Source: Acidimicrobiia bacterium (lineage in GTDB: Bacteria > Actinomycetota > Acidimicrobiia > Spongiisociales > SHLN01). Taken from it: 46,934 nt of DNA. The stretch lies in contig JBFKDW010000013.1 of NCBI GenBank assembly GCA_041619515.1, positions 1 to 46,934 on the forward strand, read 5' to 3'. Positions 1 to 46,934 of this stretch are shown here, in pieces; position 1 is the stretch's first letter, and each line of letters begins with the position of its first letter. Position numbers and translations under genes: made by a program. The notes below the pieces were generated by a model. The model saw nothing but the letters and a program-made list of their open reading frames with translations. It made no database searches and was not told the DNA's origin.

Positions 1-398
1 AGGAGATTCACGAGCGTCGACAGCCAGGTGAAGGCGACGAATCCGCTCAGATACCGTGTGATCGAGATCTGGTGGTCCTCCTTGAGACGGGCTCCGCGGT
101 ACACGTTGCCTGCTTGCGGCACGAAGGCGTTGAGGAATCGACCGACGATGTACAAGCGGAACCAATACCCCGCCCCGATCGACGTTCCTCCCGTGTGTTC
201 GAGAGCAAGCCGGTACCGATAGGCGTGCGTCAAGAACGTGAGCCCCTGCAGGGCCACCAGCCCGGCGATTGCCGCCGGAGAGACCGAGCCGAGCAGGTCG
301 AGGGCGGTGCGGTCGGTCAGCAGGCGCCACAGGACGTAGCCGACCGATCCGGCCATGATGATCAGGCCGGCGCTGCGGCGTACTGTCTGGCGCCTCAC
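1..398 (-). CDS. Lysylphosphatidylglycerol-synthase TM domain / YbhN flippase-like membrane protein (partial, runs off the window start)
   Basis: Not in the ORF track. Hand translation from GTG 398 gives MRRQTVRRSAGLIIMAGSVGYVLWRLL...AYRYRLAL...LYIVGRFLNAFVPQAGNVYRGARLK, matching the LPG_synthase_TM pattern; starts just downstream of the GT4 stop. Confidence 0.7.
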   Translation of the reverse strand, partial: MRRQTVRRSAGLIIMAGSVGYVLWRLLTDRTALDLLGSVSPAAIAGLVALQGLTFLTHAYRYRLALEHTGGTSIGAGYWFRLYIVGRFLNAFVPQAGNVYRGARLKEDHQISITRYLSGFVAFTWLSTLVNL

Positions 399-405
399 GG
401 GCGGT

Positions 406-1500
406 TCACCCGGGACGACCGGCCGTCGATGCGAGGACGTCGAGCATGGAGGCGACATTCTCCTTCCACTGGTATTGGGCGGCGGCGTAGGCGCGGCCGG
501 CGGACCCGAGCCGGTCCCTCAGCTCGGGGTCGGCGGCAAGGCGGTTGAGTGCGTCGGCCAGGAGGTCGGGGCGCCTCGGAGGCACCAGGATGGCAGTCCG
601 ATCCGGGAGAGCGACTTCGGAGATGCCTCCAACATCGGTCGCCACCACCGGAATCCCAGTGGCAGCCGCCTCGAGGAGCACGACGCCGAAAGATTCGGAC
701 GGATCAACCGACGGATTGACGAGCACGTCGAATGTCCGCATGAGGTCCGGTACCTCGTCGTGGGGGACGTTGCCGACGAACTCGACGATTCCACCGATGT
801 GGAGACGCTCGGCTCGCGCTCGCAGGTCGCCCAGGAGGGGGCCCTCGCCGGCCATGACGACTCGCAGCCCCCGTGGGCGCGGCTTCATCAGGGCAACGGC
901 CTCGAGGAGATCGTCGGGAGCATATTTGGGCTTGAGATGCTTCACGAAGCCCACGGTGAATCCTTCCCGAACCGATCCTTCCTCCGGGGCAAACTGGTCG
1001 AGGTCGACCCCGAAGGGAATGTGGTGGATTGTCAGCTGCCGGCCCGCCATGCGCTGAATGTGGGGCACCATGAAGGCACTGGTTGAGGTGACCGCCGTGG
1101 CTCGCCGCAGCGCGTACCGGTTGAGGGCGCGCAGGACCGGACCGGGCCAGAACGTATTCGGGAACACGACATCCCGGCCCCACGCCGACACGACGACCGG
1201 GCGGTATCCGGCGGCAGCGCCGATCACTCCATGGGTGACGGTGTAGTGGGCATGCACCACGTCAGGTGCCATGCGGCGAAGCCGCCGGCGGGCGGTGAGG
1301 AGGAGGCGCACATAGGAGAAGAAGGACAGAAGAGTGGAGGTGGAGTTTGCGGGACCTACGAAGACCGGGTGCACAGTCACGCCCGGGATCGTCTCGGATC
1401 GGATGCTCAACACGTGCACGTCGTGCCCGAGCCGGGCGTAGGCGCGGGCCCACCGCTGGGTGTGAGCGGACCGGACATTCCCCATCACGCAGATCCTCAT
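406..1500 (-). CDS. Glycosyltransferase family 4 (GT-B)
   Basis: MRICVMGN start at ATG 1500, DVVHAH, and SESFGVVLLEAAATGIPVVATDVGGISE (EX7E motif). Confidence 0.92.
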   Translation of the reverse strand: MRICVMGNVRSAHTQRWARAYARLGHDVHVLSIRSETIPGVTVHPVFVGPANSTSTLLSFFSYVRLLLTARRRLRRMAPDVVHAHYTVTHGVIGAAAGYRPVVVSAWGRDVVFPNTFWPGPVLRALNRYALRRATAVTSTSAFMVPHIQRMAGRQLTIHHIPFGVDLDQFAPEEGSVREGFTVGFVKHLKPKYAPDDLLEAVALMKPRPRGLRVVMAGEGPLLGDLRARAERLHIGGIVEFVGNVPHDEVPDLMRTFDVLVNPSVDPSESFGVVLLEAAATGIPVVATDVGGISEVALPDRTAILVPPRRPDLLADALNRLAADPELRDRLGSAGRAYAAAQYQWKENVASMLDVLASTAGRPG

Positions 1501-1517
1501 CGGACGTGGCTCCAACA

Positions 1518-2540
1518 TCAGTCGAAGGTCCGGAGAAAGAAGTCGACCATCCACGCCGTCACGTCGATCTTCTCCTCCAGTAGCCGATTCCGACGGTCGG
1601 ACCGCCACGCAGCCGGCCGCAACGCCAACTCCCGGGCGGCCGCCAGGGCTTCCTCGAACGAAGCTGGCTGGAAGTATCGAACGAGTCCGTAACGACGCTC
1701 CTGATCGTCGGTGTAGCCGCGCCCTGTTGTGGCGATGAACACTGCTGGGGTCCCGAGTACGGCTGCCTCCGAGCTCATGGTGGCAGATTCCCCAACCACA
1801 ATCTCAGCATGCGCCAGCAGGTGGTGAATGTCGGCCACCGGCCCGCGGATTGCGTGCCGGGCAAGGTCGGAGGGGAGCTCACCTTCCGAGGAGATGAGCA
1901 CCCGGCCCACTGTGGCCAGCTCACGCACGACCCGGCGCTTCTGGTCGCCGGTGAGCGCGGTCTCCCTCGTGTCGTGGCTCGCCTCCCAGCTCACGAAGCG
2001 CACGACGCAGTACCTCTCGTCGGGAGCAAGACCGAAGCCGGCCAGGCGGCCCCGATCCGGCGCGAAGCGGTTGGGATGGAGATACGCCAGCTCGTGGTAC
2101 CCGCGATAGGTCGTGTGATTGCCTTTCACCGGGGCGGCGTACGAGTCGGGGGTGCACACGTGGGACGCCAGCGGATAGACGAACCGGTTGGTTGTGGTGG
2201 CGAACTCGGTGTCGTAGAACACGACGGTGGGGATTCCCATGGCTCGGCCCGCCAGTGCGATGGAGGGGCCCATGATGCCGGTCATCACTGTCGGGCGGGC
2301 TCGGCGAGCCTCTCCGAAGAGGCGGGCGGTGCGCTGGATGAGCTCCCCGGCCAGTCCGATGCCGGTGCGCTGGGTGGACAGGGTCCGGTGGGGAATCTGG
2401 TAGGCCTCGAGCAGGTCGAGGGCGACATCCTTCGCCCGGGCCGTCACCAGGACCTCGTGGCCCCGCTCGAGCATCTCCAGCCGGAAGTTGCGGAAGAAGT
2501 GCACGTGTGCGGGATGGAGGATGTCGATGAGAACTCGCAC
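1518..2540 (-). CDS. DUF354 family protein (putative GT-B glycosyltransferase)
   Basis: MRVLIDILHPAHVHFFRN, YHELAYLHPNRF, VRFVSWEASHD and GESATMSSEAAVLGTPA are typical DUF354 motifs. Confidence 0.88.
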   Translation of the reverse strand: MRVLIDILHPAHVHFFRNFRLEMLERGHEVLVTARAKDVALDLLEAYQIPHRTLSTQRTGIGLAGELIQRTARLFGEARRARPTVMTGIMGPSIALAGRAMGIPTVVFYDTEFATTTNRFVYPLASHVCTPDSYAAPVKGNHTTYRGYHELAYLHPNRFAPDRGRLAGFGLAPDERYCVVRFVSWEASHDTRETALTGDQKRRVVRELATVGRVLISSEGELPSDLARHAIRGPVADIHHLLAHAEIVVGESATMSSEAAVLGTPAVFIATTGRGYTDDQERRYGLVRYFQPASFEEALAAARELALRPAAWRSDRRNRLLEEKIDVTAWMVDFFLRTFD

Positions 2541-2550
2541 GCTCTGGTCC

Positions 2551-3807
2551 CTACAGGATTCCTGCCAGAGGGCCCTGTTCCAGCAGGAAACCGATCTCGT
2601 AGTTCGGCTGTTGGGCGTAGCGGGCCACCGCCTGGGCCGCTACCGACACGACCACCGAGTACCAGAAGACTCGCTGCCATATCGGGCGTACCCGCTCGTA
2701 CCAGCCCGTGATGGCGAGCACGAGAAGCGGGGCGGCCAGCACGAGCGGCTCGAGCGGGTAGCGGTAGTTGAGCGGGTGGCCGCCTCCGTGACGGTTCAAC
2801 CGCACGGTCACGAGCACATACGCCAGCGCTGCCAGGCCCCCCGCCCGTACCCAGGCATCCGACCCCCTCCACGCGGCACGCAGGCCGGGCACCGCGAAGA
2901 CCAGGAACGGTGAGAACAGGAACAGGCTGTAGCGGGTCGAAAAGAACGTCAGGAACAGATCACCCAGGTATCCGCCGAGGCTCTGCGTTTGGGCGCGAGC
3001 TAGGAAACCGGCTCCATAGCTTTCCGGGGTGGGCGTCCACGCCCCCAGGACCAGCCCGTTGTAGAGCAGCAGCAGTGCCAGGCCGATCGACGATCCCCCA
3101 GCCACCATGAGGGCCGGCCGCCAGGACTTCGTCTTCCACGACGCAACCAGCCCGGCGACGGCCGCCATCACTGCGGTTACGGGTCGAATGAGCAGGGCGG
3201 CTGCGAAGGCAACCCCGGCCGCCAGGAAGCGGCTGCAGGCCATACCCAGCAACGCCAGCGCCAGAAAGAACTGCCCGGGGCCGTGCGGCCACAGCGTGAC
3301 CGAGGAGATCGCCCAGGTGGAGGTCGCCACGCCGAAAACGAGGGCCGCCCCGACGGCCGGCAACGGGGAGACGACGCGCCGAAAAACCAGGTGCAGGGTT
3401 CCCACCGCGCCTGCGCTCAACACGGCTGCGGTTGCGGTGGCAGGCAGCTGGCTGGGGGCGGCACCGGTGAAGGTCGGCTCTCCGAACACCCAGAACGCCG
3501 GTACCGAGATGTAGGCGATGCCGGGAGCACGGTTGCTGAGAACCCGCCCGCCGATCTGATCGATGAACTTGAAGCCGTCGAATTGGGAGAGGTCCAGGTC
3601 ACCGAACTGCGCGAAGCGCCAGGCGGGCAGCCCGGCGGCGAGCGAGTCCACATTGGTATAGAGGTTGGAGCGAGCCATGGTGAGCAGGTAGAGGCCGAGG
3701 ATCGGGATGAAGACGAGGAGAAATGTCTGCCAGGGGGGCGCCGCGGCGATGCGGTCCCGAGCCCGGCTCAGGCTTGCGGCACGGTTCATGTCGTTAGTTT
3801 CGGCCAC
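2551..3807 (-). CDS. Polytopic membrane protein, putative GT-C glycosyltransferase
   Basis: About 11 hydrophobic helices; first-loop Asp (NVDS), SNRAPG, LWPHGP and NYRYPLE; paralog of 3857..5077. Confidence 0.7.
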   Translation of the reverse strand: MAETNDMNRAASLSRARDRIAAAPPWQTFLLVFIPILGLYLLTMARSNLYTNVDSLAAGLPAWRFAQFGDLDLSQFDGFKFIDQIGGRVLSNRAPGIAYISVPAFWVFGEPTFTGAAPSQLPATATAAVLSAGAVGTLHLVFRRVVSPLPAVGAALVFGVATSTWAISSVTLWPHGPGQFFLALALLGMACSRFLAAGVAFAAALLIRPVTAVMAAVAGLVASWKTKSWRPALMVAGGSSIGLALLLLYNGLVLGAWTPTPESYGAGFLARAQTQSLGGYLGDLFLTFFSTRYSLFLFSPFLVFAVPGLRAAWRGSDAWVRAGGLAALAYVLVTVRLNRHGGGHPLNYRYPLEPLVLAAPLLVLAITGWYERVRPIWQRVFWYSVVVSVAAQAVARYAQQPNYEIGFLLEQGPLAGIL

Positions 3808-3856
3808 CGGGCAGGCCCGGTGAAGCCATAGCGGTCGTTCGAGGTGGCAGGCCCCC

Positions 3857-5077
3857 TCAACCCTCGACCACCAGACTCACGTACTCGGTCAGGGCATCGT
3901 TGGCCTGGATGATGATCGAGACAACCACAGCCGCTCCGAACACGCGCTGCAGGCGGGGTGAGCCCGCCACCAGCCGCTGGTATGCCAGCAGCAGCAGCGG
4001 GGCGGCCAGTGTCAGCATTTCGAGCGGATACCGATAGTTGCGCTGGAGGCCACCCGACTGCCGGTTGAGCGCGGCATGGACCAGCAAATACACCGCGCCG
4101 GCGATGGCCGCCGAGCGTACCCACGGGGGTGCGGCCCGCCAGGCGCCCACCAGGCCGAAGACGAGCACCAGCAAGAAGGGCGACCACAGGAACAGGCTAT
4201 TGGCCGGGTGCACGAAGAATCCGGCCAGGTTGGCGAGATACCCTCCGATGCCCCTGGCTCGAACCTGCGATGTGAACTGGTCCCCGTAGGCCGAAGTCGT
4301 CGGTGTGAACGAATCGAAGACGAGCTGGTTGTAGGCCATGAGGAAGAACAGGCCGAGGAATGCCCCCGCCCCCACCAGCACGACGGGCCTGGGTCGGCGG
4401 AGCAGAGCTGCGTGGGCCAGGCCGGTCGCCGCCGCCACAACCGCAGTGACCGGCCGGGTCAGGATGGCAAGGCCGAGAGCGAGGCCGCCTCCCAGATATC
4501 GGCCGGCGGCGAGCCCGACAACGGCGAGCGCCAGCCACAGCTGGGCGGGTCCGTGCGGCCAGAGCTGGTCGGCCGAAATCCTCCAGGTGGCAGTGGCGGT
4601 GCCGCCGATGAGGGCCGCTATCACGGCTACCGACGGGCTGGCCAGGCGTCGGAAGGCCACATGGAGGACCGCCATGGCCAGGGCGGCGCTGACTGCTCCG
4701 GCCACCGCCGCCGGTGTGAGCGGAGGCAGCGGCCCCGGCAAGTCCGGGTTCGATCCCACGTAGAAGGGCACCCCAAAGCCGATCACCCCCGGCTGGCGGT
4801 TGCTGCGGAAGCCATCCTCGGTCTCGATGATCCAGGGCAACCCTGCGAACTGGTCGAGGTCGAGGTCGGCGTGGGTGGCGAAGCGCCAGGCGGGAGCCGC
4901 CGCCGCGATGGAGTCGATGTTCTGCTCGTCGCGAGACATTGTGGGCAGGTAGATGACGAGAAGCGGCACGAGCACGAGCAGGAACGTGGCGCGAGCCGGG
5001 AGGGAGTCGACCCCGGCCTTGCCGGCCTGCACTCGGCGTCTCATCGTTTCCAGGAGGTCGTGCACGGTGATGTCCAA
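3857..5077 (-). CDS. Polytopic membrane protein, putative GT-C glycosyltransferase (paralog of the neighbour; start uncertain, alternative ATG 5044)
   Basis: NIDSIAAAAPAWRFA..DLDL, SNRQPG, LWPHGP and NYRYPLE shared with 2551..3807. Confidence 0.7.
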   Translation of the reverse strand: MDITVHDLLETMRRRVQAGKAGVDSLPARATFLLVLVPLLVIYLPTMSRDEQNIDSIAAAAPAWRFATHADLDLDQFAGLPWIIETEDGFRSNRQPGVIGFGVPFYVGSNPDLPGPLPPLTPAAVAGAVSAALAMAVLHVAFRRLASPSVAVIAALIGGTATATWRISADQLWPHGPAQLWLALAVVGLAAGRYLGGGLALGLAILTRPVTAVVAAATGLAHAALLRRPRPVVLVGAGAFLGLFFLMAYNQLVFDSFTPTTSAYGDQFTSQVRARGIGGYLANLAGFFVHPANSLFLWSPFLLVLVFGLVGAWRAAPPWVRSAAIAGAVYLLVHAALNRQSGGLQRNYRYPLEMLTLAAPLLLLAYQRLVAGSPRLQRVFGAAVVVSIIIQANDALTEYVSLVVEG

Positions 5078-5187
5078 GGGTGGCGGTACTGGCTGGTGCG
5101 TCTACGGTAGGGAGGACGTCGGCAGATCCACGTGATTCCGGTACACAATCGTCTGCTGGACGCCGATATTGACATCCGGAGTTCCTC

Positions 5188-6273
5188 GTGTCACCAGCAG
5201 CCAGAATCACCATCGGAGCGGCAATTGGAGTCGTGCTCATCGTCGCCGTCCAAATGCTCGCACTCGATACCAACGCCAGCCTCTACTTGAGCATCGGTGA
5301 GGACTCGACCGCCAACAACACGTACGTCCAGGGTTTGCTGGGTGAGACCTACGTGAAGCCGTCGCTGGGACACGACGGCCGCTTCTTCTTCTCGCAAGCG
5401 CAGGATCCGTTCATAACCCGGCCGGATACCTACCGGGAGGTCATCGACCGACCGCTCTACCGGGCCCAGCGAATCCTCTATCCGCTGCTCGCCTCGCCGG
5501 CCCAGCTCATCGGCCAATGGGTTCTCGTGTGGTGGATGCTGGGCATCAACATCCTCGCGATCGCCGGTGGAACCTATGCGACGGCCAGGGTGGCGGCCCG
5601 CCTCGGCCTTTCCCCCTGGTTTGGCTTGGCCTTCACCCTCAATCCCGGAGTATGGGCCGAGCTCAACGCCGGCTCGGCCGGTGCACTGGCGTGGGCGCTG
5701 GCAGTGGCAGGGTTGTGGATGTATCTCGAGGGTCGCCTCTCCTGGGCGGTAGCGCTGCTGGTGGGCGCGGTGCTGGCGCGGGAGGCGATGCTGCTGGTGG
5801 TAGCCGGAGTCGCATACGATTCATGGCGGGCGCGCCGCGACATTCCGGTCGTGCTGGTGATGCCGGTCGTCGCCGCCGTCTCCTGGGGTGTCTACGTACG
5901 CTGGCGATTGGGAGCATCGGTATTGGCCTCCCAGTCCGAGGAATTCGGGTTGCCGTTTGCCGGGTTGATCGGGGCGGCCCGGGAATGGCTGAACGAATCG
6001 CAGGGAGCCCACCTGGCCGTCGGACTCCTCTTCGTGGTGATACTGGTCCGCTTCGTTGCGATCGTGCGCCGGGTTCCCCACGTGGTGGGCTGGTCGACGC
6101 TCGGCTTCGCGCTGCTGGCGCCGTTTCTGAGCCGCCAGGTCTGGTTCCGGTTCTGGGACATCACCCGAGCCATGGTCCCGGTTGTGACCGCGTTCGCACT
6201 GCTCGCCGGCCTGGAGATCCTCCGCGGTTCGAAGGCCGACAAGACAACCGGGGTCGGCGCCCGGCAGGATTGA
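5188..6273 (+). CDS. AZOBR_p60025-like cell-surface glycopolymer formation membrane protein (GT-C-like)
   Basis: GHDGRFFF...DPF...RPLYRAQRILYPLLA motif, LAREAMLL, multiple TM helices. Confidence 0.65.
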   Translation: MSPAARITIGAAIGVVLIVAVQMLALDTNASLYLSIGEDSTANNTYVQGLLGETYVKPSLGHDGRFFFSQAQDPFITRPDTYREVIDRPLYRAQRILYPLLASPAQLIGQWVLVWWMLGINILAIAGGTYATARVAARLGLSPWFGLAFTLNPGVWAELNAGSAGALAWALAVAGLWMYLEGRLSWAVALLVGAVLAREAMLLVVAGVAYDSWRARRDIPVVLVMPVVAAVSWGVYVRWRLGASVLASQSEEFGLPFAGLIGAAREWLNESQGAHLAVGLLFVVILVRFVAIVRRVPHVVGWSTLGFALLAPFLSRQVWFRFWDITRAMVPVVTAFALLAGLEILRGSKADKTTGVGARQD

Positions 6274-6315
6274 TCGGTCTCCGGCAGGCGTCGGTCGACG
6301 ATGCCTTCGGCCGTG

Positions 6316-7875
6316 TCATCGCCGCTGGAGGAGCAAGACCTCCTCGGTGCTCCGCACGATATCCCACTCACCTGAGCCGAGCAGGGCCTGAATCGACTCG
6401 CCGGCGAAGCCGTCGAGCGCCGTTCTGCCCGTCTCCACGATCACCCACTGCACCTGCTCGGCGGGAGGCGCGTAGAGGATGCCGGGTGCGCTGTAGTTCC
6501 TCCGGGCGAACGGGTTGGGAAACTCGTACACCTCCGGGCGGTGGGAGAGATGGCCCGTCAGGTAGGGGCCGGCCGCGACCGGATCGCGGTCCCCTATGAG
6601 TGACAACGCCTCGACCACATCGGGATGGGGCCGGGCCGGGTTGCCCCAGGGGCCCTCCAGCCCAGGCCCCGACCCCACATACAGCGCCGCCACCGCCAGC
6701 ACCGCGCCGACCAAAAGGCGGTAGTAGCGGCTTCCGAACCGCGCCTGCAGCCACTTCGCTCCGACTACGGCGGCCACGGCGACGGCCGCGGCGAGATACG
6801 CCGAGTAGTGGAAGTGAAAGTCGGTCTGGTAGGTGTGCTCGGAGAGGAAGTTGGCCACGGTTATCGGCCCACCCATGAGCACGGCCAGCGGGGCGAACAA
6901 GGCGGTGGGAACGGACACCACCATCTGCTCGAGGTAGCCGACGATGCCGCCGTTCCACAGGTCGGCTGCCACCGACCGCGGATCGGTGAGGACCCCCCAC
7001 ACGATCCCGAGCGCCGAGTCTCCGTATTTGCTGTATCGCCCGGCGTAAACCGGGCTGCCGGTCGGGGAGAAGTGGGGGAGGAGCACGAGGAAGTTGAGCA
7101 GGAAGGCTCCGATCCCGAGCCCGGCCATGCTGAGGCCCTGCCGGGGGGCTCGCAGCCTCCATGCCACCCAGATCCCGAATGGGACCACGATGAGCGCGAC
7201 GTCCTCCTTGGCCGTCAGGGCGATGGCAACCGGGAGCACGGCCCACCACGGCTGCCCACGCGCCACCAGCAGGAACGAGGCGATCAGCAGCGGGACCACG
7301 AACACCTCCGGGTGGAAGTTGTCCCACGCGTTCCATTGGATGGCCGGATAGGCGAGATACGTGACGGCGACGGCCGCCGCCAGCCCGGGCCTGACGCCGA
7401 GGGCCCTGCCTGCGGCGTACAGCAGTGGGGCCCCGGCGGCGAGCGCAGCCACCGTCAAGATGAGCAGCAATCGGGTATCCGCCCATACCCAGTACACGGG
7501 CGCAAGCAGCACCATCAGATACGAGGAGTGATCACCGAACAGGTTGAGCCCCCGCAACGTGATGAACGGCTCGCGGAGTCTGCTCAACAGCCACAACCCC
7601 TGATCGAAGATCCCCAAATCGAAGCTCGGATAGTCGAAACGCCGGTAGCGGGTGATGCTCAGGTGGCTGAAGAGGAGCAGGTATCCCGCGGTTGCCGCCC
7701 ACACCAGCGCCCGGCCCCTGGCGTGTGCGTCGGCGAGCACGGCCATCGCCCGGGCCCGGGCTCTCGCCTGCCACCGCAGCACCGCGTCAACGCCGAGTTC
7801 TTCCGGGGCCATCACCTCGTGGCGGGTTCGGCCGACGGCGGCGGGGCGATTCTCGTCGGAGGTAGACAGGCTCAC
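6316..7875 (-). CDS. DUF2079 family membrane protein (GT-C-like)
   Basis: FDLGIFDQGLW, FGDHSS, FHPE, KED and FHYS motifs; many TM helices. Confidence 0.85.
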   Translation of the reverse strand: MSLSTSDENRPAAVGRTRHEVMAPEELGVDAVLRWQARARARAMAVLADAHARGRALVWAATAGYLLLFSHLSITRYRRFDYPSFDLGIFDQGLWLLSRLREPFITLRGLNLFGDHSSYLMVLLAPVYWVWADTRLLLILTVAALAAGAPLLYAAGRALGVRPGLAAAVAVTYLAYPAIQWNAWDNFHPEVFVVPLLIASFLLVARGQPWWAVLPVAIALTAKEDVALIVVPFGIWVAWRLRAPRQGLSMAGLGIGAFLLNFLVLLPHFSPTGSPVYAGRYSKYGDSALGIVWGVLTDPRSVAADLWNGGIVGYLEQMVVSVPTALFAPLAVLMGGPITVANFLSEHTYQTDFHFHYSAYLAAAVAVAAVVGAKWLQARFGSRYYRLLVGAVLAVAALYVGSGPGLEGPWGNPARPHPDVVEALSLIGDRDPVAAGPYLTGHLSHRPEVYEFPNPFARRNYSAPGILYAPPAEQVQWVIVETGRTALDGFAGESIQALLGSGEWDIVRSTEEVLLLQRR

Positions 7876-7990
7876 AGGGACATTTCACCATGCCGACGGC
7901 TCTATGGAGCTGGCTCCCCGGGCCAGGGAGGCGCCGGTCGAGGGCCGCCGGCTCGGCAGGAAGGGGGCCGGCGTCGGGTAGCGTCCCGTC

Positions 7991-9088
7991 ATGGGACGGC
8001 AAGCGACCGTGGCAGTTACGGCCGGCCTCGTGCTGGCCGCCTGGTTCGGGGTCATCGTGGCGGAGCGGGGCGGCAATCCGTCGACGCTGCTGGCTGCCGG
8101 GCGCGACGATGTCCGGGTGGCGAGCTACGTCGCCCGTGAGCTCGGGCCCAGCTTCGTACCTCAGGAGGGTTGGGGCCACGACGGCAAGTTCGTGTTCATC
8201 CAGGCCCACGATCCATTCCTCCTGAACCCGGACGACCATGCAGCCTGGCTGGACGCCCCCGTCTATCGATCCCAGCGGGTCCTGGTGGCTGCGCTCGTGG
8301 GGATCGGGGCGCTGCTGGGCCCGTGGGGCGTGGTGTGGGCGATGCCGGCGGGCATGGTGCTGGCCGTTGCTGTGGGCGCCTGGGCGACGGCCGGGCTGGC
8401 GCGGATGCACGGCCGTTCATCCTGGTGGGGCCTTGTCTTTCTGCTCAACCCCGGCTTGTTCTACTCCTACCGGCGCGGCACCGTCGACGTGCTGGCGGTC
8501 GCCCTGCTCATGCTCGGTGTCTATCTGGCAGCGGGGCGCCGCTTTCGATCGGCCGCCATGGCGCTGGCAGCCGCGGCGCTCGCCAAGGAGGTCATGATTC
8601 TCGGGGCACTCGGGATGGCCGTGTACCAGCGCCGGGAAGGCCGGGGCATCCTACCGGTGGTGGTCGTGCCGCTGTTGGCAGTGGCAGCCTGGGGCTCCTA
8701 CGTGCGGCTCCGGCTCGGGGTTCCGTTCGTGGCGGTCGGCGCCGATGCCCTCACCGCCCCATTCCGGGGCCTGCGCGATGTCGTTGCCGACGGGCGGCTC
8801 CCGAATGTGGCGGTGGCCCTCGTGGTGGCCGGGCTTGTGGTGGTGACGCTGGTCCAGGCTCGGTGGCGGCCTTCGTTGCCGGCGGCTGGAGCCGCCGGTT
8901 TTGCGGTGCTGCTGCCGGTGCTGCCTCAGTCTGTGTGGGGGGGATACGTCGATGCGTGGCGGGCCGCCGCCCCGATCATGGCGCTGCAGGCGGTGGCGGT
9001 TGTGGCCGCGCTCCCGTCCCCGGCTTGGGGCCGCCCGGTGCCCGGATCTGCACGGATGACCCGCGAAATCGAAATCCCAGCCGAGTAA
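7991..9088 (+). CDS. AZOBR_p60025-like membrane protein, paralog of 5188..6273
   Basis: [32 protein letters not shown]. Confidence 0.65.
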
Positions 9089-9092
9089 TTCG

Positions 9093-9114
9093 TGTCACAG
9101 GGGGTCGCTACAAT
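9093..9114 (+). promoter_or_regulatory. PafBC-type (RecA-NDp) DNA-damage promoter of uvrA
   Basis: TGTCAC (9093-9098), 10 nt spacer, TACAAT (9109-9114); matches the TGTCR-type -26 element / N10 / TAnnnT layout. Confidence 0.75.
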
Positions 9115-9143
9115 TGCGGGTCCCCAACCTCTTGAGGCTCAGT

Positions 9144-11969
<2,826 letters not shown>

Positions 11970-11974
11970 CGGGC

Positions 11975-12682
11975 ATGTCGGACGGGTGGGACCCGGAATG
12001 GTGGCTGGCCGAGGTTGCATCCGATCCTGCCTACCGGGACGAAGTCCTGCCCCTCCTGATGGACACTCTGCAGCCCCGCGCTGGCGATCTCTACCTCGAT
12101 CTCGGGTGTGGCGAAGGCCAGGGAATGCGAGCCGTGGCCGCCGCCGGGGCCAGAGTGATCGGTTGTGACCGCGATGGGGCGCTCCTCGGGCATGCATCCG
12201 GCGCCGGACCCGTGGTGCGGTGCACCCTGCCCGACATCAGCTGGCTGGCCGACGACACCCTGGACGGAGCCTTCGCGGTGCTCGTGCTCGAGCACATCGA
12301 GGATTACGAGCGGCTGCTGGTCGAAGCCGGCCGGGTGGTCGCAGGCGGGGGTGTGCTGGCCGTTGTCGCTAACCATCCGGCCTTCACGGCCCCCGGAGCG
12401 GGACCACTCCTCGACCCGGGGGATGGCGAAGTGAGCTGGCGCTGGGGGGCCTATCTCCAGCCCGGCACCAGCGTGGAGCCGGCCGGATCATGCAATCTCA
12501 CGATGCACCATCGGCCGCTCGGGTCTCTCCTCACCGCTGCGGCCCGGGCGGGCTGGATGCTGGAACGGTTGATCGAGCGCGGGCCGGGTGCTGGCGCATC
12601 CGGCCGCGACCCGTTGCTGGCGGCCCAGCGTCACATCCCGCGACTCATCGGAGCAGGGTTCCGAAACACCGGGCGTCCGTAA
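11975..12682 (+). CDS. Class I SAM-dependent methyltransferase
   Basis: C-terminal part of ORF 10973..12682 from ATG 11975; YLDLGCGEG motif I and VLEHIED. Confidence 0.85.
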   Translation: MSDGWDPEWWLAEVASDPAYRDEVLPLLMDTLQPRAGDLYLDLGCGEGQGMRAVAAAGARVIGCDRDGALLGHASGAGPVVRCTLPDISWLADDTLDGAFAVLVLEHIEDYERLLVEAGRVVAGGGVLAVVANHPAFTAPGAGPLLDPGDGEVSWRWGAYLQPGTSVEPAGSCNLTMHHRPLGSLLTAAARAGWMLERLIERGPGAGASGRDPLLAAQRHIPRLIGAGFRNTGRP

Positions 12683-12693
12683 ACTTCCCGGCC

Positions 12694-14565
12694 ATGGTGC
12701 AGCGCCCACTCCCCGCCGAGATCCCGGATGGGCCGGGAATCTACCTGTTCCGCAGTCGCCACGGCGAGGTCATGTATGCCGGCAAGGCCAAGTCGCTTCG
12801 CAAGCGGGTGTCGTCGTACTTCTCGCGGGGGCTCGCCGCCCGCACCGCCGCCATGATGGAGGCCTCCGAGACGGTCGACTGGATTGTCACCGAGAACGAG
12901 GTTGAGGCGTTGATGCTCGAGTACAGCCTCATCCAAAAGCACAAGCCACGCTTCAACATCCGGCTGCGCGATGACAAGTCCTATCCGTATCTGGCGATAA
13001 CCCGTCAGGACGAGTGGCCCCGGGCAATGGTCATGCGTGGGAAGCGCAAGCGGGGGACCCAGTACTTCGGGCCCTATGGTCACGCCTATGCCATCCGCCA
13101 GACCCTCGACCTGTTGCTGCGAACGTTCCCGGTCCGCACCTGCACCGATTCCAAGTTCAAGCGCCACGCCACCGCCGGAAGACCGTGCCTGCTCTTTCAC
13201 ATCGAGCGCTGTTCGGGGCCGTGCGTCGGGGAGGTGGAGCCCGAGGTCTACCAGGAGTATGTCGACGGCCTGGCCGACTTCCTGTCCGGCAACCACGACG
13301 AGGTCGTTGACCGGCTCAGCCTCCAGATGATGGAGGCCTCCGAGCGTCAGGAATATGAGCATGCCGCCCGGATTCGCGACCAGTTGGCGGCAATTCAGAA
13401 GGCGAGCGCCCGCCAGGAGATGGTTACCAAGCGACCGGAAAACTTCGATCTGCTGGCGATCACCGAGGACGAGCTGGAGGCGTCATTGGCCCTCTTGACG
13501 GTGCGGCGGGGGCGAGTGGTGGGACGGGTCACGTCGATCATCGACAAGGTCGAGGAGGTGACCTCGGCCGAGCTGATTGCCCGCATGCTCGAGCAGCTCT
13601 ACGGCGCGGAGCCGCCGCCGGGGCTGATCGTCGTTCCCGAGCTGCCCGATGACCACGAAGTCCTGCTGGAGTGGCTCAGCGCCAGGCGGGGCGGTCCGGT
13701 CGAGCTGCGGATTCCCGAACGCGGGCCCAAGCGGCGCTTGCTCGAGACGGCGAGGTCCAACTCGGCCGAGGAGTTCGCCCGGCATCGGCTGCGGCGCAGT
13801 GCCGATCACAACGCTCGCGCCAAAGCCCTTCGTAGCCTCCAGCATGCTCTCGATCTGCCGGATCCGCCGTTGCGCATCGAGTGCTTCGACATCTCGACCG
13901 TGCAGGGAACCAACACCGTCGGCTCGATGGTCGTGCTCGAAGACGGCTTGCCGCGCCCCTCCGACTATCGCCATTTTCGGGTGCGGGACGTCGCAGGTCA
14001 GGACGATTTTGCTTCGATGGAGGAGGTGCTGCGCCGGCGCTTCACCGCCTATCTGGCCGAGCGGGACCTCCCACCCGACAAGCGCGGCAGGTTTGCCTAT
14101 CCGCCCTCGCTCATCCTCGTCGACGGCGGAGCAGGCCAGCTCAGCAGGGCGGTTCAGGTGCTCGACGAGCTCAACCTCGACATACCGGTGGCCGGCCTCG
14201 CCAAGCGCATGGAGGAGGTGTATCTGCCGGGACGAGCCGCCACGGTCCGAATCCCACGTGGCGAGGAGGCGTTGTATCTGCTGCAACGGGTTCGAGACGA
14301 GGCTCACCGTTTCGCCATCACGTATCACCGCAAGCTGCGCGGCAAGCGGATGGTGGATTCGATTCTCGACGACGTCCCCGGGGTGGGGCCGTCGAGAAAG
14401 AAGGCCCTGCTGCGCACCTTCGGTTCGCTCAAGCGTCTCCGCCAGGCACGCATTGACCAGATCGAGGAGGTGGTCCCGCGTAATGTTGCGGAGAGCGTCT
14501 ATGCCGCCCTCCACGGGCTCACCGGGGCAGCCACCGCCCCCAGGAGGCAACGTGATGAGCTTTGA
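12694..14565 (+). CDS. uvrC: Excinuclease ABC subunit C
   Basis: GIY-YIG domain (PGIYLF..YAGKAKSLRKRV), RDDKSYPY, RIECFDIS, DGGAGQ, RDEAHRFA, HhH; TAAACT lies 8 nt before the ATG. Confidence 0.97.
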   Translation: MVQRPLPAEIPDGPGIYLFRSRHGEVMYAGKAKSLRKRVSSYFSRGLAARTAAMMEASETVDWIVTENEVEALMLEYSLIQKHKPRFNIRLRDDKSYPYLAITRQDEWPRAMVMRGKRKRGTQYFGPYGHAYAIRQTLDLLLRTFPVRTCTDSKFKRHATAGRPCLLFHIERCSGPCVGEVEPEVYQEYVDGLADFLSGNHDEVVDRLSLQMMEASERQEYEHAARIRDQLAAIQKASARQEMVTKRPENFDLLAITEDELEASLALLTVRRGRVVGRVTSIIDKVEEVTSAELIARMLEQLYGAEPPPGLIVVPELPDDHEVLLEWLSARRGGPVELRIPERGPKRRLLETARSNSAEEFARHRLRRSADHNARAKALRSLQHALDLPDPPLRIECFDISTVQGTNTVGSMVVLEDGLPRPSDYRHFRVRDVAGQDDFASMEEVLRRRFTAYLAERDLPPDKRGRFAYPPSLILVDGGAGQLSRAVQVLDELNLDIPVAGLAKRMEEVYLPGRAATVRIPRGEEALYLLQRVRDEAHRFAITYHRKLRGKRMVDSILDDVPGVGPSRKKALLRTFGSLKRLRQARIDQIEEVVPRNVAESVYAALHGLTGAATAPRRQRDEL

Positions 14566-15046
14566 CCCGGCGACCCAGCGGGCCGCCCGATATTCCTCAC
14601 CCTTCGGTCCAGGCTGGATCGTGTTCGGCCTCGACCGGATCGCAGCAGTTCTACTCCCGGGTGTCCCGGCGCCGGTGCCAGAATCCGCCGAGCCTCCGGA
14701 ACCGGTGGCCGCCCTCGCCGAGGAGCTGACGGATTACTACCGGGGCGGCGAGTTGCCTCGCCACCCTGAGCTGGTGGCCACAGCCGGTTCGACGCCCTTC
14801 ACCGGCTCGGTGTACGAGCTCGTGGCAGCGATCCCGCCTGGGGAGTTGCGCACCTACGGTGAGATCGCCCGGCAGGTCGGCCGGCCGGGTGCGGCCCGGG
14901 CGGTGGGGCGGGCGATGGCGACGAACCCGTTCCCTGTCATCATCCCCTGCCACCGGGTGGTCGGGTCGAACGGGTCTCTGACCGGCTTCGGTGGCGGGAT
15001 CCACATGAAGGCGCACATGCTTCGAATGGAGGGGGCTGATGCCTGA
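14555..15046 (+). CDS. ogt: Methylated-DNA--protein-cysteine methyltransferase
   Basis: TYGEIA..GAARAVGRAMATNPFPVIIPCHRVV (PCHR active site); ATG 14555. Confidence 0.92.
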   Translation: MSFDPATQRAARYSSPFGPGWIVFGLDRIAAVLLPGVPAPVPESAEPPEPVAALAEELTDYYRGGELPRHPELVATAGSTPFTGSVYELVAAIPPGELRTYGEIARQVGRPGAARAVGRAMATNPFPVIIPCHRVVGSNGSLTGFGGGIHMKAHMLRMEGADA

Positions 15047-15911
15047 GCAGCCGCTGGTCGTCATCGTGACCGGTCTGGCCGGAGCGGGCCGTTCGACTGC
15101 CGCCAAGGTCCTCGAAGACCTCGGCTTCTTCGTCATCGACAACCTGCCGCCCAAGCTCCTCGGCCAGGCCGCCGAGCTCGCCGACGTAGCCAACATCGCC
15201 CGGTCCAAGCTGGCGGTGGCGGTCGACTCGAGGTCCGGTGTGCTCACGTTCACCGAGCTGGAACAAGAGATCCTGCGGCTCGAGCGGGACGGGGTTCGCA
15301 CCCTGACGGTGTTCCTGGATGCAGATGATGACGAGCTCGTGCACCGCTACCAGGAGAACCGCCGTCCCCATCCCGTCGACGCCGACACCCTGGAGGAGTC
15401 GATCACCACGGAACGCAAGCTTCTCTCCGACCTGCGGGGAAATGCCGACGTGCTCATTGACACAACCGACCTCAGCGTGCACGATCTCCGCCACCGCCTG
15501 CAAGACGCCTTCGAGGCGCCGTCGCCCCGGCCGCGGATGAGGGTCTCGGTTACCTCATTCGGCTTCAAGCACGGCAGCCCGCGCGACCTCGACCTCGTCT
15601 TCGACGTTCGCTTCCTCCCCAATCCCCATTGGGTGCCGGAATTGCGGCCCCTCACCGGGGTGGACGCACCCGTCGCCCACTACGTGCTGACCGACCCCGC
15701 TGCCGACGAGTTCATGAACCGTATCGACGATCTGCTCACCTTCCTCGTTCCTCGCTACGTGGACGAAGGCAAGGCCTACCTGCGGGTGGGGATCGGTTGC
15801 ACCGGTGGCCGCCATCGATCCGTCGCCATCGCCGAGGAGCTGGGGCGGCGCCTCAAGGACGCGGGAACGGATGTGACGATCCGCCACCGGGATGCCGATC
15901 AGCACACGTGA
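15039..15911 (+). CDS. rapZ: RNase adapter RapZ / YvcJ P-loop protein
   Basis: GLAGAGRST, IDNLP, SFGFKHG, FDVRFLPNPHW, GCTGGRHRSV. Confidence 0.96.
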   Translation: MPEQPLVVIVTGLAGAGRSTAAKVLEDLGFFVIDNLPPKLLGQAAELADVANIARSKLAVAVDSRSGVLTFTELEQEILRLERDGVRTLTVFLDADDDELVHRYQENRRPHPVDADTLEESITTERKLLSDLRGNADVLIDTTDLSVHDLRHRLQDAFEAPSPRPRMRVSVTSFGFKHGSPRDLDLVFDVRFLPNPHWVPELRPLTGVDAPVAHYVLTDPAADEFMNRIDDLLTFLVPRYVDEGKAYLRVGIGCTGGRHRSVAIAEELGRRLKDAGTDVTIRHRDADQHT

Positions 15912-15947
15912 GCCCACCGAACCGACACACAGGAGAGCTTTCACACC

Positions 15948-16934
15948 GTGAGTGCCCTTGAACTGCAGGCCGAGATGCTCGAGGTGGTCCGGCTCGATCC
16001 GACCGGCCCGCACGTCGTCGCCATCGGCGGCGGGCACGGCCTCGCCCAGGCGCTGGTGGGAATCCAGTCCTACGCCTCACGCATCGACGCCGTCGTGACC
16101 GTGGCAGACGATGGAGGGTCGTCGGGCCGGCTCACCTCGGCTCTCGACATCCTCCCTCCAGGCGATCTCCGCCGCTGCCTGCTCGCCCTCAGCCCGGAGC
16201 CGAGCCTATGGAGCGAGATGTTCGAGTTCCGATTCGAATCCACCGACGTGGCCGGCCATTCCCTCGGCAATCTCATCCTGGCCGCGATGTCCGAGCTGTT
16301 CGGTGATTTCGAGACGGGTATCAGCGTGGCGGAGGAGGCGCTCGGTTGTGTCGGGCATGTGATACCGAACTCCCGCCGTTCGCTTCACCTGCAAGCGATT
16401 GTCGACGGCACACTGGTCGATGGACAGGCGGCGATAGCCAGGGCCCGCGGGACGATCTCGGAGCTGCGCTTGCTCCCACCCGGGGAGCCGGTCAACCCGC
16501 GAGCCGTTGAGGTGGTGGCTGCAGCCGACCAGATCGTCATCGGCCCGGGCAGCCTCTACACCTCGGTGATCTCAGCCCTCCTCGTCCCGGGCCTCGCAGA
16601 GGCCGTCAATGCATCCTCGGCCGCCGTCGTCTACGTGTGCAATCTGACGACCCAGGATGGCGAGTCCCTCGGCATGGGTGCCGCCGAGCACGTGCAGGCT
16701 CTGCTCGACCTCGCAGGGATCAAGACGCCGCTCACCGCTCTCATCCACCAGGGCGGGCCGCCCTTTCCGCCGGAGGCGGAGTCGGTGGCCGGTGACGAGG
16801 AGCACGTCCTGGCACTCGGGGTCAAGCCGGTGTTCGATGATTTACTCGACCGGAGCCACCACTGGCCCCAGCACGATCCCATTCGGCTGGGTCGCGCCCT
16901 CGGGGAGTTGTGGGAGGAGGACAGCCGGCCGTAG
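15948..16934 (+). CDS. yvcK: YvcK/CuvA (GlmR) UDP-GlcNAc-binding gluconeogenesis factor
   Basis: IGGGHGL, TVADDGGSSGRL, PPGDLRRCL, GHSLGNL, GPGSLYTSV. Confidence 0.95.
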   Translation: MSALELQAEMLEVVRLDPTGPHVVAIGGGHGLAQALVGIQSYASRIDAVVTVADDGGSSGRLTSALDILPPGDLRRCLLALSPEPSLWSEMFEFRFESTDVAGHSLGNLILAAMSELFGDFETGISVAEEALGCVGHVIPNSRRSLHLQAIVDGTLVDGQAAIARARGTISELRLLPPGEPVNPRAVEVVAAADQIVIGPGSLYTSVISALLVPGLAEAVNASSAAVVYVCNLTTQDGESLGMGAAEHVQALLDLAGIKTPLTALIHQGGPPFPPEAESVAGDEEHVLALGVKPVFDDLLDRSHHWPQHDPIRLGRALGELWEEDSRP

Positions 16935-16951
16935 TGCCGCCTCCGGCCGAC

Positions 16952-17967
<1,016 letters not shown>

Positions 17968-17971
<4 letters not shown>

Positions 17972-18981
17972 GCGTTCTCCAGTTGTTGGATCATCTTGGT
18001 GAGGACTTCGACGATGCGTACCGAGTATCCCCAGCCGTTGTCAAACCAGATGATCGCTTTGATCATGGTCCCGTCGACTACGAGCGTGGCGAGGCTGTCG
18101 AAGTTCCCCGACTGGGAGGACCCGATGACGTCCGAGGACACGATCGGGTCGGTCACATACTCGATGATGTCGGCGTAGTGAGCGGCGACCTCTTTTTGTA
18201 CGGTCTCGTTCACCTCGTCGGTCGTGGTGGCGGTGCGCACGAAGGCGACCAGATCGACCGTGGAGCCGTCCGGTACGGGAACGTTGAGCGCCATGGCCGA
18301 GAGCTTCCCGGCCAGCTCGGGCATCACCGACATGAGAATTTCGGGCGAGTTGGTGGTTGCCGGAATGATGTTCTCGCCGGCCGCCCTGCTCGATCTGAAG
18401 CTGGAGGTAGGCACGTCGGCCAGCCGGGCCTGGTTGGTGAAGGCGTGCACGGTGGTGTAGAAGGCGCGATCGAGACCCCAGGTCTGGTCGATGATTCGCA
18501 GTACCGGGGCGACCGCATTCGAGGTGTTGGACCCGAGTGAGACGATGTCGACGTCCGGTGTGAGGATCTCGTCGTTGATCCCGCGCAACAGGATGGGCAC
18601 GTCGTCGGGTTGCTCGGGTGTCGATGCGAGGATCACCCGCTTGGCCCCGGCGGCGATGTGCTTGGAGCACCACTCGCGCGTCCGGTACTTGCCGGTCGCC
18701 TGGATGACGACTTCGACACCCAGCTCACCCCAGTCGACATCGCCGGGCTCTTTGGCAGCGAGGAAGGGGATGGAGGCCCCGCCGATCTTCAGGTTCGTGC
18801 CGTCGAGTTCCACCGGCTTGGGAAAGCGGCCGTAGATGGAGTCGTACTTCAGCAAGTAGGTCAGGGCAGCCGGGTCCGCCGTATCCACGATCGCTGCCAC
18901 CTCGACATCGCCTGCGGCCTCGAGCAATCGGAATACGTTGCGGCCGATCCGCCCGAAGCCCATGAGGCCTACGCGGGCCAT
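17968..18981 (-). CDS. GAPDH-like protein lacking the catalytic Cys (probable pseudoenzyme)
   Basis: Full-length GAPDH fold (GFGRIGR, YLLKYDS, WFDNGWGYS) but SLGSNTSNAVAP replaces SNASCTTNCLAP; ATG 18981 with GGAG RBS; stop overlaps the gap start (ATGA). Confidence 0.92.
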
Positions 18982-19064
18982 CTTGTCTCCTCGTCTCTTG
19001 ATGAGGCGCCAGCCTACCCCCACCGCCCGTCCGCCCGAACTTCCCGTGATAACGTTCGAGGGCT

Positions 19065-20244
<1,180 letters not shown>

Positions 20245-20255
<11 letters not shown>

Positions 20256-21015
20256 GAGCTTTATCTGCGGCAATTGGAAGATGAACGCCTCCCACCTCGA
20301 TGCCATCCAGATGGTGCAGAAGCTGAGCTACCGCCTCGAGCTCTCCGACTACGACCGGGTCGACGTGGTGGTGGCGCCTCCATTCACGTCGCTTCGCTCG
20401 ATACAGACGGTCATCGAAGCCGATCACCTCGCCATCCGTCTGGGAGCCCAGAACGTGCATTGGGAGGAGTCGGGCGCCTACACCGGCGAGGTGTCGCCGT
20501 CGATGCTCGCCAAGCTGGGCGTCGGGTACGTCATCGTCGGGCACTCCGAGCGGCGCCAATTGTTCGGCGAGACCGATACCGACGTCAACCGCAAGGTAAA
20601 GGCCGTGCTCGCGGCCGAAATGATCCCCATCATGTGCCTGGGTGAGACCCTCGACGAGCGTGAAGCCGGAGAAACCGAGAAGCGCGTAGCGGGCCAGCTG
20701 AGCGCAGGTCTCACGGGGCTGTCCTCCGAGCAGGCCACCTCTGTGATCATCGCCTACGAGCCGATCTGGGCCATCGGAACCGGGCGCACCGCCCAGCCGG
20801 ACGACGCCGGTGCCGTCTGCGAGTTCCTGCGCCGGCGCTTCGCCGACGAGTTCGGCGGGCCGGGGGCCGAGCAGGTTCGCATCATCTACGGCGGCTCGGT
20901 CAATCCGGGAAATATCGCTGCCCTCATGGCAAAGAGCCACATAGATGGGGCGCTCGTCGGGGGCGCCTCGCTGGATCCGGACACCTTCGCCTCTATCGTT
21001 CGCTACTGGGTATGA
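20245..21015 (+). CDS. tpiA: Triosephosphate isomerase
   Basis: [38 protein letters not shown] 20245. Confidence 0.98.
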
Positions 21016-21052
21016 AGGACCGTCCGGCACGGCCCTCGAGACGGAGACGGTT

Positions 21053-21805
21053 GTGAGCGAAAACACCCTCGTCTTGTTGCGCCACGGCCAGTCCGTATGG
21101 AACCTGGAGAACCGCTTCACCGGATGGACCGATGTGGGGCTCACCGAGCGGGGTGAGCGGGAAGCTGAGTCGGCGGGGTCCCTCCTGCGTGATGAGGGCT
21201 ACTCGTTTGACCTCGTGTTCACATCCGTACAGAAACGAGCCATCCTCACCGCCAATATCGCACTCGAGGAGATGGACCTCAGCTGGCTGCCCGTGCACCG
21301 CTCCTGGCGCCTCAACGAGCGCCACTACGGAGCCCTGCAGGGCCTCAACAAGAAGGAAACCGCCGACCAGCATGGCGCCGAACAGGTCCACGTATGGCGA
21401 CGCAGCTACGACATCCCCCCGCCGCCGCTGATGCCCGACGACGAGCGCCATCCGCGCCATGATCCCCGCTACGCCGGCTTGGCACCGGATGTGCTTCCGG
21501 CCACCGAATGTCTGAAGGATGTCGTCGAACGCATGCTCCCGTATTGGCACGATGCCATCGTTCCAGCCCTGCGGCGCGGGGAGCGCCCCCTCATCGCCGC
21601 CCACGGCAACAGCCTGCGAGCGCTCGTCAAGCATCTCGACGATGTCAGCGATGAGGAGATCCCGGCCCTGAACATACCCACCGGCATCCCGCTCGTGTAC
21701 GAACTGGACGGGGCGCTCTCGCCCGTGCGCAGCTTCTATCTAGGTGACCCCGAAGCGGCGAAAGCAGCGGCCGAGGCCGTAGCCAGGCAGGCATCGGGAG
21801 GCTGA
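21053..21805 (+). CDS. gpmA: 2,3-bisphosphoglycerate-dependent phosphoglycerate mutase
   Basis: [40 protein letters not shown]. Confidence 0.97.
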
Positions 21806-21812
21806 CGGCGGG

Positions 21813-22796
21813 CTAGCGGCTTGTGCCGCCCGCCTCGGCCAGGGCCAGCAGCTCCTCTTCGCTGATGGCGCCGGGGCCGATCCGTCTGGCGGCTTGTTGG
21901 TTGGCCAATCTCTGCAGCAGGGCGTTGACCGGGGTAGGCACGCCATGCAGTCGGCCGAGCAGGGCAATCTCACCGTTGAAGAAGTCGGTCTCGATGGTGC
22001 CGGTTTGCCGCGTGAGGCTCTGCCAGGAGGAGCCTCCGCCTCGGGGAACGCCGCCCACCGTGTGAATCTGGAGGATGTCACCCCGGCGCTCTTTCTCTTG
22101 CACCGTGCCGGTGACCGGGATGCCGGCTGCGCGCAACACCCGTTCGCCCTCGTCGCGCACGAGGCGAACGACCTCGTTGCCTTCGGTGACCGTCCCACAG
22201 ATCGCCTGCACAGCGTTGCCGAGATTCATGAGGAGCTTGCGGTACTTCCAGGACATGATGTCGGCCAGTGCAAGCGAGGAGAAGGTCGACCGCATCAGTG
22301 CGGCCGCTACCTCCTCGGCGATGGCGTCGATCCCCTTCGGGTAGCGGCCGATGTCCAGCATGCCGGTGGTGGGGGAGGAATGGGCCACCACGGTGCCCGG
22401 CTCCAGGTGGAGGGCCGGCAGCATCACCACCATGCCGTAGACGTTCTCGAACCACCGGAGGGCGGCTCGTTCGTTGGCGACCCCGTTCTGGGCGCAGATG
22501 ACCGGGATCTGAGGGGGGGCCGAACGAGCGAGGCCTCCGAGGGCGGCGTCTGTGTCCTGCGACTTGACCGTGACCAGGATGACATCATCGTCCCTCCAGG
22601 AGATCTCGTCCCCATCACCGACGACATCGGCTGCGATGGTGGTCGACCCGGACGCATCGTCGAGCCGGAGTCCGCCGGCCCTCATCGCCTCGAGGTGTGG
22701 TCCACGGGCCAAGAGTGTGACCTCGTGACCGGCCTGGTGAAGCCGGCCGCCGATCACTCCGCCGACGGCGCCCGCCCCGAGCACGACGAAGCGCAT
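21813..22796 (-). CDS. Ketopantoate reductase (PanE/ApbA) family oxidoreductase
   Basis: GAGAVGG, TVKSQD, AQNGV, KYRKLLMNLGN, SSWQS, ETDFFNGEI. Confidence 0.85.
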   Translation of the reverse strand: MRFVVLGAGAVGGVIGGRLHQAGHEVTLLARGPHLEAMRAGGLRLDDASGSTTIAADVVGDGDEISWRDDDVILVTVKSQDTDAALGGLARSAPPQIPVICAQNGVANERAALRWFENVYGMVVMLPALHLEPGTVVAHSSPTTGMLDIGRYPKGIDAIAEEVAAALMRSTFSSLALADIMSWKYRKLLMNLGNAVQAICGTVTEGNEVVRLVRDEGERVLRAAGIPVTGTVQEKERRGDILQIHTVGGVPRGGGSSWQSLTRQTGTIETDFFNGEIALLGRLHGVPTPVNALLQRLANQQAARRIGPGAISEEELLALAEAGGTSR

Positions 22797-22802
22797 GCCG
22801 GC

Positions 22803-23816
22803 CTAGGGGCCGGTTCGGCTCGGGGCCAGGTGCCGGTAATCGCCGGTGCGGAGATGGCAGGCCGCCTGATGGTCGGATTCGTCCCGGCTGCGGAGCGCCG
22901 GTACTTCGAGGTCGCACACCCCCTGCTGGGCGATCGGACAGCGGGTGTGGAAGTGGCAGCCGGTTGGCGGGTTCATCGGCGACGGAATCTCACCCTGCAG
23001 AATGGTCCGGTTCCGCTGGCGGTCCGGGTTGGGAATCGGGATGGCGGACAGCAGTGCTTCGGTATAGGGGTGCAGCGGCTCGCGATAGAGCGATTCTCGA
23101 TCCGCCAGCTCGACCACCCGGCCCAAATACATCACCGCCACCCGGTCGGAGATGTGCTCGACCACGGCCAGGTTGTGAGCCACGAACAACAGCGTCAGCT
23201 GCAGCTCGGTCTGGAGCTCCTTGAGCAAGTTCAGCACCTGCGCCTGGACGGACACATCGAGGGCGGACACCGGTTCGTCGGCTACGACGAAGTTCGGCTC
23301 CATTATCAGTGCCCGGGCGATACCGATGCGCTGGCGCTGGCCGCCTGAGAATTCGTGGGGGAAACGACTTGCGTGACTCGACCGAAGTCCTACCAGATCG
23401 AGCATCCGGTTTACCCGCTCGCGACGCTCGTCCTTGTCACCCACCCCGTGCATCCGGAGACCTTCGGCGATCGATGCCCCAACCTGAGCCCGGGGGTCGA
23501 GTGATGAGTACGGGTCCTGGAAGATGATCTGCATGCGGCGCCGAAAAGGCTTGAGCTCCTTGCCCTTGAGGTGGGTGATGTCGTGCCCGCCAAACCTGAT
23601 CGTGCCCGAGGTGGGCTCGATGAGGCGCACCAGCAGCCTTCCGAGGGTGGTCTTGCCACAGCCCGATTCGCCCACCAGGCCGATGGTCTCGCCCCGCTGA
23701 ATATCCAGGTTGGCGCCGGCCACTGCGTTGACGGTGGCGATCTGACGCTGCAGGATGCCCCCCTTGACGGGGAATTGCTTGACGAGGTCTCGGATCTCGA
23801 CGAGAGGCTCAGCCAT
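22803..23816 (-). CDS. dppF: Dipeptide/oligopeptide ABC transporter ATPase (DppF-like)
   Basis: [29 protein letters not shown]-terminal Cys cluster; ATG 23816. Confidence 0.9.
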
Positions 23817-24849
23817 CACTCGAGTCCTCTGCATAGAGCCAGCACCGCACCTTGTGCCCACCACCGATCTGCAGCAGCTCCGGGTCCTGTTCGGTGCAAA
23901 TCTCGAGGCCGTTCTGGACTCTGGCGACGCAGCGTGAAGCGAAGCGGCACCCGGGAGGCAGGTCGATGAGCTGGGGGACGATTCCCGGGATCACCTCGAG
24001 GCGGTCGGACAGCTGCCCGAGGATCGGGATCGAGCCGATGAGGCCCTGCGTGTACGGGTGCTTCGGATCCCTGAACAGCGTGCGGACGTCGGTTTCCTCG
24101 ACAACCTCCCCCGCGTACATGACCGCCACCCGGTCGGCCATCTCGGCAACCACTCCGAGGTCATGAGTGATGAGGATGACCGAAGTGTTCGAAGATGCCT
24201 GCAGATCCCGCATCAGGTCGAGGATCTGGGCCTGAATGGTGACGTCCAGGGCGGTCGTCGGTTCATCGGCGATCAGCAGCTGGGGTTCACAGGCCAATGC
24301 CATGGCGATCATGACGCGCTGGGCCATGCCACCGGAGAGCTCATGCGGGTAGGCGCGGGCTCGTGAAGCCGGGTCCGGGATGCCGACCCTGGCGAGCATC
24401 TCGATGACTTTCTCCTCCTCGATGTCTTTCGACCACTCGCGGTGAAGCTGGAAGACCTCCCGGATCTGGATCCCGGCGCGTTGCACCGGGTTCAACGACG
24501 AGGTTGGCTGCTGGAAGATCATCGAGATCTGCTCGCCCCGCATCCCCCGCACCTCGTCCTTGTTCATGTCGACCAGGTTCTTCCCGTTGAGGAGGATCTC
24601 TCCGGCGACGACTTCGCCGGGGTGAGCAACGAGGCCCATGATGGAAAGGGCGGTAACCGACTTTCCGCAGCCGGACTCTCCGACGATTCCAAGCACTTCG
24701 CCCCGATCCACACCGAGGCTCACCCCGTCGACTGCTCTGACAACGCCGTCACGGGTGTCGAAGTGGGTCTTGAGGCCGCGGATGTCCAGCATGCGGGCCG
24801 CTCCTGCAACCGTGGCCCCGTGCGGATCTGGTGCCGCCGCCGTCGTCAT
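23809..24849 (-). CDS. dppD: Dipeptide/oligopeptide ABC transporter ATPase (DppD-like)
   Basis: [27 protein letters not shown] 24849 overlaps the dppC stop. Confidence 0.9.
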
Positions 24850-25811
24850 CGGTTGAGCGTGGGGTCGAGCGCGTCGCGCAGGCCGTCGCCCATGAGGTTG
24901 AAGCCCAGCACGGTGATCATGATCGCCAGGCCGGGGAAGAACACCAGATGGGGGGAGGTGAACACCTGGTTGCGTTCCCTGGCCAGCATCGAGCCCCACT
25001 CGGCCTGCGGCTCCTGGGCGCCGAGCCCCAGGAAGGAGAGGCCGGCCGCTTCGAGGATGGCGGTGGCGATGCCGAGGGTGGCAAGCACCACCAGAGGCGT
25101 CATGGCGTTGGGGACGATGCGTCTGAGCAGAATCTGGCGCGGGGCGGCGCCGAGCGCACGGGCGGCCGACACGAAGTCGGCCTCCTTGAGGGCGAGCACC
25201 TGAGCCCGCATGACCCGCGCGTAGGCGGGGATGCTGACAACGGCGATGGCGATGAGGGCATTGCGCAACCCCGCTCCAAATACCGAGACGATGGCAATGG
25301 CCAACAGGAGCGAGGGGAAGCCCAGCACGACGTCCATGATCCGCATGATGATGTTGTCGAGCCATCCGCCGGTGTAGCCGGCGATGGCCCCGAGCAGCGT
25401 TCCGACCACCAGGGCAATGGTCACCGTGAAGAAGCCGAGCGTGAGACTGACCCTGCTGCCGAAGACGATGCGGGAAAACTGGTCCCGGGTGTTGCCGTCG
25501 GTGCCGAGGATGTGCTGGGGCAATTCGTCATCACACCCCAGGACATGAACGCAGGGCGGCGCCCGGCGCACCACGCCCTCTTCTTCGCCGACCAAGACGT
25601 TGTTGGGCTCGAACGGGGCGATGAGGGGAGCGAAGATCGCCACGAGGACCAGGAACGAGATGATGGCGAGCCCAACCATTCCGGACCGGCGCTGGCGGAA
25701 CCGGCGCAACGCCAGGCGACCCTGGCTGAGCGGCTTCTCCGTCAAGAGGGTGGCATCGGCTGCCATTGCCTCCAGTTGCTCCATGGCTTGTCTTCGGCTG
25801 AGCATGGTCAA
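24846..25811 (-). CDS. dppC: Peptide ABC transporter permease (DppC-like)
   Basis: HILGTD..RD.FSR, EAA loop (FVSAARALGA), EWGSML. Confidence 0.9.
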   Translation of the reverse strand: MTMLSRRQAMEQLEAMAADATLLTEKPLSQGRLALRRFRQRRSGMVGLAIISFLVLVAIFAPLIAPFEPNNVLVGEEEGVVRRAPPCVHVLGCDDELPQHILGTDGNTRDQFSRIVFGSRVSLTLGFFTVTIALVVGTLLGAIAGYTGGWLDNIIMRIMDVVLGFPSLLLAIAIVSVFGAGLRNALIAIAVVSIPAYARVMRAQVLALKEADFVSAARALGAAPRQILLRRIVPNAMTPLVVLATLGIATAILEAAGLSFLGLGAQEPQAEWGSMLARERNQVFTSPHLVFFPGLAIMITVLGFNLMGDGLRDALDPTLNR

Positions 25812-26887
25812 TCCACCCTGATTCGAGGATCGAGATAGGCATACGAAAGATCGACGAGCAAGTTAACGATCACGTAGCCGGCGGCGATGATCACGGTGAA
25901 CCCCTGCACGATGGCGTAATCCCTGCCTTCGATGGCGTCGAACAGGGCTCTCCCGACCCCGGCCAGGTTGAACACCGTCTCGGTCAGTACGGCACCGCCG
26001 AGCAGCAGGCCCAGCTGCAGGCCGATGATGGTGACCACCGGCAGCAGGGAGTTGCGGAGGGCATGGCGGCGGACCACTCGCTTCTCCTTCGCTCCCTTGG
26101 CGCGTGCGGTCCGGATGTAGTCCTTGCCCATGACTTCGAGCAGTGAGCTGCGGGTTATCCGGGCGATGATGGCCAGTGGGATCGTGGCGAGGGCGACCGC
26201 CGGCAGGATCATGTGCCTGACCGCCGCGCGGAAGATGTCCCATTGACCGGTGATGGCCGAGTTGAAGATGTAGTGGTTGCCGATGAACTCGTGGAACTTG
26301 GCCCAGGCACTGCCTTCGGCAAAGGTCCATCCCCACACCTCGTAATAGGGATCCGAGAAGACGCCCGCCGGCAGGCGTCCCGACGGTGGGAGCGCGAACG
26401 CCGTGTCCCGCAGGACGAGGGCGAACACGTAGGCGAGCATGAGCCCGAGCCAGAACACCGGCATCGAAACCCCGACGTTGGCGAAGGCCATCGTGGCGGT
26501 ATCGACCGCAGTGTTGTGCTTGCGGGCGGCAAGCACGCCCAGAGGGACGCCGACGGCAACGGCAATTGTCAAGGCCGATAGAGCCAGCTCGATGGTGAGG
26601 GGCAACCGCTCGATGAGGAGCTGGTTGACGGGACGGGAGAATCGGATCGATTCCCCCAGGTCGAACGTGACGACGTTCTTCATGTAGATCCCGAGCTGGA
26701 TGAAGATCGGCTCGTTGAGGCCGTTGGCCTCGTCGAATCGGGCGCACGCCTCCTCGGTGGCCTGTTCGCCCAGGATGGCCGTGCACGGATCGCCGGGGAT
26801 GGCCCGGATGAGGAAGAACACGACGACAACGATCCCGATGAGCACCGGGATCGCAAGGAGCGTCCGTCGAATGATGAAGCTGAGCAT
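25808..26887 (-). CDS. dppB: Peptide ABC transporter permease (DppB-like)
   Basis: IPGDP, DLGES, DYIRTARAKG, HALRN, DPRI. Confidence 0.92.
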   Translation of the reverse strand: MLSFIIRRTLLAIPVLIGIVVVVFFLIRAIPGDPCTAILGEQATEEACARFDEANGLNEPIFIQLGIYMKNVVTFDLGESIRFSRPVNQLLIERLPLTIELALSALTIAVAVGVPLGVLAARKHNTAVDTATMAFANVGVSMPVFWLGLMLAYVFALVLRDTAFALPPSGRLPAGVFSDPYYEVWGWTFAEGSAWAKFHEFIGNHYIFNSAITGQWDIFRAAVRHMILPAVALATIPLAIIARITRSSLLEVMGKDYIRTARAKGAKEKRVVRRHALRNSLLPVVTIIGLQLGLLLGGAVLTETVFNLAGVGRALFDAIEGRDYAIVQGFTVIIAAGYVIVNLLVDLSYAYLDPRIRVD

Positions 26888-26910
26888 CTGAGTAGGAGAT
26901 CAGAGTACAG

Positions 26911-26941
26911 AAAGGGGGAGACGCCGGGCGTCTCCCCCTTT
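26911..26941 (-). terminator. Intercistronic stem-loop after dppA
   Basis: Inverted repeat AAAGGGGGAGACGCC-G-GGCGTCTCCCCCTTT between the SBP and permease genes. Confidence 0.8.
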
Positions 26942-26967
26942 CATATTTGTGACATGCCTTTCTGTGC

Positions 26968-28659
26968 CTAGTTGGCGTTGATGAGTCCGTCCCACAGGTA
27001 GTCGTAGTAGGTCCACGCACCCGTGTTGCCGACATGGAGCGGGCTCGCCGCATCGAGGCCGGCGGTGAACGATGCCACCACGTCGTTGGCGTCGAAGGCC
27101 GAACCGTCGTGGAACGACACGCCCGAACGCAGGGTGCAGGTCCACACCGTCAGGTCGTCGTTGGGGGCGCAATCGGTGGCCAGCTGCGGGGTGGGCTCGC
27201 CGGTGGGCGAGTACCCGTACAGCGCTTCAACCACCTGGTTGCAGGCACGGAGCGATTCACCGTCGGACTCGTCGGCGCAGTACAGCGAGATCGGCTCGTT
27301 GCCCTGCATGAAGACGAAGGTGTCGTCTCCGTTGTCCATCAAGTGGAACAACACCTGGCCCCACGGTGGGGCATACGCACCCGCAACGTCGGCCCCGAAG
27401 GCGAACGCCGTTGCCGAGTGCACGATCGGCACCATCGGCACGAACTCCTTCAGCGCGTTGTTGGCGTCGGCATAGAGCGGGGCCGCCTCGGAGAAGTCGG
27501 CCAGCTTCGAGGCCTGCGCCAGCGGCTCGGTGTAGCTGGGATCCTGCACACCGAACTGCGGGTTGTTGGCCGTGAAGTGGAAGTCCAGGAAGTTGGTGAT
27601 GTGCGGATAATCACCCGTCCATCCCAACAGATAGATGCCGTCGAGCCGTCCCGCCTGGGACTCCTCGATGAAAGCACCCGACTCCATCACCTCAATGGTG
27701 GCGCTGATTCCGAGATCGGCCAGCTGATCCTGCAGGTCGACTGCCACCGCTCCCGGCTCCGGCAAGTAGCCGCGGAACACATCACGGTAGAAGATGGTGG
27801 TGTCGAACCCGTTGGCAAACCCGGCGTCTGCCAGCAGCTGCTTGGCCGCGTCCAGGTCGAAGTCGTACCACGAGTCGCCCTCGCATCCGCCCTGCACCGA
27901 GCAGGGAGTGAAGTGGGAGGCCACCTCTGATCCGGGCGGGTAGAACTGGTCGACGATCCGCTGACGATCGATGCCCACAGCGAGTGCCTTGCGAACGTCC
28001 GGGTTGTCGAACGGCGCAAACGTGTTGGTCATGGCCACGTACAGGATGTTGGCTTCGATCTTGGGCACCAGCGCCAGGTTGGGGTCGGCCTCGATGACTG
28101 CATAGTCGTCGGTGCTGGGGAAGGTGATCCCGTCGACATTGCCCGACTGGAGCTCGAGCAGGCGCTGGGCACCCTCGGTGGCCCACCGGAGGACGGCCGT
28201 GGAATGCGGCGCCAATGTGCCGTAGTAGTCGTCGTTGCGCTCGTACACCACCGAGTCGCCTGCCTGCCACTCGACGAGCGAGTATGGGCCGGTCCCGACC
28301 GGGTTGCGCAGTGGGGCACCGCCCGTCGCTTCCAGGTGCTCTTTGGGCTGGATGCCGAACACGCTGAATGCGAGCTTGGCCAGGAAGGCCGGGTCGGGGC
28401 TGCACAAGTCGAACTGCACGGTGAATTCATCCGTGGCGCTCACCTTGTTGATCTTGCCTCCGTAGTCACAACCACCCGAGTCGAGGACGTCACCCACGAA
28501 TCCCGGATCCGGGGCCTGAGTGGTCGTCGGACCGGCAGCCGTGGTTGTGGTTGCTGGTGCCGCGGTGGTTGTTGCACCACCCCCGTCGTCACCGCCACAG
28601 GCGGCGGCAACGAGCGCGAACGCAAACGCGACCGCGGCCCACTTCACGTGTCTTCTCAT
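26968..28659 (-). CDS. dppA: DppA-like family 5 substrate-binding lipoprotein, circularly permuted
   Basis: Lipobox LVAAAC, Thr-rich linker, PVGTGPY, VRKALAVGIDR, GWTGD; the canonical N-terminal signature (LAT..NDDLTVWTCTLRSGVSFHDG..FDANDVVASF) lies at the C-terminus. Confidence 0.9.
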   Translation of the reverse strand: MRRHVKWAAVAFAFALVAAACGGDDGGGATTTAAPATTTTAAGPTTTQAPDPGFVGDVLDSGGCDYGGKINKVSATDEFTVQFDLCSPDPAFLAKLAFSVFGIQPKEHLEATGGAPLRNPVGTGPYSLVEWQAGDSVVYERNDDYYGTLAPHSTAVLRWATEGAQRLLELQSGNVDGITFPSTDDYAVIEADPNLALVPKIEANILYVAMTNTFAPFDNPDVRKALAVGIDRQRIVDQFYPPGSEVASHFTPCSVQGGCEGDSWYDFDLDAAKQLLADAGFANGFDTTIFYRDVFRGYLPEPGAVAVDLQDQLADLGISATIEVMESGAFIEESQAGRLDGIYLLGWTGDYPHITNFLDFHFTANNPQFGVQDPSYTEPLAQASKLADFSEAAPLYADANNALKEFVPMVPIVHSATAFAFGADVAGAYAPPWGQVLFHLMDNGDDTFVFMQGNEPISLYCADESDGESLRACNQVVEALYGYSPTGEPTPQLATDCAPNDDLTVWTCTLRSGVSFHDGSAFDANDVVASFTAGLDAASPLHVGNTGAWTYYDYLWDGLINAN

Positions 28660-28716
28660 CGTTTTTCCTCCTCAAAACACACTTGAGCGGACCGGTAGGT
28701 CGCGCTCGTGGGACCC

Positions 28717-28771
28717 AACCTAACCTGTTGCGGGCATTGGTGCAGCGGAGGCTCGAGTCTTTCCATATAAT
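28717..28771. promoter_or_regulatory. Candidate divergent -10 elements for the dpp and opp operons
   Basis: TATAAT on + at 28766-28771 and TAGGTT on - at 28717-28722, in the 222-bp divergent gap. Confidence 0.4.
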
Positions 28772-28881
28772 TCCAAGAACCATTGCACGCAGCGCGAAAC
28801 TTCGGCTACGCTTTCCCCATTCCATCCGAACCCATTTGTGAGGTTCGGCATGGAGTTCCTTTTCTGAGGAGGAAAGAATCA

Positions 28882-30570
28882 ATGACAATCAATAAGAGAT
28901 GGTTGCGCCTTGTTGCTCTCCTGGGGGCGCTGGCGCTGGTCGCGGCCGCCTGTGGCGGTGACGACAGTGGCGAAGCCACAACCACGACAGCTGACCCCGG
29001 TGGCGGCGCAACCACGACGACCGTGGCGGCGACGACCACGACGGTCGAGCCGATGACAGGAGGAGAGATCTCCTTCTATATCTCGGAGCCGCCGTTCATC
29101 GACCCGTCGCTGGTGCAGGACAACCAGGGCTTTGAGGTCGTTCGGCTGCTTTTCGACGGCTTGACTCTGTACTCGCCTGAGGGCGGTGCGGTGGTTCCGG
29201 GCGTCGCCGAGTCGTGGGAGGCCAACGACGACTTGACAGTCTGGACGTTCAACCTGCGCGACTCGCAGTGGCCGGATGGAAGCCCGGTGACGGCACAGGA
29301 CTTCATCTACGGCTGGGGACGGGCGGCTGATCCCGACTCTGCGTCCCGGGTTGCCTATCACGGTTCCATCGCCGGCATCGTCGGCTGGGACGAGGTAAAC
29401 GGTGGCGATGCCGACGGCACCGTCGGCAACGTCGAGATTCCTGGTCTGCGTGCGGTCGACGACAGCACGCTCGAGATCACGCTCAACCAGACGAACTCGC
29501 TGCTTCCCAAGATCCTGGCGCACCCGGTGTTCTCGCCGGCCCAGCAGTCCGTGGTCGAAGCAGACCCCGAGGCGTTTGCCGAGATGCCGGTCGGAAACGG
29601 CCCGTACAAGATGTCCGAGCCGTGGCAGCACGACGTGGCCATCAACGTCGAGCGGAGTGACACCTACTACGGCACGCCCGGCTTGCCGGACTCCATCGAG
29701 TTCCGCGTTTACTCCACGCAGGATGCTGCCTGGCTGGATTTCCAGGCCGGCAACGTCGACGTGGTGCGCGGAGTTCCCGATGAGGCACTCGAGCAGGCAC
29801 GGGTCGATCTCGGTGATCGTCTCATCGAGCAGCCGACCGGTTCCTTCACGTACCTCGGCCTGCCGTGGTCGTTCGAGCCGTTCCAGAACGCCGACCTTCG
29901 TCGGGCGCTTCTGATGGCCATCGATACCGAAGCGATCAACGAGCGGATCTTCATCGGCCGTGACACGCCCCGTGGCTTTGTGCCGGGCGTCGCCAACGGT
30001 GCCATCGAAGACGGCTGCCCGTGGTGTCGTTTTGATCCGACCGAGGCCAAGGCCCTGTACGACTCCGTCGGCGGAGTCCCGAACGACGAGCTGAACATCG
30101 TGTTCAACTCGGGTGCCGGGCACGAGCAGTGGGTCGAGGCCGTCGCCAACGACTGGGGCACGAACCTCGGAATCACCGCCAACTTCCAGGGCTTCGAGTG
30201 GGCCGCCTACCTGGACTACCTGTTCGGCGAGACGCCGAACACGGATCCGTTCCGGTTGGGCTGGGGATGGGACTACCCGTCCGGGTACAACTTCCTTGCC
30301 CCGCTCTATGGCTGTGAGTCGGCAGACAACCTGACCGGTTTCTGCAGTCCCGAGCTGGACGTGGAGCTGAACAAGGTGATCACGTCGCTGAAGGAAGAGG
30401 ACGGCATTCCTGCCCTCCAGGAGGCACAGCGTATCGTCGGTGACCTGATCCCGGTGATCCCGATCACCTACGGTCGTTCCGCCGTTGCCTACAGCGAGGA
30501 CCTGTCCAACGTCAGGTACACCGACTTCGGTTTCTTCATCTTTGAAGACGTCGTCGTCGATCGCGGCTAA
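28882..30570 (+). CDS. oppA: OppA-like family 5 substrate-binding lipoprotein (canonical order)
   Basis: GAGGAGG RBS, ATG 28882, lipobox VAAAC, Thr linker, N-terminal AESWEANDDLTVWTFNLR..WPDG.PVTAQDF, PVGNGPY. Confidence 0.92.
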   Translation: MTINKRWLRLVALLGALALVAAACGGDDSGEATTTTADPGGGATTTTVAATTTTVEPMTGGEISFYISEPPFIDPSLVQDNQGFEVVRLLFDGLTLYSPEGGAVVPGVAESWEANDDLTVWTFNLRDSQWPDGSPVTAQDFIYGWGRAADPDSASRVAYHGSIAGIVGWDEVNGGDADGTVGNVEIPGLRAVDDSTLEITLNQTNSLLPKILAHPVFSPAQQSVVEADPEAFAEMPVGNGPYKMSEPWQHDVAINVERSDTYYGTPGLPDSIEFRVYSTQDAAWLDFQAGNVDVVRGVPDEALEQARVDLGDRLIEQPTGSFTYLGLPWSFEPFQNADLRRALLMAIDTEAINERIFIGRDTPRGFVPGVANGAIEDGCPWCRFDPTEAKALYDSVGGVPNDELNIVFNSGAGHEQWVEAVANDWGTNLGITANFQGFEWAAYLDYLFGETPNTDPFRLGWGWDYPSGYNFLAPLYGCESADNLTGFCSPELDVELNKVITSLKEEDGIPALQEAQRIVGDLIPVIPITYGRSAVAYSEDLSNVRYTDFGFFIFEDVVVDRG

Positions 30571-30591
30571 CCGACCACCATCTAGACGGAG

Positions 30592-30623
30592 ACTCCCCGG
30601 AGGCCATGCCTTCGGGGAGTTTT
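30592..30623 (+). terminator. Intercistronic stem-loop after oppA
   Basis: ACTCCCCGGAGGC-CAT-GCCTTCGGGGAGT followed by TTT. Confidence 0.75.
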
Positions 30624-30644
30624 CGCGGCTAGAGTGCCACGCAG

Positions 30645-31574
30645 ATGTTTCGCTACACCGTGCGCCGGACGCTGCTGATGATTCCGACCTTCATCGGTGC
30701 GAGTGCCATCATCTTCTTCGCCGGCTTCGCCTTGCCGGGCGATCCCGTCTCGGCGTTCGGCGGCGAGCGCGCACTTTCTGAGGCGACCCGACAGGTCCTC
30801 GAGGAGCGCTACCGGCTCGACCAGCCGCTCATCAACCAGTACCTCGGCTACATGAGCGACGTCGTTCTCCACCAGGATCTCGGTGAGTCGGTGCTGCGTC
30901 GCCGCTCCGTCAACGACATATTCTGGGATGCGTTCCCGAACACGTTCCGCCTGGCCATGCTGGCGGCGGCGATCGAAATCGTCATCGGCCTGGCGGCGGG
31001 TGTCCTGGCGGCGCTGAGAAAGGGGAAGTTCATCGATCAGCTTGTGCTGATCTCGACGACGCTGGTGGTGTCTATCCCCGTGTTCGTGCTCGCCTTCGCG
31101 TCGCAGATCTACTTTGGGGTTGAACTCGGGATCTTCCCGATCGCCGGCCTCAACGAAGGCCTCAAGTCATATCTGCTGCCGGCTTTTGTTCTCGCGGCGC
31201 TGTCGCTCGCGTACGTGGCCCGCCTTACCCGCACCAGCCTGGTTGAGACGATGCGCTCCGACTACATCCGCACCGCCCAGGCCAAGGGCCTGCGACCGTC
31301 GCGTGTCATCGGGCGCCACGGGTTGCGCAACGCGCTCATCCCGGTGGTCACCTACATCGGCATCGACATCGCCGTCCTGATGGGTGGGGCGATCGTCACC
31401 GAGACCGTGTTCAACATTCCGGGTGCTGGATTTGCCCTGGTGCGGGCCATCGGCACTCGTGACAATGCCATCGTCGTCGGCTTCACGCTGGCGGCGGTCA
31501 TCATCTTCCTGCTGGTCAGCCTGCTCATCGATCTCCTCTACGCCGTGCTCGACCCGAGGATCAGGTATGAGTGA
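30645..31574 (+). CDS. oppB: Oligopeptide ABC permease
   Basis: LPGDP, DLGES, DYIRTAQAKG, LDPRIRY. Confidence 0.92.
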   Translation: MFRYTVRRTLLMIPTFIGASAIIFFAGFALPGDPVSAFGGERALSEATRQVLEERYRLDQPLINQYLGYMSDVVLHQDLGESVLRRRSVNDIFWDAFPNTFRLAMLAAAIEIVIGLAAGVLAALRKGKFIDQLVLISTTLVVSIPVFVLAFASQIYFGVELGIFPIAGLNEGLKSYLLPAFVLAALSLAYVARLTRTSLVETMRSDYIRTAQAKGLRPSRVIGRHGLRNALIPVVTYIGIDIAVLMGGAIVTETVFNIPGAGFALVRAIGTRDNAIVVGFTLAAVIIFLLVSLLIDLLYAVLDPRIRYE

Positions 31575-32541
31575 CGATCTCATCGAACCGCACGTCGAAC
31601 GCGCTGAGACGATCGTCGAAGCAGAGAGCGGCGGCGATATCGAGGCGATCGAGCGGGCGGCCTCGCTGTGGAGCGACGCCTGGCGCGAGCTTCGCAAGCG
31701 GTGGATCTTCTGGATCGCAGCCGGCCTCATCGGCCTCTTCACAACCATGGCCGCAGTCCCGCAGGTATTCGTTGCTCCCTCGCCGGCCACCCACGATCCG
31801 AGGGAGTGCTCGTTGCGGGCCGCCGACGGCACCTTTCAGGACCGCCTGCGGCCCTCGAGCGAGCACTGGTTCGGCACCGATCTCCAGGGGTGCGACTACT
31901 ACGCCCGGGTCATCTACGGTGCCCGCGTGTCGATCGTCATCGGCATCGGGGTTATCGCTCTCGCCGGGCTCATCGGGTTGGCGCTGGGAGGCATCGCCGG
32001 CTTCTACGGGGGTTGGTTCGACAATCTGATCTCCCGGTTCGTCGACGTCCTGTTTGCGATCCCATTCCTGGTCGCGGCCATTCTGTTCCTCAATGTCATT
32101 GCCAGCGACGGCGGTCGAGGCCTGGGTCACGTGCTGCTGGTGCTTGGGGTGTTCGGCTGGCCGACCATATCGAGGCTGTTCCGTGCCTCGGTCATCCAGG
32201 CCAAAGCGCAGGATTATGTGGAAGCGGCCAGGGCGGTGGGCGCCAGCAACATGCGGATTCTGATTCGTCACATCCTTCCGAACGCCATTGCCCCCGCCAT
32301 CGTGTATTCGACGATCGCCATCGGCGGGGTCATCGCTGCTGAGGCCACGCTGTCGTTCCTCGGAGTCGGACTGCAGCTGCCGGCCATCTCCTGGGGCCTG
32401 ATGATCAACAATGCCCAAACCAGGATCCTCACGACGCCCCACCTGCTCATCTTCCCCAGCATTTTCCTCAGCCTGACCGTGCTCGGCTTCCTCCTGCTGG
32501 GGGACGCCGTGCGTGACGCCCTCGACCCGCGGCTGCGATAA
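31567..32541 (+). CDS. oppC: Oligopeptide ABC permease
   Basis: ATG 31567; SLWSDAW, HWFGTD, YVEAARAVGA, DALDPR. Confidence 0.92.
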   Translation: MSDDLIEPHVERAETIVEAESGGDIEAIERAASLWSDAWRELRKRWIFWIAAGLIGLFTTMAAVPQVFVAPSPATHDPRECSLRAADGTFQDRLRPSSEHWFGTDLQGCDYYARVIYGARVSIVIGIGVIALAGLIGLALGGIAGFYGGWFDNLISRFVDVLFAIPFLVAAILFLNVIASDGGRGLGHVLLVLGVFGWPTISRLFRASVIQAKAQDYVEAARAVGASNMRILIRHILPNAIAPAIVYSTIAIGGVIAAEATLSFLGVGLQLPAISWGLMINNAQTRILTTPHLLIFPSIFLSLTVLGFLLLGDAVRDALDPRLR

Positions 32542-32543
32542 GG

Positions 32544-33567
32544 ATGGCGACGAGCATCGAATACCCCGCGCTGCGAGCACGACCGGAGGTGGGCGATGTC
32601 CTGCTCGAGGTCGAGAACCTGTCGGTCGAGTTCCATACCGATGCCGGTGTTGTCAAGGCCGTCAACCGGGTGACGTTCAACCTGCGGGCGGGCGAGACGA
32701 TGGCCATCATCGGTGAATCCGGAAGCGGCAAGAGCGTGACAGCCCAGGCGATCATGGGCATCGTCCCGATACCGCCCGGGGTGGTGACCGCAGATGCGAT
32801 CCGCTATCGGGGCAGCGATTTGGAGCACATGTCCGAGCGTCAGCGGCGCAAGGTGCGGGGCGATCAAATTGCCATGATCTTTCAGGATCCGCTCACTTCG
32901 CTGAACCCGGTGTACTCAGTGGGATTCCAGATCGGTGAGATGTTCCGGGTCCATCGCGGCATGTCGCGCAAGGAAGCCAAGGAGCGGTCGATCGAGCTCA
33001 TGGACCGCGTGCGGATTCCCGAGGCCCGCCGCCGCGTCGGAGATTACCCACATCAATTCTCGGGCGGTATGCGGCAGCGGGTCATGGTTGCCATGGCCCT
33101 CGCCCTCGAGCCCACCATTCTCATCGCAGATGAGCCGACCACAGCCCTCGATGTGACCGTCCAGGCGCAGATCATGGAGATCCTCCACGAGCTGCAGGAG
33201 GACAACAACATGGGCTTGATCCTCATCACCCATGACCTCGGTGTGGTGGCGTCGGTGGCGGATTCCATCATGCTCATGTATGCCGGGTCGGTGATGGAGA
33301 AGGCTCCGGCCGATGACTTCTACGCCAGTCCGGCTCATCCATACGCACACGGGCTGATGAAATCCGTGCCCCGCCTCATTCACCAGGCGGGCCGCCTCGA
33401 CCCCATCGAGGGGGCTCCACCCAGCTTGCTGAACGTCCCCCCCGGATGCCCCTTCAACCCGCGTTGTCCCCACACCCGGGACCGGTGTCGTGAGGAGGTG
33501 CCGGCGCTGCGTCCCATCACCGGCTACGTGGGCCAGGTGGCGTGTCATTTCGCTGAGGAAGTGCGGC

Positions 33568-33575
<8 letters not shown>
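32544..33575 (+). CDS. oppD: Oligopeptide ABC ATPase
   Basis: [24 protein letters not shown]. Confidence 0.92.
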
Positions 33576-34581
<1,006 letters not shown>

Positions 34582-35869
34582 CGCCGGTGCCGGTAGAGGA
34601 AGCCCGCCATGGCCCCTGCCGCCAGGATCAAGAGCAATGCGCTCGCTCCCACCAGGCCGCCCGGCAGTGAGATGGCCTCCGCCGCCCCCGGCCCGGCGGT
34701 GAGCGGCGCCACCACGACCTCGTAGCCGCCGGCGGCGGGGCGGGTCCAGGCGATCAACACCTGCTCTCCCGTGGCCAGGGTGGGATGGCTGCCCGCCCCC
34801 AGGCTCTCCGGGGCCATCCACGAGCCGTCGACCTGCTCGGAAACGAAGACCTCCGCACGGTCGGACCAGGCGGCGAAGAGGTGCCCGGCGTCGTCGGAGG
34901 CGATCACCGGATCGACCGATGGGGCGTCGGCAAGCGCGAACGGCGGGCTCCATCCATTCGGCCCCAGCGCCGAATACAGGACGTCCGCCCCGTCGGGCCC
35001 GAACTGCTCCCACACCAGGCTCACCTCGCCGGCCGGGTCGATGTCCATCGACACTCCGAGCGCGTCGGAGGCGTCCGTCGAGAGGATGGAGGGGCCCTGC
35101 CATTCTCCGTCCTCCAGAAAGGCGTAGTGCGCCTGGTAGCGGCCGATGTCACGCTCGTACCAGGCGGCGTGGACGGCTCCGTCGCGGCCCTGGGCCACGG
35201 TTGGGTTGAGAGCGTCGAGCCCGCCAACCGAGACCACGGTGGTGGGTCCCCAGACACCGGCTGAGCCGACGATATGGACGATCTCGTAGCGGGAGCCGAT
35301 GTCGTAGCTCTCGTCCGGCACCGAGGAGTACCACAGCACATGCACCCGGTCGGCTTCGGCCGCCAGCGCCGGGAACCCGGCGTACGTGGGCCCGGGGGAG
35401 ATCTTGGCGGGCTGCGACCAGCCGCCCGTGGTTCGCACCGCGTACCAGACGTGCCCGACCGTTTCGTAGTCCACCCAGGCCGCATGCAGGCGGCCGTCGG
35501 GGCCCTCGGCAAGCGACCCGAGCCGGGCGGGTATGTTGGGGCGGCTCAGCAAGACCGGATCGCCCCAGGTCACTCCCTCGTCGGCAGACGAGGCCACCAC
35601 GACCTGGTCGATGTCGTTGGAGCGCTGGACGAATATCAGCTCGAGTGTGCCCTGGCTGGTTTGCACCAGCTTGCGCTGCCCGTTGTCGTTGGTCGCCTCC
35701 GGCGAGCCCGACGCAACCCGTACCGTCGGGGCGCCGGACTCAGCGGCGACGGCGGGCGTCGTTGCCAGGCCGGCGCCGCAGAGCAGCGTGAGCAATGCCA
35801 GGAGAAGGGGGGAGCCTCGACGGGCGAGAGGGGACATTGACGGTTCGATGATATCCAGGATCGAGCAGC

Positions 35870-37135
35870 TCAACCGTTGGTGAGATACGCCACCGAGCCG
35901 TCGAGCGGGCTGGGATTGGTGACTTCGTAGATGCCGAGGTGGGCCACGTCCGCCGCGTCGAGCCGCAGCGAGACGAGCTGTCCGAGGGGCAGGTCGGCTG
36001 TCACGATCCGCTCGACCACCCAGCCCGGCTCCTGCCTGACGGCATACCAGACCCCGGACGTGTCCGAGAACGCCACATGCGGGCGCCCGGCACTGTCGAA
36101 TGCAAGCGAGGAGTTGCGACGGGCGTTGCCCTCTTCGAAGCTGGCCAGGTCGCCGACCGTTTCCATAGTCCAGGTTTCCGCCCGGCGGACCGCGTACACG
36201 ATTCGTCCGGCCTCTGAGCCCGTCTGCTCGAACGAAGTGATGGCGGGGTCGCCCTCGGCGGTGAACGCGAGCGAGGAGTACTTGCCGATGTCACCGTCGG
36301 ACGCCACCGTCTCGATGTCCCACAGCCCGTCAGCCAGGTGAGCGTACCTGAGGTCACCGTTGTCGAAGTCGTAGAAGCTCATCGCCGGGAGGCCTGCGTT
36401 GTCGAGGGCGAGGCCGAGGTTGTACTGGTACGGGGTCGGCCCGCTTCCGATGGGTGTGACCTCCCAACCGTTCTGGGACTTCCGGTAGTACTCGATGCCG
36501 ACCTCTGATCCGAACTGCGATGGATCCACCCCTGCGGCGTGGAAGACCCCGTCGCCGCCGATGACCAGTGCGGTGTCCCAGCCGTCGTGGCCCGGATGGC
36601 GGGCAACGTCGCGGGTCCAGCGGTCGCCGTCCGGGTACACGATCGTCAGGTCGCCCAGCTCGGGATCGAAGTCGTCGGCCTGGTGGTCGTGATAGGCGAC
36701 GAAGGGGACGTCCTGGCGGTCAAATGCCAGGTCGATGGGTCCGTAGAAATATCCCTCCCGAACCGCCTCGCCGGCCCAGCCGTCGTCGGCCGCCGCGTAG
36801 GCGACGAAGCCTTCCCCCACCCGCTCGAACAGCCAGGCCATAGCCGGAGAGCCCGAGCTGTCGAGGGCGACGGCCGGCTTGACGCCGACCCCGACCGCTA
36901 CGGCGCTCCAGCCGTCGGCAACAGCAAACGTGAGGTCGGGGCGCTCGATGCTCGGCATGGTCGTGGTGGGCTGATCGGAGGTCGACGTCGCGTCCTCCAG
37001 GGTTGACGTCGTGCCCGGCAATGCCGTGGTGGTCGACGGAGTAGCAGGTGTCGAGGGACTCGCGCCGCTCGAGCCCCCGCAGGCCGCCGCAACCAGTGCG
37101 ATCGCCGCACCCAGCGACTGCATCGATCTCTGCAT
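35870..37135 (-). CDS. Beta-propeller lipoprotein of unknown function
   Basis: Lipobox VAAAC, Ser/Thr linker, seven 'sLAxDxxGxPxxAy' repeats. Confidence 0.75.
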   Translation of the reverse strand: MQRSMQSLGAAIALVAAACGGSSGASPSTPATPSTTTALPGTTSTLEDATSTSDQPTTTMPSIERPDLTFAVADGWSAVAVGVGVKPAVALDSSGSPAMAWLFERVGEGFVAYAAADDGWAGEAVREGYFYGPIDLAFDRQDVPFVAYHDHQADDFDPELGDLTIVYPDGDRWTRDVARHPGHDGWDTALVIGGDGVFHAAGVDPSQFGSEVGIEYYRKSQNGWEVTPIGSGPTPYQYNLGLALDNAGLPAMSFYDFDNGDLRYAHLADGLWDIETVASDGDIGKYSSLAFTAEGDPAITSFEQTGSEAGRIVYAVRRAETWTMETVGDLASFEEGNARRNSSLAFDSAGRPHVAFSDTSGVWYAVRQEPGWVVERIVTADLPLGQLVSLRLDAADVAHLGIYEVTNPSPLDGSVAYLTNG

Positions 37136-37303
37136 TCGGGCTCCTCCGGGGGTTGGTTATGCAACGTCCCCGGGAGGTGCGGTGTTCCTCGCATCATGTG
37201 CGCACAATCTGGCGGCGGCGGCGGATCGATGTCGGGATGGGGTCCCGACCGCCCATCGGCGGCTGCCTCGCGTGTCTACGATGTCGGCGGGAGGGAGTCC
37301 CAG

Positions 37304-37666
37304 GTGCCGGTTGTCGAGATCGAGATCGTAGGAGCCGGGCCGCTCCGCGCTGGGCTGGCGGCCGAGCTGGCTGCCGGCCTTGCAGGGGCCATGGGATCCC
37401 GGCCGGGTGGCACATGGGTGAGGCTGCGCCGCCTGGATCGGGGTGACTACGCCGAGGGGGACGGTGGCCCGCCCGCAGGAGTGGATCCGATCTTCGTCAC
37501 GGTCCTGCGAGCCGACGTCCCGCCGGAAGCGGTGCTCCGGGAGGAGGCCCGGGAGGTAGCCCGTACGGTGGCATCGGTGTGTGATCGTCCCGTCGAGAAC
37601 GTCCATGTCTTCTACCAGCCGCCGGGTCGCGGCCGGGTGGCGTTCGGGGGAGAGCTGCGGGAGTGA
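37304..37666 (+). CDS. Tautomerase superfamily protein (Pro-1, fused beta-alpha-beta)
   Basis: GGGAGGGAG RBS, GTG 37304 gives (M)PVVEIEIV; second unit PIFVTV...RPVENVHVFY; C-terminal VAFGG. Confidence 0.75.
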   Translation: MPVVEIEIVGAGPLRAGLAAELAAGLAGAMGSRPGGTWVRLRRLDRGDYAEGDGGPPAGVDPIFVTVLRADVPPEAVLREEAREVARTVASVCDRPVENVHVFYQPPGRGRVAFGGELRE

Positions 37667-37705
37667 TGCGGGCGTCGCACGGCGCCCGATCGCCGGCGAG
37701 CGCCG

Positions 37706-38482
37706 TCAGCCGTACACCGTGGTCAGGAAGCTCCCGAGCAGCTCATTGAAGACATCAGGCTGTTCCAAGCTCGGCAGGTGGGCGGCACCGTCTACCACCG
37801 CCAGCCGGGCGCCCGGAATCCGGTCTGCCATGACCTCGGCCGCCACCTTGAAGTCGGGCTGGTCGTGGGCGCCGACGACGACGAGAGTGGGAGCCGACAC
37901 CTCCTCGAGATGGTCGACGGCGGGCCTCGGCGGGTCGGCCTCGTCACCCTCTCCGTGCGCGTACGAGGCCAGCAGCATGGTTGCCACCAGGTCGCGCAGT
38001 TCCCGCGGCACGTCGGCGGCCTCCCGTGCGGGTCCGACCAGCCACATCTCGGTCTCGACGGTGGCGGCGCCCGTGAAATCGCCCCGCTCGTACGCCGCTT
38101 CGGCCGCCGCCCACCCTTCCCGGGTGATCGGATCGGTCACCCGATAGCCGCTGGGAACACAGTCGATGACCACCAGTGCCGCCACCAGATCGGGTGCTGC
38201 CAGCGCCAGGTCGAGCAATGCGGTCCCACCCATGGAGCAGCCGATCCAGGCAGCGCCTGCGATGCCGAGATCGTCCGCCAGCTCCCGTAAGTCGGCGGCG
38301 TGGGCGAACGACTGGGTGGGCACCGGCGTATCGCCAAATCCCCGCAGGTCGGGCACGATCACCCGATAGTCGGCGGCAAATCGCTCTACCTGCGGCGCCC
38401 ACATGCGGCCGTCGGCTACGCCGGCGTGTACCAGCACGATGGGCGGGCCGTGCCCCGTCTCCGAGAAGGACAGGCCGTTCAC
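37706..38482 (-). CDS. Alpha/beta hydrolase
   Basis: LVHAG, PDLRGFG, nucleophile elbow GCSMGG, GAHD, AAHLP. Confidence 0.9.
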   Translation of the reverse strand: MNGLSFSETGHGPPIVLVHAGVADGRMWAPQVERFAADYRVIVPDLRGFGDTPVPTQSFAHAADLRELADDLGIAGAAWIGCSMGGTALLDLALAAPDLVAALVVIDCVPSGYRVTDPITREGWAAAEAAYERGDFTGAATVETEMWLVGPAREAADVPRELRDLVATMLLASYAHGEGDEADPPRPAVDHLEEVSAPTLVVVGAHDQPDFKVAAEVMADRIPGARLAVVDGAAHLPSLEQPDVFNELLGSFLTTVYG

Positions 38483-39000
38483 CGCGAGGCCTCGCTGCGA
38501 TGCAGCCCGAACACTCGCAGGCGCTTGCCCCCCGGTCGGACGGTGTCTCGTTCATACGCCATGCCGACTCGTCCGGCTACCCGTGCAGAAGCTTCGTTGT
38601 CGCGGTGGATCATCGAAATGACGTGGTCGAGGTCCCGGTTGGAGAAGGCATAGTCGACGATGCCCGCAGCTGCTTCGGTGGCGTACCCGTTGCCCCACGC
38701 CGCTCGAGCGAGGATGTAGATGACCTCGTATTCGCCAACTCCGTCGACTTCCTTTGGCACAAGCCCGCAGTAACCGACCACTTGCTCAGTCGCACGCAGC
38801 TCGAGCGGCCAGAGGTCGGTGGGATTCGGCTCGGCTGCCGCTTCCTCCTGCATCTCGGCGACCATCGCGTCGAAGTCTCTGGGACCGCCGAGATGCGTCA
38901 TCACGGCCGGATCACTGAAGATGGACGCCAGAACCTCGGCGTCACCGGAACGGGGATGGCGCAGGCGAAGCCGCGCAGTCTCGACGAAGACGTGATCCAT
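38479..39000 (-). CDS. GNAT (RimJ/RimL-like) N-acetyltransferase
   Basis: ATG 39000; ETARLRLR, WGNGYATEAA, NEASARVA. Confidence 0.88.
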   Translation of the reverse strand: MDHVFVETARLRLRHPRSGDAEVLASIFSDPAVMTHLGGPRDFDAMVAEMQEEAAAEPNPTDLWPLELRATEQVVGYCGLVPKEVDGVGEYEVIYILARAAWGNGYATEAAAGIVDYAFSNRDLDHVISMIHRDNEASARVAGRVGMAYERDTVRPGGKRLRVFGLHRSEASR

Positions 39001-39106
39001 CTGGCCATTCAAGCGGCTTGCGCAACGGGCGGAGGGCTCTCGCTCACCAGCGCGTGGCGATCGCTCGCCATGCGGTATCATGCCGACGTTCCACAAGGTT
39101 TCAGAA

Positions 39107-39331
39107 ATGCTCGAATCCCTACTACTCGCCTTTCATATGCTCGTTGCCATCGGCCTCATCGTCCTGGTGTTGCTGCACTCCGCCAAGGGCGGCGGGATGT
39201 CTGACATGTTTGGCGGCGGGATGGGCCCGATGAGCCAGGTTCCGGTGATGGAACGCAACCTGGACCGCCTCACCATCGCCGTGGCGATCGTGTTCGGGAT
39301 CACGACTCTCTGGCTCACCATCATCCGCTGA
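39107..39331 (+). CDS. secG: Preprotein translocase subunit SecG
   Basis: LIVLVLLHSAKGGGMSDMFGGG...MERNLDRLT, two TM helices; precedes tRNA-Leu. Confidence 0.95.
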   Translation: MLESLLLAFHMLVAIGLIVLVLLHSAKGGGMSDMFGGGMGPMSQVPVMERNLDRLTIAVAIVFGITTLWLTIIR

Positions 39332-39338
39332 GCCGCCC

Positions 39339-39367
39339 TCGGCCGGGCACTGCCCGGCCGATATACT
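39339..39367 (+). promoter_or_regulatory. Hairpin after secG adjoining the tRNA -10 element
   Basis: TCGGCCGGGCA-C-TGCCCGGCCGA (39339-39361) followed by TATACT (39362-39367), 11 nt before the tRNA. Confidence 0.6.
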
Positions 39368-39378
39368 CACTCGTCCAC

Positions 39379-39463
39379 GTCGGAGTGGCGGAATTGGTAG
39401 ACGCGCTAGGTTGAGGGCCTAGTGGGCTAATAGCCCGTGGAGGTTCGAGTCCTCTCTCCGACA
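39379..39463 (+). tRNA. tRNA-Leu(GAG)
   Basis: Acceptor GTCGGAG/CTCCGAC+A, D-loop GGAATTGGTAGAC, anticodon arm CTAGG-TTGAGGG-CCTAG, long variable arm GGGCTAATAGCCC, T-loop GTTCGAGTC; followed by CCG rather than CCA. Confidence 0.97.
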
Positions 39464-39466
39464 CCG

Positions 39467-39492
39467 GGAACTCGCCTACGGCGAGTTCCTTT
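39467..39492 (+). terminator. tRNA-Leu terminator hairpin
   Basis: GGAACTCGCC-TAC-GGCGAGTTCC-TTT. Confidence 0.8.
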
Positions 39493-39542
39493 GCAGTTTG
39501 GCTTGGCCAGAACTGTTGGGCAAGGCCGGCTTCCGCCCCACC

Positions 39543-39839
39543 TCATCGAGTGTGACATTGAGCTTCGGCGCGCGGCGAGCACGTCGAGTCCCGCCGATCT
39601 GTGTCAATTCGAGGCTCAGGCCCCTGCGGAATCGCGATGCGATGTGCCGTCGGGAGGATGAAAGTCGCGTCGTAGTGGCGCTTTGGAGGGGCTACGTAGA
39701 CGATCTCTTCCCAGTTCATTCCTACCGACGACTCGCTGAAGATGGGATCGTCGAACGGGAGGAATACGAATCGTTTTGGCCAGGTCTCGGCCATCAGTCG
39801 GAACAGGTCCTCGTCCGGTGAGGCGTCGACGTCATCCAT
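39543..39839 (-). pseudogene. Short ORF, possibly the C-terminal remnant of a larger gene
   Basis: 98 aa with no clear RBS; ...RFVFLPF...PPKRHYDATFILP loosely resembles an erythromycin-esterase-family C-terminus; bounded by att-core copies. Confidence 0.3.
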
Positions 39840-39866
39840 GGTGACTGTTGCCGGCCCGCGCTACCG

Positions 39867-39885
39867 GTTCTCCGACACTTGCAGT
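39867..39885 (+). repeat. att-core copy 2 (tRNA-Leu 3' end)
   Basis: GTTCTCCGACAC followed directly by TTGCAGT, i.e. the tRNA tail with the terminator hairpin missing; intergenic. Confidence 0.65.
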
Positions 39886-39902
39886 ACCGCCGTCCGTTGC
39901 AG

Positions 39903-41159
39903 TCAGGCCCGAGCCGCGATGGCCTCCGCGATGAACCGGGCGTCCTCGTCGATACCGTGGATGATCCCAGACTTGCGTGAGTGCAGCCACGGGAAACCGA
40001 TGAAGTAGATCCCGGGAACGGGGGAGATTCCTCTCATGTGCAGAGGCCGCCCGGCATCGTCTATCACGTCGACGTGGATCCAGTCGAAGTTGGCGGTGAA
40101 ACCGGTGCACCATATGACCGATCCGACACCGGCCTCCATGAGGTCCAGTTGCGTTATTCCCGACTCGGCAACTTCTGGGCCGGCGGGATCGTCGTTTGGG
40201 TCATCCTCGATTGGCTCCGCGCTGACACCGTTGGAGGAGATCCAATCTTCGATCATCCTGGTGAACTCCGCGGAGCGCTCGTCTGCGAAGTCGACGTACT
40301 CAGCGAGGCGGTCGTCCGTCTTGAGCACACCCCCGTCCACGTCGCTGAGGCGGCCCATCAGACGGACACCAGCACGGGCCATCGACTGCAAACTGAGGGT
40401 GCTCCCGAATCGTCCCAACCCGGACACCTGCGGCTGGGCGGCGAACTGCATCGCAGGATCCGGGAGCTCATCTACCGCAACATCCCAGAACCCCACGTCC
40501 TCCAACCATTCCACGATGTCCCGGTGTCGATACCGTCGGCGGATGCGCGCCACCTTGCTGGTGCAAAGGTAGACGTCCCGGCCGGTGTGGATCAGCTCCT
40601 CGCATATCTGGCATCCCGACTGTCCCGCCCCGATGACAACGACCGCCCCCGGCGGCAATGCATCCGGTGACCGATAGTCGGATGCATGGAGCTGGAGGAT
40701 CGACTCGGGGAACTGCGCTCGGATTTCCGGGATCTTGGGCGCCTGCATGATCCCGGAAGCCACCACGACGTTTGCGGCCACGACGATACCCACCACCCCG
40801 GCAGCGTCTTGGTAGGTGACACGAAAGCCGCCGCTGCCAGCGTCCAAACTGGTCACACGGACTCCTTCCGTCACCGGGAGCTCGAACTTGGCCGCATAGC
40901 GCTCGAAGTAGTCGATGAGTTCGTCGCGGTGATAGAAGCCGTCGGGTTCGTCACCCTCGTATGGGTCGCCGGGCAGACCGTTCGCCCAGTTTGGCGTGTT
41001 GACGGTAAACGAATCCCAGCGCTGAGAGCGCCAGGTATCGCCGACGTGCCCGCGCTCATAGATGATGAACTTCCTGTCGGCGGCTCGGAGGTAATAGCCG
41101 ATACCCAGACCGGCCTGCCCGCCGCCGATGACGACAACATCGAAGTCGTTCCGTCTCAT
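39903..41159 (-). CDS. Flavin-containing monooxygenase-like oxidoreductase (CzcO/MSMEG_0569-like)
   Basis: IGGGQAG, WRSQRWDSF, QLHASDYR, IGAGQSG, VIWCTGF; ATG 41159. Confidence 0.88.
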   Translation of the reverse strand: MRRNDFDVVVIGGGQAGLGIGYYLRAADRKFIIYERGHVGDTWRSQRWDSFTVNTPNWANGLPGDPYEGDEPDGFYHRDELIDYFERYAAKFELPVTEGVRVTSLDAGSGGFRVTYQDAAGVVGIVVAANVVVASGIMQAPKIPEIRAQFPESILQLHASDYRSPDALPPGAVVVIGAGQSGCQICEELIHTGRDVYLCTSKVARIRRRYRHRDIVEWLEDVGFWDVAVDELPDPAMQFAAQPQVSGLGRFGSTLSLQSMARAGVRLMGRLSDVDGGVLKTDDRLAEYVDFADERSAEFTRMIEDWISSNGVSAEPIEDDPNDDPAGPEVAESGITQLDLMEAGVGSVIWCTGFTANFDWIHVDVIDDAGRPLHMRGISPVPGIYFIGFPWLHSRKSGIIHGIDEDARFIAEAIAARA

Positions 41160-41350
41160 CGGTTGCCCCCCATTCTGATAAGGAGCAACCTGAGCGATCA
41201 CCCGGGACACGAACCATACAGGGAAGGACACCGCTGCCGTTACGAAACCCTCGAATCACTCGCGTGGTACGTCCCGTTTCAGGGCCGGCATTTGCTGGTT
41301 AGCTTCACTTATTGTTACCCGGCGCGAATGACCACGGGTGTGGACGACTT

Positions 41351-41437
41351 CTGCAGTCTCCACGCGTTGCCCAAGTGCGAAATCAGTTCTCCGACACGGG
41401 GAACTCGCTTACGGCGAGTTCCTTTGCAGTTTTGGCT
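41351..41437 (+). repeat. attR-like junction: 37-bp arm, tRNA-Leu 3' core and duplicated terminator
   Basis: 41388-41437 matches 39455-39503 (2 mismatches, 1 indel); 41351-41397 matches 43314-43361 (4 mismatches, 1 indel). Confidence 0.9.
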
Positions 41438-41469
41438 CCGCCAAACTGCTGCATCGACTGCGGGGTTGC

Positions 41470-41850
41470 CTATGTCTCGCAGCCGCAGCTGCTTCTGATG
41501 ACTAGCTCGACGTCGAGTGTGGTCGGGGCCGGTTTCGCTTTGCCGGTTTGGGTCTCGCGGATACGTTGGACTGCAATGTCGTTTGGGATATCTCGGTCGA
41601 ATTCTCTGGCTGCCTGGTACGCGCCGACGGCCAGTTGGTCAGAAGTGGCAGTGATTGCAGTTGGTGGGTCTTCGTCCTCAAGTATCTCTCGTGCTGCTTG
41701 ATGCAATCCTGTGATCCGGGCTGCCCCCTGGCCGTGCTCACTAGGTGCAGCCGATATGTGGATGCGACAGGCCCCCGATTGAAGGAACTCGGTCTCCCCG
41801 AATCCGGCGTTCTGCGCGGAAGAGGCTGCTCGCCGGTCATCACATCCTGA
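41470..41850 (-). pseudogene. Degenerate C-terminal remnant of a LacI-family regulator
   Basis: AAREILEDEDPPTAITATSDQLAVGAYQAARE..RDIPNDIAV and ELVIRSSCG are LacI sugar-binding-domain motifs; no HTH and internal segments are missing; 5' boundary approximate. Confidence 0.75.
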
Positions 41851-41888
41851 CACCATCCGGACGGTAGTCGCCGGTACGCTCTTGCTTC

Positions 41889-43094
41889 GTGAGTGATCTG
41901 ACTGACCCCGATCCCGAGGCCGAGCAATCCGACTGGGAGGAGTTCCTAGCGACACCCGATCCCTTCACGCGCGCTCCCCGGCTGGTCATCGGCACCCGTG
42001 CCCTCGCGATCATTGCCGTGGCCGGGGCGGTGCTTGTTGTGATCGGCCTGATCGTGCTGTGGCCGGGGCAGAGCTACCGCGAGCAGTCGAACGACCTGGA
42101 CGACTTCGTGGTGGCTGAGTCATACGAGGCCAAGGTCATCGACATCAGGCCGGGTCCGTGCGAGAACTGCATCGAGGTGACGTTTGTGATGACCGCCGGG
42201 CCCGACGAGGACCGGCTCGTCGAACAGGTGTTCTCCGTGTCGCCCATTGTCGACTTCGATCTCGGCGATCGGGTGATCATGGGCTACCGCCCTGACGTCG
42301 ACCCGGATTTCCAGTATCAGTTCTTCGACCGGCAACGGCGCAGCGTTCTCGTGTGGGTGGCGCTCTTGTTTGCCGCCGCCGTGGTCTTGCTCGGTCGTCT
42401 GCGGGGAGTGGCCGCTCTCGCCGGCCTCCTCGCCAGCCTTGGGCTGCTCTTCTGGTTCGTCCTTCCGGCCATTCTCGATGGCAAGCCGCCGGTGATGGTG
42501 GCGGTGGTGGGAGCAGCGGCGATCGCCTATCTGGCGCTCTACGTCGCGCACGGATTCCGGCCGTTGACGACCGTGGCGCTTGTCGGCACGCTGAGTGCCC
42601 TCGTATTGACGGTGCTGCTCTCGTGGCTCGTGGTCGAAGGAGCGCAGCTCACCGGGTTTGCATCAGAGGAAGCCAGCTACCTCACGCTCTTCTCCGTGGA
42701 GCTCGACTTCCGGGGCCTGGTGCTCGCCGGCATCGTTCTTGGAGCCATGGGGGCGCTGGACGATGTCACTGTGACCCAGGCTTCGGCCGTCTGGGAGCTG
42801 CGGGCGGCCGATCCCACCATGTCGGCAAGCGACCTGTTCCGGGCCGGGCTGCGAATCGGGCGCGACCACATTGCTTCTACTGTGAACACGCTGGTGCTGG
42901 CCTATTCCGGCGCGGCGCTTCCTCTACTTGCCCTGTTCGTCCTCTCTGAGCAGTCACTGGGGTCCCTGGCGAACTCTGAGGCGGTAGCCACCGAGATCAT
43001 CCGAACCCTGGTGGGCTCGATTGGGTTGGTGGCGGCGGTGCCGCTCACCACGTGGCTAGCGGCCCATGCCGTGGCCGCGGCTACGGAGCGCTAG
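41889..43094 (+). CDS. YibE/F family membrane protein
   Basis: GALDDVTVTQAS, GRDHIASTVNTLVLAYSGAALP, EIIRTLVGSIG. Confidence 0.92.
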   Translation: MSDLTDPDPEAEQSDWEEFLATPDPFTRAPRLVIGTRALAIIAVAGAVLVVIGLIVLWPGQSYREQSNDLDDFVVAESYEAKVIDIRPGPCENCIEVTFVMTAGPDEDRLVEQVFSVSPIVDFDLGDRVIMGYRPDVDPDFQYQFFDRQRRSVLVWVALLFAAAVVLLGRLRGVAALAGLLASLGLLFWFVLPAILDGKPPVMVAVVGAAAIAYLALYVAHGFRPLTTVALVGTLSALVLTVLLSWLVVEGAQLTGFASEEASYLTLFSVELDFRGLVLAGIVLGAMGALDDVTVTQASAVWELRAADPTMSASDLFRAGLRIGRDHIASTVNTLVLAYSGAALPLLALFVLSEQSLGSLANSEAVATEIIRTLVGSIGLVAAVPLTTWLAAHAVAAATER

Positions 43095-43313
43095 TGCTCT
43101 CACGACTATTCCTTGCGCGGTTGGGGTCGTGCTGCTTGGGCTTGTGGTCGTTCCCATCGTTGGTGTCGTTGGGAGCGGACTCGTCTGCGTTCCCGTCGCT
43201 GGTGCCTCGAGGCCCTCACGGCTCCCAACCCAGCAGCACCAGATCCGGCACCATCTGGCGGCCGGAGGTGCCGCGATTGCGGCGTCTCGACAAGCCACAA
43301 CCGTGATTCAGGC

Positions 43314-43362
43314 CTGCAGTCTCCACGCGTTATCAAAGCGCGAAAATCAGTTCTCCGACACC
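43314..43362 (+). repeat. attR-like junction: arm plus tRNA-Leu 3' core
   Basis: CTGCAGTCTCCACGCGTT...AAATCAGTTCTCCGACACC, a copy of 41351-41397. Confidence 0.88.
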
Positions 43363-43450
43363 GCGAGTTGGCAACGCCGGCTTCAGCCCCACGTCATCGA
43401 AGTGTGACGGTTAGTCTCGGCGCGCCGGCGGCCTTCACGATTGGAGGGGC

Positions 43451-43909
43451 GTGCGAGTACGGGTTGAAACAGTGGTTGACACGGAATTGGAACCGGGCGT
43501 GATCCGTGACGCCTTGCTTGACTTCACCGATCGACGGCTTGATCTTTGGCCGCAACTCGATCCTGACACCTACCGGGTTCATTGGGTAGAGGAGACATCT
43601 GCAGAGGTAACTGAGGGAAGCCCGCGCCCGAAGGTGTGGTCACGGGAGCACTACGACTGGTCGCACCCAACCACCATCACCTGGACCGCAGTCGAGTCGA
43701 ACTTCTGTAAACCCGGTAGCCACATCTCGATGGACATCACGCCGCACGCCACGGGCGGCAGCCGGGTGGCAGTCATCTGGGATCGCACGGCTGCGAGTCT
43801 CAAGGGTCGCGTCGCCCTCGGCGTGATCTCTGTTGGGGGAAGCCGCCTGTTGAGATGGGCAACCCGCAAGTCACTACGCGATCTCGCAAAGAACTCCGAC
43901 AAGGGATAA
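43451..43909 (+). CDS. SRPBCC/polyketide-cyclase-like protein
   Basis: GGAGG RBS; DALLDFTDRRLDLWPQL..AEVTEGS..WSREHYDWS..VESNFCKPGS pattern of actinobacterial SRPBCC proteins. Confidence 0.75.
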   Translation: MRVRVETVVDTELEPGVIRDALLDFTDRRLDLWPQLDPDTYRVHWVEETSAEVTEGSPRPKVWSREHYDWSHPTTITWTAVESNFCKPGSHISMDITPHATGGSRVAVIWDRTAASLKGRVALGVISVGGSRLLRWATRKSLRDLAKNSDKG

Positions 43910-44247
43910 CCACTCGATATGACAAGAACGGACCGCTCAGGGATGCCGTTATACCTCGTTCTCTTTCGCTTCCCCCATCCGGCCGGCCGGCGAGGACACC
44001 TCCAGATGACCAACGTGACCGTTCTCGATCATGCCAGGACTCGCTGGCAGCCAGTGCGTTCCTAGTTGCCGTATTCGGCTAGGCTGGCCCCATTGCACGA
44101 TCATCGTGCTTCGCCTCGCTCTGCTTCTGTCGTTCCGTCGGGTGTCGCTGCGGAGTAGTTCGGTTCACCGGGTCGGTCTGGCCCGAAGCCGGGTTACTCG
44201 GTTCGCTGGGTGTCACACATCGACGGTCCCGCTCAAAGGAGCATGCA

Positions 44248-44502
44248 ATGTCCACCAACATCTATGTAGGAAACCTCTCGTTTTCGACCGACTCGACCGA
44301 TTTGGAGCGTTTGTTCGCCGAGCATGGCGCGGTCACCAAAGCACAGGTGATTGCTGATCGCGATACCGGCCGTTCACGCGGTTTTGGCTTTGTCGAGATG
44401 GCATCGTCCGAGGCTGCCCAGAAGGCAATCGACTCGCTCAACGGCACCAACGTCGAGGGGCGCAGCCTCAAAGTCAACATCGCCAAGGAGCGGTCCCGCT
44501 GA
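44248..44502 (+). CDS. Single-domain RRM RNA-binding protein
   Basis: RNP2 IYVGNL, RNP1 RGFGFVEM, DRDTGRS, GRSLKVNIA; AAGGAG RBS. Confidence 0.95.
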   Translation: MSTNIYVGNLSFSTDSTDLERLFAEHGAVTKAQVIADRDTGRSRGFGFVEMASSEAAQKAIDSLNGTNVEGRSLKVNIAKERSR

Positions 44503-44613
44503 ACTATTTTCCCGACGTCGGGAACAGCGGTTTGCTATGGGGCGCCGGCATGGAGCTGACCACGGTCGCTCCACGCTCGGCGCCTCGCCGCGTCACGCCT
44601 GATCCCGTCATTC

Positions 44614-44868
44614 ATGGGTAGGAGTGGAGGCGAAGCCGTCGCAAAACGAGCGAGGGAGCGAGCCCGGCAGGCCAAGAAGGTTGCCAAGCAAGCCAAGCGT
44701 GAAGCCCGGGCAGAGGACATCACCGGCATGTCAGCCACCACCGAATCAGCGCTCATGGAGGAGTTCGCCAAGCTCAGCGCCGACTACGACGCCAGCCTGA
44801 TGAGCCACGACAGTTACGTCGCTGAGCGACTCCGAATCTTCACAGAACTCGGAATCGGAACCGACTGA
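44614..44868 (+). CDS. Small hypothetical protein (basic N-terminal helix, acidic C-terminus)
   Basis: 84 aa, KRARERARQAKKVAKQAKREAR; co-oriented downstream of the RRM gene. Confidence 0.65.
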   Translation: MGRSGGEAVAKRARERARQAKKVAKQAKREARAEDITGMSATTESALMEEFAKLSADYDASLMSHDSYVAERLRIFTELGIGTD

Positions 44869-44900
44869 CGATCTCGCTCCCCGCCAGCGAGCGCTCGCTC

Positions 44901-44918
44901 CCGCAGTCTCCACCCGTT
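44901..44918 (+). repeat. Isolated degenerate copy of the junction arm
   Basis: CCGCAGTCTCCACCCGTT, 16/18 identical to CTGCAGTCTCCACGCGTT; intergenic, no att core follows. Confidence 0.55.
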
Positions 44919-45013
44919 CCACGCCACCGGCAGCCGTAGCAGGCGCCTGCGGTGGTTGCGGCGGTAGTCTTGGGCTGCCCGGCGGTGATTCATTCGAGGC
45001 AACCGGGAGTTCC

Positions 45014-45453
45014 ATGCCGCTCTACCTGGACATTCATCGAACCTGACCGATGCCACACCGCCCAGCATCCGCGAAGGGCACGTCGCCGACCTCGAGGCCC
45101 AGGAAGCCTACGGCGTGAAGTACCTCAAGTATTGGTTCGATGAAGCACGGGGCACGGTCTGCTGCCTGGTGGAGGCCCCCGATCAGGAAGCCTGCGATGC
45201 CGTCCATCGCAAAGCCCACGGCCTGGTAGCGGACGAGATCATCAGCGTCGAGAGCGATTTGATCACAGCGTTCCTGGGCGGGGGCAGCCAAGACGAGCTC
45301 GGCGCCGCCCTCGGCTCGGCCGGTGAGCAAGACACTGCATTTCGCACCCTCATGTTCACCGATATCGTGGGATCCACTGCTCTGGGGGACCAGCTCGGTG
45401 ACGCCGAACTGCATCGCCTGCTCCAGATCAACGATCGGCTGAGGGCGGGCTGA
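45014..45453 (+). pseudogene. DUF4242 (SCO4226-like) domain fused to a truncated class III nucleotide cyclase; frameshifted
   Basis: MPLYLDIHR, then a -1 shift near 45040 restores NLTDAT..GHVADLEAQEAYGVKYLKYWFDE..CLVEAP..VHRKAHG; continues into RTLMFTDIVGST and stops about 30 aa later. Confidence 0.85.
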
Positions 45454-45694
45454 GTGTATGGGCTTGGATTGGTTTGGCGGCCCTGGCCGTCGGTTTGGGT
45501 GGGGCAGGGACCGCGGTGCGCGGGGGCTCCGACGTCGCCGTCCCGCGAGGCCCGCCACGACCTAACCCTTGCTTAGACGACGCAGCTTGCGACGGCGGCC
45601 GGGCCGCTGCTTGCCGCGCCGTACGACCGTAGAGTCTTTCGGCCCTACGACATCGGTCGAACGAGGCGATGCTGATCATGAGAAGGGGGATTCG

Positions 45695-46597
45695 ATGCTC
45701 GTGCGTCCCGAGGATCACTCGCGTCGGCCGGTCGCGATCCGCTGGCCGAGCATCACCGTCCTCCGGGTCTTTCTGGCGTCGTCACTCATGATATGGGGGG
45801 TGGCGCTCCGGGAAGTCACGCTTTTGCATGAGCGGGTTCCATACGTCGAAGACGGCTCGATCGCTTACTCGATTGCCTCGATCCGGGTCGAGTCGTGGTG
45901 GGCTCTCCCGGTGGCGGCGGTGGGCGCCGGGGCGCTGATGGTTCCGTGGAGAGATCTCAAGGTGCTGGTGGGATGGCCGGCGGCGGCCATCCTGACAGCT
46001 TCTGCCGGCCTCCTCATAGGATGGGTTGTTCCAGTCCAGCTCTACCGGGAAGCGACGTTCTTCGACGAAACCTCATGGGGGAACGTGGCCGTCACGATGA
46101 TCGCAAGAGTGGCACCGGCTCTCGTCTGTCTGGCGGCCGCGGTGACGATCATCTGGCGAACCGGGAGCAGGCCGGAACGATGGTTGCGGCAGCCGTTAGC
46201 GGCGGTGGCCGCGCTCGGGGCCCTGGCAACCACGTTGGTGTTGGGCTGGGCAGTGGGAATCGAGTGGGCGCGGCGACCGGGCGGGATCGACACCGTGATC
46301 AGCCTGGGCTTGCTTTGTGCACTGGCGCTGGGGATCACCGCGACGCTGGTGGTGCGACCACCCACGCCGACGGTTATCCGAGCGGAGGTGGCGCTGGGTG
46401 CCGGCTTCATCGGCCTTGCGGTTCTGGTGACGATTCCCGGTACCGCCACCGCCGCAACCTGCCTGAAATCGGGCACCCTCTCGGAATGGTTCTGTGGATA
46501 TGCGGAGCCACTTCTTGGAGCCGCTCAGTTTCTCTTCCTCACCGGCTGGGTGCTCTTCGCCCGCAGAGACCCGACCGTCGATCACGAGCCAACCTGA
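45695..46597 (+). CDS. Hypothetical polytopic membrane protein
   Basis: AAGGGGG RBS, ATG 45695, about 8 hydrophobic segments. Confidence 0.65.
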   Translation: MLVRPEDHSRRPVAIRWPSITVLRVFLASSLMIWGVALREVTLLHERVPYVEDGSIAYSIASIRVESWWALPVAAVGAGALMVPWRDLKVLVGWPAAAILTASAGLLIGWVVPVQLYREATFFDETSWGNVAVTMIARVAPALVCLAAAVTIIWRTGSRPERWLRQPLAAVAALGALATTLVLGWAVGIEWARRPGGIDTVISLGLLCALALGITATLVVRPPTPTVIRAEVALGAGFIGLAVLVTIPGTATAATCLKSGTLSEWFCGYAEPLLGAAQFLFLTGWVLFARRDPTVDHEPT

Positions 46598-46780
46598 CCA
46601 GGCGATTGCCGGGCAACTCTCGCTGGTTCGACAAGTCATGCGAGCATCCTGCGTTCCGGCGGCAGATCAGGATCATCCGACCGGACAGGGCCGTGCCTGA
46701 CCGGAGGTGCGTTCCCCACGGGTACCGGTCGTGTGACCTCCCGAGAGACTAGATCCCGGGGGAGGCGCCATCGCTCGCGA

Positions 46781-46807
46781 CAAGCCCGGGCACGAAGCCC
46801 GGGCTTG
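46781..46807 (-). terminator. Stem-loop downstream of the incoming minus-strand gene
   Basis: CAAGCCCGGGC-ACGAA-GCCCGGGCTTG. Confidence 0.6.
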
Positions 46808-46829
46808 AACGCAACCCGTCTGGGCTCGA

Positions 46830-46934
46830 CTACTTGCCGTTGGCGTGCGAGGACCAGCTGTACTCACCGATCTGGCCCCACTGCACGGCCGTGGCCACCC
46901 CGTCAACGGTCGCCACGCCAGCGGCGGACCGATA
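46830..46934 (-). CDS. 3' end of an unidentified gene (partial)
   Basis: Open frame YRSAAGVATVDGVATAVQWGQIGEYSWSSHANGK* with GC-rich third positions, followed by the hairpin. Confidence 0.5.
   Translation of the reverse strand, partial: YRSAAGVATVDGVATAVQWGQIGEYSWSSHANGK

Follow-up and report, generated by a model that had tools for sequence, protein, structure and literature searches.

A Conserved GAPDH Paralog without the Catalytic Cysteine, Encoded Next to an Intact gap in Acidimicrobiia: A Candidate Non-Catalytic Subunit

Introduction

GAPDH is among the best-studied enzymes, and in bacteria it is treated as a homotetramer. A hydrogen bond between Tyr46 and Glu276 crosses its Q interface. 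Residue numbers of the Cys149 type were assigned by alignment and follow the B. stearothermophilus convention; Y45, T204 and similar numbers are those of the partner Gap described below. As given in passages of PMC5119734, the R interface consists of residues of the NAD domain and the loop 181–206, and the Q interface of residues 43–53 and 274–291; the Y46G/R52G double mutant of B. stearothermophilus GAPDH is described in an excerpt of PMC8910861 as O-P dimers. The phosphate sites are defined as Thr179, Asp/Thr181 and Arg231 for Ps (sections of PMC5385343 and PMC12041015) and as Ser148, Thr150, Thr208 and Gly209 for Pi (a section of PMC2662861).

Chloroplast GAPDH (GapA/GapB; PDB 2PKQ) is an A2B2 heterotetramer of two GAPDH paralogues and offers an analogy for the locus studied here; its B subunits are labelled O/Q in part of the text of bioRxiv 10.1101/2021.11.21.469434. 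Epd (TIGR01532) is likewise a GAPDH paralogue with altered phosphate sites, and all catalytic residues are lost in USG, of the USG/Asd2 branch of the GapDH superfamily (both from passages of PMC12041015). A case from another enzyme family is the trypanosomatid AdoMetDC prozyme, a catalytically dead paralogue that forms a heterodimer with its enzyme (an excerpt of PMC6221367).

The 2025 superfamily review, which covers the dead USG/Asd2 branches, mentions no dead GAPDH partner in the sections available (PMC12041015). A search of the full-text literature, with subscription journals and supplements outside its scope, found no published description of the paralog family reported here or of a dead partner of type I GAPDH, and the family is apparently undescribed. 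Databases annotate the paralog as a second active GAPDH.

Results

The gap Locus

The window, that is, the whole stretch of 46,934 nucleotides analyzed, contains an intact gap directly after a GAPDH paralog (Table 1). A preliminary description of this DNA had reported an intact, full-length GAPDH homolog with its own ribosome-binding site and an ATGA overlap with gap, and each of these points holds: the 337-aa frame is uninterrupted, GAGGAG stands ahead of its ATG, and the overlap is present. No other GAPDH-like genes occur in the genome (3.1 Mb, 96% complete). The two proteins are 45% identical, and the GC3 of both genes is 0.85. The paralog ends level with Gap, has no C-terminal extension and contains a single Cys, at residue 105.

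Both Pfam domains of GAPDH were found in the paralog. With the type I profile TIGR01534 it scores 302.4 bits, under the cut-off of 367.2, which the partner Gap exceeds with 453.3 bits; with the Epd profile TIGR01532 it reaches 229.4 bits, under the cut-off of 530.55. A search of the ESM Atlas with the paralog returned generic GAPDH/E4PDH clusters only, E4PDH names being the nearest.

Table 1. Coordinates of features of the gap locus in the window.
Feature	Position	Strand	Remark
Partner gap, catalytically intact, 339 aa (P0002)	16952..17971	minus	TIGR01534 453 bits, above cut-off
ATGA overlap of paralog stop and gap start	17968..17971	minus	sequence
Cys-less GAPDH paralog, 337 aa (P0001)	17968..18981	minus (18981->17968)	no internal stop
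GGAG 5 nt before gap ATG, within the paralog 3' end	17977-17980	minus	sequence
Gly316 at the Glu314 position, family signature	18034..18036	minus	position computed from ORF start
Asn233 at the Ps-site Arg231 position	18283..18285	minus	position computed from ORF start
Asn152 (AAC codon) at the catalytic Cys149 position	18526..18528	minus	alignment; Asn in 111/111 orthologues
GAGGAG, Shine-Dalgarno-like, 5 nt before paralog ATG	18987..18992	minus	sequence
pgk-tpi-phosphoglycerate mutase	19065..21805	plus	divergent from the gap pair across ~83 bp

In the region 15948–21805 the gap pair is oriented against the genes on either side: yvcK ends at a distance of 17 bp from the stop codon of gap, and the interval of ~83 bp between the paralog and the outward-running pgk-tpi-mutase genes is a likely bidirectional promoter region. 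This layout recurs in loci of family f1, and the divergent pgk is also seen in L010. The usual actinobacterial order places whiA between yvcK and gap; no whiA-sized ORF is present there in the window. A scan for promoters and terminators gave 1 and 1 sites, which is near chance, with none on the minus strand. Elsewhere in the window, two peptide ABC transporter clusters stand back to back on opposite strands (22803–34581), and a tRNA gene at 39379–39463 is the sole Rfam match.

Loss of Catalytic Residues in the Paralog Family

Asn152 of the paralog aligns with Cys154 of the neighbouring Gap and with the Cys149 position of the B. stearothermophilus enzyme, and the AAC codon reported for it was confirmed. 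The motifs MALNVP, TTNSP and GFGRIGR and the altered S-loop are likewise all as first described. In addition, Arg195, Asp181 and Glu314 are replaced here by Ser, Gln and Gly, respectively; Gly209 is Asn.

We compared these positions in a de-duplicated set of genome loci with 111 paralogs, 107 partners and 27 unpaired Gaps, each of at least 300 aa. L019 and L124, one row per set, derive from the unpublished genome G028, and no claim depends on them; L111, L112, L114 and L119 are paralog-like by score and were classed as unpaired Gaps by motif. The top homologues (n = 120, query included; 62–100% identity, Acidimicrobiia where named) all carry Asn149, Asn231 and Gly314. Asn149 is also present in 111 of 111 Acidimicrobiia paralogs, with the codon AAC in 94 and AAT in 17. 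Because Asn occurs in 120/120 homologues and 111/111 orthologues and both codons are used, an assembly error is rejected; the preliminary description had already argued against a single-base error, AAC being two substitutions from TGC.

Among the 111 paralogs, position 231 is Asn in 98, Thr in 12 and Gly in one, and never Arg; Arg195 and Gly209 are found in none and Asp181 in 13, and Gly314 stands in place of Glu in all. This position is also Gly or Ser in distant relatives of the paralog. The hydroxyls of the Pi site are retained (Ser148 in 111; Thr150 in 107 and Ser in four; Thr208 in 107 and Ser in four), and so is Thr/Ser179 of the Ps site. The same is true of the dinucleotide site, with GxGxxG retained, Asp32 and Tyr317 in all 111 and Asn313 in 109. 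Thirty-two of the paralogs contain no Cys anywhere.

Two points of the preliminary description were modified by these counts. The acidic residue and the His that it listed as retained are present in this paralog (Asp33 and His179), but position 176 is His in 79 orthologues and Lys in 32. The change to TTNSP had been read as a change of the Pi site, and Gly209 is indeed replaced in all; the three hydroxyls stay, however, so that the site is only partly lost. The paralogs with Lys176 (L020, L029, L078 and kin) form a sub-branch with a different pocket.

By the published site definitions, the paralog is a protein whose sequence has no nucleophile and no Ps site left but still has its dinucleotide site and the hydroxyls of the Pi site. 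With Cys149 absent, and Arg231, Arg195 and mostly Asp181 gone, the thioacyl mechanism is impossible for it; for this conclusion the sequence is sufficient. Conservation within the family is lowest in surface regions (0.48–0.52) and reaches 0.81–0.97 in the S-loop, residues 42–56 and GxGxxG.

Selection and Linkage to gap

The median dN/dS of the paralog is 0.13 (range 0.02–0.26; Nei-Gojobori, 343 of 397 close pairs with dS 0.05–1.5, the pairs not being independent), and that of the partner is 0.085. For the paralog of the window and seven kin the ratio is 0.07–0.18. An intact gap follows the paralog in 106 of 110 loci, a count that includes some genomes twice, and the remaining four are contig ends. 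The spacing in the 106 loci is −4 in 85, −1 in three, +1 in 13, +2 in four and +3 in one; the prevailing ATGA overlap suggests translational coupling of the paralog and gap. Wherever flanking DNA was readable, every paralog had a partner gap beside it. The distance matrices of paralog and partner correlate with r = 0.91, as is expected for any co-inherited genes.

Linkage and dN/dS of the homologs were among the checks proposed in the preliminary description, and purifying selection, the invariant Asn and the tight linkage uphold its picture of a maintained pseudoenzyme coupled to gap. It had also named Cys retention or neutral decay among orthologs as observations against this picture; neither is seen in Acidimicrobiia, but relatives in other phyla often retain the Cys.

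It should be added that in L158, a locus of the single-contig genome G348, a frameshift splits the paralog and the partner retains the paired-type residues, which would be a read error or a very recent loss.

Distribution

In the order to which the window belongs (399 genomes), two GAPDH matches are usual in families f1, f3, f4, f5, f8, f10 and f11 and occur in part of the genomes of f9 and f12; f2, f6, f7 and the genus g36 gave no scores of the paralog level. In the sample of the rest of the class, two matches at this score level are found in one family with ~1-Mb genomes (25 of 26 genomes), and the tandem pair of paralog and gap is present in all 12 of the ~1-Mb genomes checked. In a phylum sample of 401, such scores are confined to genomes of the window's own order, at a threshold of 1e-112 that would miss divergent paralogs; three other matches in this sample are ordinary Gaps.

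Relatives named as Acidobacteria, Deltaproteobacteria, Anaerolineae, Thermoanaerobaculia and Planctomycetota have an altered 208–212 loop and Gly/Ser314 in common. In this wider family the Cys is kept in many members and Arg231 in some; the remaining members have Asn, Ser, Ile, Gly or Ala at position 149, and the residues seen at 231 include N, T, R, S and K. A distant paralog was found in 36 of 64 metagenome loci, with a partner-type gap directly after it in 29, the other seven contigs being too short or ending. In a quick tree (midpoint root, long branches), a single clade (SH-aLRT 99) unites the actinobacterial paralogs, and all of these paralog-type sequences fall outside the Gap clade. 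Loss of the Cys is thus a derived state within an older family and probably occurred repeatedly, a qualification of the picture in the preliminary description.

Several loci deviate from the general picture. L193, L194 and L198 (64–67% identical to P0124) have Asn for Cys among mostly Cys-keeping relatives, which suggests a convergent change. P0139, P0134 and P0133 are more degenerate Cys-less relatives, the first of 420 aa with an N-terminal extension of ~85 residues and 137 cluster members. The f2 genomes G419, G421 and G461 have a second, partner-like Gap and no paralog, and in L173:1492-2505 and L175:1501-2505 a partner-like Gap follows a gene that by eye resembles a GH3 beta-glucosidase. 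A search with the Gap protein at E <= 1e-20 was negative for G345, G336 and G337 (93–96% complete, 1–9 contigs), which possibly have no type I GAPDH.

Ten genomes with a single gene were checked as further candidate losses of the paralog, and all were rejected: G356, G357, G361, G487, G547, G596 and G607 are contig ends or splits, a frameshifted paralog is present in G348, G345 is without any match, and only a Gap of unrelated type is visible in G594. A search for longer forms gave 14 hits, of which the two-domain P0451–P0453 are single-member clusters with out-of-frame-looking stretches and were read as frameshift artefacts; no genuine fusion emerged from this search, which is weak evidence of absence.

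Residues of Paired and Unpaired Gaps

The catalytic Cys, His, Asp181 and both Arg are present in 107 of 107 partner Gaps; in P0002 the residues are Cys154, His181, Arg199 and Arg235. P0002 carries the partner-type Y45, LADV and T204-E205, with Asn49 and Gln55 where most GAPDHs of the class have Tyr46 and Arg52. Paired Gaps (n = 107) have Y45, L189, A190 and T204 without exception, V192 in 95 and S200 in 87, and the related unpaired Gaps (n = 16) have H45, A200 and A204 in all 16 and V192 in none. Six of these residues, Y45, L189, A190, V192, S200 and E205, are common to the paralog and the paired Gaps. Tyr at position 45 also occurs in eight of the 19 other unpaired Gaps. Partners outside Actinomycetota have Y45 and LADV/LADW where covered, and T204 is mostly absent from them.

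Close relatives of the partner Gap thus occur without a paralog. In the genus g36 (G152 and G309; 95 and 92% complete), the single Gap lies in a different gene neighbourhood and is not preceded by a paralog; its residues are H45, I189, L190, A192, A200 and A204. After removal of the trait columns (residues 36–56 and 183–209), the g36 Gaps are nested within the paired Gaps of their own family with support of 95/95 (87/94 in a second tree); forcing them out of the paired clade lowers lnL by 34.7, which is borderline and not significant in the AU test (p = 0.052). The genus appears to have lost the paralog. The contrast between paired and unpaired Gaps represents few independent events, namely one nested loss and three or four unpaired groups of unresolved position.

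At the Q interface, Tyr46 is found in 35 of 35 unpaired Gaps of the class and 109 of 111 paralogs and in 76 of 107 partners, and an acidic residue at 276 in 35 of 35, 111 of 111 and 85 of 107, respectively. Both Tyr46 and Arg52 are missing in 27 of 107 partners, that of this genome included, whereas every paralog and every unpaired Gap has at least one of the two. These positions also vary in a diverse set of 79 ordinary GAPDHs, with Tyr46 in 58 and Arg52 in 25, and so does Glu276.

As paired Gaps show changes in contact regions that are missing in paralog-less relatives, Gap probably works with a non-catalytic partner. The active Gap itself is probably specialised for this partner, and the evidence for this is what the window adds.

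Predicted Structures

The AlphaFold2 model of the paralog has a pLDDT of 89.5, with low values in the S-loop of the monomer, and a TM score of 0.89 at ~40% identity to GAPDH structures. The predicted Gap-paralog dimer with NAD scores 0.54 against 0.01 for the best control, with at least 99% of contacts agreeing between runs and a pLDDT of 93 for the partner. Of 157 solved complexes, 116 attained the mark for complexes, as did 2 of 215 mismatches; passes at <=0.60, however, comprised only 18 of the 157 and both mismatches; solved GAPDH tetramers could moreover give this pair a pass by likeness. The dimer prediction lends weak support to a physical complex. For the heteromeric GAPDH suggested in the preliminary description, the case is indirect and consists of the partner-specific residues of the S-loop and NAD domain, absent from unpaired relatives and suggestive of adaptation, together with this weak prediction.

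Discussion

The paralog retains the fold and also residues within the ranges that form the P, Q and R interfaces, and it adjoins, stop to start, one particular clade of Gap. We consider it reasonably probable that it is a subunit of a heteromeric GAPDH, one that is non-catalytic, probably binds NAD and is made in step with Gap, with a 2+2 tetramer as the simplest form. The paralog would be co-translated with the active Gap via the stop-to-start overlap, and the two would assemble, the unlike subunits meeting at the co-adapted contact of S-loop and NAD domain (R-type). The Q contact would probably be like-with-like, since the paralog has kept the Q residues, which in the partner are relaxed; the O/Q labelling of the chloroplast B subunits, in the text cited above, suggests the same placement of like subunits. 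The paralog would bind NAD(H), and its presence may lend the oligomer stability or adjust the cooperativity between active sites. The benefit of pairing could be regulatory, or the pair could be no more than a structural dependence that has become entrenched. The conservation of Asn149, Ser148, Thr150 and Thr208 is stricter than a pure scaffold requires, and this counts against the reading.

More tentatively, this could be an obligate two-gene GAPDH, a possibility we rate as somewhat unlikely. The active subunit would then be unable to build a normal homotetramer, and the dead subunit would supply the missing contacts and act as an allosteric half that senses NAD(H) and phosphate with its conserved Asn-Ser-Thr pocket; the dependence would be reversible, the active subunit regaining ordinary interface residues after loss of its partner.

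The paralog could instead be a transient regulator or assembly factor that binds Gap only in certain conditions, whether to inhibit it by exchange of subunits, to sense redox state or NADH, or to help in folding, Gap normally being a homotetramer; we hold this to be unlikely. The retained NAD motifs, the viability of unpaired relatives of the partner Gap and the Cys of many non-actinobacterial relatives, which could sense oxidation, are compatible with such a role, but 32 of 111 orthologues are entirely without Cys, translational coupling would be expected to hold the two proteins at fixed and nearly equal levels, and the relaxed Tyr46/Arg52 of many partners fits a standing dependence better.

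The conserved pocket bears on another reading, in which the paralog is a stand-alone ligand binder, or an NAD-dependent enzyme that needs no Cys and whose substrate is some other phosphorylated or anionic metabolite, and the linkage reflects co-regulation only. The conservation of Asn149, Ser148, Thr150 and Thr208 in 111 orthologues, of the basic character of residue 176 (His in 79, Lys in 32) and of Asn231 in 98 speaks for it, as does the change of Cys to Asn in three loci of mostly Cys-keeping relatives; members of the GapDH superfamily active without the Cys also exist, although these are distant reductase domains (a passage of PMC12041015). Across the wider family, however, the residues found at position 149 are C, N, S, I, G and A, and 231 varies too, with no shared chemistry, and the partner-specific residues of Gap and the near-universal overlap are left unexplained; we consider this reading unlikely as well.

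Many non-glycolytic roles of GAPDH are known (parts of PMC5385343), and the paralog might be a moonlighting protein of the GAPDH fold outside glycolysis, for example in binding nucleic acids or proteins, its operon position being due to ancestry. This is very unlikely: the surface regions are its least conserved parts (0.48–0.52 vs. 0.81–0.97), and no paralog was seen apart from a partner gap where the DNA permitted. A decaying duplicate or sequencing artefact, for which only the frameshifted paralog of the closed genome G348, possibly a read error, could be cited, can be dismissed in view of dN/dS of 0.02–0.26, an intact paralog in 111 orthologues, its persistence in ~1-Mb genomes and DNA contigs from other runs that match this stretch.

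If the paralog is indeed a partner subunit, a widespread dead subunit kept even in streamlined genomes of ~1 Mb would be a new form of GAPDH. With half of its sites dead, such a natural tetramer would permit direct tests of cooperativity across defined interfaces, and the paired, unpaired and apparently reverted Gaps are a ready series for asking whether the heteromer is adaptive or merely entrenched.

Compared with type I GAPDH (TIGR01534; EC 1.2.1.12; B. stearothermophilus 1GD1), the paralog has the same fold, both Pfam domains, GxGxxG, Asp32, Ser148/Thr150/Thr208, Asn313 and, here, His176, but it differs in Cys149->Asn, Arg231->Asn, Arg195->Ser, Asp181->Gln, Gly209->Asn and Glu314->Gly, lies below the family cut-off and is paired with an intact gap wherever the flank is readable. 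GapB of the chloroplast enzyme has active sites and regulates via a C-terminal extension with a Cys pair, whereas the paralog has neither the extension nor the catalytic Cys. Epd requires its Cys and His; the paralog is far under the Epd cut-off and lacks this Cys. USG, in turn, is Asd-like and has no assigned role. Two features expected of a prozyme-like partner, the loss of catalytic residues and purifying selection, are seen in the sequences of the paralog, and, by analogy with the prozyme as described in the cited excerpt, it probably works like a dead-paralog partner of this kind.
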